In this document: piece by piece, positions 1-64,000 of the stretch
Numbering within the stretch: position 1 is the stretch's first letter
Layout of the letters: every line of letters starts with the position of its first letter
Source of the DNA: Gammaproteobacteria bacterium
Lineage (GTDB): Bacteria > Pseudomonadota > Gammaproteobacteria > BMS3Bbin11
Assembly: GCA_013150915.1 (NCBI GenBank)
Contig: JAADJE010000012.1
Span: forward strand, 27,820 to 91,819
Reading direction: 5' to 3'
DNA length: 64,000 bases
The notes under the pieces: generated by a model
The model's database searches: none
Seen by the model: the letters and a program-made list of their open reading frames with translations, nothing else
Told to the model about the DNA's origin: nothing
Program-made: the position numbers and the translations under genes

Positions 1-405
1 TTGCATTCACTGATTGACAGAGCCAAAGAGAAGGCAATCGAGCTTGAAGAGCTGACAGCAGAAGAGGCTGCCAATCTGGCTGAATACCTTAAACGTGACC
101 TGTCTGATGCGGCCTTTTATACGTCTGAAGAGGGAAAGGAGTTAAAGGACTGGTTGGGGTTTGAAGACAGTTTGCTTGCCGCGGAACTACTGGATATGTT
201 TCTTGAGGCGGCTGACCCGACGACTGTTGAGATGAATGAATTGAAACTGAAGCTGGCGGTGAACGCACTCTATAAAACTGGAGAGGTGACGGGTCCAGGG
301 GCGCTGGTTTGTGATGCCTGCGGGGAAATATTGCATTTTCACAAGGCCGGACGTATCCCTCCCTGCCCAAAATGCCATAAAACCGATTATCACAGGCAGT
401 CCTAG
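1..405 (+). CDS. Zinc-ribbon protein, C-terminal CxxC...CxxC; may be 5'-partial at the window edge (begins with TTG)
   Basis: ORF open from the window start. C-terminal motif CDACGEILHFHKAGRIPPCPKCHK is a typical 4-Cys zinc ribbon. No closer family assignment is possible. Confidence 0.45.
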   Translation: MHSLIDRAKEKAIELEELTAEEAANLAEYLKRDLSDAAFYTSEEGKELKDWLGFEDSLLAAELLDMFLEAADPTTVEMNELKLKLAVNALYKTGEVTGPGALVCDACGEILHFHKAGRIPPCPKCHKTDYHRQS

Positions 406-445
406 ATCGGGGGTGCAGTCTGTGAATTACAGGTTACCCGTGCCG

Positions 446-1240
446 TTATTCTCTGGGGGGTAATATTTTTACCACTATGACCGAAATATTGTCTGGCCCC
501 CCATTTTCATTGGCCAGTTCAACAAGTTTTTCTGCAGTTTTTTGCGGGTTTCCATCCTGATTGAGCACAAAGCCAATCGTATTGTTACTGACAACCTCTG
601 TCAGGCCATCTGAACAAAGGACGAATATATCACCTGCTTGAGGGCAACCAAACGTGAATGCGGGATTAATTTCGCGGTTCCCCAGCGCCTGCAGTAGCAG
701 ACCCCTTTGCGGGTGGCGTTTGGCGTCTTCCTTTTTTATGGTTCCCTGCTCAACCATGCCCTGTATCCAGCTATGGTCTTCAGATAACTGGCTGATTTTT
801 CCATCACGAAAGCGGTAACAGCGGGAGTCCCCAACGTTACCAATGACAAACCAGCTTCTACAGAAAAGCAGGCAGACAATCGTCGTCCCCATGCCACTTT
901 TTGTAACATCTTTGGCGGATTCTTCAATGATTTTCCGGTTTGATAACTGAATGGACTTTTCGAGCAGGTCTTTCATTGGTTCCGGAGTAGAAAAAGCATC
1001 GTCCATTCGGCTTTCTATATACAGGCCTGCGATTAAAAACTGGCTGGTGACATCGATAGCTATCTGACTGGCTACCTCGCCGGCGTTGTGTCCGCCCATA
1101 CCGTCGGCAACAATTGCGAGAGCATGCTGCTTGTCAACAAGAATATTATCCTCATTATTATTACGTCGTTGTCCAGTGTCAGTGATACCAGCCATTTTTA
1201 TACGTATGTGTTTGGGATGGCAGGGAAATGCCTGTTTCAT
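446..1240 (-). CDS. PP2C-family Ser/Thr protein phosphatase
   Basis: 264 aa. Contains the ADGMGGH...GEVAS metal-binding motif and the GxxGDSR and DNISVIVV motifs typical of PPM/PP2C phosphatases. Confidence 0.8.
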   Translation of the reverse strand: MKQAFPCHPKHIRIKMAGITDTGQRRNNNEDNILVDKQHALAIVADGMGGHNAGEVASQIAIDVTSQFLIAGLYIESRMDDAFSTPEPMKDLLEKSIQLSNRKIIEESAKDVTKSGMGTTIVCLLFCRSWFVIGNVGDSRCYRFRDGKISQLSEDHSWIQGMVEQGTIKKEDAKRHPQRGLLLQALGNREINPAFTFGCPQAGDIFVLCSDGLTEVVSNNTIGFVLNQDGNPQKTAEKLVELANENGGPDNISVIVVKILPPRE

Positions 1241-2379
1241 ATTTTTTTGTTGGTGTTCAAAGTAAGCTCAAGGATACGTTGGTATGTTTTTGCCAGTCGC
1301 ACAGGGTCCGCCAGCTTAACATGTTCATCTATCTGGTGAATACTGCCATTGCAGGGCCCAAGTTCCACTACTTCAGCTCCCGTTGGTGCGATAAAACGGC
1401 CATCCGATGTGCCGCCAGAAGTCGATAGCTCAGGTGAAATCTTAAGGATCTCAGCACAGGCATTGCAGACTGCATCGACCAACACACCTTTTATCGTCAA
1501 AAAAGGATTGCCTGACAGATGCCAGTCTATTGAGTAGCGTAATTTATATTTTTCAAAAACCTCAAGGACACGTTTCTTTATTTGTTTTTCATTTAATTCG
1601 GACGAGAAACGGAAATTAAATTTAATTGCCACATCACCAGGTATGATATTTTCTGCACCCGTGCCTGATGTGACATTTGAAATTTGAAAACTGGTCGCCG
1701 GGAAAAAATCATTTCCCTGATCCCATTCAATGCCCGTCAGTTCATTTAATGCAGGCAGGACACGGTGGAAAGGATTCTCTGCCAGCTGGGGGTAGGCGAC
1801 ATGGCCCTGTTTCCCATGGACGGTCATATAGCCATTCAGGGATCCACGTCGCCCGACTTTAACTGTGTCACCCAGAGTTTCAACAGATGAGGGCTCACCC
1901 ACAATACAATAATCAATCTTAATCGACTGTGTGTCCAGCCATTGCATGACTTTAACCGTTCCGTTGATAGACGGGCCTTCTTCATCTGATGTAATCAGCA
2001 GGCCAATGGTGCCGGGGTGGTCGGGATTTTCCGCGATATATTCCTCAACCGAGGTCACGAAAGCGGCTATGGATGCCTTCATGTCGGCACTGCCGCGACC
2101 GTACAGCTTGCCATCACGTTGTGTTGGCTCAAACGGGGGGCTGGACCAGTTGCTTTCCGGGCCAGCGGGGACAACATCGGTATGACCGGCAAAGACAAAC
2201 AGTGGCTTGCCCGCCCCGTGTGTCAGCCAAAGGTTATCGACATCTTCAAAACGGAGATGCTGACGGGTGAAGCCTGCAGACTCAAGCCGTTCAGCTATCA
2301 GATTCTGACAGCCCTGATCATCGGGCGTGACAGATGGACGGCTGATTAATTCGCAGCACAGCTGTAGCGTGTTATTCAC
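1237..2379 (-). CDS. dapE: Succinyl-diaminopimelate desuccinylase
   Basis: 380 aa M20 peptidase. N-terminal LISRPSVTPDD...FAGHTDVVP motif characteristic of DapE. Lies adjacent to the other dap genes. Confidence 0.9.
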   Translation of the reverse strand: MNNTLQLCCELISRPSVTPDDQGCQNLIAERLESAGFTRQHLRFEDVDNLWLTHGAGKPLFVFAGHTDVVPAGPESNWSSPPFEPTQRDGKLYGRGSADMKASIAAFVTSVEEYIAENPDHPGTIGLLITSDEEGPSINGTVKVMQWLDTQSIKIDYCIVGEPSSVETLGDTVKVGRRGSLNGYMTVHGKQGHVAYPQLAENPFHRVLPALNELTGIEWDQGNDFFPATSFQISNVTSGTGAENIIPGDVAIKFNFRFSSELNEKQIKKRVLEVFEKYKLRYSIDWHLSGNPFLTIKGVLVDAVCNACAEILKISPELSTSGGTSDGRFIAPTGAEVVELGPCNGSIHQIDEHVKLADPVRLAKTYQRILELTLNTNKKI

Positions 2380-2807
2380 GGGTTCTTCAGGGGGGCTTTA
2401 AGTAGTTCGGTGTATCGCTCAGCGGAGAAGCCGACTTCAATGACATTTTCCATCTGTAGAACAGGCCGCCTGATCAGGGTTGGATGTTTCATCATTAGCG
2501 ACATGGCACGCGCCTCATCAAGACCAGTGCGGTCCTCATCATCAAGGCCTCGCCAGGTTGTACTGCGTTTATTGATCAGTGTTGTCCAGTCGACTTTTTC
2601 CATCCACCTGCCAAGAATATGGCGTACAAAAAGGTCAGACCTGAGGTCAAGAAAAATATATTCAATACTATTTTCTTCCAGCCAGCGTTGCGCCGACCGC
2701 ACACTGTCACAGTTTTTGATTCCTGCAAGAATAATAGATGTTGCCATATGATTCTTTATTATTAGCTTTTTCGCAATACTGACATCAGGCTTCACGCAGT
2801 AACTCAT
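2376..2807 (-). CDS. yffB: ArsC/Spx-family protein (YffB-like)
   Basis: 143 aa ArsC-fold protein that overlaps dapE by 4 nt, as in the conserved yffB-dapE arrangement. Confidence 0.7.
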
Positions 2808-3606
2808 TAATACCTACTTTACTGCGGGTTTTCTCATCCACCTGTTTGACGATAATAGCGCAATTCAGGTTATAACTGCCATCTTTTGACGGTAATGAAC
2901 CGGGGACAACGACAGAGTACGCCGGTACACGACCATAGGTGTGTTCACCGGTTTCCCTGTTATAGATTTTGGTGCTCTGGCTAATGAAGACACCCATGGC
3001 AAGAACCGCACCTTCTTCTACGATTACACCTTCGACGACTTCGGAGCGGGCACCGATGAAGCAATTGTCCTCAATAATGGTGGGTGCAGCCTGCAGCGGT
3101 TCCAGTACACCGCCAATACCTACCCCTCCGCTGAGGTGGACATTTTTGCCAATTTGCGCACAGGAACCTACCGTTGACCAGGTATCTACCATGGTTCCCT
3201 CATCGACATAGGCGCCGATATTGACATAGCTTGGCATCAGCACGACATTTGGGGCGATGTAGGCGCCACGGCGCGCGGTTGCTGGTGGCACAACGCGGAA
3301 GCCACCCTGTCGGAAATCGCGTGAATTATAGTCGCTGAATTTTGATGGAATTTTGTCGAAATAGTTTGTGAAGCCACCTTTGATAAAATTATTGTCTTCG
3401 ATACGGAAATACAGCAAAACAGCCTTTTTCAACCAGTCATTTACGATCCAGTTGCCATCTATTTTCTCGGCGACCCGGGCTTCACCGGTGCCCAGTATCT
3501 CTATGGCAGCATAGACGGCATCTTTGACATGGCTGGCCGCGGTACGTGGGGTAATTTTGGCACAGTGTTTAAAGGCCTCTTCAATCTGATTTTTCAGGTC
3601 TTGCAT
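2785..3606 (-). CDS. dapD: 2,3,4,5-tetrahydropyridine-2,6-dicarboxylate N-succinyltransferase
   Basis: 273 aa with a hexapeptide-repeat C-terminal region. Conserved DapD length and order (glnD-dapD). Confidence 0.9.
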
Positions 3607-3645
3607 GGGATTTCCTCGGGAAATAAATTCTGTTTCAAGTTGGTG

Positions 3646-4851
3646 CTATATTTTCTTTGTCACAAATTCACGAATTCGTTCAGCTGCTTCCAGACATTCC
3701 TGCTGTTCGGCTACCAGAGCGATGCGTATCCTGTTTTTCCCAGGGTTGCCGTTAAGGGTATCGCGTGCCAGGTAGGTGCCCGGCAGGGTGACCACATTTT
3801 CGTTCAGAAATAACCGGCGGCTGAACTCTTCCTCGTTGATCGGCGTTTCCGGCCATAGATAAAAACCGGCAGCAGGCTGATTCAATTTTATAAAGGACCC
3901 CAGTATATCAATAACAGCGTTGAATTTATCACGATAGACGGCACGATTCAGAACTACGTGTTCGTCATCATCCCATGCTGCAACTGAAATAGCCTGGGTC
4001 AGCCGATTTGGGACGCAACCGTGATAGGTGCGGTATTTAAAATAGGGATCAATAATTTTGGGGTCTCCGGCGACAAAGCCTGAGCGCAGGCCAGGTAAAT
4101 TAGACCGTTTGGACAGACTGTGAAAAACAATACAACGCTCAAAGTTGTTGCGTCCCTGTTCTGCTGCGACCTGTAGTAGACCGACTGGGGGTGTGTTTTC
4201 GTCCCTGTAGAGTTCGCTATAACATTCGTCCGCTGCAACGATAAAGTCGTAGCGGTCAGCAAGTGACAACGCTTTGATATAGATTTCTGCCGGAATAACT
4301 GAGCCCACCGGGTTATCGGGCGAGCAGAGGATCAGCAGCTGGGTTTCTTGCCAGATATGCTCCGGTACGTTATCCAGTTGTGGTTGCCAGTCATTTTCTT
4401 CAATGCTGTTTAGGAAATAAGGTGTGGCCCCTGCCATGATAGCGGCCCCTTCATAGATCTGATAAAAGGGGTTGGGTATGACGACATTTGCCGGGCCGTG
4501 AGCGCGGTGATCAACGGTGGCCTGGATGAAGGAAAAAATGGCTTCTCGACTGCCGCTAACCGGCAGCACATGCTGAGCCGGATCGAGCTTTTCTTCGGCA
4601 ATATGAAATCTGCGACTGAGCCAACGACAGATCGATTCCCTCAGATTTTCCTCGCCACGGGTAGCCGGATAGCCGGAAAGGAGATCGCCACCTTTTGCCA
4701 GTAAGCTATGGATAAAAAGAGGGGGGGGATGTTTTGGTTCGCCCAGTGACAACGTGATCCGCTTATTTACGGCTGCCGGTTCAATGCCTGCCAGCAAACG
4801 ATCGAGCTTTTGAAAGGGGTATTCCTTCAGCTTATCCAGTCGTGAATTCAT
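3646..4851 (-). CDS. dapC: Succinyldiaminopimelate transaminase (class I PLP aminotransferase)
   Basis: 401 aa. Carries the SLSKRSNLPGLRSGF PLP-lysine motif of DapC-type aminotransferases. Sits between glnD and dapD as in Pseudomonas. Confidence 0.8.
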   Translation of the reverse strand: MNSRLDKLKEYPFQKLDRLLAGIEPAAVNKRITLSLGEPKHPPPLFIHSLLAKGGDLLSGYPATRGEENLRESICRWLSRRFHIAEEKLDPAQHVLPVSGSREAIFSFIQATVDHRAHGPANVVIPNPFYQIYEGAAIMAGATPYFLNSIEENDWQPQLDNVPEHIWQETQLLILCSPDNPVGSVIPAEIYIKALSLADRYDFIVAADECYSELYRDENTPPVGLLQVAAEQGRNNFERCIVFHSLSKRSNLPGLRSGFVAGDPKIIDPYFKYRTYHGCVPNRLTQAISVAAWDDDEHVVLNRAVYRDKFNAVIDILGSFIKLNQPAAGFYLWPETPINEEEFSRRLFLNENVVTLPGTYLARDTLNGNPGKNRIRIALVAEQQECLEAAERIREFVTKKI

Positions 4852-4897
4852 GGGGTCAGTATCGGGTTATTGGTCGCTATATAAAGTGATCAGGGGT

Positions 4898-7588
4898 CTA
4901 GGCGTCCTGGTTGGAATCCAGTCTATCGATTATATTTTGTCTGATACTGTCCTGCTGTTGGCTGTCAGTAATGGGTTTATTGCCGAGATCGCTAACAAAA
5001 AAGATATCCTCGATCCGTGCACCGTAAGTGGCTACTTTGGCATTATGCAGCTTGATATCACATTTTTCGAAAACTTCTGCAATCTGGTATAAAAGACCCG
5101 GTCTGTCCTGGGCGATGACCTCTAAAACGGTATACTGGCCTTGTCGTATTTCCAGGAAATTTACCTGTGTCGGAATCGGGAACTGCTTCAGCGCTCTGGA
5201 CAGCGTTGCTTTCAGTGGGTCACGACCTTTGCGAGGCATCAGTAACTGGTCTTTTAGTGCCTCCTCTATCTCTTTCTGCTCAATATCGGTGCAGACGGCA
5301 TTGTCATTTTGATCCAGTACGAGATAGTTGTGCAGGGCAAAGCCCATCTGTGTCGTATGCAAGCGTGCGTCAACGATATTCAGGTTCAGGCGATCAAAGC
5401 CCCCCGTGGTTCTTACCAGTAGATTTGCCAGATCCGGGGTAAATACCAGTACCTCGGTACAACCTGAATTTTTTGCATAACGAACGGCCACAACCGGCAA
5501 CTCAAGAACGCTGACATTGGCGAGTGTTTTTATGTGCCATTTTAGGGTATCGACTTCATAACGCAGAAAATAATCGCTATCGAATAAAGACCAGTAGCGC
5601 TGAAAGTTTTCGTCTGAAACGTGTGCTGGCACAAGGCTGCTGGAAAGTGCCTGCTGCAGGTTGACTAGGCGCTCTTCGTTGCGATCACTCTCAATGTCTG
5701 TGCGCCTCAAATATCTCGATGTTGCATGATAAAGTTGAAGTAATAGCTTGTTTTTCCAATCATTCCATACTTTCGGGCTGGTGCCCCGCATATCTGCCAT
5801 GGTCAGTAGGTAGAGATTATCCAGATGCTCCTGGTCGCCAACAGTACGCGAAAATTCAGCAATAACTTCCGGATCCGAAATATCCATTTTCTGTGCCGTC
5901 CAGGACATGATCAGATGCCTGTACACCAACCAGGCAACAAGCTTTGTATCGTATTCGCTGAGATCGTGTAGACGGCAGAACTGGATACTTATCCTTTCGC
6001 CTTTTTCCGAATGGTTACCTCCCCGTCCTTTAGCGATGTCGTGCAGCAGGGCTGCGAGATACAGGCGTTCGGGTTTGAACAGTCTGGCCAGTAATTTGCT
6101 GGCCAGTGGATGTTCATCGCGAAATTGATCGACACTCAGTCTGCGCAGGTTTCGTATAACAAAAAGGGTATGAACATCAATCGTGTAGATATGAAATAGA
6201 TCATGCTGCATCAGGCCTACGATACGACCAAAGGCCGGGAAATAGGCACCCAGTACGCCGTAGTCATTCATTTTTCGCATGATGTGCGTGAGGCCTGCGC
6301 CATTACGAAAGAATGTGATAAACAGGCTGCGGCAGGCTATGTCTCGTCGGAACTCAGGGGTGATCAGATTTAATGAGTTATGAATCAGACGAATGGTGTT
6401 TGCTCTAATGCCTTTCAGCTCAGGAAAATCTTGAAGGATGTAAAAGACCTCCAGTAGAGCAAAAGGCTGACGGTTAAAAACATCATTATCGACAACGTCC
6501 ACATAGCCATTGATTGCATTGAATCGGCGATTGATTTCTACTGAGGTATTATCCTTCTGCGCAAGGAAAACCTCTTCAAAATGCTGCAACAGGATGTCAT
6601 TCAATAAGCCAAGCTCTTTTACCGTTCGGTAATAGCGTTTCATCAGCTGTTCGACTGCCAGATTACCGTGTTTGTCTGAGTAGCCGAATTCAGTTGCCAG
6701 TTCGCGCTGGTACTCAAACAGTAGTCGATCTTCCCGATGTCCGGCTAGAAAGTGCAGGCCATTGCGTATGCGCCAGAGGAAATTGCGACATCGAATCAGT
6801 GTTTGATACTCGTTCCTGGTCAGGAATTCATGTTGCACCAACTCTTCCAGGGATGTCGCATTGAAGTAGCGCATCGTGGCCCAGGCAATCATATGTAAAT
6901 CTCGCAGACCACCCGGGCTTTCTTTGATATTTGGCTCAAGTTTGTATGCGGTTTCACCGAAACGGATGTGGCGCACCCGCTGTTCCTGCAGCTTGGCGTG
7001 AAAATATTGATCAGCAGGCCAAATTTGATCGGGTCCTATGGCGGCCTGCATTTGCTGTAGCAAGGCCATGGAGCCGAATAACAGGCGCGCTTCCATCAGA
7101 TTGGTGACGACTGTCAGATCGACGGCAGCTTCTTTGCATTCAGCGACCGTGCGTACACTGTGGCCGATATCCAGGCCGATATCCCATAAAATATACAAAA
7201 ACCGTTTGCTTGATTCGGTAAAGGTATTATCAATATTGTTGCTGGCTTTCTCATCCAGGAGAATCATCAGGTCGATATCCGAGGAGGGGTGCAATTCGTT
7301 TCGGCCATACCCTCCGACCGCAATCAGGCTACCGCAGTTGGCATTTGGTTCAGGGGTATGCACAAAATTCCAGATATTGACCAGCAACTGGTCGATGAAC
7401 CAGGTCCAGAGGCTGATGATATTGGTGCTGGAGGCGCCATCAGACTGAGCGTGGTGAAGAATCTCCCGGGTCTCCTGTAGGATACGTTTTATTGTTTTAT
7501 GCGGTTGCGGGTTTTCTCTGAGAATAGCAACAATTTTTGCGGCAGCAGGGAAGTCCCTGCGCGACAGACTTGCCCGCTTTTTCTTCAT
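4898..7588 (-). CDS. glnD: [Protein-PII] uridylyltransferase / uridylyl-removing enzyme
   Basis: 896 aa. Has the nucleotidyltransferase GGYGRNELHPSSDIDL motif, an HD domain (HDIAKGRGGNHSEKGE) and two C-terminal ACT-like regions. Confidence 0.92.
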   Translation of the reverse strand: MKKKRASLSRRDFPAAAKIVAILRENPQPHKTIKRILQETREILHHAQSDGASSTNIISLWTWFIDQLLVNIWNFVHTPEPNANCGSLIAVGGYGRNELHPSSDIDLMILLDEKASNNIDNTFTESSKRFLYILWDIGLDIGHSVRTVAECKEAAVDLTVVTNLMEARLLFGSMALLQQMQAAIGPDQIWPADQYFHAKLQEQRVRHIRFGETAYKLEPNIKESPGGLRDLHMIAWATMRYFNATSLEELVQHEFLTRNEYQTLIRCRNFLWRIRNGLHFLAGHREDRLLFEYQRELATEFGYSDKHGNLAVEQLMKRYYRTVKELGLLNDILLQHFEEVFLAQKDNTSVEINRRFNAINGYVDVVDNDVFNRQPFALLEVFYILQDFPELKGIRANTIRLIHNSLNLITPEFRRDIACRSLFITFFRNGAGLTHIMRKMNDYGVLGAYFPAFGRIVGLMQHDLFHIYTIDVHTLFVIRNLRRLSVDQFRDEHPLASKLLARLFKPERLYLAALLHDIAKGRGGNHSEKGERISIQFCRLHDLSEYDTKLVAWLVYRHLIMSWTAQKMDISDPEVIAEFSRTVGDQEHLDNLYLLTMADMRGTSPKVWNDWKNKLLLQLYHATSRYLRRTDIESDRNEERLVNLQQALSSSLVPAHVSDENFQRYWSLFDSDYFLRYEVDTLKWHIKTLANVSVLELPVVAVRYAKNSGCTEVLVFTPDLANLLVRTTGGFDRLNLNIVDARLHTTQMGFALHNYLVLDQNDNAVCTDIEQKEIEEALKDQLLMPRKGRDPLKATLSRALKQFPIPTQVNFLEIRQGQYTVLEVIAQDRPGLLYQIAEVFEKCDIKLHNAKVATYGARIEDIFFVSDLGNKPITDSQQQDSIRQNIIDRLDSNQDA

Positions 7589-7592
7589 AGCG

Positions 7593-8378
7593 TTATACCG
7601 AGACCTCTTCGCCTTCCCGCAGGGTCAGTATTTCGTGCCCCTCTGCGGTAACCAGGATTGTATGCTCCCATTGCGCAGACAGTTTGTGGTCACGGGTAAC
7701 TACCGACCAGCCGTCGGACAGCAGTTTTACATCTTTTTTCCCGGCATTGATCATTGGCTCGATGGTAAAAGTCATGCCTTCCTGTAATGTGATGCCTGAT
7801 CCCGCCTCACCATAATGGAGGATCTGTGGTTCTTCGTGGAATTCTCGTCCTATGCCATGGCCACAGTATTCACGGACAACAGAAAAACGATTTTTTTCGG
7901 CATGGTTCTGGATAGCATGGCCGATATCACCAAGTCGTGCGCCGGGCTTAACCAGGACGATGCCTTTTAGCATGCACTCTCGACTATTTTGTATCAGGCG
8001 TTGCGCGATTGTAGAGGGCTTGCCAACCGTAAACATCTGGCTGGTATCGCCGTGAAAACCATCCTTGATAACGGTAATGTCGATATTAATAATATCGCCT
8101 TTTTTTAGCGTCCGATCACCGGGTATACCATGACAGACCTGGTGGTTAAGCGAGGTGCAGATGGATTTTGGAAACCCGTGATAGTTCAGCGGAGCAGGAA
8201 TGGCACCCTGTTCCTCCACGATATATTTATGGCAGATTGTATCCAGCTCACCTGTACTAATCCCTACCTGGATAAAAGGTTCTATCATTTCCAGAACCTG
8301 TGCTGCAAGCCGGCCAGCTACCCGCATTTTTTCTGTTTCATCCGCTGTCTTGATAGAAATACTCATTGAAAAATCCAC
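7593..8378 (-). CDS. map: Methionine aminopeptidase type I
   Basis: 261 aa. Conserved MetAP-I metal ligands. Position upstream of glnD and divergent from rpsB. Confidence 0.92.
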   Translation of the reverse strand: MDFSMSISIKTADETEKMRVAGRLAAQVLEMIEPFIQVGISTGELDTICHKYIVEEQGAIPAPLNYHGFPKSICTSLNHQVCHGIPGDRTLKKGDIINIDITVIKDGFHGDTSQMFTVGKPSTIAQRLIQNSRECMLKGIVLVKPGARLGDIGHAIQNHAEKNRFSVVREYCGHGIGREFHEEPQILHYGEAGSGITLQEGMTFTIEPMINAGKKDVKLLSDGWSVVTRDHKLSAQWEHTILVTAEGHEILTLREGEEVSV

Positions 8379-8437
8379 AATATTCTTTTACAGCGGGGCA
8401 TTATAACCGGACTCAGGATAAAATAATGATATCGTTG

Positions 8438-8505
8438 CACTGCTGTCCCGTTAACCTGATCTTATTTTTCTGTCGTTGTTGTAGTGCTTGGGATGCAGGG
8501 AACCC
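8438..8505. repeat. Partial copy (one terminal inverted repeat plus ~50 bp) of MITE-like element family B; the complete copy is at 54655-54844
   Basis: GCACTGCTGTCCCGTTAACCTGATCTTATTTTCTGTCGTTGTTGTAGTGCTTGGGATGCAGGGAACCC is nearly identical to the reverse complement of 54771-54840. Confidence 0.8.
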
Positions 8506-8741
8506 ATTTATACCTGGAACTTTAGACTTGGAACTTGGAACTATGCCCCTTTTGTGCTATAACCGCGCCTCTTTTCAGGGGTTCTGAATTACGGACGGCC
8601 TGATTTCGAAATACGCTGTCATTTGATGACTTAACTAAAATGATCGTGGGAACACTAGCAGGGCCCGGGTGTTTGAGAGACTGTTTGTCTGTCAAACTGG
8701 CATTGCAACCCATGTGAATGTAACCCGAACGGAGATAGAAG

Positions 8742-9722
8742 ATGTCTAAGATTTCGCTTCGCGATATGCTGGAAGCTGGTGTTCATTTCGGCCACCGTAC
8801 ACGTTTCTGGTACCCCAAAATGCGCCCTTATATCTTTGGTGAGCGTAACCAGATCCATATCATTAATCTGGAAAAAACCCTGCCCCTGTTTGAGGAAGCC
8901 TGTAATTTTCTTGGCAAGATTGCGGCTAACGGTGGTAACGTCCTGTTCGTTGGCACCAAGCGCCAGGCAAGTAAAGTTATTCGTGAAGCAGCGATACGTT
9001 CTGCTTCACCCTATGTGGATCACCGCTGGTTGGGCGGTATGCTGACCAATTTCAAGACCGTACGTAATTCAATCAAACGCCTGAAGGAGCTGGATGAACT
9101 GTTTGAAAGTGGCCAGGCAGATAAGCTGATCAAAAAAGAACGGTTACGTGTCGAGCGTGAACGCACCAAGCTGGAGCGTTCCCTGTCCGGTATTAAAAAT
9201 ATGAATGGTCTGCCAGATGCACTCTTCATCATCGATGTGAAATATGAGTATATCGCCATAGCAGAAGCTAAAAAGCTTGGCATTCCTGTGGTTGCCGTGG
9301 TTGACACCAACTGTAAGCCAGAAGGTATCGATTACATTATTCCTGGCAATGATGATGCGATTCGCTCTATTCGTCTCTATGCTGATACGATTGCCGATGC
9401 CATTATTGAAGGACGCCATTCTGTTGCAACTGCCCCAGTGGTTGCAGCCTCTGATGACTATGTCGAAATGGATGATGCTAAGGCTGAGGCACTGATAGAG
9501 AAAGCGAAACCCTCCAGCAGTACGGTTAGCGAAGCAAAGAAAGCAGATGTGAGCAAAGCTGATTCTGAAGAAGTCACTGCGGATGCAGTGCCTGTTTCGG
9601 AGGAAGCAGCGGCAGTTAAAAAAGCGGTCAAGAAAAAGGTTGTGAAAAAGAAAGCGGTGAAGAAAAAGCCTGTAAAAAAGAAGGCTGTCAAAAAGGTGGC
9701 AGCGAGTAAGGACGACGCGTAA
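8742..9722 (+). CDS. rpsB: 30S ribosomal protein S2 with a lysine-rich C-terminal extension
   Basis: The N-terminal ~240 aa are canonical S2. Followed by tsf. The last ~85 aa are Ala/Val/Lys repeats ([23 protein letters not shown]). Confidence 0.92.
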
Positions 9723-9829
9723 GAAAATATCTGTTGTACGGCTTTATCCTATTGTGATGATGTCGGGGTTGAATAGCCGAGATATTTCACTTTTATTTTA
9801 TGGATTTAATCTTATAGAGGGTTCTCAAG

Positions 9830-10714
9830 ATGGCTGTTACTGCATCCATGGTAAAGGAATTACGCGAGCGCACCAGCGCGGGCATGATGGAATGTAAAAA
9901 AGCACTGACTGAAACAGACGGTGACATGGACGCTGCTGTGCAATTGTTGCGTACCAGCGGGGCGGCAAAGGCTGACAAGAAGGCCGGTCGTATCGCAGCA
10001 GAGGGTGTGATAAGTATTTATGTCAGTGATGATAGTAAGTTAGGTGTTATTGTTGAGGTAAATTCTGAAACAGATTTCGTTGCCAAAGGCGATGATTTTC
10101 AGGGTTTCGCCGCTGATATTGCGGCACTCGTGGCAGACGGCAACCCTGCTGATATTGATGCATTGAATGCAACAGAGCTACCATCCGGTGAGACGGTTGA
10201 TAGTGCCCGTCGTACGCTGATTGCAAAGTTGGGTGAGAATATCACCGTACGCCGCTTTGAGAGGATCGTGGCGGAAGGTGATGCCGTGATCAGCAGTTAT
10301 CAGCATGGCTTGAAAATAGGCGTACTGGTGAGAAATACCGGTGGTAATGATAGCCTGGGCAAGGATATTGCCATGCATATTGCTGCAATGAAGCCACTGT
10401 GCATCAATCCTGACGATGTCCCCGCTGATGCGGTACAGAAAGAGAAAGAAGTTTTCACCGCCCAGGCGGCTGAAAGTGGCAAGTCACCAGAGATTATAGA
10501 AAAAATGATTACCGGTCGTATCAATAAGTTCCTCAATGAGGTGGCTTTGGAAGGTCAGCCATTTGTTAAAGATACAGGGATTACCGTGGGAAAGTTGTTG
10601 AAATCAGAAAATGCGTCAGTCAGCCACTTTTCACGCGTTGAAGTGGGTGAAGGGATTGAGAAAAAAGTCGAGGATTTTGCCGCAGAAGTCGCTGCACAGG
10701 TAAAAGGAGCCTAA
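9830..10714 (+). CDS. tsf: Elongation factor Ts
   Basis: 294 aa. N-terminal UBA-like motif (VKELRERTSAGMMECKKAL). Conserved rpsB-tsf pair. Confidence 0.93.
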   Translation: MAVTASMVKELRERTSAGMMECKKALTETDGDMDAAVQLLRTSGAAKADKKAGRIAAEGVISIYVSDDSKLGVIVEVNSETDFVAKGDDFQGFAADIAALVADGNPADIDALNATELPSGETVDSARRTLIAKLGENITVRRFERIVAEGDAVISSYQHGLKIGVLVRNTGGNDSLGKDIAMHIAAMKPLCINPDDVPADAVQKEKEVFTAQAAESGKSPEIIEKMITGRINKFLNEVALEGQPFVKDTGITVGKLLKSENASVSHFSRVEVGEGIEKKVEDFAAEVAAQVKGA

Positions 10715-10720
10715 GTAGCG

Positions 10721-11449
10721 ATGAGCGGATCTGGCTCTAACAGTATCCGTCGCATCCTTTTGAAGCTTAGCGGCGAAGCCCTTATGGGTGAACAGGGCTT
10801 CGGTATTAGCCAGGATATGCTGGAATATGTCAGCACCGAGATAAAAACGGTCATTCAACGTGGTGTGCAGATGGGCATCGTTGTTGGTGGCGGTAATATT
10901 TTTCGTGGTGTATCCGGTGCTGCACAGAGTATGGACAGGGTGCCTGCAGATCAGATGGGAATGTTGGCAACGGTGATCAATGCAATTGCTGTCGCTGAAA
11001 ATCTCAATCGTAACGGTATTCCTGCAAAAGTACTCTCCGCCATTCCGACAGGAACATTTACCGAATCTTTTAGCCGCCGTCTGGCGCTCGAATACCTGGA
11101 AGCAGGGACGGTGGTGGTTTTTGCGGCGGGTACCGGTAATCCCTATTTTACGACGGATACCGCTGCCAGCCTGCGAGCTATCGAAATAAACGCGGATCTG
11201 CTGTTAAAAGCAACTCAGGTAGACGGTGTTTACGATGCGGACCCGAAAACCCACCCCGCAGCAGAAAAATTCCATCAACTTGGCTTCGATGAGGTTCTCC
11301 AGCGTCAGCTGGGCGTTATGGATCTGACAGCGGTTACACTTTGTATGGAGAATGACCTGCCACTGCGTATTTATTCAATGCGCTCTGCAGGCGCTCTTGC
11401 TAGAATACTCGACGGTCAGCCTGAGGGCACTCTGGTGATTAATCAATAG
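10721..11449 (+). CDS. pyrH: UMP kinase
   Basis: 242 aa amino-acid kinase fold. Conserved tsf-pyrH-frr context. Confidence 0.93.
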
Positions 11450-11496
11450 AGGGCCAGTCAATCCTGATACAGACAGGGGTAGCAAGGGGAAACAGA

Positions 11497-12054
11497 ATGA
11501 TTAATGAAATCCTTGATGATGCAAAAAAGCGCATGGGTAAGAGTGTTGATGCGCTTAAAGGTGAGTTGTCACGATTACGTACGGGTAGGGCTAATACGGC
11601 GCTACTGGATAACATAAAAGTTGATTATTACGGAAGTTCAACGCCGTTAGCTCAGGTGGCAAATATCACTGTAGTTGATTCCCGCACACTCGGTGTGCAG
11701 CCCTGGGAAAAAGACATGGTACGGGCAATTGAGAAGGCCATACTTGAGTCGGATATGGATCTAAACCCAATGTCTGCCGGTGACGTTATACGCATTCCGA
11801 TTCCTCCCCTGTCGCAGGAACGCAGACTGGATCTGGTGAAGCTGCTTAAAAGTGAAGGCGAAGGCGGCAAGGTAGCGGTAAGGAATATACGTCGTGATGC
11901 CATTTCTCATATTAAGGAATTACTGAAGGAGAAGGAAATTTCTGAAGATGATGAGCGTCATGCCGAGGAACAGGTACAGAAACTGACTGATTCCAGTATT
12001 GCCAGTATTGATAGTCTGCTGAAGGGTAAAGAAGAAGAATTAATGGAGATATAA
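11497..12054 (+). CDS. frr: Ribosome recycling factor
   Basis: 185 aa. Conserved RRF sequence and position. Confidence 0.93.
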
Positions 12055-12172
12055 CGCACCTGATCGCCTTGTTTGGTCCTTTTTCTCTTTAGGGTACCCT
12101 TACTTCTTTAAGTATCTTACCGGCTGGGCTAAACTGTTGCTTTTCCCTTTCCAGCATTCCTGATTCGGAATA

Positions 12173-12937
12173 ATGTCCCCGGCCGAAAATATAAAAACAC
12201 CCTGTCAGAAAAAACCTGAACACAGTACTCCTCGCCATATTGCTGTCATCATGGATGGCAATGGACGCTGGGCGAAAAGCAGGGGGCAGCCTCGTATAAT
12301 GGGGCATCGCAAAGGGGCAGAGGCTGTACGACGAATTATTCGTCTGTGTGGTGACGAGGGGATAGAGCACCTGACATTGTTTGCCTTCAGCAGTGAAAAC
12401 TGGCAGAGACCGCCACGAGAAGTAAAGCTGTTGATGGAGCTTTTCATCTCTGTGCTGGAAAAGGATATTGATGCACTGGTTGAGAATGGGGTCCGTTTAC
12501 GTATCATTGGCGACCTGGATCGTTTTGGTAAACGAATCAACAGCTTGATCAAAAAGGCAGAAATGCGTACGGCATGTAATGACTGTATGCAGTTGACGAT
12601 TGCCGCTAACTATGGCGGCCGTTGGGACATTACCCAGGCATGCAGACATCTGGCTGATAAATCTTCCCGAGGTGAAATAGACCCGAAAAATATTGATGAA
12701 GAGCTGATTTCCAGTTACCTGGTTAGTGATGGAATTCCTGATCCTGATCTGTTTATTCGCACCGGTGGTGAGAAACGAATTAGTAATTTTCTGATCTGGC
12801 AGCTGGCGTATTGTGAGTTATATTTCACTGATATTCTCTGGCCTGATTTTTCTAAAGAGAATTTCTCCGATGCCCTGCAATGGTTTGCAGGTCGGGAACG
12901 TCGATTCGGTAAAACCAGTGAGCAAGTAAGTGCTTAA
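12173..12937 (+). CDS. uppS: Ditrans,polycis-undecaprenyl-diphosphate synthase
   Basis: 254 aa with IMDGNGRWA and ENWQRP motifs. Confidence 0.92.
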   Translation: MSPAENIKTPCQKKPEHSTPRHIAVIMDGNGRWAKSRGQPRIMGHRKGAEAVRRIIRLCGDEGIEHLTLFAFSSENWQRPPREVKLLMELFISVLEKDIDALVENGVRLRIIGDLDRFGKRINSLIKKAEMRTACNDCMQLTIAANYGGRWDITQACRHLADKSSRGEIDPKNIDEELISSYLVSDGIPDPDLFIRTGGEKRISNFLIWQLAYCELYFTDILWPDFSKENFSDALQWFAGRERRFGKTSEQVSA

Positions 12938-13778
12938 GCAACGTTTATTGACCGCAGCAGTCCTGATAGCGGTCTTTCTGGCGGCATTATTTCTAATGAA
13001 TCCGCTCAATTTTGTACTCTTTCTTCTTGTTATTCTGGTTCTCAGTCTCTTTGAGTGGGCAGATCTGAGTGCAATCAAAAACCCCCTCGCGAGAGTGATA
13101 TATGTCGCAGTGGGCGTGGCCATCGTCGTGATGATTCAATACTACGGGCTGGCAGGAAAGGAGCTGTTTTTAATTGTCTTCGCAATCTGGCTGGTGGTGA
13201 TAGTCCGCCTGTTTCGTCTTGGGCATATGGATTCTGAGCAGCAAAGGCTTTCTGGAAACAGTGTACTGGCATGGCTGGACGGTTATTTTGTGTTGCTGCC
13301 GACAATACTCGGTCTGGAGATACTCAAGGTGCAGGATTCAGCCGTACCTCAGCTGTTGCTGGTTTTTTTCTTTATCATCTGGTCTGCAGATACGGGTGCC
13401 TATCTGGCTGGCCGCAGCCTGGGAAGGCATAAACTGGCTCCAGTAATCAGTCCAGGCAAAACTATTGAGGGACTTATTGGTGGGCTTGTCGGGGCCTTAA
13501 CAACTGCCGCCATAGTGGGTGTAGTGGTCTGGAAGCTGTCGCCAGGGAAATTGATTTTCTGGCTGTTTGCGGTTGTCTTTATCACACTGTTTTCGGTAGC
13601 GGGTGATTTGTTTGAGAGTATTTATAAACGCCGGGCAGGTGTTAAAGACTCGGGTAAGTTACTGCCGGGGCATGGTGGTGTACTGGATCGTATCGACAGT
13701 GCCTGTGCCGCCTTACCCCCCTATATACTCGTACTTTATTATTTTGACTTAGTTGCACCGGGTATTTCCACACAGTGA
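12930..13778 (+). CDS. cdsA: Phosphatidate cytidylyltransferase
   Basis: 282 aa polytopic membrane protein. C-terminal CTP-transferase signature (SxxKRxxGVKDSGxLLPGHGGVLDRIDS). Confidence 0.88.
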   Translation: MLKQRLLTAAVLIAVFLAALFLMNPLNFVLFLLVILVLSLFEWADLSAIKNPLARVIYVAVGVAIVVMIQYYGLAGKELFLIVFAIWLVVIVRLFRLGHMDSEQQRLSGNSVLAWLDGYFVLLPTILGLEILKVQDSAVPQLLLVFFFIIWSADTGAYLAGRSLGRHKLAPVISPGKTIEGLIGGLVGALTTAAIVGVVVWKLSPGKLIFWLFAVVFITLFSVAGDLFESIYKRRAGVKDSGKLLPGHGGVLDRIDSACAALPPYILVLYYFDLVAPGISTQ

Positions 13779-14983
13779 AACAGCAGGGAATTTGCATACT
13801 AGGCTCTACCGGTACCATCGGCATAAATACGCTTGATGTGATCAGACGCCACCCTCAGCGATTCAAAGTCATCGCATTGACGGCCAACCGACAAATCAAG
13901 CGGATGCTTCAGCAATGTGAGGAATGGCGGCCGGAGATTGTCGTAATGTCTGATGAAGGGGCCGCAACAGAGCTCAGGCAGCTGCTCAGTCAACGGCCTT
14001 ATTCTGTTAAAGTATTGGCCGGTAAGTCAGGGCTAACCGAGGTGGTGCAGCGGGCCGAAGTGGATGCGGTAATGGCCGCCATAGTTGGTGCCGTAGGGCT
14101 ATTACCGACACTGGCAGCTGTCAAGGCGGGTAAACGAGTCCTGATCGCAAACAAGGAACCGCTTGTGATGCTGGGTCAGGTCTTTATCGAGGAGGCGAAA
14201 CGTTCCGGTGCTGTTTTGTTACCCATAGACAGTGAGCACAACGCTATTTTTCAGTGTTTACCGGCCGCCGTTCAGCAGGCAACTGCCGAGTCGGTGAAGC
14301 ATGAGCTGTCAGACTACGGCGTTCGCCGACTCTTACTCACCGCCTCAGGTGGGCCTTTTCTCAATCTGGACCCGCTTGATTTTGCCTCGGTGACACCGGA
14401 GCAGGCCTGCACCCATCCCAACTGGGTAATGGGCCGTAAGATATCTGTAGATTCTGCCACCATGATGAATAAGGGCCTTGAATTAATAGAAGCCTGTGCA
14501 CTATTTTCTACTGGGCCTGATCAGATTCATATTGTGGTACATACACAAAGTGTTATCCATTCGATGGTTGAATATACCGATGGCTCTCTACTCGCGCAGT
14601 TAGGTAATCCAGACATGCGCACACCGATAGCACATGCCCTTGCATGGCCCGAACGCATAGATGCAGGTGTAGAAAGACTGGATCTTTTGCAAATTGCCGC
14701 CTTAGAATTTCAGGCGCCGGATATGCTAAAATTTCCCGCCTTGTCGTTGGCACGCATAGCGGCTGAGACGGGTGGCACCTTGCCGGCCATATTGAATGCC
14801 GGAAATGAGGTTGCCGTGCAGGCATTTCTCGACGGTGAAATACGTTTTGACCAGATTATTCAGCTGGTAGAAGAGACTATGGAAGCCGTTGACTATGAAC
14901 TGGATCAGGTATTGGAAAATGTACTTGCTGCGGATCAGCGGGCACGAGATTTTGCTGTAAATCGTCTTACTGCAATGCTATAG
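13775..14983 (+). CDS. dxr: 1-deoxy-D-xylulose-5-phosphate reductoisomerase
   Basis: 402 aa. N-terminal ILGSTGSIG NADPH-binding motif. In this window it follows cdsA rather than frr. Confidence 0.92.
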   Translation: MKQQGICILGSTGTIGINTLDVIRRHPQRFKVIALTANRQIKRMLQQCEEWRPEIVVMSDEGAATELRQLLSQRPYSVKVLAGKSGLTEVVQRAEVDAVMAAIVGAVGLLPTLAAVKAGKRVLIANKEPLVMLGQVFIEEAKRSGAVLLPIDSEHNAIFQCLPAAVQQATAESVKHELSDYGVRRLLLTASGGPFLNLDPLDFASVTPEQACTHPNWVMGRKISVDSATMMNKGLELIEACALFSTGPDQIHIVVHTQSVIHSMVEYTDGSLLAQLGNPDMRTPIAHALAWPERIDAGVERLDLLQIAALEFQAPDMLKFPALSLARIAAETGGTLPAILNAGNEVAVQAFLDGEIRFDQIIQLVEETMEAVDYELDQVLENVLAADQRARDFAVNRLTAML

Positions 14984-15020
14984 ACAGTATGAAAGACTAA
15001 AATAATATAATTATATCAAT

Positions 15021-16382
15021 ATGTTAGAATTTATATATAGTATTGTTGGATTCATCATTGCACTGGGCATACTGGTGGTCGTGCATGAGTTCGGGCACTT
15101 TTGGGTCGCACGAAAACTCGGCATAAAGGTTCTGAAGTTTTCGGTTGGTTTTGGCAGGGCAATCTGGTCGCGTACTGCGAATGATGGCACGATTTATGCC
15201 CTCGGTATTTTACCGCTAGGCGGTTACGTCAAAATGCTGGATGAAAGCGAAGGAGAGGTCGCTGAGAAAGACAAGTCCCGGGCCTTTAATCGGCAACCCA
15301 TCTGGAAGCGAATGCTGGTTGTACTGGCAGGGCCCATGTTTAATTTTCTTTTTGCCATAGCCGCCTACAGTCTGGTTTTTGCCGGGGGTATGGAAGGCCT
15401 TACTCCTGTTGTCGGTAAGGTAGTCGAGGGCTCTGTTGCCGAGAGTGATGGTTTTCGCAGCGGTGATGTGTTGCTATCGGTGGATGGACGGAAACTGAAT
15501 ATGTGGCAGGAGCAGCGCCTGTATTTGTTCAGTAAGGCGCTGGCGCGTAAAACTGTTCAATATGAAGTACAGACCCGTGACGGTAGAAAAATTACCCGTA
15601 CTTTAAATCTCGCTGATGTGCCGATGTCAAAAATTGACGCCAGGCTGGTGGCTGGCGGCATCGGGCTTATTGCCTGGTATCCGACGGTCCCACCCGTTAT
15701 TGATCGGGTGGTCAACGGCAAACCTGCATTTAAGGCAGGCCTAAAACAGGGTGATTTAATTACGGCCATTGACGATGAAAAGATTAGCAGTTGGGATGAT
15801 GTCGTAAGATTGGTATCAGCCAGCCCGGGACGGCAGCTGAAGCTTGATATTACCCGTAACGGTTATCCTGAATCTATTTTTGTCACACCGGAGGCGGTAA
15901 TGGATGGTGACAGGGAGCTTGGGCGCATCGGTATCAGTGTGCAGCCGGTGAGTCTCCCCGAAGACAGGAGGGTCATGGTCAACTATGGTTTGATGGAATC
16001 GCTGTACAGGGGAACAGAAACAACCTGGATGATGTCTCTGTTGACACTGCGTATGCTCGGGAAAATGCTTACCCTTGAGGTGTCCAGCAAAAATATAAGT
16101 GGCCCGATTACTATCGCCCAATATGCGGGAAAATCAGCACAGGTAGGCTTCAGTAGTTTTATGTTGTTTCTGGCTATTGTGAGCGTAAGCCTGGGAGTCC
16201 TTAATCTTCTGCCTATACCCATTCTTGATGGCGGCCATTTACTTTATTACTCGATAGAAGCGGTTACCAGAAAGCCGGTTCCTGAAAAAGTGATGATATG
16301 GGGGCAACAAGTTGGTATTCTGCTGCTCTTTCTATTAATGTCTCTTGCCGTATATAACGATCTGGGGCGACTGTTTTCCTAA
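15021..16382 (+). CDS. rseP: Site-2 zinc metalloprotease (regulated intramembrane proteolysis, sigma-E pathway)
   Basis: 453 aa. HEFGH zinc motif at the N-terminus, PDZ region and a C-terminal LDGG motif. Confidence 0.92.
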   Translation: MLEFIYSIVGFIIALGILVVVHEFGHFWVARKLGIKVLKFSVGFGRAIWSRTANDGTIYALGILPLGGYVKMLDESEGEVAEKDKSRAFNRQPIWKRMLVVLAGPMFNFLFAIAAYSLVFAGGMEGLTPVVGKVVEGSVAESDGFRSGDVLLSVDGRKLNMWQEQRLYLFSKALARKTVQYEVQTRDGRKITRTLNLADVPMSKIDARLVAGGIGLIAWYPTVPPVIDRVVNGKPAFKAGLKQGDLITAIDDEKISSWDDVVRLVSASPGRQLKLDITRNGYPESIFVTPEAVMDGDRELGRIGISVQPVSLPEDRRVMVNYGLMESLYRGTETTWMMSLLTLRMLGKMLTLEVSSKNISGPITIAQYAGKSAQVGFSSFMLFLAIVSVSLGVLNLLPIPILDGGHLLYYSIEAVTRKPVPEKVMIWGQQVGILLLFLLMSLAVYNDLGRLFS

Positions 16383-16396
16383 CACAGAATGGGATA

Positions 16397-18686
16397 ATGA
16401 TTAAAATAAAAATACTTTATGTGGGCTTTCTTGCATTTTTTATGTGGTCTACACAGGCCCTTGCACTGGAAGAGTTTGAGGTTACTGACATCCAGGTCAA
16501 TGGAATACAACGGATATCTGCGGGTACTATTTTCAATTATTTACCGATTAAGGTAGGCGATTTTGTTGATGATAATGAAGTAAATGATGCCATAAAGGCA
16601 CTGTTTGATACCGGCTTTTTCCAGGACATCGAGCTAAGCAGAAAAGGCGGTGTGCTGATTGTCGATATCGTTGAACGCCCGACCGTTGCCAGCGTAGAGT
16701 TTTCTGGCAACAAGGAATTTGAAACCGAAGCGCTGAAAAAAGGCATGTTACAGGTGGGGTTTGGTGAAGGGCTGGTATTCAAAAAAGCCATCCTGGAAAA
16801 GGTGTCTCAGGAACTTCGTACACAATATTACAGTAGTGGTAAATATTCTGTCGCTATCAAAACAACCGTTACACCACTGGAAAGAAACCGAGTAAAAATC
16901 AATATTGACATAAAGGAAGGAAAAACAGCCAGAGTCGGTGATGTTTCTCTTGTCGGCAATAATATTTTCTCTGACAAAAAACTGTTAAAGAATTTTAAGG
17001 TAAAACCCAAAACGGGCTGGAGAAAACTGAATTTTCTTAGCAAGTCAGATCAGTATTCGAAGCAGAAGCTGGCCGGCGACCTGGAGGCCCTGCGCAGTTA
17101 TTACCAGGATCGGGGCTATCTGGATTTCAGAATTGATTCTACCCAGGTGTCAATCAGTGAGAATAAAAAGAAAATATTCATCACCATCAATATCACTGAA
17201 GGTAAGGTCTATACAATAAATAAGGTCAGTCTGCGAGGGAAATTTGTGGTGCCCGAAGATGATCTGAAGGCTCAGGTGACGATTTTCGAAGGTGATATTT
17301 TCTCCCGAAAGGAAGTAGAAAAAACCAGCAAGGCAATCAGTGATCGGCTGGCTGAGTCCGGATATACCTTTGCTAATGTCAATGCGATACCCGATATTGA
17401 CAAGGAAAACCGGACGGTTTCCTTCGTTTTTGACATTGAGCCATCTAAAAGAGTTTATGTCAGACGAATTAATATTTACGGCAATACAACAACAAGAGAT
17501 GAAGTTATTCGGCGGGAGCTCAGGCAACTTGAAGGCGGTTGGTTGTCTACCAAAGATGTCAGACGTTCAAAAGTACGTTTGCAGCGATTGAGTTTTTTTG
17601 AGGATGTCAATATTGAAACACCGGCTGTTCCCGGTACCGAAGACCAGGTTGATATAAATGTGCGGGTAAAAGAGCGTCAGACCGGCAGCATGATGTTCGG
17701 TCTGGGTTATTCCGAGTCAGATGGGGTCCTGCTGCAGACGAGTATCAACCAGAAGAATTTGTTTGGTTCCGGCAGGGAACTGGCTGTGAGTATCGACACA
17801 TCCAAAATCACAAAATCAGCCAGAATACGCTATTTCAACCCCTATTATACCGTCAACGGCGTCAGTCGTGGTTTTTATCTGACCTATACAGATATTGATG
17901 CGGCCAGGGCGAATCTCTCTCGGTACATCAACGAGACTATCAGTCTTGGTGTCAATTACCGTATCCCCCTGTCAGAAAATAACAGTTTCAGTTTTAGTTT
18001 TGGCCCTGATCGTAGCAGTCTTTCTTCAACAGATGGGACCCCGGATGAAATTCTGGCTTATATCGCCCTTCATCCAGATGACTGGTACCTAAAGACCACA
18101 GGGAGTACATGACACGCGAGACAGTATTCTTTATCCAACCACCGGATTTTATGTCCGACTTCTTGGTGAGGCATCGATTCCCGGTAGCCAACTTACTTAT
18201 TACAAAACCGGTGTGAGCTTCTCCTGGCATCTCCCTACAATAAGTGATGTGGTTCTGAAGTTTAGTGGTGATCTGGGATATGCTGATGTTTATGGCGATA
18301 CCCAGATATTTCCGTTCTACAAAAACTACTACGCGGGCGGCAGTAGTTCAGTCAGAGGCTATAAGGCCCGATCTCTGGGGCCTCTGGACAGTAGCGGGAA
18401 TCCTATAGGTGGTAGCCGCAGAGTCGTGGGTGGAATTGATCTTCTGATTCCCTTTCCAGGCAGTGAGAAGAAAGATAAACGGCTGTCTTTGTTTGTCGAT
18501 GGTGGCACGGTGTTTAGTCCAAGTGAACAGGTTAATATGGGTGATTTGCGGTATTCCTATGGCGTTGGATTATTCTGGTATTCACCCATTGGCCCACTCT
18601 CTATCAGTTATGCGTTGCCCATCAATGATAAGCCTAAAGATCGCCTGGAAAAATTCCAGTTCACAATTGGCAGAGGATTCAGATAA
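16397..18686 (+). pseudogene. bamA: Outer membrane protein assembly factor BamA, split into two frames by an apparent frameshift near 18093-18110
   Basis: ORF 16397..18112 (571 aa) carries the POTRA domains and the start of the barrel. The barrel continues in another frame, open from 18093 (DSILYPTTGFYVRLLGEASIPGSQLTYYK...) through 18686, and ends with the canonical BamA C-terminus ...FQFTIGRGF. Combined length ~769 aa. Confidence 0.85.
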
Positions 18687-18719
18687 ACTATCAACCCGGC
18701 GGTACCACTATTTTGAGAA

Positions 18720-19235
18720 ATGAAAACCATGTCTAATAAAATTAAAGTTATTGCAATACTGACTTTTGCAATGGCATTTTTCCCAGCAATATCTTCTGCT
18801 GAAACAAAAATTGGCTTTGTTAATCTGGTCAAATTAATTGAAGAAGCACCACAGGGGGCGTCTGCCACTAAGAAGATTGAGGCAGAGTTTAGCCCGCGCG
18901 ATAATGCGATACGAAAAAAACAGAAAAAGATTCAAAAACTGGAGTCGGATCTGGAAAAAAATTCACTGGTTATGAAGGCTTCTCAGTTGTCAAAGAAAGA
19001 AGCGGAAATAACCAAGCTCAAACGCAGCATCAAACGGGAAGCAGATGAATTTCGTGAAGATTATAACCTGCGTAGAAACGAAGAATTAAAAATCTTACAA
19101 AAGGTTGTACGGGAAGCCATACACGAAGTTGGGAAGGAAAATAATTTTGATTTGATTTTGGCCGAAGGCGTACTTTTTACCAGTAAAAAGGCAAATATTA
19201 CTGAGCTGGTTCTAAAGAAACTGCGCAGTAAGTAA
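18720..19235 (+). CDS. skp: Periplasmic chaperone Skp (OmpH)
   Basis: 171 aa with a signal peptide and a coiled-coil Lys/Glu-rich body. Conserved bamA-skp-lpxD order. Confidence 0.85.
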   Translation: MKTMSNKIKVIAILTFAMAFFPAISSAETKIGFVNLVKLIEEAPQGASATKKIEAEFSPRDNAIRKKQKKIQKLESDLEKNSLVMKASQLSKKEAEITKLKRSIKREADEFREDYNLRRNEELKILQKVVREAIHEVGKENNFDLILAEGVLFTSKKANITELVLKKLRSK

Positions 19236-19251
19236 GGTTTTCACCGGCACA

Positions 19252-20286
19252 GTGAGTTTTCTGTTATCTGAACTGGCTACTCGATTTGATCTTGGACTGA
19301 AGGGCTTTCCTGAAGCAGAAATAAGGACTGTTGCCAGCTTGCAGGATGCAGGTAAAGGCGACATCAGTTTCTGTACAGGCCGTCATCATTTTTCTGAACT
19401 TGAAGAGACTAAGGCAACTGCCGTTATTCTTCACCCCAATATTTCCGAGCAGTACCAGGGCAATGCGTTATTGAGTGAAAATCCACTCCTGGCTTTTTCA
19501 AAAATTGCCCGTTTATTGCACCCGGAGGGACGCAAGCCAGCGGGAATTCACCCCTCTTCCCTTGTCCATGCTGAGGCCTTTATCCATGAAACGGCCTGCG
19601 TGGCTGAAAATGTCATTATTGAAAAGTCAGTAAAAATAGCGGCTGGATGTGAAATCGGGGCAGGAAGCTTTCTGGGTGAAGACACCGTTATTGGTGAAGA
19701 TACCGTACTAAAAAATAACATTACCCTTCATCACAAAACAGTAGTAGGCAAAGATTGCATCCTCCATAGTGGCTGTGTTATTGGTTCCGATGGCTTTGGG
19801 CATGCACACGAGGAGGGTCACTGGTTGCCCATTCCTCAACTCGGAAAGGTGGTGATCGGTAATGATGTCAGAATTGGGGCAAATACCGCCATAGATCGTG
19901 GCACCCTGGGAGATACTTTGATAGGAAATGGTGTCAAAATAGACAACCTGGTGCATATTGCCCACAATGTCAGGATTGGAGATGACACGGCCATTGCTGC
20001 CTGCACGGGTATTGCCGGCAGTGTAAACATAGGTAAACGCTGTACGTTGGCAGGCCAGGTTGGTGTCGTGGATAACATATCGATTTGTGATGATGCACAT
20101 TTTACCGGCCAAACAGCTGTCCGTTCTAACATCACTGATCCAGGGGTCTATTCCTCTGGCGTGCTGCTTGAAGAAACGCATAGCTGGTTAAAAAATGCAA
20201 CGCGTTTTAAGCAACTAAATTTACTTTTCAAACAGGTTAGAGATCTAATAAAAAACAGGACTGATGAAGCCGGGTCAGGACAGTAA
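19252..20286 (+). CDS. lpxD: UDP-3-O-(3-hydroxyacyl)glucosamine N-acyltransferase
   Basis: 344 aa with a left-handed beta-helix of hexapeptide repeats. Conserved position. Confidence 0.92.
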   Translation: MSFLLSELATRFDLGLKGFPEAEIRTVASLQDAGKGDISFCTGRHHFSELEETKATAVILHPNISEQYQGNALLSENPLLAFSKIARLLHPEGRKPAGIHPSSLVHAEAFIHETACVAENVIIEKSVKIAAGCEIGAGSFLGEDTVIGEDTVLKNNITLHHKTVVGKDCILHSGCVIGSDGFGHAHEEGHWLPIPQLGKVVIGNDVRIGANTAIDRGTLGDTLIGNGVKIDNLVHIAHNVRIGDDTAIAACTGIAGSVNIGKRCTLAGQVGVVDNISICDDAHFTGQTAVRSNITDPGVYSSGVLLEETHSWLKNATRFKQLNLLFKQVRDLIKNRTDEAGSGQ

Positions 20287-20297
20287 GCAGGTGAATA

Positions 20298-20744
20298 ATG
20301 AACACTATAGATATCCATGAAATTCTTCAGTATCTGCCCCACAGGTATCCATTCCTTCTCATCGACCGCGTCACAGACTATGAAAAAGATACATCATTAA
20401 CGGCGACCAAAAATGTCACTTATAACGAGCCATTTTTCTCGGGACACTATCCCAGCAGGCCGGTTATGCCGGGTGTACTTTTAATCGAAGTGATGGCACA
20501 GGCGGCCGCATTGCTTGCTGCGATAAGTTCTGATGTGAAAGGTGGGAGCAGCAACCTGGTTTATTATTTTGTAGGCGTAGATAAGGTGCGTTTCAAAAGA
20601 CCGGTAGAACCCGGCGATCAGCTGAAAGTTGAGGTAAAACTAACTAGAAAGGCAAGAGGAATGTGGTTCTGCTCAGCCATAATTACTGTTGACGACGAGC
20701 GGTGCACCTCATCTGAATTGATGTTTACCGCACGGGAGGTATGA
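20298..20744 (+). CDS. fabZ: 3-hydroxyacyl-ACP dehydratase
   Basis: 148 aa hotdog fold with the HFPxxPVMPGVL motif. Confidence 0.93.
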   Translation: MNTIDIHEILQYLPHRYPFLLIDRVTDYEKDTSLTATKNVTYNEPFFSGHYPSRPVMPGVLLIEVMAQAAALLAAISSDVKGGSSNLVYYFVGVDKVRFKRPVEPGDQLKVEVKLTRKARGMWFCSAIITVDDERCTSSELMFTAREV

Positions 20745-21515
20745 GTGATCTCTCCTCATGCCATTATTGAGGAAGGCGCTATTATAGGAAAGGATGTCTC
20801 AATTGGGCATTTTTCTATCGTAGGAAAAGATGTAAAGATAGGAGCCGGAACCAGGATAGGCCCACATGTTACACTCACAGGCCATACCAGTATAGGAAAA
20901 AATAACCATATTTTTCAATACGCTTCTGTCGGCGAAGTCCCACAGAGTACCGCCTATAATAACGAGCCGACCGAGTTGCTAATCGGTGATAATAATGTTG
21001 TACGTGAGTTTTGTACCCTTCACATAGGGACACGGGAAGGGGGTGGAATCACACGTATTGGCAATGACAATTTTCTCATGGCCTATGTCCATATTGCACA
21101 TGACTGCATACTGGGCAACAGAATAATTTTTGCAAATGGCTCCAGTCTGGCGGGTCATGTTACCGTCGGTGATTATGTTATTTTTGGTGGATTTACTCTG
21201 ATTCATCAGTTTTGCAAAATTGGTGCGCATGTAATGACAGGTATCGGCGCGGTTTCTTTCAAGGATATTCCACCCTATCTCAAGGTGGCCGGCAATACAG
21301 CACGCCCATACGGGATCAATGTGAAGGGTTTGCAGCGCCGTGGTTTTGATGAAGACGATATTTCAGCATTAAAGGATGCATACCGGACGCTCTATCGTTC
21401 ACAGCTTAGTTTTCAGGATGCTATAGACGACATCAATAAGTTGTCTGCTGGAGATGCGAATGTAAAAAAGTTTGCTGATTTTCTGGTCAATAGCGAACGG
21501 GGTGTCGTTCGCTGA
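20745..21515 (+). CDS. lpxA: Acyl-ACP--UDP-N-acetylglucosamine O-acyltransferase
   Basis: 256 aa with hexapeptide repeats. GTG start directly after fabZ. Confidence 0.92.
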   Translation: MISPHAIIEEGAIIGKDVSIGHFSIVGKDVKIGAGTRIGPHVTLTGHTSIGKNNHIFQYASVGEVPQSTAYNNEPTELLIGDNNVVREFCTLHIGTREGGGITRIGNDNFLMAYVHIAHDCILGNRIIFANGSSLAGHVTVGDYVIFGGFTLIHQFCKIGAHVMTGIGAVSFKDIPPYLKVAGNTARPYGINVKGLQRRGFDEDDISALKDAYRTLYRSQLSFQDAIDDINKLSAGDANVKKFADFLVNSERGVVR

Positions 21516-21524
21516 AACGATACC

Positions 21525-22703
21525 ATGCAGGGAAGGAAAACATTTAAGATAGGCATCGTAGCTGGTGAAGTCTCAGGTGATCTGCTTGCAGCTGGACTAA
21601 TACGTGAATTAAGGCAATATCCTTACACATTCGAATTTACAGGTATTGCCGGTCCGAAGATGCAGGAGCAGGCTTGTGAAAGCCTGTACCCAATGAAAAA
21701 ACTCACGCTTATGGGGTTGGATGGCCTTTTTGGGCGCTTATTGGAAATTCTGAAAATTCGCCGCAGCCTGGTGCGTTATTTTAAGGCTGAGCCGCCTGAT
21801 TTATTCATCGGAGTAGATGTACCGGATTTTAATCTGGGTCTTGAAAAGAAATTACGCAGGGCGGGAATCCCTGTCTTGCATTATGTCAGTCCTACCGTCT
21901 GGGCCTGGCGAAAATATCGTCTCAGGTCTATGTGTCACTCTATAGACCGAATTCTTGTTTTGTTCCCCTTTGAGCTGGATTTCTACCGCCAGCACAAGTT
22001 GAATGCGAAGCTGGTCGGTCACCCTATGGTCAGGGATATAAACAGTGACCCGGATATTGAATCATTAAGAAAAAGTTTTGGACTTTCTTCACAAAAAAAA
22101 ATAATCGCCCTGTTGCCGGGAAGCCGGCGTGGGGAGATTCAGCGCATGGCAGGGGATTTTTTGCGGGCAGCGGCTGAACTTTCAAAGAAACACTCGACGC
22201 TGCAGTTTGTCACAGCCATGCCAGATTCCGCACTGATGGAGGTGTTTGAGGCAGAAGTACAAAAAGTGGAGTTAAAATGTGTTGATTTGCTTCGTGTAGT
22301 TGGACACTCCAGGGATATTATGGCCTGTGCAGATATTCTCATGCTTGCCTCAGGTACGGCAGCGCTTGAGGCTGCAATTGTTGGTCGACCTGTCGTTGTT
22401 GCTTACAAGGTATCCTGGTTGACAAAAACCCTGGTGCAATTACTTGCCAGAGTGAAGTATTTTTCCATGCCAAACAATCTGGCTGGCTACAGACTGGTTC
22501 CGGAACTGATGCAGGGTGATTGTACGCCAGAAAATCTTGAGCGTGAGGTGAGTCGATATCTCACTGATGAGGCGGAAGCCAGCAAGGTTATAAAAGCATT
22601 TAAACAGATACGAAAAAGTCTGGATATTGATTCCGATCGCCTGGCAGCTGAAACAGTGCTAGACATGCTGGGCCTGAATAATGAAACAGAACAGAGACAG
22701 TAA
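21525..22703 (+). CDS. lpxB: Lipid-A-disaccharide synthase
   Basis: 392 aa. Conserved N-terminus ([18 protein letters not shown]). Confidence 0.92.
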
Positions 22704-23283
22704 AATATCCTGCTTATTCGTTGCAGGGGTTGATGAGGTTGGCCGTGGTCCGCTGGCAGGGCCTGTTGTGACAGCAGCGGTTATACTTGATCGCAGGCAT
22801 GTTATAGACGGCCTGGCTGATTCGAAGCGTTTGAGTGAAAAAAGACGTCGGCAACTGGATTTGCTGATCAGAGAGTATGCGGCGAGCTTCTCGATCGCAC
22901 AGGCTGATGTCCACGAGATTGATCAGATGAATATTCTGCAGGCCACCATGCTGGCGATGCAACGAGCGGTTGCAGGACTGACAATAAGACCTGATAAGGT
23001 GTTGGTGGATGGTAACCGCCTGCCTGTACTCCCCTGTGCAGCGGAGGCGATTATTGGGGGTGATGGTCTGGTCGCTGAGATTTCAGCGGCTTCAATTATC
23101 GCTAAAGTTTATCGCGACCGTATGATGAAAGGCTTGCATCATCGGTATCCACAATATGGTTTTGATAGCAATAAGGGCTATCCCACCCGCCTGCACCGTG
23201 AAGCATTACAAAAATATGGTGTGACGCCAATTCACCGTCGAAGTTTTGCACCGGTAAAACAGGTGATTGAAAATCGTGCCTAA
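22681..23283 (+). CDS. rnhB: Ribonuclease HII
   Basis: 200 aa with the [15 protein letters not shown] active-site motif. Confidence 0.92.
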
Positions 23284-26200
23284 GAGATCCTTTATCCATC
23301 TTCATCTGCACTCAGAGTATTCTCTGGTAGACAGTATTCTCCGCATTAACGACATTATAGATGTCTCTACAGAGCAGAATATGCCGGCTGTTGCAGTGAC
23401 CGATTTATCCAATGTTTTTTCTGTGGTCAAATTCTATAAAGCGGCTGCGATTGCTGGCATCAAGCCAATTCTGGGTTCCGATGTATGGATAGAACGTGCG
23501 GAACAACCGGGAAAACCCTTCCGTCTGGTTCTGCTGTGCCAGGATAAGAAAGGCTATCGTAACCTGACTCATATGTTGTCAGAGGCCTTTCGCCATGGCC
23601 AGCACCTGGGTGGCCATGCCTGTATTTCAAAGCAAGAACTGGCCGCGCATGGTGAGGGTCTGATAGCGCTGTCTGCCGCCACCCAGGGAGAGATAGGAAA
23701 TGCCCTGCTGCATGGCTCCAATGAACAGCTTGAACAATTGGTGGATGAATATCTACAGATATTTTCTGACCGTTTTTATCTTGAACTACAGCGTACCGGA
23801 AGGCCTGGTGATGAAGAGCATATCGACAAGGCTATGGCCCTGGCAATACGTCGTTCCCTACCTGTGGTGGCAACAAATGATGTCCGTTTCAGAATGGAGA
23901 ATGACTTTGAAATTCATGATATACGCGTTTGTATACAGGACAGTCGGGTATTGAATGATCCACGTCGACCTAAACTCTACAGTCGGCAGCAGTATTTTCG
24001 CTCAACGGAGGAAATGGTGGAACTGTTCGCTGATATACCCGAGGCGATAGAAAATACTTACCACATTGCCATGCGTTGTAATTGCCGGTTGACACTAGGT
24101 AAAAACTTTATGCCTGAGTTTCCTGTTACCGAAGGGCAGGATGTCAATCAGCTGCTCATTGATGACTCAAATAACGGGTTGAAAAAAATATTGAGGAAAA
24201 TTCCACAAGATGTCGACCGAGGCCTCTATCAGGAGCGTCTGGATATGGAATTGGGTGTCATCACCGGCATGGGGTTTCCCGGTTATTTTCTGATCGTTGC
24301 CGATTTTATCCGCTGGGCCAAAGATCACGATATACCCGTGGGACCGGGTCGTGGTTCCGGGGCTGGATCACTGGTGGCCTATTGCCTGGGCATTACTGAA
24401 CTCGATCCCATTGAGTATGGCCTGTTGTTCGAGCGCTTTTTAAACCCGGAACGTGTCTCGATGCCAGATTTCGATATCGATTTCTGTATGGATAAACGTG
24501 ATCGGGTGATTGAGTACGTTACCCAACGTTATGGTTCTGACAAGGTCTCACAGATTATCACCTACGGCACGATGGCTGCACGTGCGGTGGTACGGGATGT
24601 CGGACGGGTCATGGATGTTGGTTTTGGCTTTGTTGACCAGCTGGCCAAGATGATTCCTGGGGAACCGGGGATGACACTGGCGAGGGCGATTGAGTCAGAA
24701 AAAGATCTGCGCGAAAAAATAGAACAGGATGATGATGTACGTGAACTGATCAGTCATGCTCAATCTCTGGAAGGTATGGCCAGAAATGCCGGTAAGCATG
24801 CCGGTGGTGTGGTCATTGCACCCACTGCACTGACAGATTTTACTGCCCTGTATTGTGAGCAGGGCGTCACCCAGATGGTGACTCACCTGGATATGAAAGA
24901 TATAGAAGCTGTTGGTCTGGTGAAGTTTGATTTTCTCGGTTTGCGAACCCTGACCGTTATCGATAATACATTGAAAACGGTCAACCGTTTCCGCGAACAA
25001 AATGCCCAGACACCGATGACATTGGAAGATATTGATCTCAGTGATAAAAAGACTTTTGAGTTGATTCGCGCCTGCGGGACAACGGCTATTTTCCAGCTCG
25101 AATCCAGCGGTATGAAAGATGTTATTAAGAAACTGCAGCCAGATAACTTCGACGATATGATCGCGGTGGTTGCCCTGTACCGCCCGGGGCCATTGGGCTC
25201 GGGTATGGTTGAGACCTTCATTGATCGAAAACGTGGGCGTCAAAAAATTATCTATCTACATCCGCTGCTGGAAGAAATACTCAAACCCACCTACGGTGTG
25301 ATTCTTTACCAGGAACAGGTAATGCAGATTGCCCAGGTGCTTGCTTCGTTCACATTAGGTGCAGCGGATATACTGCGCTGGGCGATGGGCAAGAAGATCG
25401 TAGAAGAAATGGCGAAACAGCGCGAGAACTTTCGGATTGGTGCTGAAAAAAACGGTATCGATGCCAGGCAGGCAGACGGTATCTTCGATTTGATGGAGGA
25501 ATTTGCCAAGTACGGTTTCAATAAATCGCATTCCGCCGCCTACGCACTGGTTTCATTCCAGACGGCCTGGTTCAAGGCGCATTACCCGGCGATGTTCCTC
25601 GCCGCAACGCTATCGGTGGATATGGAAAAGACAGATAAAGTCGTTACATTAATCGCCGAATGTCGGGATATGAACCTGACGGTACTGCCACCGGATGTTA
25701 ACAGCTCCGGTTTTTCTTTCGAGGCAAGTTCAGAAGATACTATCATATACGGTCTCGGTGCGATCAAGGGTATTGGACAGGCGGCGATAGAAGAAATTAC
25801 CCGTGCGCGGAAAGAAAAAGGTCAGTTCAGTAGCCTGTATGAATTTTGCCGTACGCTAGATTTGAAGAAAGTGAACCAGCGTACTTTAGAGACGCTGATC
25901 GGTGCAGGTGCGCTGGATAAAATGGGTGTACACCGTGCTGCCCTGATGGCAAACCTGGCGAATGCCATGTCCTTGTCGGGGCAGGAACTCAGAAATCGTG
26001 CGGCTGGACAGGATGACTTATTTGGCAGCAGTGATGCGCTGGATTGCGATATTGACTGGATAGAAGTGGCAGAATATTCAGAGGATGAGCGCCTTAAACG
26101 AGAAAAAAAGCACCTTGGACTGTACCTGACAGGGCATCCGATGAATCAATATCAAAAGGAGCTGGGTAATTTTATCAGTTGCAGTTTGAGTGAGGTTGAG

Positions 26201-26734
26201 TCGGCAGTGGGTAAACAGGTCACCATAGCGGGTCTGATTATTGCTATGCGTACACGCAATACACGTCGAGGTCGAATGGCAATTTTGATCCTGGATGACC
26301 AGTCTGCCCGGTTAGAAATTCCCATATACTCAGAACTCTATGAGAGCAATAAACAATTGCTGCAGGAAGACAGACTGGTCATCATCAGCGGCAAGGCCGC
26401 TTATGATGATTATTCCAGTAGTACTCGGGTCACTGCAGAGCGTATTCATGACATGGACTCAGCCCGTGAGACCTTTTCTACTGACCTGCGTATCACCTTG
26501 AAAAAGAAAGTAGAAGATGCCGTCGAAAGCCTGCAGGTCACACTGCAGCCGGTAAAAGGCGGTTCTACACCCGTCATTATTGATTATATGAATGAAGAGG
26601 CCAGGGCAAGCATTCATTTGCCGCGTGAATGGTGTGTACACCCTTCAGCAAAGCTGCTGGATGAACTAAATAAACTCCCTGTCGTCAGCAAGGCTGTCTG
26701 TGAATACAATGCTGCCGGGGCGCGTATTAATTAA
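23267..26734 (+). CDS. dnaE: DNA polymerase III alpha subunit
   Basis: 1155 aa. N-terminal PHP domain ([11 protein letters not shown]), polymerase core and an OB-fold C-terminus. Confidence 0.95.
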
Positions 26735-26737
26735 TGG

Positions 26738-26760
26738 AGGGCACTTAAAGGTGCCCTTTA
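26738..26760 (+). terminator. Hairpin AGGGCAC-TTAAAG-GTGCCCT followed by TTTA, directly after the dnaE stop. Doubles as a minimal fused copy of the family-A terminal inverted repeats.
   Basis: A perfect 7-bp stem with a 6-nt loop and a T-rich tail. The stem arms match the terminal repeats AAGGGCACC / GGTGCCCTT of the 38122-38286 element. Confidence 0.55.
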
Positions 26761-26821
26761 TCCTTAGATCAGTATAGCGTTATACTTTCACCCGACTAGA
26801 TTATTACTGCTGGAACCCTAG

Positions 26822-27784
26822 ATGAACCTCAACTTTCTCGATTTCGAGCAACCTATCGCTGAACTTGAAGCCAAAATAGACGAATTGCGTCATGTTGGCA
26901 TCACCAGCGATGTCAGTCTAACCGATGAAGTGGCCCGTCTACACAGTAAGAGCATCAAGCTGACGGAATCGATATTTTCCTCATTAACTTCGTGGCAGGT
27001 GTCGCAGCTTGCCCGCCATCCCCAGCGCCCCTACACACTTGAATATATCGACAGGATATTTACCGGTTTTCAGGAATTGCGTGGTGATCGTATGTTTGCT
27101 GATGATTCTGCGATCGTCGGTGGTCTGGCGCGTCTGGAAGGTCGTCCAGTGATGGTGATCGGCCATCAGAAAGGCCGTGACACAAAGGAGAAGGTATACC
27201 GTAACTTTGGTATGCCACGGCCTGAGGGATACCGCAAAGCGATGAGATTGATGGAGATGGCAGAGCGTTTCCACCTGCCTCTGCTGACATTTATAGATAC
27301 CCCCGGTGCCTACCCGGGCGTTGATGCAGAAAAACGAGGCCAGAGCGAAGCCATTGCGCGTAATTTGTTTGTTATGTCTGATTTGAAAACGCCTATCATT
27401 TCGACGGTGATTGGTGAAGGGGGGTCGGGTGGCGCGTTGGCCATCGGTGTTTGTGACCGACTTCTGATGTTTCAATATTCAACCTACTCGGTAATTTCAC
27501 CGGAGGGTTGTTCAACTATCCTGTGGAAGAGTGCCGATAATGCGGCGGATGCCGCTGAGGTGATGGGATTGACGGCACAACGTCTGCGGGATCTGGGCCT
27601 GATAGATGAGATCATCGAGGAGCCATTGGGTGGTGCGCACCGTGATGTTGATCTGGCTGCAGAAAATCTACGCAAGGCGTTGCTGAAAAACCTCGATACC
27701 CTGGGTGCGATGACGATACCTGAGTTACAGGAGAAACGTTATCACCGTTTACGCCAGTACGGTGTCGATAATTTCCAGGAATAG
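26822..27784 (+). CDS. accA: Acetyl-CoA carboxylase carboxyltransferase alpha subunit
   Basis: 320 aa. Conserved AccA sequence. Follows dnaE as in many gammaproteobacteria. Confidence 0.93.
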
Positions 27785-27796
27785 CTCGGATGTTTC

Positions 27797-29194
27797 ATGG
27801 GACTGTTCGACCGGGTCGTGCGACAAGTGTCTACGTCTGCTAATTTCTCTGCCGCCAGTCTCTGGCAGGTTCTGCATGATCAGCTTTCTGTAGAAAAGGA
27901 CAGTGCAGTCTATGTTGCCTTTAGCGGTGGTCTGGACTCGCACGTGCTGTTGCACGCACTTTCTGGTCTGGCATCTGATTACCCTTTTTCGCTGAACGCG
28001 ATTCATATTAATCATTCACTACAGCCACAATCGCCCGCCTGGGCAGAGCACTGTCAGGAGGTGTGTGGTGCCCTGTCAGTGGCGCTTACTATCAAGACAC
28101 TTAGCCTGGATCAGAAAAAGGGTGAAAGCCTTGAGGCGCTGGCAAGGGATGCGCGCTATACCGCATTGGCTGAATGCCTGCCTGTAGGGGGGATATGCAT
28201 GACCGCCCAGCACAGAAACGACCAGAGTGAAACCTTATTGCTGCAGCTACTGCGTGGTGCGGGAGTGCATGGGCTGGCGGCAATGCCCGCCAGTAAAGTG
28301 TTTTTTATGGGCCAACTGTTGAGGCCGCTGCTGGCTTTTACTCGACAGGATCTGGTGGATTATGCGCAAAGACACAAGCTTGTCTGGGTAGAAGACCCGA
28401 GCAATCAGGACAATAGATTCGATAGAAACTTTCTGCGCAATGAGGTATTGCCCAATTTGCGTGAGCGCTGGCCGGGGATGGACAAAAGCCTGTCACGCAG
28501 TGCACGTCATGCGGCCTCAGCGGCGACGATGCTGGATGACATGGCCAGGTCAGATTTACTTTATTGCAAGGCCAGCGGTAACCATTTTCTCCCCCCCTGT
28601 ATTACCTGTTTGAATGCTCATTTACTGGCTGAACTGCCGGTTTTGCACCGTGTGAATGCCCTGCGCTACTGGGTGCGAATGAATGGCTTGTCGGTGCCCA
28701 GCGATGAGCAGATGCAAAGTGTGATTCGTTTACTTGAGGCATCATCAGGCAAAGGCAGTGTGAAATGGTCTGCAGCTGTACTCAGGCTGGATAACAATAT
28801 ACTGTGGTTATGTGATAACTCTGATGCCGTTCAAACGACCAACGAGTTTCTTGACTGGGTTCTCCCGGCATCCCTACAATTTCGAAATATGGTCCTGCGG
28901 GTCACAAAGGTGAAGGGAGAGGGGCTGGCCAAATCACGGCTCATCGGTTTTACCTTGAAGGTGTCTTTTCGTCAGGGAAGTGAGCTATGCCGTATGCCTG
29001 GCGATCACGGCAGCAAACCACTAAAGACCCTGTTCCAGGATCTTTCCATACCCGCCTGGATGCGTGATAACGTACCGCTGGTCTTTCTTGACGATGAACT
29101 GCTTGCTGTCTCATCACTCTGGAGCAATCCTCATTACTTACCCGGCCCGGATGAAGAGGGTTATGTCATCTCGGTTCACTATAAAGAGGCCTAA
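27797..29194 (+). CDS. tilS: tRNA(Ile)-lysidine synthetase
   Basis: 465 aa with the N-terminal PP-loop SGGLDS motif. Follows accA. Confidence 0.88.
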   Translation: MGLFDRVVRQVSTSANFSAASLWQVLHDQLSVEKDSAVYVAFSGGLDSHVLLHALSGLASDYPFSLNAIHINHSLQPQSPAWAEHCQEVCGALSVALTIKTLSLDQKKGESLEALARDARYTALAECLPVGGICMTAQHRNDQSETLLLQLLRGAGVHGLAAMPASKVFFMGQLLRPLLAFTRQDLVDYAQRHKLVWVEDPSNQDNRFDRNFLRNEVLPNLRERWPGMDKSLSRSARHAASAATMLDDMARSDLLYCKASGNHFLPPCITCLNAHLLAELPVLHRVNALRYWVRMNGLSVPSDEQMQSVIRLLEASSGKGSVKWSAAVLRLDNNILWLCDNSDAVQTTNEFLDWVLPASLQFRNMVLRVTKVKGEGLAKSRLIGFTLKVSFRQGSELCRMPGDHGSKPLKTLFQDLSIPAWMRDNVPLVFLDDELLAVSSLWSNPHYLPGPDEEGYVISVHYKEA

Positions 29195-29454
29195 AATCAA
29201 ACACTTTCCGACGGAGGTCACGGAGGAAAAGAATATAAGTAGCCTGATGGGATACTGTTGTCCAGATTCTGCTTCAACTCCACTATCTGGTCAGTAATAT
29301 GGCAACATAAAAACCGCTGTGTTCGTTGTATTCTCTGTGGGAAAAAAGTCTTTGAACCTCGATCTTGAGGCTTGAAGCTCTAATGTTCTGATTGTGAAGT
29401 AGGGGTGGCTTTGGTATGCTTTCCTCCCGTTCGGGGGCAGTCCCCGCACACTGA

Positions 29455-31122
<1,668 letters not shown>

Positions 31123-31138
31123 TGACAGGCAGACTGAA

Positions 31139-31972
31139 ATGAGACTGATTGATTTTAATGTTGGCCTCACTCAACCATTTTTTCTCATTGCAGGCCCCTG
31201 CGTGCTTGAATCACAGCAGCTTGCCGTTGATACGGCCGGAGAATTGGCTGAAATGACCTCCAAGCTGGATATTCCCTTTATTTTCAAATCATCCTACGAC
31301 AAGGCAAACCGCACGTCGGGCCAGTCCTACCGTGGCATGGGGATCGATGAGGGACTTAAAATACTCGATCATGTTCGTCAGCAAACCGGTGTGCCCGTAC
31401 TTACGGATGTACACAGTGTGGCGGAAGTGAAGGCCGTTACAGAGGCCGTGGATGTCCTACAAACGCCGGCTTTCCTCTGCCGTCAGACCGACTTGATTGA
31501 AGCCGTCGGCAGCTGCGGCAAGCCGGTTAATATCAAAAAAGGTCAGTTTCTTTCACCGCAGGAGATGACGCAGGTGGTGGACAAAGCAATTGCAGCCGGT
31601 GGAAAAGGACGAATCATGGTCTGTGAGCGGGGTGTAAGTTTTGGTTATAACAACCTGGTCGTAGATATGCGCTCGCTGGCGATTATGCGAAATACTGGCT
31701 GCCCGGTCGTGTTTGATGTTACCCACTCAGTGCAGCAACCTGGAGGTCAGGGGACACATTCAGGTGGCAACCGTGAAGGTATCCCTGTGCTGGCCAGGGC
31801 TGCCATAGCTGTAGGTGTGTCGGGCCTGTTTATGGAAACACACCCCGATCCCGATAACGCCCTCAGTGACGGCCCCAACTCCTGGCCACTGGCCCGCATG
31901 AAAGAACTGCTGGAACATCTAAAAGAGATTGACCAGGCCACCAAGGCCAGGGTATTCGAAGAGCAGCTGTAG
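31139..31972 (+). CDS. kdsA: 2-dehydro-3-deoxyphosphooctonate aldolase (KDO-8-phosphate synthase)
   Basis: Conserved N-terminus ([12 protein letters not shown]...). The six-frame ORF starting at 30947 is an in-frame read-through of the pyrG 3' end. In-frame ATGs at 31094, 31103 and 31139 are candidate starts; 31139 best matches KdsA N-termini. Confidence 0.85.
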
Positions 31973-32085
31973 GTTTTCACCGTGTCCTCTGCGGTAAATA
32001 ATCTTTTAAGCCTTCAGTCATTGCGGTAAAATTGTCGGTCTATTCTCGGTAAATCAGATGGAACTCCTGCCTCCTGTAATGGTAG

Positions 32086-33393
<1,308 letters not shown>

Positions 33394-33477
33394 TAAACTA
33401 ATCAAAGGGTTATATAATTTATCTAAAAAATTACATTAACTCTGTTTAGTCCTCACTGCTACACGGGAGACAGGAGA

Positions 33478-33747
33478 GTGAAATTTCTGCTGGCAACTGG
33501 AATTATACTGGCTATTTTACTTGCCTATACGCTTGCCTTCGGTAAAGGCGGTCTCTTGGATTTCTGGAATATGCAGCGTGACATAACTATTCAGCAGGAA
33601 CAAAACGAGCGGCTACTGCAACGCAATCGTGAACTGGCGGGTGAAATCGTTAATCTACAGAAAGGAACCGAGGCGATTGAAGAGCGAGCAAGAAGTGACC
33701 TCGGCCTGATACAGCCTGGTGAGGTGTTTGTGCAGATTATTGAATAG
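33478..33747 (+). CDS. ftsB: Cell division protein FtsB
   Basis: 89 aa with an N-terminal transmembrane segment, a coiled coil and the conserved ...EERARSDLGLIQPGEVF C-terminal region. GTG start. Follows eno. Confidence 0.8.
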   Translation: MKFLLATGIILAILLAYTLAFGKGGLLDFWNMQRDITIQQEQNERLLQRNRELAGEIVNLQKGTEAIEERARSDLGLIQPGEVFVQIIE

Positions 33748-33794
33748 CTCCAAGTTCCAGAAACTTTGTTGAATTCTATTGTTCGGGGATAAAA

Positions 33795-34352
33795 ATGAGT
33801 GATGATATTTTAAAAAAACTGGGCCCGTTAGCTGTTCTGGCGGGGACATGGGAAGGGGATCAGGGGGTTGATATTTCCAGAATCCACAGTGAAGAAAAAG
33901 AGACGAAATATCGAGAGAAAATTGTCTTCGAACCGCTTGGGCCGGTTAAAAATGGGCCGCAAGAACTGTATGGCCTGCGTTATTCGATGACAGCCTGGCG
34001 TCTGGGTGAAGAGGATGGGTTTCACGAAGAACTGGGCTACTGGCTGTGGGATGGGGGTAATGAACAGGTCTTGCGTTGCTTTATGGTGCCTCGCGGAGTG
34101 CTGATCAATGCGGGTGGTGATGCGAAAGTTAGCAGTAAAAGTTTTCATTTATCTGCCGAAGTCGGTTCAGAAATATACGGTATTTTGTCCAATAAATACC
34201 TGGATGAGTCTTATAAGACTATGAAGTATGTGTTAGACGTTGATATTCATGGGGAGGGTAGCTTTAGTTATAAGGAGGACACGCAGTTGTGGATTCCAAT
34301 TAATGAGGCGATTTTTCATCACACGGATGAGAATACTTTAAAGAAAGTTTGA
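33795..34352 (+). CDS. Nitrobindin/THAP4-like heme-binding beta-barrel protein (DUF1794 / FABP-like family)
   Basis: 185 aa. N-terminal LGPLAVLAGTWEGDQG and HEELGYWLWD motifs resemble the nitrobindin signature (LxxLxGxWxG ... HxExGY). Confidence 0.5.
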   Translation: MSDDILKKLGPLAVLAGTWEGDQGVDISRIHSEEKETKYREKIVFEPLGPVKNGPQELYGLRYSMTAWRLGEEDGFHEELGYWLWDGGNEQVLRCFMVPRGVLINAGGDAKVSSKSFHLSAEVGSEIYGILSNKYLDESYKTMKYVLDVDIHGEGSFSYKEDTQLWIPINEAIFHHTDENTLKKV

Positions 34353-34561
34353 TTTTTTTCTGGCGGGTTTCTTTTTTGCTTGATTCCTTGAATTGGTTTG
34401 TATTTTTCATTCTTCATGGACAAGTGACTTTCTTTATACGGATGAAGAGAATAACCAGAGAAATCTGCTCCGGATTTCTACTGCTCGACAGGCAAAAGGG
34501 GGTGGAAGATCAAAGACTAATGACCCAAGCTTAGAGACTAAAGACCAAATTATTCTTCTTT

Positions 34562-35503
34562 TTAATCTTTCGAAACCGAATAGGGCTGAACACCCACAGT
34601 CAGTTTTTCCCCATCCGAAGTGCCCAGCCTGAGATCCAGGTTCTCATCTACGGCTTTCGTCTGCAACACCACCTGCAAACACTGACTTGAATCGGAAATG
34701 GCGGCCTGAATAACGGTTCCCGCAACTTTGTCTGGCTGACCGGCAATATAGATCTTGTCATTGGGTTGAGCTAGCTGATTGCTACTGGTCTCTACTGCGA
34801 ACATCCGTTGCTTGATTTTTCCCAGGTAGTGCACTCTTGCGACGATTTCCTGTCCTGGGTAACAGCCTTTTTTGAAGTTTACGGCACCAATCAGGTCGAG
34901 GTTAACCATCTGTGGCACAAAGGTTTCCTGAGTAGCCAGGACGATGGCAGGGATGCCTGTCTGAATATCCAGTAGGGTCCAGTTGTTCCTGTCTGCTGAT
35001 GGATTCGCCTTAAGTTTTACAGACTCACCAATAAACAGGAAACGCCCCGATTCATAGCTGATGGTCAGCAGACAATTGTTGTTATCTCTGCTGAGTTTTC
35101 CGTCCTCTCTTTTCTGCGTGAGTCCAATACCGGACAGATTGTCAGCAGCCCCCAGAATGCCGGTAATGGATGTGTTCTCATCCTGCGGCGTAATCGTCAC
35201 ATCGTCCCGCATAACAAACATGCGTAAGCGAGGCAAAATGTTATCGCCGATCTCTGCAGGCAGAATCAGCAGGAATTCATTTTCATCCAGCCTGGCGATG
35301 GTCATGAAAGCCAGTAAACGTCCTTTTGGCGTACAGTAGCTACTGTACTGCCAGTTATTGACCGGTAAATTGCTCAGGTCATTGGTGAACTGGGCATGTA
35401 GAAATTTGTTTGCGTCGCTGCCCGTAACATGCAGGGATGTTAAATTACCCAGTTGGATGATTTGTGATGGAGAGTCGTCTTTCATTTGCTGTTTATTGTC
35501 CAT
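34562..35503 (-). CDS. ygfZ: Folate-binding Fe-S cluster repair / tRNA-modification protein YgfZ (GcvT-like)
   Basis: C-terminal KGCYPGQEIVARV signature. The ORF is open to 35587, but the first ~28 codons look non-coding, so the start is probably ATG at 35503 or 35485. Lies divergent from the sdh operon. Confidence 0.75.
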   Translation of the reverse strand: MDNKQQMKDDSPSQIIQLGNLTSLHVTGSDANKFLHAQFTNDLSNLPVNNWQYSSYCTPKGRLLAFMTIARLDENEFLLILPAEIGDNILPRLRMFVMRDDVTITPQDENTSITGILGAADNLSGIGLTQKREDGKLSRDNNNCLLTISYESGRFLFIGESVKLKANPSADRNNWTLLDIQTGIPAIVLATQETFVPQMVNLDLIGAVNFKKGCYPGQEIVARVHYLGKIKQRMFAVETSSNQLAQPNDKIYIAGQPDKVAGTVIQAAISDSSQCLQVVLQTKAVDENLDLRLGTSDGEKLTVGVQPYSVSKD

Positions 35504-35617
35504 GTGTCTTGGTGTATCTCGTGGCTTGGTGATAGGATTGTAAAGGAAACCAATGCAGACAAACACTGTCCAATCTTGTGAATTCATACAGGGAGGGGTG
35601 ATGGACTACGAACAAAG

Positions 35618-36010
35618 ATGGCAAATATGAAGAAAGCCGGCCTGCGTCCCGTATTTCTAAACCTGCTACAGATACGTTTACCCCACGGGGGGGTACTGTC
35701 CATCGTTCACCGCGTTACGGGTGTGCTACTGGTGTTGGCAATCCCTCTTTTCATCTATCTCCTTCAATTACTCAATAGCGGGACGGATGGCTTTTCTCAA
35801 GCCCTGGCCCTGTTGCACGGCCTCCCCGGAAAGATCTTTCTCAGTCTGACAGTTTGGGTACTGATACAGCATTCCCTCAGTGGCATAAGGCATTTGATGA
35901 TGGATATGGGCATTAGTTATGACAAAAATATTGCACGCAAAACAGCCGATACTGTTTTCGCGCTTGGCCTGTTGATGGTTATTGTTACTGGCGTGGCGAT
36001 ATGGCTGTAG
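35618..36010 (+). CDS. sdhC: Succinate dehydrogenase cytochrome b556 subunit
   Basis: 130 aa with three transmembrane helices. Heme-ligand region (SIVHRVTGV) aligns with SdhC. Confidence 0.82.
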   Translation: MANMKKAGLRPVFLNLLQIRLPHGGVLSIVHRVTGVLLVLAIPLFIYLLQLLNSGTDGFSQALALLHGLPGKIFLSLTVWVLIQHSLSGIRHLMMDMGISYDKNIARKTADTVFALGLLMVIVTGVAIWL

Positions 36011-36351
36011 GTATGAGCGAGCGTGGAAGTCTCCACTCGGGTCTCGGAGAATGGGTGGTGCAGCGACTGACGGCTGTATACATGTTGTTCTTCATCGTCA
36101 TCGCCCTAATACGTCTTTCAATTTCGCCGGTTTCCACCCATGCAGACTGGCTCTTGTTATCATCGGGCCTGTTGTTCCAAATTGCTCTGCTGTTGTTCAT
36201 ATTCAGCTTGTTGGCACATGCGTGGTTAGGGTTGAAAAGTGTATTCCTTGATTATATTCATCCCTGGCGACTGCGGTTTTTGCTGTTGATGGTCGTCGCT
36301 TTATTCGTGTTTGCAACAGGTGTATGGGCACTATTGATAGTAATAACATAA
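36001..36351 (+). CDS. sdhD: Succinate dehydrogenase hydrophobic membrane anchor subunit
   Basis: 116 aa. The HSGLGEWVVQRLTAVYMLFF region aligns with the SdhD N-terminus. Stop overlaps the sdhA start (TAATG). Confidence 0.82.
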   Translation: MAVGMSERGSLHSGLGEWVVQRLTAVYMLFFIVIALIRLSISPVSTHADWLLLSSGLLFQIALLLFIFSLLAHAWLGLKSVFLDYIHPWRLRFLLLMVVALFVFATGVWALLIVIT

Positions 36352-38123
36352 TGAAAAATAACATAGAAAGAAGGCGCTTCGATTGCCTTGTTATTGGCGC
36401 AGGTGGCGCGGGGCTACGTGCTGCGTTGCAATTGGTACAGGCTGACCTGCATGTTGCGGTTGTATCAAAAGTTTTCCCCACCCGCTCCCATACCGTTGCC
36501 GCACAGGGCGGTATGAATGCTGCTTTGGGTAACCTTACACCGGACAACTGGCACTGGCATATGTATGATACGGTTAAAGGCGGTGATTTTCTGGGTGATC
36601 AGGATGCTATTGAGTATATGTGTCGTGCCGCATCGCGACTGGTAATTGAGCTCGAACATTTCGGTGTTCCCTTTACACGGCTTGAAAATGGACGCATCTA
36701 CCAGCGTCCGTTTGGCGGACAAAGCCAGAACTATGGCGGCGAACAGGCCGCACGCACCTGTGCTGCAGCAGACCGCACCGGTCATGCCATTCTGCAATCC
36801 CTCTATCAACAGAATTTACGTTCACGCACCCATTTCTTCGATGAATATTTTGCAACGGATTTACTGGTCTCTGAGGAGGGGGTAACGCAGGGTGTGATGG
36901 TGATTGATATAGAGTCCGGCCAGCCATTAATTATTGAAGCTAAAACGATTTTGTTAGCAACGGGGGGGTCGGCACGAATTTTCCGCACCAGCACCAATGC
37001 AATGATCAATACTGGCGATGGCATGGCGATGGCACTGCGTGCCGGCTTGCCGATTCAAGACATGGAGTTTGTACAATTTCATCCAACTGGCATAGCGGGT
37101 CTGGGTATGCTGATTTCTGAAGCGACACGGGGCGAGGGTGGTTATTTAATCAATAAGGATGGTGAGCGTTTCATGGAGCGATATGCCCCGCATGCACTTG
37201 ACCTGGCCTCACGCGATGTTGTTTCCCGAGCCATTGCGACTGAAATCCGCGAGGGCAGGGGCTGTGGAGAAAATGCCGATTATGTGCTCCTGCAATTACA
37301 CCATCTTGATCCGGATATTGTGAAAAGCAGGTTACCGGGTATCCGGGGTATGTCTATCCGTTTTACCGGTATCGACCCGGTTGATGCCCCGATTCCGGTT
37401 TTTCCGACAGCACATTACACGATGGGCGGTATACCGACCAACAGAAAGGGGCAGGTCGTCGTGCCATTGCACCATGCACCGGAAGAGCCACAGCAGGGCC
37501 TTTATGCAATTGGTGAATGCGCCTGCGTTTCAGTGCATGGTGCAAACCGTCTGGGGGGGAATTCCTTGCTCGATATAGTCGTGTTCGGCCGAGCGGCAGG
37601 GAATCACATCATCGATTTTCTAGCGGATAACCGCTTTCATACGCCGCTTAGCGAGGCATCTATAGAGCAGGCAATGGACCATATTCAACGTTGGGATAAA
37701 AAAGGGGAAGGTGAATCTGTCGCCGACATAACAAAACAGATGCGTGTGATGATGGAACAGTATTGTGGTGTCTTTCGTACACAGGATGTACTTGATGAAG
37801 GGGTTGAAAAAGGACGTGAACTGCTTGCCCGCCTGGCAGATGTTCGACTGGGTGATCAGAGTAAGGTGTTCAATACCGCGCGAATTGAGGCCTTTGAACT
37901 TGAGAATCAGCTGGAAGTGGCGATGGCAACCCTGCTATCCGCTGCGGCACGGACAGAAAGTCGGGGCGCACATTCACGTCTGGATTTTCCCGATCGTGAT
38001 GATCGAGAGTGGATGAAACATACCCTGTATTACAATCGTGATGGCGGTGTGCTGGATTACAAACCGGTACGTACGCAACCCCTAACTGTCGATTCCTTTC
38101 CACCGGTAGAGAGGGTCTATTAA
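36351..38123 (+). CDS. sdhA: Succinate dehydrogenase flavoprotein subunit
   Basis: The FAD-binding N-terminus (FDCLVIGAGGAG) follows ATG at 36351; the upstream in-frame codons belong to the sdhD overlap. The covalent-FAD His region (SHTVAAQGG) is present. Confidence 0.93.
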   Translation: MKNNIERRRFDCLVIGAGGAGLRAALQLVQADLHVAVVSKVFPTRSHTVAAQGGMNAALGNLTPDNWHWHMYDTVKGGDFLGDQDAIEYMCRAASRLVIELEHFGVPFTRLENGRIYQRPFGGQSQNYGGEQAARTCAAADRTGHAILQSLYQQNLRSRTHFFDEYFATDLLVSEEGVTQGVMVIDIESGQPLIIEAKTILLATGGSARIFRTSTNAMINTGDGMAMALRAGLPIQDMEFVQFHPTGIAGLGMLISEATRGEGGYLINKDGERFMERYAPHALDLASRDVVSRAIATEIREGRGCGENADYVLLQLHHLDPDIVKSRLPGIRGMSIRFTGIDPVDAPIPVFPTAHYTMGGIPTNRKGQVVVPLHHAPEEPQQGLYAIGECACVSVHGANRLGGNSLLDIVVFGRAAGNHIIDFLADNRFHTPLSEASIEQAMDHIQRWDKKGEGESVADITKQMRVMMEQYCGVFRTQDVLDEGVEKGRELLARLADVRLGDQSKVFNTARIEAFELENQLEVAMATLLSAAARTESRGAHSRLDFPDRDDREWMKHTLYYNRDGGVLDYKPVRTQPLTVDSFPPVERVY

Positions 38124-38286
38124 GGGCACCTTTATTAATCCATGAATATTCATCTTGCATCCCAAATCGTCCATCTCTGCGTTAAGCATCTTCGCAATAG
38201 CCATGCTATTGCGTGCGATCCTTGTCTTGATATGAACAATTGTGGAATACAATCTGAGCTATCCAGAATTGATAGAGGTGCCCTTT
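38122..38286. repeat. MITE-like dispersed element family A, copy 1 (~165 bp, terminal inverted repeats AAGGGCACCT / AGGTGCCCTT), filling the whole sdhA-sdhB intergenic space
   Basis: Highly similar to 49889-50048 and partly to 41525-41705. The left terminal repeat overlaps the sdhA stop codon. The right terminal repeat ends 2 nt before the sdhB ATG. Confidence 0.8.
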
Positions 38287-38288
38287 AA

Positions 38289-38993
38289 ATGATTCGCTTC
38301 TCCATCTACCGCTTCAACCCGGACAAGGACAGCAAACCTTATATGCAGGACTACCAACTGGATGAGTCAAGGCTTGAAGGTCGAAAAATGCTTCTTGATG
38401 CTATCCTGCTGTTGAAAGAACAGGATGAAAGCCTGTCATTTCGCCGTTCCTGTCGTGAAGGTGTTTGTGGCTCGGATGCAATGAATATTAACGGTAGCAA
38501 TGGACTGGCCTGTATTACACCATTAAGTTCGCTGAAGCAGCCTATCAACTTAAACCCACTGCCAGGCATGCCGGTGATTCGTGACCTGATTGTTGATATG
38601 GAGTCCTTTTACCGCCAGTACCGCACTATAAAGCCCTGGTTAATGAACGATGAACCGGAGCCGGAAATCGAGCGTTTACAATCGGATGAAGAGAGGAAGA
38701 AGCTGGATGGACTTTATGAGTGCATCCTCTGTGGGTGCTGTTCAACGGCATGTCCATCTTTCTGGTGGAATCCTGGCAAATACCTGGGGCCTGCCGCTCT
38801 ACTGCAGTCTTACCGGTTTCTGGTGGATTCCCGTGACAAGGCAACCAACGAACGCCTTGATGAACTGGAGGATCCTTTTCGTTTGTTCCGTTGTCACAGC
38901 ATTATGAATTGTGTTGAGGTCTGTCCCCGTGATTTGAATCCTGCGCTGGCCATTCATAACATACGTAAAATGCTGCTAAAACGGGCAACCTAG
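38289..38993 (+). CDS. sdhB: Succinate dehydrogenase iron-sulfur subunit
   Basis: 234 aa with 2Fe-2S (CREGVCGSDAMNING), 4Fe-4S and 3Fe-4S (CILCGCCSTACPS ... CHSIMNCVEVCP) cysteine clusters. Confidence 0.93.
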   Translation: MIRFSIYRFNPDKDSKPYMQDYQLDESRLEGRKMLLDAILLLKEQDESLSFRRSCREGVCGSDAMNINGSNGLACITPLSSLKQPINLNPLPGMPVIRDLIVDMESFYRQYRTIKPWLMNDEPEPEIERLQSDEERKKLDGLYECILCGCCSTACPSFWWNPGKYLGPAALLQSYRFLVDSRDKATNERLDELEDPFRLFRCHSIMNCVEVCPRDLNPALAIHNIRKMLLKRAT

Positions 38994-39007
38994 TGTAGTG
39001 TATTCCG

Positions 39008-39316
39008 TTGTTTAGCGATATAGAATCCCGCAATAGCCGCAAGCCAAGGCGTCGCTCGCCGGTAATGGCCCAGGTTCCAGGCAGAATACACTGGCAATGT
39101 CGGCGCGGTATGTTAGAACTGGATGTCATCCTGAATCATTTTGTTGATCAACATTGGTGGAGTCTGGATAATCGGCTTAAAGCCGAATTGGAGACGCTGC
39201 TGAGTTGCTCGGACCTGCAATTACAGAAATGGCTTTGTGAAGGCAGGGAGGCCGACAATGAAGTCTGTAACATCGTTAGCAGAATGCGGCAAGCGGATTG
39301 TCATTCGTCCCGCTAG
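39008..39316 (+). CDS. sdhE: FAD assembly factor SdhE (YgfY/CptB)
   Basis: Conserved RIHWQCRRGMLELDVIL core of SdhE. Sits directly after sdhB. The real start may be ATG at 39065. Confidence 0.75.
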   Translation: MFSDIESRNSRKPRRRSPVMAQVPGRIHWQCRRGMLELDVILNHFVDQHWWSLDNRLKAELETLLSCSDLQLQKWLCEGREADNEVCNIVSRMRQADCHSSR

Positions 39317-39689
39317 ATCACGATTCCTTATATTACTGATTTCGAGTCTACATGTTGTGGCACTCTTGCTGCTGTTTTTCATCAGTCTCAATTTTCTGTT
39401 GCTCCTGATTTTTGCAATGTTGATTATTTTCAGCCTGCACCGACTTATTAGCATGGAAAAATCAATGACTCATGGACTCAGTCTGCAGGAAGGTGAGTCG
39501 CTGCTGTTTCAAAGTGATGAAATATCCAGTTGGCTGGAAGCGGAGGTGCTTGAAAGTTTTGTAAGTCGCTGGGTGATTGTTTTAAGGATCAAAACGCGGA
39601 TTGATTCGAAGCAATATTCATTGGTGTATGCAGCAGACTCGATAAACAGTCTGTTTTTCAGGCGGCTGGTAGTTTATTTGAATAGTTAA
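39258..39689 (+). CDS. cptA: YgfX/CptA-like inner-membrane protein (DUF1434), partner of SdhE
   Basis: Two hydrophobic helices after an Arg-rich N-terminal segment (IRPARSRFLILLISSLHVVALLL). Immediately downstream of and overlapping sdhE, as ygfX-ygfY in E. coli. Confidence 0.55.
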   Translation: MKSVTSLAECGKRIVIRPARSRFLILLISSLHVVALLLLFFISLNFLLLLIFAMLIIFSLHRLISMEKSMTHGLSLQEGESLLFQSDEISSWLEAEVLESFVSRWVIVLRIKTRIDSKQYSLVYAADSINSLFFRRLVVYLNS

Positions 39690-39833
39690 GGCACTGCAGT
39701 AGCAGTGTTTCAAATTTTCTCGCGGAGTTCGCAAAGTACACGGGGAAAGTAAAAGAAAAAGCTAAAAAATACCCTACAGAAAGGAAAGATTTTGACCTCC
39801 CCGCGTCCTCTGTGAGAGACAATCTTTCAGGTT

Positions 39834-41477
39834 TTAGGGTTTAAGGGCACCCTTAAAATCAACAGGGATCAGCACGGTGTTTATCCGATCTAATTCTCGG
39901 TTGGTCTCCGGATAATCCCGTGTAAAATGAAGCCCGCGACTTTCTTTGCGTTGTTGTGCACTACGTATCGTTAACTCGGCAATAACAGCCAGGTTGCGTA
40001 ACTCGAGCAGGTTGTTACCTACCTTGAAATGGCTGTAAAACTCCTCAATTTCATCTTTCAGTAGTTCGATGCGGTTCTGAGCACGCTGCATGCGTTTGTT
40101 GGTTCTGACGATACCGACGTAGTCCCACATAAAGCGACGCAGCTCATCCCAGTTATGTGACACTACCACCTGTTCATCTGGATCGGTGACCTGGCTTTCA
40201 TCCCATTGAGGCAGTTCGGGAATGGGGGCAGGAGGTTGCTTAAGGCTCTTTAATATCGAACGACTGGCAGACTGAGAGAAGACCAGACATTCAAGCAATG
40301 AGTTACTCGCGAGGCGGTTTGCACCGTGAAGGCCAGTACAGGTGCATTCACCGATGGCATAGAGATCCTCGACATCTGTTCTACCATCTAGATCAGTGAT
40401 CACCCCACCGCAGGTATAGTGTGCCGCCGGTACCACCGGAATAGGGCTGGTGGTGATGTCCATACCGAACTTCAGGCAGCGTGCATAGATGGTTGGAAAA
40501 TGTTCGATGATGAAGTCGTGATGGCGATGGCTGATATCAAGATAGACGGAGTCCAGGCCGCCTTTCTTCATTTCATGGTCAATTGCGCGTGCGACGATAT
40601 CGCGGGGAGCCATTTCACCTCTTTTATCGTGGTACTTCATGAAGTGCGTTCCATCCGGCAGTAATAAACGGGCGCCTTCTCCACGTAGGGCTTCTGAGAT
40701 CAGAAATGATTTCGCCTCCGGGTGGTAAAGACAGGTTGGGTGAAACTGTACAAACTCCATATTGGCAACACGGCAGCCAGCACGCCAGGCCATGGCGATT
40801 CCGTCGCCTGTCGAGGTGTCAGGGTTGCTGGTGTAAAGATATACTTTAGATGCACCCCCTGTTGCCAGTACTGTATTAGCGGCACTGACAGACATGATTT
40901 CACCATTTTTCTGGTCTAGAATATAGGCACCGAGGCAGCGGTTCTTCGATCCGTCCAGTTTGAAGCTGGTGATCAAATCAATGGCGATAACGTGTTCGAA
41001 CAGGTGTACGTTGGGGTGATTGCGTGTTTTCTGCTCCAGCGTGGTCTCTATGGCCTTGCCTGTGGCATCTGCTGCGTGGATGACACGTCGGTGACTGTGT
41101 CCACCCTCACGGGTCAAATGGTAATGCCTGCCATCCATGTCGAGGCTAAAACCAACCCCCTGATCTATGAGCCATTGAATATTTTCAGGGCCATGTTTGA
41201 TGACGTATTCAACGCAATCCGGGTCGCAAAGTCCAGCTCCGGCATCTAGCGTGTCCTGTTTATGGGACTGTATAGAATCATTGTTACCCAGCACAGCGGC
41301 GACGCCACCTTGAGCGTAATAGCTGGATCCTTCATGAAGCTGACCTTTTGAGATAACTGCAACAGAGGCCGTGTCAGCAAGCCGCAAAGCCAGACCGAGA
41401 CCGGCCAGACCACTGCCAATTACCAGGACATCAAAATGCTTGTTTGCCATTGCACCACCACTTACGCCTTTATCCAT
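39834..41477 (-). CDS. nadB: L-aspartate oxidase
   Basis: 547 aa with the FAD-binding N-terminus ([13 protein letters not shown]). Divergent from rpoE as in E. coli and Pseudomonas. Confidence 0.92.
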
Positions 41478-41524
41478 TGATTATAACCTTATCCAGTGTC
41501 TGTTTAGGGTGTTCCCGTTAATCC

Positions 41525-41705
41525 GTAGGTGCACCGCCCCAGTGTGATTGTTTCAGTGAGGAACAGGGGCGACTGGCCCATGAAACAGAATCACACCGAA
41601 ATCGATGCGGCTACAGCGTATCAAGTCTCTGTGATACCCTTAGCTTAATATGACAGGTTCTTGAATCACAATCTGACATATCCAGAATCAAAGAGCTACC
41701 CATTG
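41525..41705. repeat. Divergent copy 3 of MITE-like element family A, in the nadB-rpoE intergenic region
   Basis: The 3' half (CTTAATATGACAGGTTCTTGAATCACAATCTGACATATCCAGAATCAAAGAGCTACCC) aligns closely with the 3' halves of the copies at 38229-38286 and 49991-50048. The 5' part is more divergent. Confidence 0.6.
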
Positions 41706-41894
41706 CTGTTCGCTCGCTGCATGTTATAGTTTGCGGGGTTTATCTAAAGAAGAATCAATACAGTGATCGGGTCGACCTTGCGGCCTGGTTTTTTGTCTGA
41801 ACAGAGAACTTTGATAGAATAATAATGTCACAGAAGACAGTATCAATACTAATGGTCAGGATGTACTGCAGAAGCGCCAGGCGCGGGGTTGCGC

Positions 41895-42470
41895 ATGTCT
41901 GAGGACACTCCGGACATCGTCCTGGTCAGGAGGACTCAACAGGGTGATCAGGCGGCCTTTGGGTTGTTGGTAGTGAAATATCAGCATCGTCTGGCCAAGT
42001 TGGTCAGTCAATATATTTATGATAGTGCTGAGGTGGAAGATGTATGCCAGGAGGCACTGATCAAGGCCTATCGTGCTATTGGTAATTTTCGTGGTGAAAG
42101 TGCATTCTACACTTGGCTTTACCGCATTGCAGTTAATACAGCGAAGAATTATCTAATTTCACAGGGGCGTAGGCCGCCGAAAACGGATATTGATGTTGAG
42201 GATGCGGTTCAAATCGAAGCCGGTGCGGTGATGCGGGAAACGGGAACCCCGGAGGCCAATGCCTTAACAAGGGAGTTGGCAGAGGCGGTGACACGTGCGG
42301 TAGAACAGTTGCCTGAGGACTTGAAAGTGGCAATTACCTTACGCGAAATTGAAGGATTGTCCTATGATGAAATCGCGGAGGTCATGGGTTGTCCGATAGG
42401 AACAGTCCGGTCGAGAATTTTTAGGGCACGTGATGCCATCGACCGAGAATTGAAACCCTTGCTCGAGTGA
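41895..42470 (+). CDS. rpoE: RNA polymerase sigma-E (sigma-24, AlgU-like) factor
   Basis: The MSEDTPDIVLVRRTQQGDQAAF... N-terminus matches RpoE/AlgU (ATG 41895). The ORF-track start at 41889 is TTG. Confidence 0.93.
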   Translation: MSEDTPDIVLVRRTQQGDQAAFGLLVVKYQHRLAKLVSQYIYDSAEVEDVCQEALIKAYRAIGNFRGESAFYTWLYRIAVNTAKNYLISQGRRPPKTDIDVEDAVQIEAGAVMRETGTPEANALTRELAEAVTRAVEQLPEDLKVAITLREIEGLSYDEIAEVMGCPIGTVRSRIFRARDAIDRELKPLLE

Positions 42471-42478
42471 GAGATGTA

Positions 42479-43093
42479 ATGAACGAGAATGTATCATGTT
42501 TTATAGATGGTGAACTGGATCAGGCAGAATCCGAACGGTTGATCACACAGCTGGACGAAGACAAGGATCTTCGTGAACAGTGGCGACGGTATAATATCTA
42601 TGGATCTGCCATACGCAATGAATTATCACCTGTTCTTTCTTCTGATTTTAGTGACCGGGTTCTTCGGGCCCTGGCGAATGAGCCTGTACAGCTTGCACCT
42701 GCCTCCCTGGGCAGGCGCACACGGTTGCGTGGGCCGCTAGCGGGCCTTGCTGTAGCGGCATCACTGATAGGCATCGCCATTTTACTGCAAAAGCCTGCAC
42801 TACAGGAAACACAGGAGAAACAGGTCTCCACAGTTGCCGAGCTTTCCGCGCCCGTCACGGCCCCGGCCCCAGCTCCTCTGCTCGTGCAGCAGGATGCCCC
42901 AGCCCCAGACACTATGGTCGGGAAAAACCAGGAATATGATCTAATTGTTGCCAACAGCAAGAATGAGAATATACGTGAAAGGATCAACCGGTTACTGATT
43001 GAACACAATGAATATAATCCCGCCAGTGATATGACAGGCATATGGTCCTATTCGCATTTTGTTGGATATAATCCCCGTACCGACTCACATTAA
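42479..43093 (+). CDS. rseA: Anti-sigma-E factor RseA (MucA-like)
   Basis: N-terminal MNENVSCFIDGELD motif (RseA N-domain), a central transmembrane segment and a Pro/Ala-rich periplasmic region. Follows rpoE. Confidence 0.78.
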   Translation: MNENVSCFIDGELDQAESERLITQLDEDKDLREQWRRYNIYGSAIRNELSPVLSSDFSDRVLRALANEPVQLAPASLGRRTRLRGPLAGLAVAASLIGIAILLQKPALQETQEKQVSTVAELSAPVTAPAPAPLLVQQDAPAPDTMVGKNQEYDLIVANSKNENIRERINRLLIEHNEYNPASDMTGIWSYSHFVGYNPRTDSH

Positions 43094-44055
43094 TGAAATC
43101 AAAACTGCATTTTCTACTGCTGGTTTACCTGGCCTTGATACCTTATGCCTGGGCAGAAAATCAGGGCATAGACTTGCTTAAAAAAATGAATCATGCGGTG
43201 AACAACGTTAACTATGACGGTGTTTTTTTACATATTGACGATAAGCATATACATACTATGCGTGTAATTCACAAAATACAGAATGGGGCTGTACGCGAGC
43301 GGCTGTATTCCTTAAACGGTGTTCCACGTGAAGTTATTAGAGATCCTGAAAGGGTACTGTGTATCTTGCCTGAAAAGAAAATGGGTCATGCGGGACTTCG
43401 TTCTAATAAGGAAACGGGTTTTCCAGGTTTCATGGTCAATAATCTCGCAGGGCTCTCTAATAATTATCTTATTTCTACGGAGGGTGTTGATAGAATTGCA
43501 GACAGACCTGTTACTCGCTTGCAAATACTTCCGCGTGATGGTTTTCGCTATGGTTATGAGCTGTGGGCTGATCAGGACACCGGCCTGTTATTGAGATCTG
43601 CGTTGATAGATAACGTCGGAAATGTGATTGAGCAGTATATGTTTGCCATGATAGAAATTGGTGGAGAGATCCCTGATTCAGCACTATTGCCAAAGACGAA
43701 CAAGAATACACTCGAATGGCATAATAGCAAGAGGCCACCTGTCAACACACCACTGAAAGATTCAAACTGGCAGTTTTCAACCTTGCCGGAAGGTTACAGG
43801 CTGGTCAATATTCTTCAGCAATCCATACCCATGGAGTCTAAGCAGATAGAGCACATGATTTTAAGTGATGGCCTGGCGGGGGTGTCGGTATTTATAGAAA
43901 AAATGAGTAGCCCCACATCTGAGATCGGCCTTGATCAAATGGGGGCGGTCCACTCCTATACACAGATTATCGATGGTTACTTGATTACGACTATTGGTGA
44001 AGTCCCGGCAGCCGCTATAAAGATAATTAGCGATGCGTTGGTACGCAAACATTGA
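43093..44055 (+). CDS. rseB: Sigma-E regulatory protein RseB (MucB-like)
   Basis: 320 aa with a signal peptide. Conserved RseB/MucB fold. Translationally coupled to rseA. Confidence 0.85.
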   Translation: MKSKLHFLLLVYLALIPYAWAENQGIDLLKKMNHAVNNVNYDGVFLHIDDKHIHTMRVIHKIQNGAVRERLYSLNGVPREVIRDPERVLCILPEKKMGHAGLRSNKETGFPGFMVNNLAGLSNNYLISTEGVDRIADRPVTRLQILPRDGFRYGYELWADQDTGLLLRSALIDNVGNVIEQYMFAMIEIGGEIPDSALLPKTNKNTLEWHNSKRPPVNTPLKDSNWQFSTLPEGYRLVNILQQSIPMESKQIEHMILSDGLAGVSVFIEKMSSPTSEIGLDQMGAVHSYTQIIDGYLITTIGEVPAAAIKIISDALVRKH

Positions 44056-44118
44056 AGGGCTTCCTAAAAAGAAGGCACTCAACAATCAGATTTGATCAGA
44101 GGCTCCAAAAGTAAAGAA

Positions 44119-44573
44119 ATGATACGGTTAGAACGGGGCTTCGTCATCTCCCTCCAGGGTCGGTATGAAAGTATTTCCCCATTACCTACGCAGGTTGTCA
44201 GTCCTGCGTATCCAACGGTATGTGTGGTACAGCACTGTTGAAGACACTGTTTGGCAACGGCAACAGGCGGTGGCGGGTTAGTGTAAAAAAACCTGCAAAT
44301 GTGAGGTCCGGAGATCAGGCAACTATTGGCCTGAACAGAATAGCTTTGGTGCTTTCTTCGCTGTTGATCTATCTGCTTCTATGGTTGATGCGGGTTCCTG
44401 ATACAATCACGGGCGAAACAATTGCTTATAGAGCGGGTATTGAAAAGGGTGAATTTGCCGCTATATTATCTGGGTCAGGAAGTGCTTTGGTACCGTTTAT
44501 AGTTGTCAGCCAAATTGTAAGACCCAGCTATTTTTCGACATTATTCCAGCCCGCAGTACTTGATCGAGAATAA
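44119..44573 (+). pseudogene. rseC: RseC/MucC-like protein, apparently frameshifted near 44170-44186
   Basis: The N-terminal segment (MIRLERGFVISLQGRYESI, frame starting 44119) and the remainder (ITYAGCQSCVSNGMCG...LVLSSLLIYLLLWLM, frame of ORF 44220..44573) align consecutively to RseC (…VVSWQNGQALVSCDVKASCSSCASRAGCG…). They are joined by a -1 shift inside a TTTCCCC run. Confidence 0.55.
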
Positions 44574-44649
44574 ACCTTCACACTTCTTTCCTTATAGTAT
44601 CTTTATGTATTTTATTTTAATTCTGTTTTGTAGTTCCGAGGATCAACTC

Positions 44650-46074
44650 ATGAAAAAGTTATTAATGCTACCCGCCCTGTTCCTGTTCATTTCATTTGCG
44701 ACAGTGACAGCTAATGCAAATGCATTACCCGATTTTGTACACCTGGTTGAAGAACAGGGTAAGGCAGTGGTTAATATAAGTACCAAGCAAAAATCAAAGT
44801 CTTTACAATCGGGGTCGGGAGAGTTACGTCTACCCGATCTGCCGCAAGACAGTCCTTTCTATGAATTCTTTGAGAAATTCTTTGGTCAGTTACCGCAGTC
44901 TCCACAGGGAACATACCCACATCCCAGTATTAGATCCCTCGGCTCAGGCTTTATTATTTCTGCAGATGGTTATGTGTTGACTTCTGCACATGTGGTAGAC
45001 AATGCTGATGAAATTGTTGTCCGCATGACAGACAGACGGGAAATGCTGGCAAAAGTAATCGGTACTGATAAACGCAGTGACGTTGCTTTGTTGAAAATTG
45101 AGGCAAAAAATTTGCCCTATTTGAAACCGGGTAAACCAGATGAACTAAAGGTTGGAGAATGGGTATTGGCAATCGGCTCACCCTTTGGTTTTGAGAATAC
45201 CGCGACGGCGGGTATTGTTTCTGCCAAGGGTCGAAGCCTGCCAAACGAAAATTATATTCCTTTCATTCAAACGGATGTGGCGATTAACCCGGGTAATTCG
45301 GGTGGTCCACTGTTCAATATGGATGGTGAGGTTGTAGGGATCAACGCCCAGATATACAGCCGTTCAGGCGGTTATATGGGGCTGGCGTTTTCTGTTCCTA
45401 TCGATTTAGCAATACAGGTTGCCGATCAACTGCGTGCTGGTGGGAAAGTTAAGCGTGGCTGGCTTGGCGTGACCATCCAGGATGTAAATCGTGATCTGGC
45501 TGAAGCCTTTGATATGGACAAACCTTTTGGTGCGCTGGTTTCATCTGTTCTTCCAGATAGTCCAGCATCAAAATCAGATTTACAGGTGCAGGATGTGATA
45601 GTTGAATACAACGGTAAACCCGTCAGACTTTCTTCAGATCTGCCGTTTTATGTTGGGCGCAGCAAGGTTGGGACAACTGCAACTTTAAAAGTTTTACGTG
45701 CTGGAAAATCACGAAATGTGAAAATAAGCATTGGTCAGCTCCCAGAATCAGACGTAGCTACTTTGAATACAAAAAAGCATAATTTGAAAAAAGACACACC
45801 CGATCTGCTCGGCATCTATGTGCGTGATTTATCCCGGGAGGAGAAAAAATTACTGGATCTGGATTATGGCGTTCTTGTCGTCCAGCTTAAAGCAAATTCA
45901 GCGGCGGCGAATGCAGGGATCAGAAAGGGTGATGTGCTTCTTTTGCTAAATAAGAAAAAGGTCAGGAATGCTGAGACGTACAAGGCCATTGCTGGATCAT
46001 TGAAGAAAGGCCGGCCTGCTGCAGTATTGGTAAGACGAGGCAATGGATCACAGTTTCTTGTGCTAAAACCATAG
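44650..46074 (+). CDS. degP: Periplasmic serine endoprotease DegP/MucD (HtrA family, two PDZ domains)
   Basis: Signal peptide starts at MKKLLMLPALFLF (ATG 44650). Catalytic triad motifs (TSAHVV, D, GNSGGPL). Two PDZ domains. Confidence 0.88.
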   Translation: MKKLLMLPALFLFISFATVTANANALPDFVHLVEEQGKAVVNISTKQKSKSLQSGSGELRLPDLPQDSPFYEFFEKFFGQLPQSPQGTYPHPSIRSLGSGFIISADGYVLTSAHVVDNADEIVVRMTDRREMLAKVIGTDKRSDVALLKIEAKNLPYLKPGKPDELKVGEWVLAIGSPFGFENTATAGIVSAKGRSLPNENYIPFIQTDVAINPGNSGGPLFNMDGEVVGINAQIYSRSGGYMGLAFSVPIDLAIQVADQLRAGGKVKRGWLGVTIQDVNRDLAEAFDMDKPFGALVSSVLPDSPASKSDLQVQDVIVEYNGKPVRLSSDLPFYVGRSKVGTTATLKVLRAGKSRNVKISIGQLPESDVATLNTKKHNLKKDTPDLLGIYVRDLSREEKKLLDLDYGVLVVQLKANSAAANAGIRKGDVLLLLNKKKVRNAETYKAIAGSLKKGRPAAVLVRRGNGSQFLVLKP

Positions 46075-46155
46075 GGTACCTCTATTAATTATTCTCCCGA
46101 GGGGAATCACTTTCCTCTCGGTGCCTTCAATAGCGTATAATTTGCGCTTTAATTT

Positions 46156-47979
46156 ATGGGGACCTGCCGCGTGCATGAGTCTGCGACAGATCACATCAGA
46201 AATTTCTCGATTATCGCTCATATCGATCACGGTAAATCTACCCTGGCTGATCGATTCATACAGCTATGCGGTGGGCTGACAGAACGTGAGATGAATGAGC
46301 AGGTGCTGGATTCGATGGATATCGAGCGCGAGCGAGGTATTACGATCAAGGCACAAAGTGTTCACCTGGATTACCAGGCAGACGATGGTCAAACATACCA
46401 GTTAAATCTTATTGATACGCCCGGCCACGTTGATTTCTCGTATGAAGTCTCACGGTCTCTGACGGCATGTGAAGGTGCCTTGCTGATCGTTGATGCGGCA
46501 CAGGGGGTTGAAGCACAGACGGTTGCAAACTGTTACACAGCCGTTGACATCGGCCTTGAAGTACTTCCCGTGCTCAATAAGATTGACTTGCCAGCCGCCG
46601 AGCCTGACCGTGTACGCGCTGAAATTGAGGATGTAATTGGTATCGATGCATCGGAGGCCATCGAAACCAGCGCTAAAAGCGGTTTGGGCGTAAAGGAGGT
46701 GCTGGAGGCCATAGTTCATGATCTTCCGTGCCCATCAGGAGACCCAGATGCGCCATTAAAAGCCCTGATTATTGACTCCTGGTTTGATAATTACCTGGGC
46801 ACTGTTTCTCTGATTCGTATCGTTGATGGTGAAGTAAAGAAAAAAGACCGGATTCACTTGATGGCTACTGGCAGTGAGTACATTGTCGATAATGTTGGTG
46901 TCTTTACGCCAAAACGTACCGAGACAGGTATCTTGCGTTGTGGTGAAGTCGGTTTCATGGCCGCTGGCATCAAAGATATCCGCAGTGCACGGGTCGGTGA
47001 TACAGTGACACTGCGTGACCGCCCGACAGATGAGGCGTTGGCAGGGTTTAAAGAATCTCAGCCGCGCGTATTTTCGGGTTTGTATCCTGTTAATTCAGGT
47101 GATTATCATAGCTTTCGTGATGCACTTGAAAAACTAAGCCTGAATGATGCCTCACTCTATTTTGAGCCAGAAAACTCCGATGCATTGGGGCATGGTTTTC
47201 GCTGTGGGTTTCTTGGCATGCTACACATGGAAATTATTCAGGAACGCCTGGAAAGAGAGTATGATCTTGACCTGATTACGACTGCCCCGACGGTCATTTA
47301 CGAAGTCCTGACTAAAAAATCAGAGGTAGTCCGTGTTGATAACCCTGCACGCTTGCCAGATATCTCATTGATTGATGAAATCAGAGAACCTGTTATCGTC
47401 ACACATTTATTGATGCCACAGGAATATGTCGGCAGTGTAATGCGGCTTTGTAATGATAAACGTGGTGTACAGAAAGATATACAGTATCTCGGTCGGCAGG
47501 TTAGGTTGACCTATGAGTTGCCAATGAGTGAAGTGGTGCTGGATTTCTTTGATCGACTGAAGTCAGTTAGCCGTGGTTATGCCTCGATGGATTATGAATT
47601 TCTGGAATTCAGAGCAGCAGATGTGGTCAGAGTCGACGTATTAATCAACGGTGAACGTGTAGGTCCACTTTCTGTCATCGTACACAAAAGTAATGCTCTT
47701 TTTCGAGGGCGTTATCTGATTAAGGTGATGCGTGGGATTATTCCCAGACAGATGTTTGATATCGCCATACAGGCTGCAATTGGCGGTAAGATTATTGCGA
47801 GAGAAACAGTCAAGGCACTGCGAAAGAATGTTACAGCAAAATGCTACGGTGGTGACATTACCCGTAAGCGCAAGCTGTTGGAAAAACAGAAAGCAGGTAA
47901 AAAACGCATGAAGCAGATAGGTTCAGTGGAAATTCCACAGGAAGCCTTTCTTGCTGTGTTAAAGGTCTCGGAGGACTAA
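46156..47979 (+). CDS. lepA: Elongation factor 4 (translational GTPase LepA)
   Basis: [21 protein letters not shown]1 motif and the conserved LepA C-terminal domain. The true start may be GTG at 46171. Confidence 0.93.
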
Positions 47980-47981
47980 AG

Positions 47982-48788
47982 ATGGATTTTTCATTTATAC
48001 TTTTTATTGCGCTGTTGGCCTGTGGGGCTGTTTGGTTATTTGATTCTCTTTTCCTTGCTCGCCGAAGAGCCGTAAGCGATGGCCTAAGTGTTGAAGCGCC
48101 CAGGGATCCTCTGCTGGTTGAATATGCCAAGGCCTTTTTCCCCGTCATACTGATCGTTTTTATTCTGCGCTCATTCATCGCGGAGCCATTCAGAATCCCT
48201 TCAGGCTCTATGCTACCCACGCTAAATATTGGTGATTTTATTCTGGTGAACAAATTTAGTTACGGTATCAGACTTCCCGTCATCAACGAAAAAGTGATCT
48301 CCATTTCAGATCCAAAACGGGGAGATATTATGGTTTTTCGGTTTCCTCATGACCCAAAATTGAATTTTGTTAAAAGGGTAATCGGTCTGCCCGGAGACAA
48401 AATTGAATACAAAGCCGAAAAGCTTTATATCAATGGTAAGCTAATGCAGCAAAAGGCTGATGGAAAATACAAATTCAGGAATGGTGTCAGTCGAAAACTT
48501 TCATTGAATAAATTAACGGAAGATCTGGGTAATGTGAAGCATGATATATTAATTGATCCACGACGACGTAGTTCACAAACAATGAGGTTTGATGTTCCGA
48601 AAGGTCAGTATTTTGTTATGGGTGATAACAGGAACTATAGCAATGACAGTCGCTACTGGGGTTTTGTACCAGACAGGAATGTGGTCGGCAAGGCATTTTA
48701 TATCTGGTTTTCATGGAATTGGTCCAATGGTGGTGGTGTTAACTGGAGCAGGATTGGCACTGTGCTAAATGCGCGAGGTAACGACTAA
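47982..48788 (+). CDS. lepB: Signal peptidase I
   Basis: 268 aa. Catalytic Ser (PSGSMLPTL) and Lys (VKRVIGLPGD) boxes, and the GDNRNYSNDSRYWG box E. Confidence 0.92.
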   Translation: MDFSFILFIALLACGAVWLFDSLFLARRRAVSDGLSVEAPRDPLLVEYAKAFFPVILIVFILRSFIAEPFRIPSGSMLPTLNIGDFILVNKFSYGIRLPVINEKVISISDPKRGDIMVFRFPHDPKLNFVKRVIGLPGDKIEYKAEKLYINGKLMQQKADGKYKFRNGVSRKLSLNKLTEDLGNVKHDILIDPRRRSSQTMRFDVPKGQYFVMGDNRNYSNDSRYWGFVPDRNVVGKAFYIWFSWNWSNGGGVNWSRIGTVLNARGND

Positions 48789-48815
48789 TTATTTTTGTGT
48801 ATAGGAGGAGAGTAT

Positions 48816-49205
48816 ATGGAGAATTTTAAACGTGCCAGTAATCAAAAAGGTGCATCAATGTGGGGCCTTATCGGCGTGGCCGCTCTGATCGTTCTTTTTT
48901 CTTTGGTTACAATGAAGCTGGTTCCTGCATATCTTGATAACAATAAGGTTACACATGCGCTTGAATCTCTTGGGAAAACGCCAGGCGTTGGAAATTGGAG
49001 TCGTCGACAGATTCTGGATAAAATCGATAATACACTTTATATTGACATGGCGGCTGACTTGTTAAATTTAAACGAGGCGCTGAAGATTAGAAAAGTAAGA
49101 AATACCAAGGTGATAAGCATTAATTATGAAAGGGTAATCCCCATGGCCTACAATATCAGCGCATTGCTGGAATTCGAAAATAGTGTCGAAGTCCCACTTA
49201 GGTAA
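48816..49205 (+). CDS. DUF4845-family small membrane-anchored protein
   Basis: A strong AGGAGGAG ribosome-binding site lies 5-12 nt upstream of ATG 48816. A single N-terminal transmembrane helix. Conserved location between lepB and rnc in Pseudomonas-like genomes. Confidence 0.6.
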   Translation: MENFKRASNQKGASMWGLIGVAALIVLFSLVTMKLVPAYLDNNKVTHALESLGKTPGVGNWSRRQILDKIDNTLYIDMAADLLNLNEALKIRKVRNTKVISINYERVIPMAYNISALLEFENSVEVPLR

Positions 49206-49911
49206 TGAAAAGATACAGAGGCTTCAGAAGTCACTGGACTATAATTTCAATTCCAGGCCAGAGTTGTTAATACGTGCATTAACACATAGAAGCCACGGCT
49301 CGGATAACTACGAAAGACTGGAATTCCTTGGAGACAGTCTACTGGGTTTTATCATTGCGGATACGATTTGTGAAAGGTTTCCCGATGCAGATGAGGGGCA
49401 ATTGACCCGATTGCGTGCGAACCTGGTCAGACAGGAAACTCTGGCAGAACTTGGTAGAGAATTAGATCTGGGGAGGTATCTTATTCTCGGTCCGGGTGCA
49501 CTGAAAAGCGGTGATCAGGGGCGAGACTCCGTTCTTTCTGATGTCGTAGAGGCAATTATCGGTGTCATCTATCTCGATGGAGGAATGCTGCCCTGTCGAC
49601 AATTTGTCACCCGGATATTTGCCGACAGACTTGCTTTGTGTGAACCGCATAAAATCCTTAAAGACCCGAAGACCCGCCTGCAGGAGTTTTTACAGCAACA
49701 ATCACAGAAACTCCCCGAATACACCATTCTCGATATAAGCGGTCCTCCACACAAGCAGTCATTCAAAGTGCAGTGTCTGATAGCAGAAGGCAAGCAAGTA
49801 TTCTGTGGGCGAGGTGCTAGCCGTCGTAAGGCTGAGCAGGATTCTGCTGAAAAGGCCTTACGGGCCATTTCTAAACAATCAGGGCTTTCGGGCACCTCTG
49901 TTAATCCATGA
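49183..49911 (+). CDS. rnc: Ribonuclease III
   Basis: RNase III signature (ERLEFLGDS) and a C-terminal dsRBD. GTG start overlapping the previous gene. The last ~7 codons are contributed by the terminal repeat of MITE A copy 2. Confidence 0.9.
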   Translation: MSKSHLGNEKIQRLQKSLDYNFNSRPELLIRALTHRSHGSDNYERLEFLGDSLLGFIIADTICERFPDADEGQLTRLRANLVRQETLAELGRELDLGRYLILGPGALKSGDQGRDSVLSDVVEAIIGVIYLDGGMLPCRQFVTRIFADRLALCEPHKILKDPKTRLQEFLQQQSQKLPEYTILDISGPPHKQSFKVQCLIAEGKQVFCGRGASRRKAEQDSAEKALRAISKQSGLSGTSVNP

Positions 49912-50048
49912 ATATTCAACTTCCATCCCAAATCGTCTCTCTCTGCGTTAAGAATCTTCGCAATAGCTAGCTATTACGTACGATCCTTGCCTTGATATGT
50001 ACAATTTGGAATGCAATCTGACCTATCCAGAATTAATAGAGGTGCCCC
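49889..50048. repeat. MITE-like dispersed element family A, copy 2, occupying the rnc-era intergenic space and ending immediately before the era ATG
   Basis: ~85% identical to 38122-38286 over ~160 bp. Terminal repeats GGGCACCTCT ... AGAGGTGCCC. Confidence 0.8.
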
Positions 50049-50049
50049 T

Positions 50050-50949
50050 ATGACAAAAGCTTTCCGCGCAGGTTTTATTGCCATACTGGGGCGACCAAAT
50101 GTAGGCAAGTCGACATTATTGAATCGCATCATAGGCAAGAAAATCAGCATTACATCGCCTAAGCCTCAGACCACACGGCATCGTTTACTGGGTATCTGTA
50201 CAACAGAAGAACATCAAATGGTTTTTGTGGATACGCCCGGGGTACATCTTGGTAGCAAACGCTATATCAACCAGATCATGAATAAGACCGCCGCGAATGC
50301 TCTGATAGGGGTTGATGTTACGCTACTGATGATCACATCTGAAGGGTGGAAGGAAGAGGACCATCATGCCCTGAAGTTGGCACAGCAGGAAAAAATGAAT
50401 CTGATAGTGTTGATTAACAAAATTGATAAATTGAAAAATAAGAATCAACTCCTGCCATTGATTGAATTCACATCACAACTACATGAATTTAAAGAGATTA
50501 TCCCCATTTCCTCTGCCTATGGAACTAATGTTCAATCATTAATGGATGTTTTACCTGAGTATCTTCCGGAAAGTCCTCTCCTGTTTCCTGAAGGGCAGAC
50601 GACAGATAAAGGTGCTCAATTTATCATTTCAGAAACTATAAGGGAGAAACTTTTTCGCCAACTGCGCGATGAAATTCCTTATACACTTGCGGTAGAAATC
50701 CAGCAGTTAAAGATGACGGAGTCACTGATACGGGCAGAGACTATCATCTGGGTAGAAAAAGAGAGTCAAAAAGGCATAATCATTGGTAAGAAAGGTGAAA
50801 AATTACGTACTGTCGGAACGCATGCCAGGGAGGAACTGGAGTCCTATTTTGAACGAAAAGTATTTCTACAGCTTTGGGTGAAAGTGAGAGAAAACTGGTC
50901 TGATGATGCAGTAATGTTACGCTCAATTGGATATATAGAGGAAGAATGA
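50050..50949 (+). CDS. era: GTPase Era
   Basis: N-terminus AGFIAILGRPNVGKSTLLN (G1 motif) beginning at ATG 50050. C-terminal KH domain. Confidence 0.92.
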   Translation: MTKAFRAGFIAILGRPNVGKSTLLNRIIGKKISITSPKPQTTRHRLLGICTTEEHQMVFVDTPGVHLGSKRYINQIMNKTAANALIGVDVTLLMITSEGWKEEDHHALKLAQQEKMNLIVLINKIDKLKNKNQLLPLIEFTSQLHEFKEIIPISSAYGTNVQSLMDVLPEYLPESPLLFPEGQTTDKGAQFIISETIREKLFRQLRDEIPYTLAVEIQQLKMTESLIRAETIIWVEKESQKGIIIGKKGEKLRTVGTHAREELESYFERKVFLQLWVKVRENWSDDAVMLRSIGYIEEE

Positions 50950-51683
50950 GAGTACAGTCACAGCCAGCTTTTCTGTTGCATGCCAGGCCCTTTCGCGAAA
51001 CGAGCCTGATTATTGAAGTTTTTACCTGGCAATACGGTCGAGTCGGTTTACTTGCCCGTGGCGTTAGAAACCCGAAGTCCCGCAAACGTGCCCTGGTTAT
51101 GCCGTTTCAATCACTTTTGCTGGGTTGGAGTGGTAAAGGGGAGCTCCCCCTACTTACCAGCATTGAGGCTACTGGCCATGCAAGAGAACTGGCCGCTGAG
51201 CAAAGATACGCCGCTTTTTACCTGAATGAATTACTGCTGAAATTGTTACATCGGCATGATGCACATGAAAGCCTGTTTGATTATTACGGTAGGACTCTTG
51301 ATGAAATCTATCAGGGTGTTCCGATACAGCATGCGCTGAGACGATTTGAAAAAGAACTTCTCAGTCAGAGTGGGTATGGCTTGATACTGCACCACGAAGC
51401 AGGATCATCTCGGCCTGTTGTAGAAAACGGCCGATACAAGTACATTCCAGAGCAAGGGCCAAGACTGGTCTCGCAAACGGTAAGGGAATATCAGCCTGAA
51501 GAGCAGGGCATCTACATCAAGGGTAAAAGTTTACTGGATTTTTACCATGAAGTATTTTACGACAAAGAGAGTTTGAAAGAGTGCCGTAGACTGATTCGCT
51601 ACCTGATGGACAGACAGTTGGCGGGTAAACCGTTACATAGCCGACGGGTGTTTCATCAGGTATTATCGGGACTTCAGTCGTAG
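50946..51683 (+). CDS. recO: DNA repair protein RecO
   Basis: 245 aa. N-terminal AFLLHARPFRETSLIIEVFT motif. Overlaps era by 4 nt. Confidence 0.88.
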   Translation: MRVQSQPAFLLHARPFRETSLIIEVFTWQYGRVGLLARGVRNPKSRKRALVMPFQSLLLGWSGKGELPLLTSIEATGHARELAAEQRYAAFYLNELLLKLLHRHDAHESLFDYYGRTLDEIYQGVPIQHALRRFEKELLSQSGYGLILHHEAGSSRPVVENGRYKYIPEQGPRLVSQTVREYQPEEQGIYIKGKSLLDFYHEVFYDKESLKECRRLIRYLMDRQLAGKPLHSRRVFHQVLSGLQS

Positions 51684-51697
51684 GTCAAAATCATGGA

Positions 51698-51804
51698 GAC
51701 CAAAGACCAAAGACCAAAGACCAAAGACCAAAGACCAAAGACCAAAGACCAAAGACCAAAGACCAAAGACACCAAAGACCAAAGACCAAAGACCAAAGAC
51801 CAAA
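51698..51804. repeat. Heptanucleotide tandem repeat (GACCAAA)x15; the eleventh unit carries a 2-nt insertion (GACACCAAA)
   Basis: Direct reading of the sequence: ten perfect units, one 9-nt variant, then four perfect units, between recO and pdxJ. Confidence 0.95.
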
Positions 51805-51830
51805 GGCTAAATAACGTAAACCGTAAACCC

Positions 51831-52568
51831 ATGACTAGATTAAAACTCGGTGTAAATATCGATCACGTCGCCTCTATCCGTCAGGCAAGAGGAACCGCCT
51901 ATCCTGATCCTGTGCAGGCCGCTTTCATTGCTGAGCAGGCCGGAGCAGATAGTATTACCTTACATCTTCGTGAAGACCGCAGACATATTCAGGACAGGGA
52001 TCTGGCCATCATGCGGCAGACCATCCAGACACGTATGAATCTGGAGATGGCCGTTACCGAAGAGATGATTGGGCTCGCCATCAAAACGTTACCGGAAGAG
52101 GTTTGTCTGGTGCCAGAGAAACGCGAGGAGCTTACTACTGAAGGTGGACTGGATGTGCTAGGGAATTTGGCCAGAATAGCTACAGGGGTTAAACGTTTGC
52201 ATGATGCGGGTATCCTGGTTTCATTATTTATCGATCCTGATCCAGAACAGCTTGATGCCTCCATTAATGCTGGGGTAAAGGGGGTTGAATTACATACTGG
52301 GCATTTTGCAGATGCCGAGACCGATGAAGCGGCTGACCGAGAGTTTCAATCGATAGTGGAAGCCGTCGACTATGGGAAAAGTAGGGGGCTTAAAGTCAAT
52401 GCAGGCCATGGCCTGCATTACCACAATGTTGAGCGGATAGCGGCAATCAGGGGTATATCTGATCTAAATATTGGTCATGCTATTATCGCCCGGGCTGTTT
52501 TCACAGGCTTGTCGGCAGCTGTGCGTGAGATGAAGGCTCTGATGGACAAGGCCAGTATGATGGTCTAA
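51831..52568 (+). CDS. pdxJ: Pyridoxine 5'-phosphate synthase
   Basis: [27 protein letters not shown] is a canonical PdxJ N-terminus. An in-frame ATG at 51693 would add an N-terminal extension encoded by the heptamer repeat, which is considered unlikely. Confidence 0.9.
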
Positions 52569-52579
52569 ATGTGCCTGGT

Positions 52580-52864
52580 TTATTTCTTTGCCGGTGGCGG
52601 TTGAAAGCCTGCTGGCATTTGTCCCTCTTCACCTTCACCAAATAAAAAACCTTGCATGTGTTGTTCAATAATTTTCAGGGCCCGAGGATCAGCGGTACTG
52701 AGTTGCATTTCATTCATGATGATCGTCAGGCGATCCAGCCATTGACGCCAGCCTTCAGCTGAAATATTTTCATAGATTCGAATACCAAGCTCGCCTGGGT
52801 GGGGAACATGTTCCAGCCCGGGCGCTTCTTTCTTTAGTACCTGACAGTTAACCATTCTACTCAT
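52580..52864 (-). CDS. yggX: Fe(2+)-trafficking protein YggX
   Basis: 94 aa. Aligns along its length with E. coli YggX (MSRxxxCxxLxxEAxGxxxxxxPGELGxRIY...). Confidence 0.8.
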   Translation of the reverse strand: MSRMVNCQVLKKEAPGLEHVPHPGELGIRIYENISAEGWRQWLDRLTIIMNEMQLSTADPRALKIIEQHMQGFLFGEGEEGQMPAGFQPPPAKK

Positions 52865-52964
52865 GTTATCTAACCTGTAATGCTGTGTGATTGATCCGCG
52901 AATTGTACCGGAAATAAAGCTGTTTTACCCTAAACACTTTAGAGATTAAAGGTGAATCAGTTAT

Positions 52965-54599
52965 TTATAGCTTGATACCCGGGATATTCTCAAGAGTTAC
53001 CTTATCGATTTGTTCAGGGTTCATGTATTCATCAGCGTATGCCTGAAAAATATTTTTATCGACAAATAGCTGAAATAGATCTGGATCGATATGATTGTCT
53101 TCACACATGAGGCCAAGGATACGAAGTGCATTGGACAGTGTTTTCCCTTTCTTATAGGGTCGGTCACAGGCTGTCAGTGCCTCAAAAATATCGGCTATTC
53201 CCATGACACGAGCCTGCACTGATATCTGATCTCGAGTCAGGCCTTTCGGGTAGCCTTTGCCATCCACACGTTCGTGATGTCCACCGGCAAATTCTGGAAC
53301 ATTACTGAGGTGTTTGGGAAAGGGTAGAGACTCCAGCATATTGATTGTGGTGACGATATGATGATTAATGATCTCTCTTTCTTCGGGAGTTAATGTTCCT
53401 TTTGCAATGGTCAGGTTATAAACTTCATTGTCGCTCAATAAGGGTCGTGTCTCAGATTGGTGTTTCCAGCTAGTGCGGCTGATTCCCCGTATTCTTTTTA
53501 TGTCCGCATCCGCCATGAACTCTCCACCGGTATTGTGTGCACGGACAAAGCTGAGGTCATCGTCAAGTTTAGTAATCATTGCCCCTAATTCCATCGTAAT
53601 ATTTTTATCCATTTCGGCCGTATTGTATGCATTTTCCATAAGGTGTTTTCGGATCAGTGTTATTTCCGCATCACGTTTTAGTAATTCAAAGCGTGTGCTT
53701 ATTTCGGTGATTCGATCATGGATTGTTTCAAGTTTCGTTCCCTTGTCGACGACATATTCCGGTGTGGTAATTTTACCGCAATCATGCAGCCAGGCGGCAA
53801 TCTCAAGTTCGTATCGTTCTTCGTCTGTCATATGAAAAGATTTAAATGGTCCTGTCTCGGACTCATGTGCTGCATCAGCCAGCATCATAGTGAGTACTGG
53901 AACACGTCGGCAATGGCCAGCGGTGTAGGGAGATTTATCATCGATGGCTGTCGCAACTAGCTGGATAATCGATTCCAGCAAGTTCTTTTGTTCGTCAATT
54001 AGTTGCTGGTTCGTCAGGGCAATTGCCGCTTGTGAGGCAAGTGACTCAACTAATTCCTGCGCAGTGCGCGAAAATTTAATTATTTCACCTGTCTTTTCTG
54101 ACAAGGCATTAATCAACTGCAGTGCTCCAATTACATCCCCGGTGTGGTTTTTCATCGGGATGGAGAGAATGGATTGAGGTCGATAGCCCAGTTTTTCGGC
54201 ATATTTACGCATTCCAGCAAAGTCAAAACCGTCGTGATGATAAACATCTTCAATATTGACGGTTTCTCCTGAATTTATACTGTACGAAATGATATTCTGG
54301 TGATTCTCTGATCCATTCGGATTCAACAAAGGAATAGCGGGTAGAGTAACCTCCTTCGTGCTGATGCCGCCTTCGTGGATCCCGAGTGAATCAGTGTGCA
54401 TTGTTTCCATTTTTATCATCCTGTTGCCTTTATCATCCTCAATAACTGAATACAGGCTGCCAGCATCAGCATTACTGAGTTCTTTTGCACCAATAAGGAT
54501 AGATTCTAGCAGGCGGGTAGTCTCTTTTTCTGCTGACAGAGAGATACCGATTTCAGTCAATTTTCTGATTCGTTCAGCAAGTTTTTCTTCACCTTCCAT
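52965..54599 (-). CDS. GAF-domain sensor fused to an HD-GYP c-di-GMP phosphodiesterase domain
   Basis: 544 aa. HD motif (AAWLHDCGKITTP) and GYP motif (HHERVDGKGYPKGL). The N-terminal ~200 aa are GAF-like. Confidence 0.8.
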   Translation of the reverse strand: MEGEEKLAERIRKLTEIGISLSAEKETTRLLESILIGAKELSNADAGSLYSVIEDDKGNRMIKMETMHTDSLGIHEGGISTKEVTLPAIPLLNPNGSENHQNIISYSINSGETVNIEDVYHHDGFDFAGMRKYAEKLGYRPQSILSIPMKNHTGDVIGALQLINALSEKTGEIIKFSRTAQELVESLASQAAIALTNQQLIDEQKNLLESIIQLVATAIDDKSPYTAGHCRRVPVLTMMLADAAHESETGPFKSFHMTDEERYELEIAAWLHDCGKITTPEYVVDKGTKLETIHDRITEISTRFELLKRDAEITLIRKHLMENAYNTAEMDKNITMELGAMITKLDDDLSFVRAHNTGGEFMADADIKRIRGISRTSWKHQSETRPLLSDNEVYNLTIAKGTLTPEEREIINHHIVTTINMLESLPFPKHLSNVPEFAGGHHERVDGKGYPKGLTRDQISVQARVMGIADIFEALTACDRPYKKGKTLSNALRILGLMCEDNHIDPDLFQLFVDKNIFQAYADEYMNPEQIDKVTLENIPGIKL

Positions 54600-54654
54600 C
54601 GAGATATCTCCATTAGATACAGGTTAGAAATGAGATTGTTCATATTCAAGTATA

Positions 54655-54844
54655 CTGAGACACTGCTGTCCCGTTAACGCCACATCGTCATGCCGGGCTT
54701 GACCCCCGGTATCCAGTAAGTCGTTGAAACCGCTGGATTCCGGCCTGCGCCGGAATGACAACCCCATTGGGTTCCCTGCATCCCAAGCACTACGACAACG
54801 ACAGCAAAATAAGATCAGGTTAACGGGACAGCCGTGACACTGAG
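54655..54844. repeat. Complete MITE-like element family B (~190 bp) with ~24-bp terminal inverted repeats (CTGAGACACTGCTGTCCCGTTAAC ... GTTAACGGGACAGCCGTGACACTGAG) and an internal palindrome
   Basis: Terminal inverted repeats read directly from the sequence. Internal perfect palindrome ATTCCGGCCTGCGCCGGAAT at 54737-54756. Partial copy at 8438-8505. Confidence 0.8.
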
Positions 54845-54984
54845 ATTATATCTATTCTCGCAGATATTAAGGGCCGCTCTATTAATTCATGAATAATAGC
54901 GGTGTTTTTTAGGGTGAAATTATAATTAATCGTCCCCATATCTCTGCTAATATTAGATTCTAAACACTGTACAGGAGTATAACT

Positions 54985-55377
54985 ATGGGTGAAGCGGCTT
55001 TTCAGACTGAAATTACGGGCGACATGATGTCAATTACAGATACTGCACTTGAAAAAATGGGCGAACTGCTTGAGCAGGTGGAAGAAGATGTTGCTGGCAT
55101 AAGAGTATTTATCCACGGAGGCGGCTGTAGCGGTCTTTCCTATGGTATGACGTATGCCGAGGAAAAACTTGAATCTGATAGCCAGCTTGGTAACGATGAC
55201 TGCAATATACTTGTTGATCCTATCGCACTTGGCTACCTGAAGGGTTGTGAAATCGACTTTCGTGAGGGGCCAACAGGCGCCAGTTTTGTTTTTAATAATG
55301 TGTTCGAGTCAGTGGGTGGTTCTGGTGCCTGTGGTGGTGGCGGTGGTGGTTGCGGTGCCGGCGGTTGTGGCGGCTAA
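54985..55377 (+). CDS. HesB/IscA-fold (A-type carrier-like) protein with an atypical Gly/Cys-rich C-terminal tail
   Basis: IRVFIHGGGCSGLSYG and ILVDPIALGYLKGCEIDF match the IscA/HesB core. The C-terminus is ...FNNVFESVGGSGACGGGGGGCGAGGCGG instead of the usual CGCG-x-SF ending. Confidence 0.6.
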   Translation: MGEAAFQTEITGDMMSITDTALEKMGELLEQVEEDVAGIRVFIHGGGCSGLSYGMTYAEEKLESDSQLGNDDCNILVDPIALGYLKGCEIDFREGPTGASFVFNNVFESVGGSGACGGGGGGCGAGGCGG

Positions 55378-56666
55378 ATCAAGTTAACAAACGACCCTTT
55401 AACACGAACAGGCACAGCGTATTACTTATATCTCCGCCTGAAAGCTATCGTATTCAGCCCTATGTCAGGGCCGCCCTTTCACTCGACCTGGAGATTAATA
55501 TTGCTTCCGAGGGTGAATGGGCTATTTCTTCGCCACATTCGGCAGGTATTGATGTTCCCCTCCAGGATCATCAGTCCGCGCTTCCCATCCTGTTAGAGTT
55601 GTTCAAACAGCGGCAATACGATGCGGTTATTGGAACCGATGACAGTACACTCGAGCTTGCCGCTAAGCTCGCTGAAAAAACCGGTCTGCAGCAGAACCCC
55701 CCCACGGCTGTTCGACTGGCCAGACGTAAAGATTTATCACGACTTTGTCTGCATCAGGCAGGTATACGGGTGCCAGCATTTTTGGTCGTGGAGGCAAGTG
55801 AGCAACAATTGTTTGACGAACCGTATTTCGGTTTTCCCTGTGTCATCAAGCCCCTGGCATTATCGGCCAGCAGGGGGGTGATACGCGCCAATACGTGCGA
55901 GAGTCTTAATCGAGGAGTGAAGCGAAGTCTTAGAATTATTTCAGAACAGACTGATTTATATGAAAAAAACCATCTTCTTCTGGAGCAGTTTATTGATGGA
56001 AGGGAGTTTGCTATCGAGGGGATATTGTCTGACAGGCAGCTCGATATACTCGCTATCTTTGATAAACCTGATCCGATGGAGGGGCCCTATTTTGAAGAGA
56101 CCTATTACATTTCTCCCGCAAGGATTTCGCCGAATGAAAGGCAAATTCTAATAGAAACAGTACAAAATGCCTGTCGGGCATTTGGTCTGGTTACCGGGCC
56201 AGTCCATGCTGAATGCCGCCTTAATAAAGAGGGTGCATGGCTGATAGAGATGGCAGCAAGGACGATCGGTGGTCTTTGTAGTCGTTTGCTGACTTTTGGT
56301 ACGGGATATTCACTTGAACAGCTGGTGCTTGCGAATGCTATTGGTCTGGAATTGCCACAGGAACTTAAGGACGGTGCGGCAGGTGTTCTTATGCTACCGA
56401 CAGAAACTGCCGGTATCCTGCGCCGTGTTGAGGGCGTTATGAGGGCTGAAAAGGTGCCATACATTGACGATATTGAGATTAGTCTACGTGAAGGATACCG
56501 CGTATCACCCTTGCCCGAAGGGACGAGTTATCTGGGCTTTGTTTTTTCTACAGCGCCAGATTCAGACAAAGTTGAACAGGCATTGAGGGATGCCTATGCA
56601 CTACTGAACCCTGTGATTGCACCCTACTGGCCAGTTTCTATGAGCAAGAAAGAGGCCAGCGACTAA
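55350..56666 (+). CDS. ATP-grasp family ligase (COG3919-like). TTG start overlaps the upstream HesB-like gene by 13-28 nt.
   Basis: FPCVIKPLALSASRGV (ATP-binding Lys), LLEQFIDGREFAIEG and IEMAARTIGG motifs of the ATP-grasp fold. No ATG in frame, so TTG at 55350 or 55365 is the candidate start. Confidence 0.7.
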   Translation: MRCRRLWRLNQVNKRPFNTNRHSVLLISPPESYRIQPYVRAALSLDLEINIASEGEWAISSPHSAGIDVPLQDHQSALPILLELFKQRQYDAVIGTDDSTLELAAKLAEKTGLQQNPPTAVRLARRKDLSRLCLHQAGIRVPAFLVVEASEQQLFDEPYFGFPCVIKPLALSASRGVIRANTCESLNRGVKRSLRIISEQTDLYEKNHLLLEQFIDGREFAIEGILSDRQLDILAIFDKPDPMEGPYFEETYYISPARISPNERQILIETVQNACRAFGLVTGPVHAECRLNKEGAWLIEMAARTIGGLCSRLLTFGTGYSLEQLVLANAIGLELPQELKDGAAGVLMLPTETAGILRRVEGVMRAEKVPYIDDIEISLREGYRVSPLPEGTSYLGFVFSTAPDSDKVEQALRDAYALLNPVIAPYWPVSMSKKEASD

Positions 56667-56703
56667 CTAAGGAGCTGACCGAATAAAGTTATTGCTGCTG
56701 CCG

Positions 56704-57474
56704 TTAGGGTAATTTTACGATTGCGTTAATGCCAAAGTTATAGAGTTGAGCCTTGCCCTGATTGCCTTCGTATTCAAACTCCAGATCGAAATTCTTAGTA
56801 ATGTGTACACCTAGACCCAGGCCATAACCGATCTGTGTTTTATTTTCCTGAACGATTAATGCTTCCCCTACTGCTGGGCCCACATTTTTTTGCCCGACGA
56901 CGACTTGTGTAGTAGCTCCCGTTGGCAAGCCGGTATCGGGATCAACGACAGGTAGCCCTGTTGTTGGGTCCGTTACGGGGACTTCATCAATAATATCTAC
57001 TGTTTGTTGAACAACAGCGGTGGTTCTTATCTTGTAACGGGAAGCGACGATGCCGATCTTGCCCTTGGCATATAGCCGACCTGCGGTTCGGTATGCGAGA
57101 TAACCACTGTATAGGGGGTTCTCCCATTCGCCACCGGCAGGATAGATGCTTGGGTTGCTGGAGGGGACCCCCTTGATATCCCCTTTATTTGTTGTGGGCA
57201 GATACTCAAATTCAAATGCTGCTTTACCTTTCCAGACTGGACGAGCGAATTCATAGCCGAGTATCAGACCAGCGTTAGTCGATTCTTGTTCACCAATGCC
57301 GTCATCACTGTTGTACATAGAAGCGTATTTACCACCGATCAACCATCGACCGCTCGCTTCTTCACCAAAGAATGGTCCATCACCGGGTTGATCAAATTCT
57401 GTTGCTGAAGCAGATAGAGTGACCAGTATTGCGGGCAATACCAGTAATTGAGCAAAGGTTTTTTTAGTTTCCAT
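56704..57474 (-). CDS. Putative outer-membrane beta-barrel protein
   Basis: Signal peptide METKKTFAQLLVLPAILVTLSASA (ATG at 57474). Alternating amphipathic beta-strand pattern. C-terminal aromatic-rich ...LYNFGINAIVKL. AT-rich upstream region. Confidence 0.5.
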   Translation of the reverse strand: METKKTFAQLLVLPAILVTLSASATEFDQPGDGPFFGEEASGRWLIGGKYASMYNSDDGIGEQESTNAGLILGYEFARPVWKGKAAFEFEYLPTTNKGDIKGVPSSNPSIYPAGGEWENPLYSGYLAYRTAGRLYAKGKIGIVASRYKIRTTAVVQQTVDIIDEVPVTDPTTGLPVVDPDTGLPTGATTQVVVGQKNVGPAVGEALIVQENKTQIGYGLGLGVHITKNFDLEFEYEGNQGKAQLYNFGINAIVKLP

Positions 57475-57667
57475 GGTCGACCTCTTGCGTGTTGCGTGGT
57501 GTGTGATTAACGTGAATAATATATTTATATTTATGGCAAATTTAGCAGGAAAAACTATATTTCTCAATACGCTGCATATGATTTAGAGAAAAATAATTCA
57601 AAATAGTACATAAGTTATTGTTATATATATGTATATAAATGTAATTATTTCATATACAGGGGTAATA

Positions 57668-58096
57668 TTAGTTCCAAAGTCTACTCCACCACTGTTTTCT
57701 CTTGCCTGACAGGACAATATCTGTACCCAATGGCACAGGTTTGTTTCTACTCATTATCCAGCCTGGTTGAGAAGGTGTTTTGCTCGATCCGCAGGATGTG
57801 CCAAGGTTGTTCGGGTCAAAGATCTTTACCAGTGCCGGATTAGAAAAATCATCGGTATAAACGATTCCACAGTAATCTTCATCGTGTTCTTCGCGTAATA
57901 ATGTATCCATACGCGAAATGAAATGATCGAGTTCCTCGCTGTCGGCCAGTTTTTCAGGTAAAGCGTGTCCAGGTGAATAAAGATACCAGCCTTCGCCCTT
58001 TTGACCTCGAATAGCTGACCAGAGATCGTCAAGGTTTTCCCACTGCATAACACCGCGCAGAATACCATTGTACTTTTCCAGAAATTCTACTGACAT
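57668..58096 (-). CDS. Hypothetical cytoplasmic protein (142 aa)
   Basis: Long ORF of uniform coding appearance. No recognizable motifs. Confidence 0.4.
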   Translation of the reverse strand: MSVEFLEKYNGILRGVMQWENLDDLWSAIRGQKGEGWYLYSPGHALPEKLADSEELDHFISRMDTLLREEHDEDYCGIVYTDDFSNPALVKIFDPNNLGTSCGSSKTPSQPGWIMSRNKPVPLGTDIVLSGKRKQWWSRLWN

Positions 58097-58210
58097 GAGT
58101 ATTACCTGAATCTATTGTGAATGTGTTCGTCATAAGTTTACAGTATGATTTGTCCCGACGTACTGTTTTTTCCGATGAATCACCAATTGTAAAGATAACC
58201 GGATCAACAA

Positions 58211-59164
58211 ATGTTGGCTCGAATACCCCTGTTTATATTATTGCTGACAATCATTACTGGCACGGGCTCCCTGATCATCGAAAGGTTCGATGCGCCTGTA
58301 TGGCTATCGGATGATCCATTACGGTTGGCCATGGAGCTGATGAATGAAGACAGGATGGAAGAGGCCCTGTATCTCGCACGGTTTAGTCGTCAGTATTTAC
58401 CCCCCAATCCACAATATTCTGCCTCGCAGATTGAACTTGAGGCTAACGCATCACTGGCTTCCAACATCTACCTGCTGGAACGCTTTCTGACAGGCGCCCT
58501 AACCGGTGAAGCCACGGATACTCCGGAGCTGATAGGAACAATGACGCTGGACATGCTGGTGATTGGCGACATTCGGGATTTGCTGGTACAGGGCTACAAA
58601 GAGCTCGATAGAGGAGAGGGGGATAAAGTCATCATAGGGCTATCGACTGTGGGATTATTACTTACGTTAGCTCCAGAGTTATCCTGGGCGCCAGCCCTGT
58701 TCAAGACCTTCTGGCGTGGCAGGCGTTTTTCCAAACCGTTCCGGAAACAGATTCGGATGGCACTTTCGGATGCCCGCAAGACGGGTGACTATCGAAGCCT
58801 GAGGAAAATGGTGAGCCATTTCAGCGAGCTTGTCGATGCCCTGGGGGCCGGCCCGGCTATGGCTGTTATCAAGCGTGTTGATAATGCTGAAGATCTGGCA
58901 CTGGTGGCCAGCAAGGCAAGGACAGCACCAGCAGAAGCCTATACTCTTGCCAATATCAGTGACGTTAAATCCCTGGAAAATATTTCGACAAAGGGGGTTA
59001 AAAAGGGGAAACTGATTAAACGGGTGAAGTTGGCGTCTCGTCAGCAGAAACTGTTCGGCAAGGTGCTGGGTTTGCTTCCAGTAATCTGGTTGTTAACCGC
59101 TTTTGGGTTTTCTTTATTATCGTTAATAGCCCTCATTGCCAAAGGTAGAAAACGGAGACTTTGA
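58211..59164 (+). CDS. Hypothetical membrane protein (317 aa; N- and C-terminal transmembrane helices)
   Basis: Hydrophobic N-terminus (IPLFILLLTIITGTGSLII) and C-terminus (LLPVIWLLTAFGFSLLSLIALIA), followed by a strong terminator. Confidence 0.4.
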   Translation: MLARIPLFILLLTIITGTGSLIIERFDAPVWLSDDPLRLAMELMNEDRMEEALYLARFSRQYLPPNPQYSASQIELEANASLASNIYLLERFLTGALTGEATDTPELIGTMTLDMLVIGDIRDLLVQGYKELDRGEGDKVIIGLSTVGLLLTLAPELSWAPALFKTFWRGRRFSKPFRKQIRMALSDARKTGDYRSLRKMVSHFSELVDALGAGPAMAVIKRVDNAEDLALVASKARTAPAEAYTLANISDVKSLENISTKGVKKGKLIKRVKLASRQQKLFGKVLGLLPVIWLLTAFGFSLLSLIALIAKGRKRRL

Positions 59165-59189
59165 TTAATAACGGCGTCCTCAATTAAAA

Positions 59190-59219
59190 AAGGACTTCTG
59201 CGGCCGTGCTGAAGTCCTT
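59190..59219. terminator. Bidirectional rho-independent terminator (9-bp stem AAGGACTTC/GAAGTCCTT, 12-nt loop) between the 317-aa gene and tRNA-Asn
   Basis: Perfect inverted repeat flanked by A-run and T-run, so it is followed by a U-tract on both strands. Confidence 0.75.
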
Positions 59220-59227
59220 TTAGTATT

Positions 59228-59303
<76 letters not shown>

Positions 59304-59382
59304 ATTGTGGAGCGCGAATATTACTGATACGGGCTTATGTGGTCAAGCGATTGTGGCCGTTTTAACTTATGTTATATCCAGG

Positions 59383-60567
59383 CTAATTGATAGCTGATGC
59401 GATTCGCTCAAGCGCCTGATCCAGTATTTCCATACTGGTGGCATAGGATATGCGCATATAGCCTTCCGCACCGAAGGCCGAGCCGGGTACCAGGGCAACT
59501 TTGGCCTCAGCCAACAGATAATCAGCCAGTTCGACATCGTTGTTGATTCTGATGTTATTTTCGATGACTTTCCGGAAATCAGCAAAGGCATAAAATGTAC
59601 CATCAGATTTGAGGCAGTCTACTCCATTCATGGTATTTAGCCGTTCGACAACAAAATCATGGCGCGCTTTGAAGGCATTCAACATCGGTGTGATACATTC
59701 CTGATCACCGTTTAGAGCTGCTTCTGCTGCGGCCTGAGAAATGGAGCAGGGGTTTGAGGTGCTCTGCGACTGGATTTTTTTCATAGCCGCCACCAGGTCT
59801 GCTGGGCCACCGCAGTAGCCGATGCGCCAACCTGTCATCGAATAGGCTTTGGAGACACCGTTCATGACGAGTGTACGATCATAGAGTTCAGGGCAGGCAT
59901 TAAGGATGTTGACGAAAGGGGCCTCTGTCCACAGAATATGCTCGTACATATCATCCGTTGCAATGAGTATATCCGGATAGTTCTTCAGGACTGCTCCCAG
60001 GGCGACCAGTTCCTCGCGCTTATAGACAGCACCGGTTGGATTGGACGGGCTGTTGATAAAGATGAGCTTAGTACGAGCAGTGATAGCGGCCAGCAGTTGA
60101 TTGGGTGTTATCTTGTAGCCCTGCTCAATGCCTGCTGGGATGATGACTGGAATACCTTCAGCCAGCAGTGTCATGTCGGGGTAGGAAACCCAGTAGGGTG
60201 CGGGGATAATGACTTCGTCGCCGGGGTTGATCAGTGCTTGCAGAAGATTGAAGCTGGTCTGTTTGCCGCCGACAGAAACCAGAATCTGGTTTATTTTGTA
60301 ATGCAGGGTATTGTCACGTTTGAACTTGTTTATGACGGCCTGCTTCAGGCTCGGTGTGCCATCAACCGCCGTGTACTTAGTGAAACCGTCACGAATGGCC
60401 TGTATTGCTGCTTCCTTGATGTGATCAGGTGTATCGAAGTCGGGCTCGCCGGCCCCCAGACCGATAATATCCTGTCCCTGTTCCCTCAGTTCTCTGGCAC
60501 GTGCGGTGATGGCGAGGGTCTGCGAAGGTTTGATGTTTTTAACGCGGTTTGAGAGGCTGATGCTCAA
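59383..60567 (-). CDS. Aspartate/aromatic amino acid aminotransferase (class I PLP aminotransferase)
   Basis: 394 aa. PLP-lysine motif (GVSKAYSMTGWRIGY). Divergent from uvrB, as in Pseudomonas. Confidence 0.85.
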   Translation of the reverse strand: MSISLSNRVKNIKPSQTLAITARARELREQGQDIIGLGAGEPDFDTPDHIKEAAIQAIRDGFTKYTAVDGTPSLKQAVINKFKRDNTLHYKINQILVSVGGKQTSFNLLQALINPGDEVIIPAPYWVSYPDMTLLAEGIPVIIPAGIEQGYKITPNQLLAAITARTKLIFINSPSNPTGAVYKREELVALGAVLKNYPDILIATDDMYEHILWTEAPFVNILNACPELYDRTLVMNGVSKAYSMTGWRIGYCGGPADLVAAMKKIQSQSTSNPCSISQAAAEAALNGDQECITPMLNAFKARHDFVVERLNTMNGVDCLKSDGTFYAFADFRKVIENNIRINNDVELADYLLAEAKVALVPGSAFGAEGYMRISYATSMEILDQALERIASAIN

Positions 60568-60704
60568 GATATCTGCTCCTGTTATTCGGTCACTGTTATA
60601 ATATTAACCCGAACCTTGTTTAGTTATGTAGGCATCTAATCAGTCGCATAATACGATAATTACCAATGATCATCTAGGATGAAAAAATAGAATTTAGACT
60701 CTAA

Positions 60705-62726
60705 ATGGCTGCTTTCAATCTACATACTGATTTTGAGCCTGCAGGTGACCAGGTTTCAGCTATCGATGCGCTGGTAGAAGGGCTTGAAAATGGTGAGGCC
60801 TGGCAGACTTTGCTGGGCGTGACGGGTTCTGGCAAGACCTTCACCATGGCGAACGTTATCAGCCGAACCGGTCGGCCTGCCATTGTGATGGCTCACAATA
60901 AGACACTTGCTGCACAGCTGTATTCCGAGTTTCGTGATTTTTTCCCAGAGAACTCGGTGGAGTATTTCGTTTCCTACTATGATTACTACCAGCCTGAAGC
61001 CTATGTCCCTTCATCGGATACCTTCATCGAGAAGGATGCCGCCATTAATGATCAGATAGAGCAGATGCGCCTGTCCGCTACCAAAGCCCTGCTGGAGCAA
61101 GACGATGTCATCATCGTTGCCACCGTTTCAGCTATCTATGGCCTGGGTGATCCTGCCGCCTATCACGATATGATTCTGCACCTGAAACAGGGGGATGTGA
61201 TGGATCAGCGTGCGATACTGAAGCGCCTGGCTGAGATGCAGTACAGCCGCAATGACCAGGTGCTGGAACGAGGTAATTTCCGTGTCAGAGGCGATGTTAT
61301 CGATATTTTCCCGGCTGATGAAGAGCATACGGCAACACGAATTGAGTTGTTGGGTGATGAGATCGAACGGCTCAGTGAGTTTGATCCTCTGACCGGTGAG
61401 ACCCTTGTGGAAAAAGTGCGTACCACCGTTTATCCGAAGTCACACTATGTTACACCGAGAGAGCGCGTTCTGAATGCAGTGGAAATGATAAAAGACGAGC
61501 TTCGGGAGAGGCTGGCAGAATTGCGTTCACAGAAGAAGCTACTGGAGGCGCAAAGGCTGGAGCAGCGTGCCCTGTTTGATATCGAAATGATGCAGGAGCT
61601 GGGGTACACCAATGGGATCGAAAACTATTCGCGTCATCTGTCTGGACGTGCACCGGGCCAGCCACCACCGACATTGATCGATTATTTACCGGCCAATGCA
61701 TTGATGTTTATCGATGAATCACACGCCACTATCCCGCAGATAGGAGGTATGTACCGTGGAGACCGTTCACGCAAGCAGACTCTGGTTGAATATGGCTTCC
61801 GTTTGCCGTCTGCGCTGGATAATCGACCTCTTCGCTTTGATGAGTTTGAGGCATTAATGCCTCAGACGATTTTTGTTTCGGCCACCCCGGCCCAGTATGA
61901 AGCTGATCACAGTAATCGTGTCATTGAGCAGATCGTGCGCCCGACAGGGCTGCTGGATCCGGTGGTGGAGGTGCGTCCGGTTGCTTCACAGGTTGATGAT
62001 GTGATGTCAGAGATCAACAGGCTTGCTGCACGGGGTGAGCGTATTCTTGTTACCACACTGACCAAACGTATGGCTGAAGACCTGACGGATTATTTACTGG
62101 AGCACGGTGTACGTGTTCGTTATCTACATTCTGATATCGATACGGTTGAGCGGGTGGAAATTATCCATGATTTACGGGCGGGTGAATTCGATTGCCTGGT
62201 CGGCATAAATCTGTTGCGGGAGGGATTGGATATCCCGGAAGTCTCCATGGTTGCCATTCTCGATGCCGATAAAGAGGGTTTTCTGCGCTCGTCTCGTTCA
62301 CTGATTCAAACCATCGGACGTGCCGCCAGGCATATCAACGGTAAGGCAATTCTCTATGCGGACAGGGAAACGGATTCAATGAAAACCGCCATCTCTGAGA
62401 GTAAACGTCGTCGACAGAAGCAGCAGCAACATAACCTCGAGCAGGGCATCTCGCCCCGAAGCATCGAGAAGAAGATCAAGGATATTATCGAAGGCATCGC
62501 CAGCAAACGCAGCAGGCAATATTCAAATCGATCAACGAAGAGACTTCGTGCTGCTGAGGAAATGGCTATCTATAAGAAGCTTTCTCCTCGGGAGTTGGCA
62601 AAAAAAATCAACCAGATGGAGAAGGAGATGCTTGATTACGCACAAAATCTGGAATTTGAAAAGGCCGTCGTCCTGCGTGACAAGGTCGCAGCACTAAAGG
62701 CTGAATTATTGGAGCTACCCGTCTGA
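60705..62726 (+). CDS. uvrB: Excinuclease ABC subunit B
   Basis: 673 aa. Walker A ([10 protein letters not shown]), helicase motifs and the C-terminal UvrB/UvrC interaction domain. Confidence 0.95.
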
Positions 62727-62845
62727 CCGCTGGTCACAGGGGGGGCGAATAAACCAGACTCGATGTTTTCCTGCTAAAAGAATAAAATCACGCTTCTTCT
62801 TTTTCTCTCATCCTAATCGATTTCATTCACTCACTGGTCAACCGT

Positions 62846-63481
62846 ATGCTTGAAGTTATTAATCTGGAATGTATACGCGGTAACCGCCGTCTGTTCTCCG
62901 GTCTGGCGTTTAACCTGGAACGCGGCGAGCTTCTGCATCTGCAGGGTCATAATGGCAGTGGGAAAACAACTCTATTACGTACGCTTTGCGGTTTGATTGC
63001 GCCCACCCAGGGTTCGGTACACTGGAAAGGGACCAATATTCGTCGCCAACGGGATGAATTTGCGATGGATATGCTATTTCTTGGTCATTTAAACGGTATT
63101 AAAGCTGATCTGACTCCGGTTGAAAATTTGCGCATACTCTGCCAGCTTGATGGACTGAACATCAGCGATAAAAATATATGGCAGGTATTGGAGAAGATGG
63201 GGCTTTATGGGCATGAAGAGCTCCCTGTGCGTGTTTTGTCTCAGGGCCAAAAGCGGCGGGTAACACAGGCGCGATTGTTGCTCAGTAAAGCACCGTTATG
63301 GCTGCTGGATGAACCCTTTACCGCACTGGATAAGGCCGCTGTCGATTTTCTGCAAACAGTGATAGCCGAGCATCTTGAAGGGGGGGGGATGGCCATGTTG
63401 ACGACGCATCAGAAGGTCGCACTGACCAGCGGTGAGGTCAGACATTTGCAGCTCGGCTGGAAAAAAGACGGCGATGTTTAA
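62846..63481 (+). CDS. ccmA: Cytochrome c biogenesis heme-exporting ABC ATPase
   Basis: 211 aa. Walker A (GHNGSGKTT), ABC signature (LSQGQKRR) and Walker B (LWLLDEP). Followed by ccmB. Confidence 0.85.
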   Translation: MLEVINLECIRGNRRLFSGLAFNLERGELLHLQGHNGSGKTTLLRTLCGLIAPTQGSVHWKGTNIRRQRDEFAMDMLFLGHLNGIKADLTPVENLRILCQLDGLNISDKNIWQVLEKMGLYGHEELPVRVLSQGQKRRVTQARLLLSKAPLWLLDEPFTALDKAAVDFLQTVIAEHLEGGGMAMLTTHQKVALTSGEVRHLQLGWKKDGDV

Positions 63482-64000
63482 GGCATTTTATACCGTTGTT
63501 AAACGTGATCTGCTACTGGCGATGCGCAATCGCTCCGACATTCTAACGACCCTGTTTTTCTTTATTATCGCAATAAGTTTGTTCCCACTGGGCATTGGGC
63601 CTGAACTGGATACCTTACGTGAAATTGCCCCCGGTGTGTTCTGGGTTGCCGCGCTACTGGCTTCAATGTTGGCCCTGGAACGTTTGTTTGCCATTGATTT
63701 TGCAGACGGTACACTGGAGCAATTATTGTTGACACCACAGCCGGCAATACTTCTTGTGCTGGCCAAAGTATTGGCCCATTGGCTGATAACCGGTGTGCCA
63801 TTAGTATTATTATCCCCTCTGCTTGGGTTACAATACGACCTCTCATCGGAAGCGATACAGGCATTGATGCTGACATTATTGCTCGGGACGCCATCATTAA
63901 GCCTTATCGGTGCCATCGGTGCCGCATTAACGCTTGGTTTGCGTGGCGGTGGTGTACTGGTTTCCTTACTGGTGTTGCCGCTGTATGTTCCTGTCCTCAT
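63474..64000 (+). CDS. ccmB: Heme exporter protein B, 3'-partial at the window edge
   Basis: ATG overlaps the ccmA stop (ATGTTTAA). Translation MFKAFYTVVKRDLLLAMRNRSDILTTLFFFIIAISLFPLGIGPE... is a canonical CcmB. The annotated minus-strand ORFs here are shadow ORFs. Confidence 0.8.
   Translation, partial: MFKAFYTVVKRDLLLAMRNRSDILTTLFFFIIAISLFPLGIGPELDTLREIAPGVFWVAALLASMLALERLFAIDFADGTLEQLLLTPQPAILLVLAKVLAHWLITGVPLVLLSPLLGLQYDLSSEAIQALMLTLLLGTPSLSLIGAIGAALTLGLRGGGVLVSLLVLPLYVPVL

Follow-up and report, generated by a model that had tools for sequence, protein, structure and literature searches.

A stable hairpin just downstream of dnaE in an uncultured gammaproteobacterium is probably a dead, collapsed relic of a palindromic MITE of ~158 nt, to judge by comparison of its sequence with copies of the MITE and with related loci. 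The hairpin, AGGGCAC-TTAAAG-GTGCCCT, was present as an earlier note on this DNA had described it, 3 nt beyond the dnaE stop and 65 nt before the accA start, in the window (the whole 64,000-nt stretch of DNA analysed). Below, we describe the MITE family, its shortened descendants, and the evidence for and against descent of the dnaE hairpin from it. The features of the window are collected in Table 1.

Table 1. Features of the window discussed in the text, with positions counted from its first letter.
Feature	Position	Strand	Related sequence or remark
dnaE-distal hairpin AGGGCAC-TTAAAG-GTGCCCT, putative collapsed MITE (TIR tips only)	26738-26757	+	L175 counterpart GGGCACCTTAAAGGCGCCC in same place
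Extended RNA stem-loop at dnaE hairpin	26734-26761	+	12 pairs including G.U, UAAA loop, dG -17.2 kcal/mol, z -3.4
dnaE ORF, stop TAA at 26732-26734	23267-26734	+	Pfam families of L175 orthologue
accA-promoter-like block CTTTATCC-N18-TATACT	26756-26787	+	abuts hairpin right arm; putative promoter function
accA	26822-27784	+	
Full MITE copy 1, sdhA stop to sdhB start, flanks TTAA and TTTA	38124-38283	+	L077/L082 orthologous copy, 100% identical
Full MITE copy 2, rnc-era spacer; era ATG 2 nt past right end	49890-50047	+	
nadB 3'-end palindrome TTAA-GGGTGCCC-TTAA (coding strand)	39841-39856	-	8-nt MITE relic and target duplication; encodes part of ...F-K-G-A-L-K-P*
nadB (L-aspartate oxidase), ends ...VDFKGALKP*	39834-41477	-	
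Collapsed MITE: TTAA, GGGCCGCTCTATTAAT (left TIR, 14/16), TCATG, AATAATAGCGGTG (right-TIR-like), then T6	54867-54910	+	
52-nt element with same TIR (GGGTACCTCTATTAAT ... GGTGCC), spacer before lepA	46074-46125	+	orthologous TIR match in L077 1686-1701
Degenerate right half of family-A-like element, nadB-rpoE spacer	41631-41700	+	nhmmer E about 1e-3

A mobile MITE family

Family A is a typical mobile prokaryotic MITE with a 4-bp, AT-rich (TTAA-type) target duplication. First, its copies (157-174 nt, typically ~158 nt, and 93% identical on average) were bounded by 16-nt terminal repeats (TIRs), GGGCACCTCTATTAAT and ATTAATAGAGGTGCCC, whose pairing was kept with four compensated positions. Second, a scan of the collection with an internal 18-mer of family A located about 19 full copies at different loci in six related MAGs of uncultured gammaproteobacteria (CSMAG_729, CSMAG_1741, CSMAG_2624, BMS9Abin25, Arenicellales DBRS4.bin12, and MAG246), besides the two in the 64-kb window; two of the six MAGs are close relatives of the window organism (AccA identity 95-97%). 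Third, TTAA stood on both sides of 8 of 18 copies, with TAAA, TATA, or TCAA at others. Finally, a related 159-nt element was filled in L077 and empty in L080-L083, the insert of 163 nt being the 159-nt element plus the 4 nt of a CTAA duplication. The TIRs, the dispersed copies, the target duplication, and this filled/empty polymorphism of a related element bear out the view, already held in the earlier note, that family A is a real MITE family.

The element is non-coding, with stop codons within 12-58 nt in all inward frames, and folded as one long hairpin (dG -54.5, z -5.5). Shorter elements with different interiors were bounded by this TIR as well (L061, 129 nt; L077, about 85 nt; the window, 52 nt). 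Across about 1 Mb of loci, we found no transposase gene with these TIRs and no TIR pair spanning a transposase-sized interval. A search of the literature for the TIR strings returned unrelated primer matches only, and Rfam at its gathering threshold reported one tRNA only in the window.

Three further observations concern the structure of these elements. The related 159-nt element with the CTAA duplication represents a second MITE family (GGAACCTCTGATCAATTCATGAA...CCAGAATTAATCAGAGGTTCC), filled at positions 7765-7927 of L077 and empty at 7786-7834 of L080. One family-A copy (L015, 1227-1400) carried a triplicated ATTAATCC in the left TIR region and was 174 nt long, not 158. The tips of the TIRs covaried, as in GGACACC..GGTGTCC and GGTCACC..GGTGACC (alignment A5 columns 3/160, 5/158, and 10/153; L021, L061, L070, and L045), a pattern not expected of ends that served solely as transposase-binding sites independent of each other.

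Shortened copies and relics in the window

The palindrome in the last nadB codons, which reads TTAAGGGCACCCTTAA and had been related to family A in the earlier note, was confirmed, and comparison of orthologues shows that it is a MITE relic and that NadB ends in repeat-derived residues. The nearest NadB proteins (92% identical; from BMS3Bbin11 and several metagenomes) end ...PVNFKGASINS(G)*, and more distant ones stop soon after ...PDNF/Y with unrelated tails. In L077-L083, nadB runs at TTTAA directly into a MITE end, GGGCGCCTCTATTAATTC..., which encodes KGASINS(G)*, and in L077 this end extends through 82 nt of the family-A right half (nhmmer E 5e-18). In the window, that TTTAA is followed by GGGTGCCC-TTAA-ACCCTAA, that is, only about 8 nt of element and a second TTAA. 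An ancestral MITE inserted into the TTAA of the nadB F-K codons and took the place of the native tail, and its later decay at this site differed between the two lineages. The same comparison upholds the earlier proposal that the motif has been reused as C-terminal codons, with the relic supplying the end of NadB.

Transposase excision, rather than replication slippage, could also leave such a palindrome, and the nadB relic (possibly the dnaE one as well) would then be a footprint of the TTAA-GGGCACCC-TTAA type. The nadB layout is classical for a footprint, with TTAA, 8 nt of element termini, and TTAA adding 12 nt in frame, but the 8-mer could equally have come from slippage between the near-palindromic terminal hexamers GGCACC and GGTGCC, and the alignment also allows it to derive from the left TIR alone by small deletions. 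A general class of 8-nt footprints, GGG[YR]CCC, was tried and rejected, as these octamers were not enriched (three GGGTACCC in 281 kb against about 3.5 expected), and the dnaE hairpin has TTAA inside rather than outside. We consider excision quite improbable as the source of these relics.

A site in the frr-uppS spacer (12088-12103, TTTAGGGTACCCTTAC) has the layout of the nadB relic, TTTA-GGGTACCC-TTAC, with a GGGTACC tip variant; it is a weak relic candidate and may be due to chance, the octamer not being enriched overall.

The stretch at 54871-54903, singled out earlier for its likeness to the left end of family A, does resemble it: a left TIR (14 of 16 positions matched) is preceded by TTAA and followed, within 40 nt, by a right-TIR-like stretch. 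The fragment lies in a divergent spacer upstream of an erpA/iscA-like gene. A right-TIR 13-mer with two edits within 40 nt had P of about 0.0015 in 4000 random 40-nt windows, and the 6 matches among those 4000 were taken to fall on the two real MITE copies. By its sequence, this is a collapsed MITE copy that has kept both TIRs and lost almost its whole interior. The relics of the family in the window vary in size: 8 nt (nadB 3' end), 34 nt (54871), and 52 nt (46074). In the nadB-rpoE spacer, where the window has a degenerate right half, L077 has a ~85-nt MITE with the same TIR.

The dnaE hairpin and the ends of family A

The earlier note held that the dnaE hairpin is exactly the two terminal repeats of family A fused. 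The tips are indeed present in the right orientation, but "exactly" goes too far for the window, where GGGCAC ... AGGTGCCC matches the TIRs over 6-8 nt per arm. The counterpart in L175, GGGCACCTT ... TAAAGGCGCCC, strengthens the case with 9-10 matching nt per arm. In that form, GGGCACCTT-A-AAGGCGCCC, nt 1-9 of one TIR (in the sdh-copy variant GGGCACCTTTA...) are joined head to head to nt 10-1 of the other, and its GGGCGCC tip variant also occurs at the nadB-site MITE copies. From the L175 hairpin to that of the window, one lost C and a C>T change turn a stem with an A.C mismatch into a perfect 7-bp stem. Longer stretches are also shared with the sdh copy: TAAAGGTGCCCTT of the hairpin recurs at the left end of that copy and AGGTGCCCTTTA at its right junction (12-13-mers). 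The right flank of the hairpin, TTTA, is that of the sdh copy as well; the left flank, TGGA, is not TTAA-like. The whole window contains 38 distinct perfect hairpins with stems of at least 7 bp, and the chance that one of them fits a 6-7-nt TIR tip is roughly 0.005-0.05. A 16-nt TIR-like match over the last dnaE codons, ATTAATGGAGGGCACC, was set aside as noise; it has four mismatches, and two more four-mismatch matches lie in the same locus.

Three features favour an origin of the hairpin from a MITE, at the level of DNA. Its complementarity runs into the centre of the palindrome, which would not be expected from selection for an RNA stem; its 12-13-mers are common to both junctions of the sdh copy; and the same genome makes symmetric relics, at nadB and at 54871. 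The probable course of events can be outlined as follows. A full MITE copy would once have stood between the dnaE stop and the accA promoter, a slipped-strand deletion stimulated by the palindrome would have removed about 140 internal nt and left both tips symmetrically, and single-base changes (one C lost and C>T in the window) would afterwards have produced the perfect 7-bp stem. Internal deletion was seen directly in one MITE, the sdh copy of L082, which is without 31 nt between GATG repeats. The nadB palindrome would represent the same collapse carried further, and the remainder of the TIRs at dnaE is presumably too short for the relic to move. Against this origin stand the need for one large deletion and 1-2 single-base changes, the lack of a TTAA-like duplicate at the left side, where TGGA is found, and the fact that the dnaE hairpin is the sole such mini-element in 353 kb of related DNA.

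The dnaE-accA spacer in related lineages

We compared the dnaE-accA spacer in 10 lineages with AccA identities of 91-99% and looked for a full MITE there by a metagenome scan, protein searches, and comparison of relatives' contigs. No full MITE was found at the dnaE-accA site in any of these 10 lineages, an outcome that had been named beforehand as refuting the earlier suggestion of an excision footprint at dnaE.

The block CTTTATCC-N18-TATACT was conserved in all of the relatives, and the sequence upstream of it varied. From the dnaE stop to this block, the window reads TGGAGGGCACTTAAAGGTGCC, L175/L176 (AccA 99.1%) TGGAGGGCACCTTAAAGGCGCC, L084 (96%) TTATGCTGCC, L178 (BMS9Abin25) TTAAGCTACC, L177 (DBRS4.bin12) GTGCTACC, and L164 (94%) GGGCTACC; four outgroups (91-93%) have unrelated spacers of about 30 to about 190 nt. 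The L175/L176 hairpin stands in the context TGGA GGGCACCTTAAAGGCGCCC TTTATCC. Four sister lineages have TTA[A/T]G-CT[A/G]CCC-TTTATCC, without the left arm of the hairpin, a sequence that resembles the hairpin loop plus right arm and also the ...GCAATAC-TTTATCC of the outgroups. The window and L175 differ from the sisters essentially by one 11-12-nt indel (a gain or a loss) at the left arm.

The palindrome could instead have arisen locally and de novo. A fold-back or template-switch error in replication would have made an inverted copy of ~10 nt of the native AAGGTGCCCT, which lies immediately before the accA -35; in that case the short form (TGA TTAAGCTACCC) would be ancestral, the left arm a fold-back copy of the native right arm, and the likeness to the MITE a coincidence. 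The sisters already have TTAAG-CTACCC or TTATG-CTGCCC before TTTATCC, CTGCCC is one substitution from GTGCCC, and the difference to be explained is essentially a single insertion. Because the sister TTAAG-CTACCC resembles the loop and right arm, the right arm may be native and only the 11-12-nt left arm new. The palindrome is complementary to its very centre, as fold-back products are, and no relative carries a full MITE at the site. However, a fold-back needs a native 7-mer with at most one mismatch from a TIR tip, in the right orientation and followed by TTTA as at the sdh copy, a coincidence that we estimated at roughly 1-5% when allowing for the 38 hairpins of the window. Moreover, both arms, not merely the inserted one, differ from the sister sequence at clustered positions, and the genome demonstrably produces symmetric MITE relics elsewhere. 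On balance, fold-back seems rather unlikely, and collapse of a MITE remains the probable origin. Simple insertion routes to it, in which a MITE entered the sister-type TGA TTAA GCTACCC TTTA and a deletion followed, were tried and rejected, as none of them yields the left flank TGGA without extra substitutions.

Recurrence of the terminal motif

The earlier note also regarded the motif as a genome-wide palindromic unit of REP/MITE type. The MITE part of this description stands, the motif being the tip of a real MITE family; the REP part does not, as the recurrent entity is the 158-nt MITE. The motif was above random expectation when checked in the window: AGGGCACC occurred 6 times against 1.86 expected (none of 100 shuffles reached 6), and the 11-mer T[TA][TA]A+GGG[CT][AG]CC, a target-like tetramer plus tip, occurred 6 times against 0.25 expected. 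Two of the AGGGCACC sites, at 28067 and 29994, lie in tilS and pyrG coding sequence and are background, and the remaining four mark both ends of one MITE copy, the dnaE hairpin, and the nadB palindrome. Of the six 11-mers, five belong to the sdh MITE ends, the nadB palindrome, or the dnaE hairpin, and one lies at 12088. Tip-to-tip pairs in 353 kb of related DNA measured 157-174 nt, 129 nt, or, in the single dnaE case, 19 nt, and when 281-353 kb of such DNA was searched for GGGCAC...GTGCCC and for degenerate pairs of tips, only the dnaE locus came up.

A dispersed REP/BIME-like palindromic unit kept genome-wide by a RAYT-type enzyme could produce recurrence of this kind, and the impression of recurrence and the excess of the 8-mer speak for it, though nothing else does. 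Outside coding sequence, all occurrences are ends of MITEs or their relics, the mini-palindrome is unique in 353 kb, and the unit that repeats has TIRs and target duplications, unlike REPs. Such a system is extremely improbable here.

Function of the dnaE hairpin

Whatever its origin, the hairpin could be kept as an intrinsic terminator or insulator of dnaE, or as a 3'-end stabiliser before the accA promoter. Its predicted stem is stable in the window and in L175 (dG -16.1), it lies just past the dnaE stop and directly upstream of the conserved promoter-like block, and the two changes from L175 to the window abolish the A.C mismatch. L084 can fold a different, weaker hairpin that ends on the same GCCC-UUUAUCC. 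Nevertheless, the tail is UUUAUCCUU with the 7-bp stem and becomes the U-poor AUCCUUAG if the G.U pairs form, and the hairpin was not called by a terminator scan. Terminator-like sites were not enriched in this region of the genome (15 found against 18 expected). Only two sequences, the window and L175/L176, carry the hairpin; L177 and L178 are without it (z +1.2 and +1.3), and L164 has only a 5-bp hairpin. Maintenance for such a function is therefore doubtful, and the earlier idea that the hairpin serves as a transcription terminator finds no backing in the U-poor tail, the scan, or L177 and L178. The U-poor tail and the lack of conservation leave a required role as terminator or insulator unsupported. 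The best reading is of a probably neutral relic that, in dnaE transcripts, would fold as a stable 3' stem-loop (-17 kcal/mol) and may incidentally stabilise the message to a modest degree or terminate it weakly.

Copies inside operons

The full copies drew attention in their own right. The 206 nt at 38112-38317, which comprise the whole sdh copy and a few flanking nt, were 100% identical to their counterpart at about 9314-9519 on the reverse strand of L077, as against 81-93% identity for the adjoining sdhA and sdhB DNA. The sdh copy is one inherited insertion, since all 10 of its departures from the family consensus are common to the orthologue. In a second orthologous pair (L054, 2439-2596, and L017, 4569-4726), the MITE was 97.5% identical against 85.5-88.4% for the flanks, and two of the four differences amounted to an inversion of the central loop. 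Selection on structured RNA, local recombination, and conversion are candidate causes of this high conservation.

Of 17 independent copies, 7 have the start of a long ORF 2-7 nt past the right end, and none has one past the other end. These are the two copies of the window (50037-50052 and 38273-38291) and those in L021, L045, L047, L050, and L070. The right TIR (..TAATAGAGGTGCCC) places GAGGTG 7-12 nt before the ATG, in the Shine-Dalgarno position, and so looks like a donated Shine-Dalgarno sequence. At the left end of the same seven copies, the stop of the upstream gene falls in TTAA (n=2), inside the left TIR (n=3), or 7 or 17 nt upstream (n=2). At 49890-49911, the left TIR of MITE copy 2 supplies the final six codons of rnc (RNase III) together with its stop (...SGLS-GTSVNP*). 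The high conservation and these gene boundaries suggest that operon-internal copies may be under selection.

Family A might even be a domesticated intercistronic cassette, in which inward stops, structured RNA, and an outward GAGGTG acting as a ribosome-binding site would be held by purifying selection in sdhA-sdhB and rnc-era, with its collapsed relics, the dnaE hairpin among them, kept as stem-loops at the ends of transcripts. We offer this idea tentatively, as a speculation with the odds against it.

Two other repeats of the window are noted here. At 51687-51816, about 17 tandem AGACCAA heptamers with one interruption lie at or just before the pdxJ start; the tract, which in frame reads as KDQRPKT repeats, may be phase-variable (a contingency tract) or form an N-terminal extension. 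Upstream of two different genes lies a 69-nt repeat with 96% identity between 8438-8506 (- strand) and 54768-54836 (+ strand), and GTTAACGGGACAGC in inverted orientation (about 54660-54680) flanks the copy at 54768-54836. This repeat could be a further small mobile element or a leader common to both genes.

Comparison with known repeats

ERIC/IRU elements of Enterobacteriaceae and Vibrio are imperfect palindromes of about 127-160 nt, found in transcribed spacers, often in operons, and unusually conserved between species. Family A shares their size, palindromy, operon spacers, and high conservation, but its sequence is unrelated, and it has a clear 4-bp TTAA-type duplication and a TIR with an outward GAGGTG 2-7 nt before starts. 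Correia/NEMIS elements of Neisseria are TIR-bounded MITEs of 100-160 nt, co-transcribed with neighbouring genes whose expression they alter, and occur in full-length and internally deleted forms. Their target duplication is TA, and their 26-nt TIRs contain motifs for IHF and promoters, none of which was seen here. Family A is likewise a TIR-bounded MITE in which full-length copies stand alongside internally deleted ones. Insertion of the IS5 group of the IS5 family generates 4-bp duplications at YTAR-like targets. The duplications seen here (TTAA, CTAA, TAAA, TATA, and TCAA) are IS5-like, as a lead only, and no transposase with these TIRs was found in about 1 Mb.

Like other prokaryotic MITEs (reviewed in PMC10969869; PMC3184786), family A is short, non-coding, and intergenic, with 16-nt TIRs, a target duplication, many copies, filled/empty polymorphism, and a long hairpin. 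It differs from the known ones in a TIR sequence not met in the searchable literature and in the lack of a cognate transposase in the roughly 1 Mb of loci. MITEs may form Rho-independent terminators (PMC10969869), and in-frame fusions of MITEs with ORFs have been described, as they have for Rickettsia palindromic elements (RPE) and similar repeats (PMC3184786). As with RPE, repeat-derived nucleotides are translated here, in the NadB tail and the RNase III tail GTSVNP*; unlike with RPE, they amount to only the last 4-8 codons and the stop at the gene end, with no insertion inside a domain. The dnaE mini-palindrome resembles the units of REP/BIME and REPIN-RAYT systems (PMC3116915) in being small, GC-rich, placed beside a gene end, and vertically persistent over the long term. 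REPs, however, number in the hundreds as 20-40-nt units, solo or paired, and carry neither TIRs nor target duplications, whereas the dnaE palindrome is a singleton that would come from a 158-nt element.

Implications

Most likely, the dnaE and nadB palindromes are worn-down MITE leftovers, ordinary biology rather than a new REP-like system. Family A itself adds a new family to a well-known kind of element and is common in this lineage of uncultured marine gammaproteobacteria. The window appears to preserve a series of stages in its decay, 158 > 52 > 34 > 19 > 8 nt, in which a palindromic MITE collapses while both tips stay. For annotation in this lineage, short GC-rich hairpins and odd C-terminal tails are best taken for MITE debris rather than for designed terminators or REP units, and the final residues of NadB and RNase III are repeat-encoded. 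The most promising leads are the conservation of the MITE and the possible use of its TIR as a ribosome-binding site. If these side observations hold, a mobile repeat would have been co-opted as operon punctuation in an uncultured hydrothermal/sediment gammaproteobacterium.

Follow-up and report, generated by a model that had tools for sequence, protein, structure and literature searches.

The Correia elements of Neisseria (CREE/NEMIS) are imperfect palindromes of ~100-155 bp with terminal inverted repeats, which occur in many copies near genes, are co-transcribed, form hairpins through their repeats and reportedly undergo cleavage by RNase III and bear regulatory motifs (PMC10969869; PMC3184786). 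The enterobacterial ERIC/IRU and RU-2/YPAL units are likewise imperfectly palindromic, measure 127-168 bp and lie in transcribed DNA, also between the genes of operons; such units can overlap the ends of ORFs and carry small ORFs (PMC2759123; PMC10969869). The MITE Chunjie of Geobacter uraniireducens measures 178-235 bp, has repeats of 21 bp and direct repeats of 9 bp, and is AT-rich with very stable RNA hairpins (PMC3184786). The bcr1 element of the Bacillus cereus group, ~155 bp long, has short direct repeats (5 bp), is transcribed and maintains its secondary structure through compensatory changes at the RNA level, while the REP2 repeats of Neisseria lack terminal inverted repeats and place a ribosome-binding site just ahead of genes, together with a promoter and an ATG (PMC3184786).

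Here, we describe a related kind of element in the window, by which we mean the whole stretch of 64,000 nucleotides of gammaproteobacterial DNA that was analysed, with gene identities taken from NCBIfam. Copy 1 (38124-38283, + strand; 160 nt) fills the spacer between sdhA and sdhB, and copy 2 (49890-50047, + strand; 158 nt) fills the spacer between rnc and era. Both were delimited by sequence comparison and share 89% identity across 160 nt (blastn E = 2e-54). Two of the three ~160-bp copies in the original prediction are thus full elements, whereas the third (41525-41705) reduces to a right-arm remnant of ~65 nt.

The exact termini of the element are GGGCACC...GGTGCCC. Its terminal inverted repeats, which had been proposed to span 9 nt, are present and extend over at least 18-25 nt (GGGCACCTCTATTAATYCATGA), and the AA/TT that had been added to them is part of the target duplication on either side. 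In copy 1, the left repeat (GGGCACCTTTATTAATCCATGAATAT; 38124-38149, + strand) has stop codons in frame 1 (TAA) and frame 2 (TGA) as well as an ATG, which occupies element positions 19-21, and the right repeat (...CCAGAATTGATAGAGGTGCCC) occupies 38258-38283 on the + strand. The terminal repeat pair of the family reads GGGCACCTCTATTAAT...ATTAATAGAGGTGCCC, and GGGCACCTYTRTYAATYC is found inverted at both ends of the two window copies and of ~55 elements elsewhere. Over its full length the element forms an imperfect palindrome whose two arms align end to end, and it carries no gene, its longest ORFs being at most 56 aa. When the entire window was searched against Rfam 15 at gathering thresholds, a tRNA was the sole pass and the element matched no family; at relaxed thresholds, the element gave only chance-level matches to microRNA hairpins of plants (18 bits, where the threshold is 200).

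Insertion of the element produces a 4-bp, AT-rich target-site duplication, most commonly TTAA. Identical 4-bp sequences border most copies in many genomes, and in ~55 paired elements from other genomes these matching flanks vary widely (TAAA, ATAT, TACC, TGAT, AGAA, TCTA, TGCA and others). For the window subfamily, 55 distinct sites were found, and the flanks are identical at all four positions at 31 of 53 sites, compared with a 22% match for unrelated flank pairs. Copy 1 lies between TTAA (38120-38123, which includes the sdhA TAA stop) and TTTA (38284-38287), which agree at three of four positions. The flanks of copy 2, TTTC and CTAT, no longer match (0-1 of four positions), and in both L119 and L120 the rnc-era insertion has TTAT on one side and ATAT on the other.

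The comparison of related loci revealed both occupied and empty sites. The sdhA-sdhB junction is empty in L126 and L127 and filled in L128 and in L123-L125, where an identical element sits at the same site. The rnc-era junction is empty in L122 and filled in L119, L120 and L121. An Arenicellales MAG that is empty at both junctions has copies of 81-92% identity elsewhere. Size classes of 74-320 nt with identical ends are spread across many Gamma- and Betaproteobacteria, and contigs can end inside the element. Complete chromosomes with the repeats include those of Pseudohongiella (OZ243108 and OZ245938) and Gilvimarinus xylanilyticus HB14.

An ordinary local duplication, or chance similarity, would fit the presence of only two full copies in the window and the mismatched flanks of copy 2. 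However, the same 158-160-nt sequence occurs in unrelated contexts, in at least 93 stretches of metagenome DNA and at dozens of loci in genomes, relatives have empty sites, and the repeat pattern occurs six times in the window against 0.6 expected. This explanation is refuted, and its probability is practically nil. The original prediction of mobile, MITE-type DNA is supported, and the further copies and target-site duplications that it had suggested looking for were found in other genomes. Small size without a transposase gene, terminal inverted repeats, a target duplication and dispersed copies with presence/absence among relatives are hallmarks of a MITE that are observed here. Copies 1 and 2 are very probably members of such a non-autonomous, multi-copy transposable element.

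A MITE is expected to depend on a cognate autonomous insertion sequence that shares its repeats and supplies the transposase. We found no transposase bearing the family's ends in ~1.4 Mb of loci, in plasmids or in viral contigs. When ORFs of 150 aa or more lying up to 2.5 kb from a repeat match were clustered, no transposase recurred; the recurrent proteins were ABC ATPases, histidine kinases and the like. The loci examined held no repeat pairs 600-4000 nt apart, and the plasmid collection and the viral contigs gave no match, while a literature search with the repeat string returned chance matches only. Two candidates were rejected. A recurrent lone repeat in Gallionella S40-4, considered as the end of an insertion sequence, is a 141-nt MITE cut at k=99 contig ends, and a repeat pair 2308 nt apart at L087, considered as an insertion sequence, consists of two separate elements. 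The 4-bp duplication and the G-rich ends provide a tentative lead towards an origin in the IS5 family; the observed duplications (TACC, AGAA, TGAT, TGCA and others) are looser than the YTAR target of IS5.

Like the Correia elements, the window element is a full-length imperfect palindrome with terminal inverted repeats, but it resides in other hosts and has no promoter-like site. Correia elements duplicate TA, whereas here 4 bp are duplicated, often with no TA among them (AGAA, TGCA), and the repeat sequence presumably differs from the Correia repeat as well. The element does not belong to the Correia family. Compared with the ERIC/IRU and RU-2/YPAL units, the window family has other hosts, namely uncultured Gamma- and Betaproteobacteria. 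It differs from Chunjie in its length of 158-160 bp and its 4-bp duplication. The Firmicute element bcr1 has a cruciform-like fold, in contrast to the single hairpin here, and recurrent siting of bcr1 at operon junctions is not known. Unlike REP2, the window element has inverted repeats and a target duplication, has no promoter and takes its start codon from the host gene. It represents a family, apparently undescribed, within a type of mobile element that is already well known, and not a new mechanism.

Both insertions lie within operons, sdhCDAB in the case of copy 1 and lepA-lepB-rnc-era-recO-pdxJ in the case of copy 2. The right end of the element had been placed 2-3 nt before the downstream ATG, which is accurate for era (2 nt; ATG at 50050-50052), while the distance for sdhB is 5 nt (ATG at 38289-38291). 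At empty junctions the flanking genes are 1-9 nt apart overall; for sdhA and sdhB the gap is 1-4 nt by gene call and 1 nt by sequence reading. Since copies 1 and 2 each separate two neighbors within a conserved operon, they form spacers between cistrons rather than the 5' UTRs of new transcripts, which argues against the earlier view that mobile DNA has rewired 5' UTRs here. The preferred AT-rich targets (TTAA, TAAA, TATA, ATAT) resemble the sequence of stop/start junctions, and such a preference would explain why both copies are found inside operons. Copy 1 entered a TTAA containing the sdhA TAA stop, and copy 2 entered an NTAT that shares the AT of the era start codon. The family also occupies further operon junctions (hslV-hslU, hscA-fdx, pilT-pilU and rsfS-rlmH), and it is found upstream of nuoN and between the genes of an ABC ATPase and its permease. 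At many sites, the upstream ORF stops at the TAA of the duplication or at the TGA of the repeat, 22 nt into the element.

This arrangement bears directly on the proposal that transcription of sdhB and era now begins within mobile DNA, at a promoter or new 5' leader provided by the element. Functional promoters have been reported for Correia elements of Neisseria (PMC3184786), and by sequence reading the right arm holds TTGATA...TACAAT-like hexamers. However, these hexamers are 14-15 nt apart, and no sigma-70-type match with a spacing of 16-18 nt was present in either copy on either strand. Moreover, the conserved operon genes are 1-9 nt apart when the site is empty, so that upstream transcription already spans both sites, and the family also separates other tightly linked operon genes. 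We consider a promoter function very unlikely, and the earlier idea of the element as a promoter source is not supported.

The insertions have also affected the reading of the neighboring genes. As predicted, copy 2 provides the last seven codons of rnc in the window (G T S V N P and the stop; 49891-49911, + strand), with the TGA at 49909-49911 overlapping the element's ATG as ATGA. In L119, a relative at 98% identity, the same insertion is present and rnc's own TAA is intact, whereas the window has CAA at this position. Termination of rnc within copy 2 is thus explained by the later change of its own TAA to CAA, and by this comparison the tail is a secondary event after insertion. For era, the Era profile begins at residue 18 of the ORF starting at 50011, and Era homologues have 299 aa, the length of a reading from 50050. 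By these criteria, era truly begins at 50050, and the start at 50011 is an error.

Beyond the two full copies, the window holds remnants of the family. The right-arm remnant (41638-41701, + strand) in the nadB-rpoE spacer is 76-89% identical to the family, whereas the left 140 nt of the formerly claimed third copy are unrelated to it. A vestigial left end may lie at 41507-41524, as a faint sequence resemblance hints. The remnant is positioned upstream of a sequence block conserved with L127, and a complete third copy that takes part in regulation is not supported. A probable solo repeat remnant (GGGTACCTCTATTAATTA; 46074-46091, + strand) lies between the stop of a DegP-like protease gene and lepA, in a spacer whose remainder is conserved with L127, and a left-end remnant (~54871-54905, + strand) consists of a mini-hairpin followed by a T run. 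These last two had not been part of the original prediction.

To describe the structure of the element, we folded both copies and the family consensus. In line with the RNA fold that had been suggested as a check, full-length sense-RNA hairpins are predicted for the two copies, with energies of -54.5 kcal/mol (z = -5.4) and -43.7 kcal/mol (z = -4.2). Such stable hairpins, with a ribosome-binding motif predicted to be buried in the stem, would suit an exapted regulatory hairpin, either as a target of RNase III or another RNase or as a translational or transcriptional brake, that sets the sdhA:sdhB and rnc:era ratios; in the case of rnc, this would create a feedback loop on era. RNase III reportedly cuts Correia hairpins, an RNase E effect has been described for ERIC (PMC10969869), and the rnc-era insertions have been kept across lineages down to 88% Era identity. 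A neutral insertion that does not excise predicts this retention equally well, however, and close relatives live without the element. A terminator scan of both copies found no terminator-like site. Furthermore, the sense strand is the weak folder, and the orientation of the insertions keeps the strong hairpin out of mRNAs at 23 versus 6 sites (29 sites, p = 0.002), which looks like avoidance of the structure rather than its use. We regard a regulatory hairpin as quite unlikely.

The difference between the strands is itself pronounced. The 158-nt consensus folds with -81.5 kcal/mol on one strand and -44.8 kcal/mol on the other. Compensatory changes keep the hairpin at 27 of 62 pairs, a result equalled by none of 500 shuffles, and on the strand complementary to the + strand of the window G-U combinations fill 97 cells against 14 for A-C. 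The strand asymmetry is based on these counts over multiple sequences and not on the arm mismatches of the consensus, which (8 versus 3) are not significant alone. Among transposons that have inverted repeats and duplicate their target, so clear a strand-specific structural constraint is unusual. These observations would suit an element that is not a cut-and-paste MITE and that transposes in single-stranded form, as REP/RAYT or IS200/IS605 derivatives do, or one that acts as an RNA of the opposite strand. Against this stand the long terminal inverted repeats with a variable 4-bp duplication at dozens of sites, the subfamilies of 247-265 nt that share the same ends and fold equally well on both strands, and the lack of a match to any Rfam family. 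The REP/RAYT and IS200/IS605 families are not known to make a target duplication. REP/REPIN and IS200/IS605 elements are marked by short GC-rich hairpins without terminal inverted repeats or duplication, whereas the window element has long AT-rich repeats and a 4-bp duplication, and it falls outside these groups. Propagation or action as a single strand is highly improbable.

We propose that the insertions persist because the MITE acts as an operon-compatible spacer. Each element end presents stop codons in two of three frames in the inward direction and GAGGTG in the outward direction. GAGGTG, which is complementary to the conserved 3' end of 16S rRNA (CACCUC), lies in the right repeat of copy 1 at 38275-38280 (+ strand), 8 nt before the sdhB ATG, and in that of copy 2 at 50039-50044 (+ strand), 5 nt before the era ATG. 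As judged from the empty site L127, the native sdhB ribosome site GAGAGGG lies inside the 3' end of sdhA and is displaced by 165 nt through copy 1. The outward GAGGTG, 5-8 nt before the downstream ATG, would replace such a displaced site. The AGAGG originally put forward as the presumptive Shine-Dalgarno sequence is present, as AGAGG/GAGGTG, but the motif is predicted to be buried in the stem. With a pairing probability of 1.00 in free mRNA, GAGGTG would be inactive unless the stem is opened. Two other tight junctions have degenerate motifs (TAGGTA in L176, AAGTTG in L201), so that GAGGTG is not indispensable. In addition, the motif is within the repeat of every subfamily, and it may be present for transposase binding, its likeness to a ribosome site being accidental. 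On balance, we lean slightly towards GAGGTG serving as the ribosome site of sdhB and era.

Opening of the stem could be brought about by translation. The hairpin would juxtapose the upstream stop and the downstream start, and ribosomes that end the upstream gene, or that translate a short ORF from the left-arm ATG, would unzip the left arm and expose GAGGTG, with translational coupling across the element as the net effect. A 48-codon ORF runs across copy 1 from the left-arm ATG (38142-38288, + strand) to a TAA that abuts the sdhB ATG (TAAATG), a possible bridging frame that is suggestive only. In copy 2, a 20-codon ORF (49908-49970, + strand) leads from the left-arm ATG to a TAG at the hairpin tip, which is the consensus state of the subfamily. 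Among the 55 sites, whole-element ORFs are more frequent at tight junctions (4 of 12) than at the others (3 of 43; p = 0.034). In an equilibrium model with a ribosome footprint on the left arm, GAGGTG remains paired with a probability of 0.90 for sdhB and 0.59 for era; this release is only partial and is not taken as evidence of coupling. The coupling mechanism thus stays a tentative and rather doubtful proposal.

As a whole, the explanation that combines a MITE, an operon-compatible spacer, a GAGGTG ribosome site and coupling is probably correct. A more elaborate version would see a self-contained intercistronic cassette built to colonise the stop/start junctions of essential operons, with entry stops, the ATGA overlap, a bridging ORF that unzips the hairpin, an exit GAGGTG and coupling relayed over 160 nt, in addition to purifying selection on the hairpin of the strand that stays out of mRNAs, which would point to a single-stranded form (RNA or DNA) required for the element to propagate. 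We think this version unlikely.

For the window, these findings correct the annotation in three points: insertions account for the 165-nt gaps in sdhAB and rnc-era, the end of rnc is derived from the element, and era starts at 50050. Similar corrections are to be expected for many uncultured relatives, whose assemblies are also broken by the repeat. The family further provides many natural, independent experiments, in which translationally coupled genes (sdhAB, rnc-era, hslVU, hscA-fdx and pilTU) came to be separated by a 160-nt hairpin and the downstream gene survived. If the coupling or the strand-specific readings are true, the family would be a useful model of the accommodation between mobile DNA and operon expression; otherwise, it is one more MITE family.

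Two full copies of one element, 158-160 nt long and 89% identical (blastn, E = 2e-54), lie at 38124-38283 between sdhA (36324-38123) and sdhB (38289-38993) and at 49890-50047 between rnc (49183-49911) and era, the flanking genes, recO and pdxJ included, being assigned by NCBIfam. Of the third copy, originally predicted between nadB (39834-41477, minus strand) and rpoE (41889-42470), the right arm alone was recovered: 41638-41701 is 76-89% identical to family members, and the 140 nt preceding it bear no relation to them. Two short end remnants had been overlooked (46074-46091 and 54871-54905). The 18-nt end pattern, at up to three mismatches, occurs six times in the window versus 0.6 times expected by chance. 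Downstream of the nadB-rpoE remnant, a block at 41800-41835, AGAGAACTTTGATAGAATAATAATGTCACAGAAGACAG, is conserved with L127, a comparison locus from a relative; its GAACTT, about 16 nt and TCACA presumably resemble a sigma-E-type promoter.

Scanning species-representative genomes with the end pattern gave more than 118 loci among the matches listed. Since about 280 single matches are expected by chance in 596 Gb, isolated matches in gut Firmicutes and similar hosts can be put down to chance. Also among the matches listed, inverted pairs 74-320 nt apart recur in MAGs of Sedimenticola, Gallionella, Methylotenera, Polaromonas, Thiotrichaceae, Methylococcaceae, Chromatiaceae and Arenicellales, as well as in Pseudohongiella and the cultured Gilvimarinus xylanilyticus. 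In some 55 paired elements, similarity ends exactly at GGGCACC...GGTGCCC, and immediately outside lie 4-base direct repeats of varied sequence, most commonly TTAA/TTAA, with TAAA/TAAA, ATAT/ATAT, TACC/TACC, TGAT/TGAT, AGAA/AGAA, TCTA/TCTA and TTAT/TTAT as other matching pairs. The AA...TT previously read as repeat bases therefore belong to a 4-bp target duplication. The size classes (141, 158-160, 197-211, 247-265 and 311-320 nt) have in common only about 25 nt per end, GGGCACCTCTATTAATYCATGA, as expected where a single type of transposase mobilises a set of MITEs. The longest ORF in the element is at most 56 aa, and Rfam held no family match for it. Copies 81-93% identical were found in Arenicellales DBRS4.bin12, CSMAG_729, CSMAG_2624 and BMS9Abin25. 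A metagenome scan with a subfamily-specific 19-mer returned 93 stretches, which together with the loci fetched earlier gave 55 distinct full-length sites; a perfect 4/4 duplication is present at 31 of the 53 with both flanks, versus 22% for unrelated flank pairs.

That this is mobile DNA, as originally proposed, is borne out by the matching duplications together with empty sites in relatives, the closest named ones being Arenicellales at 87-94% protein identity. The rnc-era junction is empty in an Arenicellales MAG (L122, Era 87% identical), where it reads GGATAAATCAGTACTATGAAA, that is, rnc TAA, nine bases and the era ATG. Relatives at 98% (L119/L120) and 88% (L121) carry the insertion, and L119 reads AGA TAA TCAGGGCTTAT, the element, then ATATGACA. 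These junctions show that the target was an NTAT overlapping the era start codon at its AT; hence the right end, GGTGCCC, stops 2 nt before the ATG. The sdhA-sdhB junction is empty in L126 (SdhB 94% identical; GTGTATTGAG and GTGATTCGC at the join) and L127 (91%; GTGTATTAAG and GTGCTGCGT), and relatives at 97-100% identity carry an identical element there. Its target was the TTAA holding the sdhA stop, and the right end lies 5 nt upstream of the sdhB ATG. The Arenicellales MAG, which lacks the insertion at both junctions, bears its own copies elsewhere (L011, L097, L112 and L115); both lineages have thus seen activity of the family. Several contigs break off within the element, which a repeat would be expected to cause. 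One of these, L121 (1-162), has its hairpin tip exchanged for about 55 unrelated bases and may represent a nested insertion or a rearranged copy.

The predicted rnc tail inside the element is real, with the stop TGA at 49909-49911. The ancestral TAA, kept in L119 (2827-2829), is CAA in the window (49864-49866), and reading is thereby extended by 11 codons into the element to the repeat's TGA. Since L119 retains the TAA, the element-encoded tail is a later accident, rnc having originally kept its own stop. For era, the ORF listed from 50011 matches the profile from residue 18 onward and homologues are 299 aa long, the length read from 50050, which puts the true start at the ATG at 50050. An ATG of the element in the era frame, 13 codons upstream (50011-50049), is chosen by ORF callers (312 versus 299 aa); the sdhA-sdhB copy has ATA at the corresponding position.

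Both insertions are intercistronic and lie inside conserved operons, and the proposed rewiring of 5' UTRs thus finds no support. Neither a sigma-70-like promoter nor an intrinsic terminator was detected in or around either copy, which leaves promoter supply equally unsupported. The proposed ribosome-site-like motif is present. More specifically, each repeat read outward ends ...ATAGAGGTGCCC, and GAGGTG, complementary over six bases to the conserved 3' end of 16S rRNA, precedes the sdhB ATG by 8 nt and the era ATG by 5 nt. In L126 and L127 the sdhA stop is 1 nt from the GTG start of sdhB, and the L127 ribosome site, GAGAGGG, lies inside the last sdhA codons. With the native sdhB site displaced to 165 nt upstream, the repeat-borne GAGGTG would be its obvious replacement. 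The sdhB start is GTG at both empty sites (L126, L127) and ATG at all filled ones (38289-38291 in the window), a change that may compensate for displacement of the native site.

In both copies GAGGTG pairs with the left repeat, with a predicted pairing probability of 1.00 in free mRNA, and it could therefore act only with the stem base opened. Translational coupling across the element is our hypothesis here. The sdhA stop falls at the left end and that of rnc 22 nt further in, so a terminating ribosome would cover the left repeat, and the hairpin would bring stop and start side by side. A left-arm ATG at element positions 19-21 overlaps a frame-2 TGA as ATGA. At rnc-era, rnc ends on this TGA and a 20-codon ORF (49908-49970) then reaches a TAG at the hairpin tip; at sdhA-sdhB the tip is 2 nt longer, the tip stop is lost, and a 48-codon ORF (38142-38288) ends in a TAA abutting the sdhB ATG (TAAATG). 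With the left arm blocked, an equilibrium model predicts partial release (motif pairing probability 0.90 for sdhB, 0.59 for era), which we do not count as support for coupling.

The stop-element-start architecture recurs at further conserved gene pairs, drawn from the 55 subfamily sites and one genome locus, with identities partly confirmed by Pfam. The element ends 4 nt before the downstream ATG at hslV-hslU, 5 nt at hscA-fdx, 7 nt at pilT-pilU (repeat changed to GGAGGTG) and at an ABC ATPase-permease pair, 8 nt upstream of nuoN, 16 nt at rsfS-rlmH and 22 nt at a rluD-like-pgeF-like pair. At many sites the upstream ORF stops either at the duplication's TAA or 22 nt into the element, at the repeat's TGA. 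An ORF crossing the element from end to end is present at 4 of the 12 sites where a start lies no more than 12 nt from the right end, versus 3 of the 43 others, an enrichment that is suggestive only (Fisher p = 0.034). The motif is degenerate at two tight junctions and is thus not always needed.

The full-length hairpin is kept through divergence down to about 70% identity in a 14-member alignment, where 62 pairs are 94% paired and 27 show compensatory double changes; none of 500 shuffles did as well, and slid controls reached 35-45%. On the strand complementary to the window's plus strand there are 97 G-U cells versus 14 A-C cells, and eight pairs show G-U in five or more of the 14 members versus none for A-C. 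The folding energy of the subfamily consensus is -81.5 kcal/mol on that strand versus -44.8 on the plus strand. All members with the CCAGAAT motif but one, whose value is near zero, show the same gap of 10-32 kcal/mol between their strands; there is no such asymmetry in the 247-265-nt classes. Genes ending at an element end enter via the left end in 23 cases versus 6 via the right (p = 0.002), and co-directional gene pairs are oriented 22 versus 7, so it is mostly the weakly folding strand that ends up in mRNA. These data fit two joint forces, with selection preserving the pairing on one strand and that strand avoided in transcripts.

The heptamer AGACCAA is repeated in tandem between recO and pdxJ (51697-51805, 15.3 copies) and also occurs at 34506-34549. 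Two contigs at 98% Era identity to the window have 8.1 copies (L119, 4655-4711) and 9.1 copies (L120, 4655-4718); the Arenicellales relative has none. The ORF into pdxJ starts at 51693, its PdxJ profile begins at residue 47, and 7-base units shift the frame; the tract looks slippage-prone and variable in copy number upstream of pdxJ. A second family of 69 nt, 96% identical in inverted orientation, occupies 8438-8506 and 54768-54836; its probable full element (about 54650-54845), apparently bounded by CACTGCTGTCCCGTTAAC...GTTAACGGGACAGC, contains REP-like palindromes, GTCATGCCGGG...CCGGCCTGCGCCGGAATGAC. In Gallionella sp. S40-4 (L004, 4994-5103), a 110-nt element with the MITE family's terminal repeats encloses a REP-like palindrome, GTCACACCGGCGAAGGCCGGTG...CCGGCCTTCGCCGGAATGAC, resembling 54680-54760 of the window, and the same ends can thus carry unrelated cargo.

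No parent element turned up: no recurrent transposase was found beside the repeats, and no repeat pairs 600-4000 nt apart occur in the fetched loci; lone repeats are MITE copies at contig ends. Searches of plasmids and viral contigs for the family ends returned nothing. We take the 4-bp duplication and G-rich ends to be reminiscent of the IS5 family. The element is a bacterial MITE, in kind like Correia, ERIC, Chunjie and bcr1 but a member of none of these families. Those four are palindromic, co-transcribed and structurally conserved, and at times they lie within operons or supply a ribosome site (PMC10969869, PMC3184786). Since the searchable literature does not contain the repeat string and the hosts are mostly uncultured, the family is probably undescribed, and its recurrent siting at operon junctions and the strand-specific constraint on its hairpin add somewhat to its interest.

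Follow-up and report, generated by a model that had tools for sequence, protein, structure and literature searches.

The spacer between recO and pdxJ in the window (the whole stretch of DNA analyzed, 64 kb in length) is largely filled by a tandem repeat of the heptanucleotide GACCAAA, which raises the question whether this repeat acts as a switch upstream of a housekeeping gene, as supposed in the original prediction (gain or loss of a unit altering either the reading frame or the promoter spacing of pdxJ), or is a microsatellite that is tolerated in an unusual leader.

Anatomy and genomic context of the tract

The core array is located on the forward strand at 51698-51804 and comprises (GACCAAA)10, one 9-nt unit GACACCAAA that carries an AC insertion, and (GACCAAA)4, i.e. 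107 bp with 15 units in head-to-tail arrangement. Its predicted extent and unit number were confirmed by repeat analysis: TRF delimited the interval 51697-51805 (period 7, 15.3 copies, 96% matches, score 200), and 14 of the 15 window matches to the two-unit probe GACCAAAGACCAAA (up to two mismatches) fell inside the tract, a count of 15 that was reached in none of 100 shuffled sequences (mean 0.62). At 75% self-identity over 28 nt (periods 5-11) the tract was the sole site in the 64 kb; with tandem units of at most 11 nt in a run beyond chance, it has the properties of a long SSR. The core is embedded in decayed units. On the 5' side (51677-51697, +), the register parse revealed three units in the same 7-nt register as the core, GTCGTAG, GTCAAAA and TCATGGA, the first of which holds the recO stop codon TAG (51681-51683) and the third an ATG at 51693; on the 3' side (51805-51830, +), GGCTAAA, TAA, CGTAAAC, CGTAAAC and CC extend up to the pdxJ start without a Shine-Dalgarno (SD) sequence (CGTAAAC being present in 2.1 copies at 51815-51829). 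CCGTAAA-type units homologous to this 3' flank were found in the relatives L088, L172 and L099. No Rfam family matched the tract, either at gathering thresholds or at E values up to 1, and a literature search for GACCAAA/TTTGGTC repeats gave nothing relevant.

The sense strand of the core is G-poor and free of T (A61, C31, G15, T0; C/G ratio 2.07) with a CC dimer every 7 nt. A stop codon is therefore impossible on this strand, and the minus strand is open as well (two frames according to the ORF list, the third by inspection of the units). Since the tract is open by composition, its openness is uninformative and only the phase of the ATG at 51693 relative to pdxJ counts; the minus-strand ORFs of 46 and 52 amino acids across the tract were rejected as the automatic product of a repeat that lacks stops in those frames.

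The upstream neighbor, recO (50946-51683, +; 245 amino acids, Pfam RecO_N and RecO_C, 100% identical to P0001), thus terminates within the first heptamer unit and is preceded by a gene string of lepA, lepB, a DUF4845 gene, rnc and era (ORF map, and Pfam assignments of the relatives' orthologues). The downstream gene, pdxJ (likely true start at 51831; 51831-52568, +; 245 amino acids), encodes a member of the PNP synthase family (Pfam PF03740, E = 7e-101). An era-recO-pdxJ-acpS operon with a spacer of normally only a few base pairs, as originally described, was not recovered: pdxJ is followed not by acpS but by a convergent Iron_traffic/YggX-like gene (52580-52864, minus strand; ORF map, Pfam), and the spacer of 122 distant relatives had a median length of 30 bp (5-95% range −8 to 181 bp; the outgroup being defined as relatives with PdxJ identities of at most 67% among the matches listed in a scan of species-representative genomes). 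The promoter and terminator scan revealed no site in the recO-pdxJ spacer, with counts equal to shuffle expectation; the sole terminator-like match (51630-51647) lies within recO.

The LepA protein is 91-95% identical to sequences labeled 'MAG: Arenicellales bacterium', 94% to 'bacterium BMS3Bbin11' and 75% to 'MAG: Arenicella sp.', and the nearest named RecO outside the clade is less than 50% identical. Judged from these protein similarities, the host is an uncultured marine Arenicellales lineage and not a cyanobacterium; a Beggiatoaceae host was rejected on the same LepA and RecO comparisons. Exact-protein look-ups for the window RecO, PdxJ and P0001 retrieved no record.

Two further arrays are present in the window. 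A decayed one on the forward strand at 34508-34549, between convergent genes, consists of the units GATCAAA, GACTAAT, GACCCAA, GCTTAGA, GACTAAA and GACCAAA (lag-7 identity 0.57, p=0.0004; one of five such places in the 64 kb), and a short one at 8514-8542 (+), between the divergent map and rpsB, of CTGGAAC, TTTAGAC, TTGGAAC, TTGGAAC and a single T followed by ATG; the unit TTGGAAC corresponds, on the opposite strand, to the GTTCCAA units that follow recO in L088 and L172. The GACCAAA, TTGGAAC and CGTAAAC families thus co-occur in the window, all of them in intergenic position. A link of the arrays to a MITE-like element beside the 8514 array was rejected, for a full copy of that element is devoid of a heptamer array. 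Moreover, two of three viral contigs carry (GACCAAA)4-8 before start codons: immediately before the start and with no obvious SD sequence in one (L154), ahead of AAGGAG in the other (L153). The recurrence of the motif at other window loci and at viral start codons is not predicted by purely local slippage.

Variation of the spacer among strains and relatives

The closest relative, L089, shares 98.1-98.2% DNA identity with the window over 16 kb (RecO 99%) and possesses 9 instead of 15 GACCAAA units, so that the original expectation of a repeat number differing among strains was borne out. In its spacer there is neither an AC insertion nor a GGCTAAA unit, but one GTCGTAA more (GTCGTAA, GTCGTAA); in total, three indels separate the two strains within 147 bp (+7; −51, corresponding to six units, the AC and one unit), and about 12 gap openings were counted in the rest of the 16 kb. 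The length polymorphism proceeds in whole-unit steps, as is characteristic of long SSRs, with the 2-nt AC insertion as the single exception.

The recO-pdxJ junction was recovered from 16 further distinct relatives. At RecO identities of 89-91%, the spacer contains GTTTCAA, GTTCCAA, GTTTCAA and (GACCAAA)5 in L090 (91%), (GTTCCAA)8 followed by (AAACCGT)3 and (AAAACAT)2 in L172 (91%), a fully decayed array of 103 nt with preserved 7-nt periodicity in L166/L167, BMS3Bbin11 (90%), (GTTTCAA)2, 31 nt, (TTGAAAC)4 and then T and ATG in L081/85/87/91 (90%), and GTKTTYA units followed by their inverted complement in L092 (89%). At lower identities, (GTTCCAA)3 with CCGTAAA-like units was found in L088 (85%), an array including (TAATCCT)3 in L157/158 (82%), the succession (GTCGTRA)5, GTCTCAA, GACCTAA, (GACCAAA)5, GACC and ATG in L093 (79%), and (GTKTTCA)4 with at least ten CTGAAAA/CTGAACA units in L094 (79%); L095-L100 and L159-L165 (74-78%) exhibited a spacer of 28-48 nt with the proto-repeat AAGACTAAAGACTT or an AAnnnnn periodic pattern. 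The heptamers seen at this single orthologous site hence comprise GACCAAA, GTTCCAA, GTTTCAA/TTGAAAC, GTKTTCA/CTGAAAA, GTCGTGA, TAATCCT and CGTAAAC. All 15 spacers tested by autocorrelation peaked at lag 7 (0.43-0.88), and the value of those of at least 48 nt, including the decayed L166 and L099, was reached in none of 2000 shuffles.

Several contigs (L082-84, L086, L094, L157/158) end inside the array, as is expected of repeats that exceed the assembly k-mer, and heptamer arrays of this type break short-read assemblies; the contig of L156 ends 3 nt past the recO stop, ahead of any array. In about 95 kb of the relatives' flanking sequence, TRF found essentially no period-7 arrays outside the recO-pdxJ spacer. 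Among 132 distant loci (1.17 Mb), period 7 was the commonest among arrays of at least three copies; none of these loci contained a heptamer array between recO and pdxJ.

Adjacent sub-arrays keep one register and are one to three substitutions apart, e.g. GTCGTAA, GTCTCAA, GACCTAA and GACCAAA in L093, as would be expected if units are duplicated, acquire point mutations and expand again through slipped-strand mispairing. Orientation changes as well: the 27-nt block TCAGTCGTAGGTCAAAATCATGGAGAC, which spans the recO stop in the window, recurs in reverse in the L081 group (identity at 24 of its 27 positions; score of the inverted alignment 39 versus a shuffle maximum of 22), where it is flanked by the inverted arrays (GTTTCAA)2 and (TTGAAAC)4, indicating that the spacer core was inverted in the L081 lineage. 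A mini-ORF, MILTY[D/G]*, on one strand of this block in the window and L081 was judged to be a by-product of the homology (24/27 nt). According to these comparisons, the tract is a slippage-prone heptanucleotide microsatellite, the slippage itself being what we infer from the unit pattern.

Certain properties persist despite this turnover: the spacers contain 32-53% A (at least 38% in all but the L081 group) and 8-23% G, and the array adjoining pdxJ is in every case in its A-rich strand version. The distance from the array end to the pdxJ start amounts to 26 nt in the window, 1 nt in L081 and 4 nt in L093.

Start, leader and possible effects on pdxJ

An upstream ATG (51693-51695, +; ORF map) lies in frame with both pdxJ (46 codons upstream of its start) and the recO stop and opens an ORF of 291 amino acids (51693-52568) that begins 138 nt ahead of 51831; the phase relation of tract, ATG and pdxJ that had been pointed out before is thus correct. 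The N-terminal extension of TKDQRPK repeats deduced from it is contradicted by the protein itself: positions 1-234 of the Pfam PdxJ profile correspond to residues 51-284 of the long ORF, so that the profile begins at residue 51, or at residue 5 when counted from ATG 51831, and the start context at that position, beginning with M-[TS], is kept in most relatives. Furthermore, in 11 other spacer types the frame is closed by a stop 3-42 nt ahead of the pdxJ ATG and holds no upstream ATG (the GACCAAA array itself is cut off from pdxJ by TGA in L090 and by TAA in L093); an in-frame TTG located 9-15 nt upstream of pdxJ is the only alternative start, in two of the 11 types. The ATG at 51693 is therefore probably not the start of PdxJ, and if translation begins at 51831, gain or loss of units would leave the frame unshifted. 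In practice, gene callers may annotate a false repeat extension of 46 residues on PdxJ.

The pdxJ start lacks an SD sequence: its anti-SD duplex energy is +0.5 kcal/mol versus a median of −5.9 in the window, where an SD is present at most other genes. Twelve of 13 clade members have an energy of −0.9 kcal/mol or weaker, compared with a median of −5.9 kcal/mol in 123 distant relatives, of which 85% are at −4 or stronger. The leader of the window folds no better than shuffled sequences (z = −0.03), with the tract unpaired in the centroid structure, and in L090 and L088 there is even less structure than in shuffles (z = +2.0 and +1.3, respectively). In the L081 group, L092 and L094, however, the inverted arrays fold into strong hairpins immediately ahead of the pdxJ start (energies of −28 to −52 kcal/mol, with z between −3.8 and −9.1). 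In consequence, an unstructured leader is not conserved at the locus, and any function would not be conserved in form.

The explanation that we consider probable, with somewhat better than even confidence, is that of a slippage-prone microsatellite tolerated in an SD-independent leader, which would exert at most graded effects on pdxJ and would not act as an ON/OFF switch. The untranslated recO-pdxJ leader is built of 7-nt units in one register throughout the clade, and these units would duplicate, mutate and re-expand, with the result that relatives differ in copy number, motif and orientation. In the same clade pdxJ has lost its SD sequence, the leader being A-rich, G-poor and, in the window, predicted to be unable to pair with itself; behind such a leader, A-rich heptamer arrays would be tolerated. 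The effect, if there is one, would probably be a graded one on SD-independent initiation, of the ribosomal protein S1 or standby-site type, and array length could set the distance from, and the coupling to, the terminating recO ribosome. SD-independent initiation on an unstructured A-rich leader is known for E. coli rpsA and has been discussed for TAACTGA repeats (PMC4679880). The anatomy, the variation among strains and lineages, the missing SD sequence, the lack of structure in the window leader and the conserved start are shown, whereas co-transcription of pdxJ with recO and any translational effect of the array are inferred. The scarcity of arrays at 74-78% RecO identity and the hairpin alleles count against a conserved function.

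A first alternative is that of a purely neutral microsatellite, a mutational hot spot without effect on recO or pdxJ expression in which arrays arise from proto-repeats, expand, decay and get replaced. Close relatives differ in motif, copy number and orientation alike, distant clade members manage with a spacer of 28-33 nt containing only the proto-repeat, and the array of L166/L167 has decayed completely, all of which would be expected of neutral sequence. On the other hand, every lineage examined with a RecO identity of at least 79% and a recovered spacer has at least three perfect units or, as in L166/L167, what is left of them after decay, the pdxJ-proximal array never departs from the A-rich strand version, and the loss of the SD sequence is clade-wide. 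The persistence of arrays, the strand preference and the SD loss suggest some constraint on leader composition; strict neutrality appears to be a less likely, if still serious, candidate.

A more far-reaching reading, which we regard as speculative and rather unlikely, would interpret the spacer as a natural allelic series of a widely shared translation-control device: 7-nt-periodic, A-rich and G-poor arrays would replace the SD sequence, and a general binder of single-stranded RNA (S1 or Csp-like) would recognize them not only here but also in cyanobacteria, Beggiatoaceae, Bacteroidetes and phages. A second layer would come from the inverted arrays, whose perfect hairpins reach from 2-3 nt after the recO stop to within a few nt of the pdxJ ATG: the ribosome that terminates on recO might open them (translational coupling), or they might be cleaved by RNase III, the gene of which lies three genes upstream. 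If true, slippage in copy number would allow vitamin B6 synthesis to be tuned in a heritable manner.

Somewhat more doubtful still is an array of binding sites for an RNA- or DNA-binding regulator that recognizes the heptamer and would place pdxJ in a post-transcriptional regulon. The GAYYAAA and TTGGAAC arrays at the two other intergenic window sites, the (GACCAAA)4-8 arrays ahead of start codons in two of the three viral contigs and the missing SD of pdxJ are consistent with such a reader, as is recO of Nostoc, where eight GAC(C/T)AAT units touch the start codon and a binding partner has been postulated by the authors (bioRxiv 10.1101/2022.06.06.494920). A sequence-specific reader, however, would not tolerate the exchange of at least seven motifs at one orthologous site among relatives with 79-100% RecO identity; in addition, the density is low (one strong and two decayed arrays in 64 kb, none in about 95 kb of the relatives' flanks beyond the spacer), and no candidate binding protein was identified.

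The composition of the transcript would also agree with a Rho-loading (rut-like) tract. Rut sites are C-rich, G-poor and unstructured, and the more than 100 nt of RNA between the two cistrons are unpaired, devoid of U and richer in C than in G (2.07), contain their CC dimers every 7 nt and would be untranslated if PdxJ starts at 51831; a longer array would then reduce the read-through into pdxJ. We nevertheless hold this to be quite improbable: the hairpin-forming or T-rich arrays of relatives would not share the property, and strong polarity would be costly for a gene that is essential for PLP synthesis.

The phase-variable translational switch, with a start at 51693, a repeat-encoded extension of TKDQRPK type and a pdxJ frame that would be shifted by one unit more or less, is slightly less credible again, and very unlikely. 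It would derive support from the weak AGGT 8 nt upstream of ATG 51693 (−3.8 kcal/mol) and from L089, in which the equivalent ATG is likewise in frame with pdxJ despite the difference of 51 nt. The in-frame upstream ATG is, however, confined to the window species (window and L089), and its occurrence in both strains amounts to a coincidence of about one in three, although occasional use within this species may take place; the AGGT is not kept in L089, which has TAAGT in this position. The openness of the sense strand is explained by its lack of T, the PdxJ domain and its conserved start point to 51831, and stops 3-42 nt upstream close the frame in 11 other spacer types, the GACCAAA-bearing L090 and L093 among them. 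Even if ATG 51693 were used, ribosomes translating out of frame would meet the TAA codons at 51808-51814 and terminate there, leaving initiation at 51831 available. A role in promoter spacing fares no better, for no promoter-like site was detected in or next to the tract and its T-free strand cannot hold a −10 box. Of the switch as originally proposed, the length variation was thus confirmed, but neither a frame switch, with the start lying downstream, nor a promoter switch. As regards contingency loci in general, copy number does vary here, but the conserved start lies downstream of the repeat, no promoter-like site accompanies it, and the controlled gene is the housekeeping gene pdxJ rather than a surface, host-interaction or restriction-modification gene; a contingency switch on pdxJ is unproven.

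An artefact of metagenome assembly can hardly be credited: short-read assemblies often break or collapse repeats and several relatives' contigs end within arrays, but the 107 bp are shorter than the typical read length, the tract contains an internal variant unit, and independent assemblies from other samples (L089, L090, L093, L172) carry homologous arrays with both flanks intact.

Relation to known heptanucleotide repeats

The locus belongs to the known kind of heptamer microsatellite (long-SSR, STRR and TAACTGA repeats), and nothing established is overturned by it. Short tandemly repeated repetitive (STRR) sequences is the established name for the cyanobacterial heptamer class, the classical hosts of which are heterocystous. 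As in the cyanobacterial heptamers, the arrays adjoin start codons and several unrelated families occur per genome. A close counterpart in sequence is the unit GACCAAT at recO of Nostoc PCC 7120, which deviates from GACCAAA in one position (bioRxiv 10.1101/2022.06.06.494920); the two cases differ in the phylum of the host and in placement, since the Nostoc array is situated upstream of recO and overlaps promoter and operator elements, whereas the array of the window follows recO within a gene string that resembles an operon.

Among prokaryotic long SSRs (LSSR, units of 5-11 nt), heptamers are the commonest class, according to Mrazek et al. 2007 as summarized in PMC4679880. The tract agrees with this class in its beyond-chance length, its 7-nt unit and the presumed polymerase slippage; as outlined in that summary, LSSR is a descriptive class without implied function, and lineage-wide motif turnover and inverted arrays do not form part of the description given there.

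The tract also resembles the TAACTGA repeats of marine Beggiatoaceae, some cyanobacteria and Bacteroidetes (MacGregor 2015, PMC4679880), which are likewise tandem 7-nt units in intergenic position and sense orientation with an SD-less start downstream; indeed, TAACTGA sets sit just ahead of SD-less start codons (PMC4679880). In both cases some sets extend into the end of the preceding ORF, strains differ in 7-nt steps (the differences between Cyanothece strains are mostly 7-nt indels; PMC4679880), the targets include essential or housekeeping genes, and translational control is only suspected. No array of three TAACTGA units (up to three mismatches) was found in the window, where the unit is GACCAAA and occurs in 15 copies in contrast to the usual two to six in BOGUAY, the genome of which carries 169 TAACTGA sets (PMC4679880). 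In addition, the perfect window array ends 26 nt before the start (1-4 nt in L081 and L093), and this gap up to ATG 51831 is filled by decayed units. Further differences are the Arenicellales host, the low density (one strong and two decayed arrays per 64 kb) and the many motifs at one orthologous site across relatives.

A further related system is H. influenzae hmw1A/hmw2A, where the phase-variable (ATCTTTC)n repeat of the 5'-UTR forms a hairpin that is cut by RNase III (PMC12721329). The locus shares with it a heptanucleotide SSR of variable copy number upstream of the start, and the long perfect hairpins of L081, L092 and L094 would be plausible RNase III substrates as in hmw, rnc being part of the same gene string. 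It differs in that the window allele is without a hairpin and the target is the housekeeping pdxJ and not a surface adhesin.

Heptamer arrays by start codons have been noted earlier in cyanobacteria and giant sulfur bacteria, without established function, and the locus adds a third, unrelated marine lineage. About ten natural alleles are available at one orthologous site, ranging from no array to 3, 5, 8, 9 and 15 units, with varied motifs and hairpin-forming inverted pairs; as all of them precede the same SD-less housekeeping gene, they represent a ready series for testing initiation, Rho polarity and RNase III processing.

Remodelling of the recO-pdxJ spacer and of the RecO C-terminus

The first heptamer unit, either GTCGTAG or GTCGTAA, includes the recO stop codon in the window (51677-51683), in the same-species strain L089 (8732-8745) and in the relatives' contigs L156 and L166. 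In these lineages, RecO comprises 245 amino acids and ends in QS*, with the longer ending GLQS* shared by the window, L089 and L166, whereas the protein of the other relatives is 244 amino acids long with the endings LS*, LG* or LT*. The RecO C-terminus has thus been reshaped by array turnover. The arrangement of the recO stop, the upstream ATG at 51693 and pdxJ in a single reading frame was present exclusively in the window.

The spacer core has also been inverted in the lineage of the relative L081: a 27-nt block across the recO stop (window 51673-51699) is found there as its reverse complement (3754-3780; 24 of 27 nt identical), and in the L081 group this reversed block is placed between inverted heptamer arrays on both sides. 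Three relatives carry a heptamer array combined with its own inverted complement in the recO-pdxJ spacer (L081 3736-3817; L092 1196-1272; L094 8736-8867). In folding calculations these arrays formed perfect hairpins with energies between -28 and -52 kcal/mol (z-scores from -3.8 to -9.1), extending from 2-3 nt past the recO stop to a few nt short of the pdxJ start. The hairpins are candidates for translational coupling or for RNase III cleavage; rnc is a member of the same gene string. Paired inverted arrays were also present in two distantly related proteobacterial metagenome contigs, i.e. (GTGAAAC)12 with (TTTCACT)12 in L127 (16371-16559) and (CAGGATT)4 with (GAATCCA)4 in L114 (16258-16345); the inverted-array architecture therefore extends beyond the clade of the window.

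Heptamer arrays at other loci and at contig ends

A decayed array of the GACCAAA family is located at window positions 34508-34549 (six units: GATCAAA GACTAAT GACCCAA GCTTAGA GACTAAA GACCAAA; lag-7 identity 0.57, p = 0.0004), flanked by convergent genes for a THAP4-like heme-binding protein and a GCV_T-domain protein. The short array at 8514-8545 (CTGGAAC TTTAGAC TTGGAAC TTGGAAC T), amid the divergent pair map (M24 peptidase) and rpsB, directly abuts an ATG that starts an ORF of only 14 codons. Its unit TTGGAAC is the reverse complement of GTTCCAA, the unit 3' of recO in the relatives L088 and L172. Arrays of (GACCAAA)4-8 were further present in three IMG/VR viral contigs (L153 4623-4650; L154 668-695; L155 10553-10580). 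The L153 array lies 5' of AAGGAG and a start codon; that of L154 has a terminal TAACC followed by the ATG of an ORF that encodes a ligase-like KIDG motif and lacks an obvious SD sequence.

Heptamer arrays break assemblies systematically: eight short-read contigs from different samples terminate within the arrays (L082-L084, L086, L094, L157, L158) or, in the case of L156, 3 nt past the recO stop. In consequence, MAGs may understate the number of heptamer copies.

MITE-like element and repeats in coding regions

A MITE-like element of 176 bp, bounded by terminal inverted repeats of 18 nt (CACTGCTGTCCCGTTAAC / GTTAACGGGACAGCCGTG), separates the HD-GYP gene from the Fe-S biosynthesis gene (window 54661-54836). 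It is missing from L089 (98.2% identical to the window), where position 54660 is joined to 54839; its insertion or loss was therefore recent. A partial copy, comprising one end of the element, adjoins the 8514 heptamer array (window 8437-8506).

Repeats also occur within genes. The ribosomal protein S2 gene carries a 15/30-nt repeat (9618-9695; consensus AAAGCGGTCAAGAAAAAGCCTGTAAAAAAG), lysine-rich in translation, within a C-terminal extension of about 100 amino acids (the Pfam domain of this 326-residue protein stops at residue 224). The Fe-S biosynthesis gene carries a GGT/GGC-rich repeat at its 3' end (55315-55373); this gene end is likewise repeat-bearing in relatives, with unit periods and consensus that differ from those of the window.

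Follow-up and report, generated by a model that had tools for sequence, protein, structure and literature searches.

A recently inserted 176-bp MITE, very probably the non-autonomous partner of an ISAbe18-like IS4-family insertion sequence, upstream of an HD-GYP gene in a gammaproteobacterium

Bacterial MITEs, exemplified by the Correia elements of Neisseria and by the IS231-derived MIC231 cassettes, which are non-autonomous members of the IS4 family, are short, non-coding elements bounded by the repeats of an insertion sequence (IS). Such elements carry a target duplication, occur in multiple copies at intergenic positions, differ in their presence from strain to strain and in some cases supply promoter elements. 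For the IS4 family, the mechanistic models are IS10 and IS50 (of Tn10 and Tn5), which also produce a 9-bp target duplication. The described IS that lies closest to the element reported here is ISAbe18 from Acinetobacter, an IS4-family member of 1269 bp flanked by 9-bp direct repeats (PMC6863613), whose insertion has been reported to switch on a downstream gene regardless of orientation (PMC8552602). Its terminal inverted repeat (TIR) is CACTGCTGTCCCATAGTTT, which starts with CACTGCTGTCCC.

The window analysed here is a stretch of 64,000 nucleotides of gammaproteobacterial DNA, of which ~5.5 kb (8.6%) is intergenic, and all sites of two small repeat families, A and B, fall within this intergenic fraction. 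The complete family-B element, hereafter MITE B, is located in the 385-bp spacer between the divergent starts of an HD-GYP gene and a HesB-like gene, 61 bp upstream of the HD-GYP start codon. The features of the window are collected in Table 1. With regard to the gene on the other side of the spacer, the HesB-like gene overlaps the start of the following ATP-grasp/L-amino-acid-ligase gene, and the C-terminal tail of its Fe-S_biosyn protein is rich in Gly and Cys (GGSGACGGGGGGCGAGGCGG). To judge by this tail, which resembles the core of a modified peptide, the two products could be a substrate–ligase pair.

Table 1. Coordinates of the features in the 64-kb window, and alignment of the empty and filled sites
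Feature	Position	Strand	Details
GAF/HD-GYP gene	52965-54599	-	Pfam GAF and HD_5
HesB-like gene	54985-55377	+	Pfam Fe-S_biosyn
ATP-grasp gene downstream of the HesB-like gene	55350-56666		Pfam LAL_C2
MITE B	54661-54836	.	176 bp, non-coding, non-autonomous
Left target-site duplication copy	54652-54660	.	ATACTGAGA, 9 bp, abuts the left TIR
Left TIR of MITE B	54661-54678	+	CACTGCTGTCCCGTTAAC, 18 bp
Right TIR of MITE B	54819-54836	-	GTTAACGGGACAGCCGTG, 17/18 vs the consensus
Right target-site duplication copy	54837-54845	.	ACACTGAGA, 8/9 vs the left copy
Hairpin module 1	54687-54716	.	GTCATGCCGGG-cttgacc-CCCGGTATCCAG; stem in both folds; conserved in MITEs of other genera
Hairpin module 2	54733-54759	.	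CTGGATTCCGGC-ctgc-GCCGGAATGAC; the 'palindrome' of the earlier note; stem in both folds
Truncated MITE B copy	8438-8506	-	right-hand TIR plus 51 bp, reverse orientation
Hybrid promoter-like site facing the HD-GYP gene	54649-54677	-	consensus match only
Hybrid promoter-like site facing map	8426-8454	-	TTAACG, 17 nt, TATCAT; consensus match only
Family-A end fragment	54871-54896	+	GGGCCGCTCTATTAATTCATGAATAA; weak hairpin then T-run
Empty-site alignment, metagenome contig			...CAAGT ATACTGAGA TTATATC...
Filled-site alignment, window			...CAAGT ATACTGAGA [CACTGCTG...CAGCCGTG] ACACTGAGA TTATATC...

An earlier note on this DNA, made from the letters alone, had described an element of ~190 bp at 54655–54844 with TIRs of 24 bp. 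The element and its inverted repeats are real, and MITE B has a target duplication, further copies at other places and, in other genomes, a partner IS that is autonomous. Its size and edges were nevertheless corrected to those given in Table 1, and the TIR was shortened to 18 bp, the extra outer bases belonging to a 9-bp direct duplication. A repeat search of the window returned the inverted arms as 18 nt with 94% complementarity, and the 9-bp register of the duplication was set by re-scoring the flanks against the 18-bp repeat across the family. The duplication and the right TIR each carry a single mismatch. An alternative delimitation, in which the ends are 20 bp long with an outer dinucleotide that varies and the duplication is 5 bp, was discarded upon comparison with ISAbe18 and flank re-scoring, which assigned the 'variable' bases to the 9-bp duplication.

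The core 13-mer of the repeat, CTGTCCCGTTAAC, is matched three times in the 64-kb window (at 8443 and 54666 on the forward strand, and at 54819 on the reverse strand) against 0.04 matches expected by chance, so its recurrence is not fortuitous. No ORF of at least 50 residues was found inside 54661–54836, and a tblastn search with the 383-residue transposase of the family found no such gene in the 64-kb window. The internal palindrome at 54737–54756, which had been taken as a perfect one of 20 bp, consists of an 8-bp stem with a 4-nt loop, ATTCCGGC-CTGC-GCCGGAAT, in which 16 of the 20 positions are palindromic.

The same locus was recovered without the element from a JGI metagenome (3300003886, contig Ga0063293_10001606; L001, later L132), which was found through an exact-protein look-up with the HesB-like protein. 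Of the other look-ups of this kind, the one with frr was matched, and those with map (two start choices), rpsB, pyrH, recO and a 94-residue Iron_traffic protein returned no match. The flanks of the contig are 98.1–98.6% identical to those of the window on both sides. In the alignment, the contig lacks exactly 185 bp, corresponding to the 176 bp of MITE B plus 9 bp, and carries ATACTGAGA once. Comparison of the locus in a related strain, which the earlier note had proposed as a check, thus revealed an empty site with a single copy of the target. Since a near-identical strain is free of the element at exactly that spot, the insertion at 54661 is recent and took place in the lineage of the window strain.

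The second family-B site of the window had been described as a 68-bp partial copy at 8438–8505. It is indeed a truncated copy, which comprises 69 nt of the right-hand end in opposite orientation, as the repeat search of the window aligned 8438–8506 with the reverse complement of 54768–54836 (69 nt, 96%). The true start of map was read from the sequence as the ATG at 8366 (MSISIKTADE...), and the fragment, whose terminal repeat points towards the gene, lies ~70 bp upstream of this codon. Three relatives (L125, L126 and L127), which are near-identical to the window in the conserved part of the map–rpsB spacer, are without this copy and have at that position (AAGTTTC)5–8 followed by an inverted (GAAACTT)3, with a short spacer in between. 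The copy is strain-specific with respect to these three relatives. In the simplest history, MITE B would have inserted at the target ATATCGTTG in the map–rpsB spacer, and a later deletion would have taken away 107 bp from the left of the MITE, along with the second copy of the duplication and most of the heptamer array.

A second, independent right-end remnant of MITE B, with ~75 bp kept, was observed in L120 (~178–250) and L121 (~2522–2594). It ends at most 10 bp from where the 8438–8506 fragment ends, and either coincidence or a preferred breakpoint beside the small GGGAACCCAATGGGGTT hairpin may account for the similar endpoint. As to the heptamer arrays, these differ in copy number between near-identical strains. 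That of the map–rpsB spacer starts at 2962 in L125, at 2941 in L126 and at 62 in L127, and is mostly deleted in the window. A second array, located between recO and pdxJ, consists of 15 (AGACCAA) units in the window (51697–51805) and of ~8 in L132 (6953–~7005). Such arrays could act in promoter regions as contingency repeats that are prone to slippage.

The wider family was scanned in the GTDB species-representative genomes with CACNGCTGTCCCGTTAAC as the query, which matched more than 118 stretches, almost all of them from gammaproteobacterial metagenome-assembled genomes (MAGs). The matches listed include Sedimenticola, Thiohalobacter, Sulfuriflexus, Thiogranum, Ectothiorhodospiraceae and Candidatus Poriferihabitaceae, as well as one MAG from the very metagenome that yielded the empty site. 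Within the fetched loci, 26 TIR-bounded elements were delimited, and the 9-bp duplication is perfect in 14 of these and has one mismatch in seven more. As read from the flank scoring, 11 of the 14 perfect duplications start with AT and seven end with AT, which suggests that the family has a symmetrical AT...AT target.

Five of the 26 elements are ISs of 1271–1274 bp, each with one ORF of 383 residues. This ORF matches Pfam DUF4372 and DDE_Tnp_1, scores 265–272 bits against the IS4-family transposase model NF033592 of NCBIfam (cut-off 115) and carries the IS4-family signature Y-2-R-3-E-6-K (YKARWQVELFFKWIK). The 18-bp left TIR of MITE B is identical to both ends of 1274-bp copies of this IS (L002, L009, L069 and L086). 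Among the matches listed, the transposase gene is present, either whole or cut by a contig end, in ~20 loci, and the remaining loci consist of short elements of 140–353 bp or of lone ends at contig ends. Many of the listed matches to the family ends are no more than ~200 bp away from where a fetched stretch stops. Separately, a degenerate copy of 1066 bp with a perfect 9-bp duplication, which is intermediate between an IS and a MITE, was observed in a plasmid of Agarilytica rhodophyticola (L131, 601–1666), where nothing is annotated.

Among annotated plasmids, ISAbe18 is the closest named relative of this IS. The two transposases share 50% amino acid identity over 97% of the protein, together with the DUF4372 plus DDE_Tnp_1 architecture, and the elements are of similar length (1274 and 1269 bp). 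The first 12 TIR bases of ISAbe18 are identical to those of MITE B, and both elements have a 9-bp target duplication (PMC6863613). They differ in the inner six TIR bases, which are GTTAAC in the window family and ATAGTT in ISAbe18, and in their hosts, which here are uncultured marine gammaproteobacteria rather than Acinetobacter; moreover, the window element has only 176 bp and is devoid of a transposase. With IS10 and IS50, the partner IS shares a DDE transposase with the Y-2-R-3-E-6-K signature and a 9-bp, symmetrical-looking target, but no similarity in the end sequences. A cut-and-paste reaction through hairpins is assumed for the family of MITE B by analogy. Compared with the Correia and MIC231 elements, MITE B belongs to another sequence family, and its interior is made up of a pair of hairpin modules in inverted orientation whose sequence bears no relation to that of the parent IS.

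Similarity between MITE B and the 1274-bp IS is confined to the 18-bp ends. A search of the interior for the similarity expected of a deletion derivative found none, and the MITE B subfamily is thus not traced to this IS by simple deletion. Elsewhere in the family, an internally deleted IS of 353 bp (L105) speaks for an origin of short elements by deletion. The left 100 bp constitute a module that is found in MITEs of other genera: it is 88% identical over 102 bp in L018 and was also detected in L022, L052 and L066, and a MITE in L089 is 74% identical to MITE B over its full length. This left part consists of the two hairpin modules, which are inverted copies of one motif of ~27 nt. The motif recurs in 10 of 131 loci among the matches listed (L014, L052, L058, L085, L089, L091, L093, L094, L112 and L123) with the consensus GTCAT[GT]CCGG-loop-CCGG[AT]ATCCAG. 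In L112, L085 and L058, for example, more than 1 kb separates copies of the module from the closest perfect hit of the repeat core. A literature search with peptide-like translations of this module returned nothing.

The right 75 bp of MITE B are rarer than the left module, and a 20-mer from this part was used for a scan of metagenomes. In all, few copies of this very subfamily were found, two in the window and four in the metagenomes. Two of the latter are complete copies at unrelated loci, one in L123 (96%), which has its own duplication (AAAATCAAC/AAAATCAAT), and one in L124 (93%), with decayed ends. Their flanks differ from those of the window, and they are not segmental duplications. L120, L123 and L124 belong to assembly VAPH01 (GCA_006240795.1), which also contains L125 from a close relative of the window organism. 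The earlier note had stated that a chance palindrome would be indicated by a family B present at two places only, with ends unstructured in other copies; in fact, a target duplication flanks the L123 copy and further TIR-bounded elements as well. The presence of whole-length copies at unrelated loci indicates that MITE B moved as a MITE and did not decay in place.

Taken together, MITE B is very probably the non-autonomous partner of an ISAbe18-like IS of the IS4 family, which inserted recently and is most likely a tolerated passenger. It is ordinary mobile DNA and not a new kind of system. Mobilisation would occur in trans, through recognition of the 18-bp TIRs by the 383-residue DDE transposase of a 1274-bp IS located elsewhere in the genome. 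By analogy with IS10 and IS50, the transposase would excise MITE B and insert it at a target cut with a 9-bp stagger, whose repair would give rise to the observed 9-bp duplication.

A role of the element in gene expression had been proposed in the earlier note, namely that it provides the promoter or leader of the HesB-like/ATP-grasp operon. This was not borne out, as the 147 bp that adjoin the operon are the same in the empty-site contig save for one substitution and a 3-bp indel, and a promoter scan of the spacer found no promoter-like site on the forward strand facing the operon. Any effect of MITE B would concern the HD-GYP gene rather than the HesB-like operon, and would act through promoter spacing or through a structured leader of greater length. 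A perfect TATAAT (54851–54846, reverse strand) is now on the far side of MITE B from the HD-GYP gene. If this hexamer is the native −10 box, MITE B would be part of a long, strongly folded leader, with a calculated fold of −84 kcal/mol.

The best-surviving alternative to a tolerated passenger maintains that the MITE copies are not neutral and that the TTAACG of the TIR pairs with a −10 box in the flank to form hybrid promoters, which drive the HD-GYP gene, for a cyclic-di-GMP phosphodiesterase, and, at the truncated copy, map, and for which the copies are retained, as they restore or change expression. Sites of this kind face the adjoining gene at two of the three MITE ends of the window, compared with 9 of 148 ends (6%) across the loci listed. 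At the HD-GYP gene, a −35 TTAACG in the left TIR is followed after a 17-nt spacer by a −10 TATACT in the flank (54677–54649), and the same scan found no equivalent in the empty allele. The TTAACG-17-TATCAT site at map (8454–8426) is the sole promoter-like site found in the map–rpsB spacer. Furthermore, the related ISAbe18 has been reported to activate the gene downstream of its insertion in both orientations (PMC8552602).

Against this, both sites are 9-of-12 matches to the consensus, and shuffled sequence gives as many (1.8 and 1.0 expected). Across all loci among the matches listed, a −10 box with at least five of six matches is present at a spacer of 16–18 nt in 9 of 148 element ends but at 19–21 nt in 14 of 148, which fits a preference for AT-rich targets better than selection. 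The full-length copy in L123, 49 bp from a gene start, is without such a −10 box, and the ISAbe18 TIR is without a TTAACG box. We therefore consider it unlikely that the copies are maintained as promoters, and a regulatory role of MITE B in general is improbable. As a general property of the family, the hybrid promoter was rejected, since the 9 of 148 ends are no more than at neighbouring offsets. Equally doubtful is a broader scenario in which the MITE B family would be a mobile promoter cassette, whose TTAACG boxes form hybrid promoters in AT-rich targets and have here rewired the HD-GYP gene and the essential map gene, and in which, together with the displaced hypervariable heptamer arrays, the spacers would be strain-specific expression switches.

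Far less probable than a passenger that moved as a MITE is a remnant of a full-length IS that decayed in place. Internally deleted ISs of the family do exist, such as one of 353 bp in L105 (4789–5141), which keeps remnants of the transposase C-terminus and is an intermediate between IS and MITE. Nonetheless, the 176-bp structure occurs over its whole length at the two unrelated loci L123 and L124, its left module is common to MITEs of other genera and nothing in its interior resembles the IS, which makes decay in place very unlikely. Finally, an immobile structure, be it a gene for a structured RNA, a host element of the REP type or a palindrome that arose by chance in a divergent promoter region, is hardly credible: both strands do fold far better than shuffles (z = −5.1 and −4.1) and the interior holds two conserved hairpin modules, but most of the fold stability stems from pairing of the terminal repeats, Rfam 15 gave no match at the gathering threshold or at E ≤ 1 in 54550–55020 and 8350–8760, the site shows presence/absence polymorphism with a precise 9-bp duplication, and an IS that codes for a transposase has identical ends.

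Next to MITE B, the earlier note had placed a left-end fragment of family A at 54871–54903 and had read the co-localisation of two families as an insertion hot spot. Family A comprises two complete 160-bp elements with ends GGGCACCTCTATTAAT, at 38124–38283 and 49890–50047, which are 92% identical, and end fragments at 46074–46089 and 54871–54886. Its end motif, GGGCNNCTNTNTTAAT, is matched six times in the window, including 54871–54886, against 0.38 expected. The fragment beside MITE B is genuine and extends from 54871 to ~54896: its GGGCCGCTCTATTAAT fits the terminal motif of family A, it agrees with the left end of the full copies at ~22 of 26 positions, and it aligns with the end of the copy at 50030–50050 over 21 nt with 86% identity. 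An intrinsic terminator at 54871–54910, a hairpin followed by T6, was also considered and rejected, as the terminator scan returned no sites and the fold is of −11.3 kcal/mol with z = −1.5.

The two full family-A copies have no obvious target duplication, and no family-A empty site was found in the contig L001/L132; we infer mobility for this family. One family-A element lies between the RNase III gene (rnc) and era, where it extends over the final 22 bp of the listed RNase III ORF, and is shared with L132. The copies at 49890–50047 and 38124–38283 are both situated within operon-like strings of genes. The fragment at 54871 and the copy at 49890–50047 are present in the empty-site contig, and since this strain has the fragment but not MITE B, family A is older than MITE B at this spacer. 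The two families thus arrived at different times, and the hot spot is unsupported. Moreover, given ~5.5 kb of intergenic DNA, two family-B insertions and four spacers that bear family A, the chance of one coincidence is roughly 0.2.

At the strain level, both MITE B insertions mark recent transposition within the lineage of the window strain. If the insertion beside the HD-GYP gene has changed its expression, cyclic-di-GMP signalling would here have been rewired naturally by a MITE. The IS/MITE family occurs widely across MAGs of marine and hydrothermal gammaproteobacteria, and its value is for annotation: the known ends (CACTGCTGTCCCGTTAAC) and the 9-bp duplication help to mask repeats, interpret contig breaks and tell strains apart.

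Follow-up and report, generated by a model that had tools for sequence, protein, structure and literature searches.

A variant A-type iron-sulfur carrier with a Gly/Cys-rich tail is found in a conserved gene module with yggX and an ATP-grasp ligase

A variant of the A-type Fe-S carriers, with a C-terminal tail rich in glycine and cysteine, is encoded in the window (the whole 64,000-nucleotide stretch of DNA that was analysed), next to a ligase gene of the L-amino-acid-ligase (LAL) type and in the vicinity of yggX (Table 1). The three genes are found together in most genomes that carry the variant, the tail is found family-wide, and the ligase displays an intact catalytic set. The three-gene carrier-ligase-yggX module appears to be undescribed so far. 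The preliminary description of this DNA did not recognise the arrangement, and no description of the carrier-ligase pair was found in the literature.

Table 1. Coordinates of the module genes and neighboring features in the window
Feature	Position	Strand	Basis
yggX, Fe2+-trafficking protein, third module member	52580..52864	-	PF04362, E = 8e-30
GAF + HD-GYP-type (HD_5) signalling protein	52965..54599	-	Pfam GAF, HD, HD_5
ErpA-like A-type Fe-S carrier variant, 130 aa	54985..55377	+	PF01521, TIGR00049, 2APN HI1723 match, AF2 core
Codons for the flexible Gly/Cys tail (residues 110–130; Cys116, Cys123, Cys128)	55312..55374	+	VGGSGACGGGGGGCGAGGCGG
L-amino-acid-ligase-type ATP-grasp enzyme, 438 aa	55350..56666	+	ATP-grasp_4, LAL_C2, 3VOT match, Foldseek
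tRNA-Asn	59228..59303

Results

The carrier and its C-terminal tail

The carrier sequence scores above the cutoffs of both general family models, with 41.8 bits for Pfam Fe-S_biosyn PF01521 (E = 1.4e-10, cutoff 26.3) and 78.4 bits for NCBIfam TIGR00049 (cutoff 58.8). The top NCBIfam model is the ErpA equivalog NF010147, although its 83.3 bits are under the 117-bit cutoff. The nearest solved structure is 2APN (HI1723; E = 1.6e-16), and the core has an AF2 pLDDT of about 83. The carrier retains GGGCSG, which contains the first ligand cysteine (C48), as well as LKGCEIDF. The CGCG-x-SF terminus of the solved homologues HI1723 and AQ_1857 is absent, and residues 110–130 (VGGSGACGGGGGGCGAGGCGG) are found in its place. 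The preliminary view of the small protein as an A-type-carrier fold with a non-canonical Gly/Cys tail is thus borne out. The subfamily presently carries only generic annotation, e.g. "iron-sulfur cluster assembly accessory protein".

The ErpA/ATC-I carriers (E. coli ErpA and HI1723, 2APN) share with the variant the PF01521 fold, the GGGCSG first cysteine, a beta-sandwich core and a flexible, Cys-bearing C-terminal tail. They differ in the canonical end, NPNA-x3-CGCG-x-SF, where hundreds of homologues of the variant show the consensus FVFNNVF-x2-(V/T)GGSG-x-C-x2-C and, beyond it, a Gly-rich stretch that varies and that often has a third cysteine close to the terminus. They differ also in that the variant has a conserved context (yggX and the ligase), whereas ATC-I genes are reported to be without conserved gene context (PMC2682760). 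A-type carriers are defined by a Cys-Xn-Cys-X-Cys ligand motif (PMC7144353). In the variant C48 is present but a distal CxC is never found in 80 tails; because the strict motif is lacking, we only infer that the carrier binds a cluster.

Over 24 diverse homologues, F101, F103, N104, V106, F107, G111, G112, G114 and C116 are invariant. GGSGxC is invariant in the carrier subfamily and the residues beyond it vary. The FVFNNVF..GGSGxC segment persists in homologues down to approximately 41% identity, thus the carrier reading frame is genuine. Judged from these alignments, the Gly/Cys tail is a trait of the whole carrier subfamily. The tail cysteines are spaced as CxxC in 76 of the 80 tails, and in the window's clade six residues lie between them (C-G6-C). 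The window tail is composed of G, C, A, S and V only, while in tails of the subfamily G, C, A, S and T predominate, other residues occur now and then, and Asp/Glu and Lys partners are lacking. Residues 110–130 have an AF2 pLDDT below 50. The DNA that codes for the tail is an imperfect tandem repeat, and the length of the Gly run varies between relatives whose cores are at least 81% identical.

Tails of carriers that have a ligase neighbor end in A (32), in G (21), or in any of ten other residues, F, H, S, Y, V, Q, M and N among them; none ends in an acidic residue. The last residue is therefore small (Ala or Gly) in 53 of 68 linked tails, the commonest ending being GGGC-A. Short tails with two cysteines are found in 23 ligase-linked carriers, and within one clade a GCA ending is present or lost, with the ligase kept either way. 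A distal third cysteine is found in 45 of 68 ligase-linked carriers vs. 0 of 11 unlinked ones (Fisher p = 3e-5, with phylogeny not corrected for), a distribution that hints at a connection between ligase and tail. Gly/Cys-rich extensions are also found where there is no ligase neighbor, e.g. in L029 and in L079 (a Chloroflexota carrier with the canonical CGCG), which is more in keeping with an arm that binds metal than with the substrate of an enzyme.

For two-Cys tails that end at a TGA codon, selenocysteine was considered as the residue in place of the third cysteine; a stop two codons further on is present in L036 and L038 only, which is about the number expected by chance, and the candidate was rejected.

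DsrC and TusE also carry a flexible C-terminal "swinging arm", with a reactive penultimate cysteine. The commonest ending found here, GGGC-A, likewise has a penultimate cysteine, and the hosts of the variant are rich in sulfur oxidisers. However, the DsrC/TusE fold is unrelated to that of the carrier, and a likeness in persulfide chemistry would be by analogy only.

Gene neighborhoods

The survey sample consists of 80 species-level representative genomes that have the carrier variant. A ligase ortholog (37–81% identity) is situated immediately downstream of the carrier on the same strand in 67 of the 80. The distance from the carrier stop to the first conserved strand of the ligase is 16–174 nt, with a median of 67. 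A yggX gene lies no more than 6 kb away from the carrier in 65 of the 80 loci. It has the opposite orientation in 64 of them, and is there situated shortly before the carrier or shortly after the ligase. A reverse look-up starting with ligase orthologs shows the carrier upstream, together with yggX, in six of seven. The co-occurrence of the pair in other genomes, which the preliminary description proposed to survey, is thus found from both sides. Exceptions are 12 carriers with no ligase neighbor, seven of which keep yggX, and L084, where the context is the same except that a PilZ gene stands in place of yggX and carrier, and where no carrier lies within 6 kb of the ligase.

The genes that flank the module vary by lineage (pdxJ/acpS, ALAD/RsmJ, NUDIX, P-II and rib genes), and since they differ the module itself is a unit. 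One locus adjoins a suf operon. An AmmeMemoRadiSam-type radical SAM enzyme is found near the pair in 19 of the 80 loci; otherwise only yggX is conserved with it. No carrier-ligase fusion is present among the 240 homologues listed. Many marine, symbiotic and sulfur-oxidising Gammaproteobacteria are among the hosts, cultured examples being Thioalkalivibrio sp. HK1 and isolates of Cycloclasticus and Sulfuriflexus.

In the window, the GAF/HD-GYP gene sits between yggX and the carrier. A homologue is found at this position in only one of the 80 loci (L002), and the gene is an insertion outside of the conserved module. The locus had been described as part of a variable segment next to a tRNA gene and MITE remnants. 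The tRNA gene is present (Table 1), and so are short MITE-like repeats, one of which (54768–54836) is directly upstream of the carrier gene. The segment is not variable, however: the flanks pdxJ, yggX, OMP, orf142 and orf317 are syntenic in L083, L001 and L002.

Regions upstream of the carrier in 81 loci show no IscR type 1, IscR type 2, Fur or OxyR-half sites above shuffled controls. An enriched upstream k-mer (ATTCTAAC...) did not lead to a motif common to different lineages. Counts from a promoter and terminator scan of 54500–56900 equal those expected from shuffling.

Start of the ligase gene

Upstream of the first beta strand of the ligase (SVLLISPP), the only in-frame ATG, GTG or TTG codons are TTG 55350 and TTG 55365, both within the tail codons of the carrier, as was read earlier. 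The resulting overlap is 28 nt or 13 nt, respectively. TTG 55365 is the annotated start of NCBI protein P0124 (84% identical; MWRL...), and on this comparison it is more likely to be the start than TTG 55350. In the close relatives L001 and L002 the ligase starts at a GTG 42–51 nt past the carrier stop; in the window that GTG is lost and 16 nt are deleted at this place. From these alignments the overlap is local to the window's clade and not shared by the family. Thus, of the translational coupling by overlap that had been proposed, the overlap stands for the window, but it does not extend to L001 and L002.

Family and active site of the ligase

The ligase gives 100.5 bits with ATP-grasp_4 (PF13535; cutoff 27, E = 9e-29) and 50 bits with LAL_C2 (PF18603; cutoff 29.4, E = 3.5e-13), which confirms the earlier identification of the gene that follows the carrier as an ATP-grasp ligase. 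Residues 68–410 match 3VOT (BL00235) with E = 3.8e-40. The AF2 model has a pLDDT of 86, with residues 1–18 disordered, and a Foldseek search with this model puts 3VOT first (E = 9e-35, TM 0.76–0.80, 26% identity in the structural alignment), hits 1–4 being 3VOT, BacD (3VMM) and RizA (4WD3). By these profile matches and the predicted structure, the enzyme is a member of the LAL branch of the ATP-grasp superfamily; dipeptide formation is a predicted activity. Scores with models of specific enzymes are far below cutoff: 37 bits for the BacD equivalog (cutoff 850) and 43 bits for DdaF (cutoff 840). RimK had been offered as an analogy, but the RimK-family model TIGR00768 gives 25.6 bits (cutoff 143.4) and the LysX model TIGR02144 gives 19.9 bits (cutoff 275.6), and the LAL assignment speaks against it.

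The catalytic residues K167, E212/E219, H286, E288, E300 and R304 are invariant in 52 ligase orthologs. R304 aligns with R328, the catalytic Arg of BacD, and the residues that bind Mg do not vary either. Other invariants of the family are S32-Y33-R34 and D97-D98, with D98 aligned to BacD Glu109. The loop after the catalytic Arg reads G307-G308-L-C310, and C310 is invariant (52/52). C275 is found in 90% of the 52 orthologs and C289 in 46%. Both C310 and C275 are missing from BL00235 and BacD. In BacD, the loop past the catalytic Arg lines the acyl-substrate pocket with W332 (PMC6920838), and the same loop is N307/G308/S309 in LdmS (PMC9486568). LdmS Arg47 binds the carboxylate of the incoming amino acid (PMC9486568), and by analogy the invariant N-domain R34 may be its parallel.

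BL00235 (3VOT), BacD/YwfE and RizA are similar to the window ligase in the three-domain ATP-grasp architecture with LAL_C2, in the catalytic Arg and in the Mg ligands. The window ligase differs by invariants of its own and by its context, an Fe-S/iron module rather than an antibiotic cluster. LdmS, the L-Asp-L-Met ligase of S. aureus, is a stand-alone LAL in sulfur-related primary metabolism and was identified via gene context (PMC9486568). It is a precedent for a LAL that works by itself in connection with the metabolism of sulfur amino acids, but its partner gene is hmrA, its host belongs to another phylum, and it is not matched by the ligase in the PDB search at E ≤ 0.001.

Discussion

The account that we favour, tentatively and as somewhat short of probable, is that an arm-bearing Fe-S carrier, YggX and a LAL that makes a small product form an iron/Fe-S trafficking or repair module. 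The small protein would be a working A-type (ErpA-like) Fe-S carrier, one of a distinct subfamily that is widespread in Gammaproteobacteria. In this subfamily the two cysteines that serve as cluster ligands near the C-terminus would have shifted onto a longer, glycine-rich, disordered arm, which would take part in cluster binding with a CxxC in place of CxC; a third cysteine is often found on the arm, at a distance of one or two residues from its end. Repeat slippage probably lengthened the glycine run in the window's clade. The carrier and the ATP-grasp enzyme, presumably co-transcribed, would act as a conserved unit with YggX, whose gene is divergent or convergent.

With respect to the ligase, the activity of its family makes it most likely that a carboxylate is activated as an acyl-phosphate and coupled to a free amino acid through the amino group of the latter. 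What results may be a small peptide-like compound used with the carrier, e.g. an auxiliary thiol or amine ligand. Glutathione serves the clusters of glutaredoxin/BolA in this way, and the auxiliary-ligand role proposed here is a conjecture by analogy. Against a small-molecule product is the finding that the module is not accompanied by any further conserved gene for biosynthesis, transport or regulation.

Alternatively, the carrier arm itself may be the substrate. The ligase would then activate the alpha-carboxylate of the arm beside the near-terminal cysteine and add an amino acid, as RimK does, or another amine, with the effect of tuning or capping the arm that binds the cluster. We consider such a modification unlikely, but several findings are in its favour: the tight operon linkage across orders, the confinement of the third distal cysteine to ligase-linked carriers, the predominance of Ala or Gly at the end of linked tails, with GGGC-A the commonest ending, and a disordered tail that could reach the active site. 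In addition, the size-limiting Trp332 of BacD corresponds to Gly-Gly in the acyl-pocket loop of the ligase, so that a bulky acyl donor may have room there, and the invariant Cys310 lines the pocket. On the other hand, the end residues of the tail are not conserved, short two-Cys tails are found on linked carriers, and the GCA ending comes and goes in one clade while the ligase is retained. The Gly run drifts in length through slippage, ligase and carrier are each found without the other, and no fusion of the two is seen among the homologues listed. The resemblance to RimK/S6 and LysX/LysW, an ATP-grasp enzyme encoded beside, or acting on, a small protein whose C-terminal tail is flexible, is in concept only; those enzymes are of another ATP-grasp family, as the unmatched RimK and LysX models show. 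Substrates of RimK and LysX have conserved acidic C-termini, whereas tails of the window subfamily end in variable small residues. To our knowledge, no LAL-family enzyme acts on a protein C-terminus.

It is also conceivable, if doubtful, that there is no direct functional link, and that the ligase, as an independent housekeeping or secondary enzyme, has kept its place beside yggX and the carrier only because the genes are transcribed or inherited together. A mirror-tree comparison gives r = 0.68 for carrier and ligase, no higher than the yggX controls (0.58 and 0.70) and uninformative as to a special tie between the two; the distance matrices for all three genes are correlated to a similar degree (r 0.58–0.70), as in vertical co-inheritance. 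The ligase without carrier (L084) and the carriers without ligase, more than half of which keep yggX, point the same way. However, carrier and ligase are neighbors in the same orientation with next to no gap between them, and the adjacency survives at 37–50% protein identity despite reshuffled flanks. In comparative genomics such persistent adjacency usually signifies functional coupling at the operon level.

It is very improbable that the ligase depends on the carrier as a client, needing a metal or Fe-S centre that the carrier supplies. Family-specific cysteines near the active site, C310 and C275, which BL00235 and BacD lack, would be in keeping with it. But only one cysteine is invariant in the 52 orthologs, and with C289 in fewer than half of them there are too few cluster ligands; the ligase was rejected as an Fe-S client on this ground. 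We know of no ATP-grasp enzyme with an Fe-S cluster.

Least credible is the RiPP-like system that had been proposed, in which the HesB fold is a leader or scaffold and the Gly/Cys tail a microcin B17-like core peptide modified by the ATP-grasp enzyme and perhaps released: a conserved scaffold with a hypervariable Cys/Gly-rich C-terminus does resemble leader and core, and the ATP-grasp neighbor is conserved, but no protease or peptidase, ABC/PCAT exporter, YcaO/cyclodehydratase, McbBCD-type, dehydrogenase or immunity gene is found in the neighborhoods examined, a single copy of the gene is found, in housekeeping contexts that include yggX and in one case a suf operon, the scaffold retains ligand Cys48 and the carrier-family signature, and the tail cysteines stand where the carrier's own cluster-ligand cysteines belong. 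The related analogy with graspetide and microviridin ligases fails also, as the tail is without Asp/Glu, Lys or Thr for cross-links and lacks the Asp/Glu, Lys, Thr, Ser cross-link pattern, its last residue is not conserved, and the enzyme is LAL-type, not MdnB/C-type.

A-type carriers act at the last and poorly understood step in the maturation of Fe-S proteins. Here a large carrier subfamily differs in two respects: it has a CxxC on a glycine-rich arm in place of CxC, and it is locked to YggX and to an ATP-consuming ligase. The module provides a testable handle on whether YggX and A-type carriers cooperate, on the role of stand-alone L-amino acid ligases in primary metabolism, and on whether Fe-S carriers can be tailored by enzymes or depend on a small-molecule partner of their own. 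If the tail is modified, the carrier would be the first of the A-type to be tailored by an enzyme, the ligase would be the first LAL-family member to act on a protein, and Fe-S trafficking would gain an ATP-dependent step. If the ligase is unrelated, the carrier would still represent a new subfamily.

The carrier protein and its C-terminal tail

The small protein is very probably an A-type Fe-S carrier. It scores 41.8 bits against Pfam Fe-S_biosyn (cutoff 26.3) and 78.4 bits against NCBIfam TIGR00049, "iron-sulfur cluster assembly accessory protein" (cutoff 58.8). Among equivalog models ErpA scores highest, with 83 bits, but stays under its cutoff of 117 bits. Of the proteins with solved structures, those closest to the carrier are H. 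influenzae HI1723 (E = 1.6e-16), Aquifex AQ_1857, E. coli IscA and SufA. Canonical solved A-type proteins display NPNA..(S/T)CGCGSSF, whereas the window carrier has NNVFESVGGSGACGGGGGGCGAGGCGG at the aligned place, in agreement with the preliminary description. The subfamily does not strictly satisfy Cys-Xn-Cys-X-Cys, the defining motif of A-type carriers (PMC7144353). In the AlphaFold model the core is confident (pLDDT ~83) but tail residues 110–130 fall below 50, thus the tail is predicted to be flexible.

A search of 5.8 billion proteins gave 2624 matches to the carrier, the best 120 of which are all PF01521 proteins of 91–140 aa. Down to ~49% identity, representatives have in common the motif FVFNNVF-x2-(V/T)GGSG-x-C-G-G-C-G-G and, after it, a variable stretch of Gly, Ala and Ser. 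Tails were compared in 80 species-representative genomes and the window. CxxC spacing of the first two cysteines is found in 76 of 80 tails, and C-G6-C replaces it in the window and in two related loci, L001 and L002. A third Cys, situated 1 or 2 residues from the C-terminus, is present in 45 of 68 ligase-linked tails, the most frequent ending being GGGC-A. Judged from these alignments, the Gly/Cys tail is a family trait and no peculiarity of the window genome. The tail differs even among relatives with cores at least 81% identical to that of the window carrier (CGGCGGACG, CG4CGAGGCGG, CG6CGAGGCGG, CG8CGAGGCGG, CGASASGCGAGGCGSGGCGS), and its coding DNA in the window is an imperfect tandem repeat. 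Thus the glycine run is subject to drift by slippage, with the exact spacing unconstrained.

Two tails without the third Cys end in GGG-TGA-Ala-stop (locus L036) and ARA-TGA-Thr-stop (locus L038), mimicking the common GGG-Cys-Ala-stop. Selenocysteine at the third-Cys position was considered, but these endings were not taken as evidence for it, their frequency being close to chance expectation.

The ligase and its gene

By sequence search the ligase matches BL00235 (3VOT; E = 3.8e-40, residues 68–410), with BacD next. The AF2 model (pLDDT 86, pTM 0.85) gives 3VOT (E = 9e-35, TM 0.76–0.80), BacD and RizA as first-ranked folds. Sequence and predicted fold both place the protein in the L-amino-acid-ligase (LAL) family. 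RimK-family and LysX models score far under cutoff, and the analogy with RimK-type ligases drawn initially is not supported.

The catalytic set K167, E212/E219, H286, E288, E300 and R304 is invariant in 52 diverse orthologs, R304 aligning with BacD R328. Just past this Arg are the family-specific invariant residues G307-G308-L-C310; BacD has W332 and M334 in place of G308 and C310. BacD W332 restricts acyl-substrate size (PMC6920838), and the equivalent loop in LdmS binds the Asp substrate (PMC9486568). D97-D98-S99 aligns with F83-E84-P85 of BL00235, where P85 controls the second substrate (PMC6920838). S32-Y33-R34 of the N-domain, also a family-specific invariant, may correspond to LdmS Arg47, where the carboxylate of the incoming amino acid is bound (PMC9486568). 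These family-specific invariant residues occupy positions that shape the substrate pockets of characterised LALs. This suggests an active enzyme whose acyl pocket is roomy and Cys-lined and whose nucleophile is an amino acid.

The only in-frame ATG, GTG or TTG codons before the first beta strand of the ligase are TTG 55350 and TTG 55365, both within the carrier tail codons, as originally proposed for the window. TTG 55365 corresponds to the annotated start of an 84%-identical NCBI protein and gives a 13-nt overlap with the carrier gene; residues 1–18 of the longer form are disordered in the predicted structure. The ligase genes of L001 and L002 have a GTG start, 42–51 nt past the carrier stop. 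The window has lost this GTG and carries a 16-nt deletion, so that the TTG starts alone remain. Across ligase-linked loci the distance from carrier stop to first conserved ligase strand is 16–174 nt (median 67), thus the gap is small or negative everywhere, but overlap as such is not conserved.

Gene neighbourhood

The genome scan, with a single genome for each GTDB species, found 506 relatives, of which the best 80 were retained. The pairing of carrier and ATP-grasp genes first noted in the window recurs widely: a ligase ortholog (37–81% identity) lies directly downstream of the carrier on the same strand in 67 of 80 loci. yggX (PF04362) is found within 6 kb of the carrier in 65 of 80, on the opposite strand in all but one, either just upstream (37 loci, counting the window) or just downstream of the ligase (28 loci). 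When all open reading frames of the 80 loci were clustered, no other gene was common to more than 19. The hosts are Gammaproteobacteria, among them Arenicellales, Ectothiorhodospiraceae, Thioalkalispiraceae, Acidiferrobacterales, Chromatiales, Sulfuriflexus, Cycloclasticus, Thioalkalivibrio sp. HK1 and the Olavius Gamma-3 symbiont.

In the reverse look-up, yggX and the carrier precede the ligase ortholog in 6 of 7 cases. The exception, L084, shares its ALAD-RsmJ ... RNA-methyltransferase flanks with L088 and represents a lineage that keeps the ligase without its usual partners nearby.

Flanks differ by lineage (pdxJ/acpS, ALAD/RsmJ, NUDIX, P-II). The window flanks pdxJ, yggX, OMP, orf142 and orf317 recur in L083, and the locus is thus no variable segment, contrary to the preliminary description. 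L083 keeps the 142-aa/317-aa pair in the same arrangement (61% and 39% identity); neither has a Pfam or NCBIfam match. The GAF/HD-GYP gene is a local insertion, found in only one other of the 80 loci (L002).

The radical SAM enzyme found in some loci follows the ligase after an 18-nt gap in L081 and scores 222.9 bits against the AmmeMemoRadiSam-system model TIGR04337 (cutoff 220). Neither AMMECR1 nor Memo genes occur nearby, and the window lacks the enzyme. A role as carrier client, or as a further member of the module in one clade, is possible.

Features of the window and of related loci
Feature	Location	Strand	Remarks
Carrier ORF	window 54985..55377	+	130 aa
Ligase ORF	window 55350..56666	+	ATP-grasp_4 + LAL_C2 (L-amino-acid-ligase C-terminal domain)
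GAF + HD-GYP-type (HD_5) signalling protein	window 52965-54599	-	between yggX and carrier
142-aa ORF	window 57668-58096	-	divergent from 317-aa ORF
317-aa ORF	window 58211-59164	+	divergent from 142-aa ORF
AGACCAA heptanucleotide microsatellite	window 51697-51805		~15 copies, 96% matches; inside longest pdxJ ORF (51693..52568)
MITE-like element, ~160 nt	window 38124-38283 and 49890-50047		two copies, 91-93% identical
69-nt repeat	window 54768-54836 and 8438-8506		arms 96% complementary
PilZ-domain gene	L084 5476-5844		in place of yggX + carrier of L088 (2051-2871)
suf-type operon	L089 4299-7284		after yggX-carrier-ligase, convergent; SufBD, Aminotran_5 cysteine desulfurase (SufS), NifU_N, FeS_assembly_P, Rieske protein
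Radical SAM enzyme	L081 9308-10393; L010 7840-8934		directly after ligase, same strand; 19/80 loci in all

Repeat elements in the window

The AGACCAA microsatellite translates to KTKDQRP repeats. Conserved PdxJ sequence starts only past it, and the repeat is therefore probably a 5′ UTR or phase-variable leader of pdxJ. MITEs had been placed beside the carrier-ligase locus. Two copies are indeed present in the window, with termini GGGCACC...GGTGCCC, but they lie away from this locus, one between sdhA and sdhB-like open reading frames and the other between rnc and era. One copy of the 69-nt repeat is intergenic, just upstream of the carrier gene, and the other is inverted, 46 kb off. The palindromic TTCCGGCCTGCGCCGGAATGAC (54738–54759) adjoins the former and is single-copy within the window.

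Interpretation

The best-supported reading is that YggX, the carrier and the ligase form a conserved iron/Fe-S trafficking module. It would comprise an ErpA-like carrier with ligand cysteines on a glycine-rich arm and a LAL-type ligase, putatively co-transcribed with the carrier. A functional link among these genes is probable; that they are merely co-inherited, with no such link, is unlikely.

The role of the ligase is proposed more tentatively. It could well make a free small peptide that acts together with the carrier, a reading based on the behaviour of the LAL family, the unconserved tail ends, the occurrence of Gly/Cys tails without ligase (L029, L079) and that of ligase without carrier (L084). 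That the ligase modifies the C-terminal arm of the carrier is rather improbable; this reading draws on the restriction of third-Cys tails to ligase-linked carriers (45/68 versus 0/11; p = 3e-5, with no correction for phylogeny), on the small terminal tail residues and on the open Gly-Gly-x-Cys pocket. The RiPP system suggested earlier is very unlikely, because the neighbourhoods examined hold no peptidase, exporter or cyclodehydratase gene, the tail lacks residues that could be cross-linked, the ATP-grasp belongs to the wrong family and the gene context is housekeeping.

A full-text literature search for ATP-grasp with A-type carrier, HesB, IscA, ErpA or YggX gave nothing relevant. Vinella et al. 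found proteobacterial ATC-I genes without conserved context (PMC2682760), to which this carrier subfamily is an exception. The module, an A-type carrier subfamily joined to an uncharacterised LAL orthogroup, appears to be undescribed. Such tight linkage of an ATP-grasp enzyme, a carrier and YggX would be unexpected to specialists and is directly testable.
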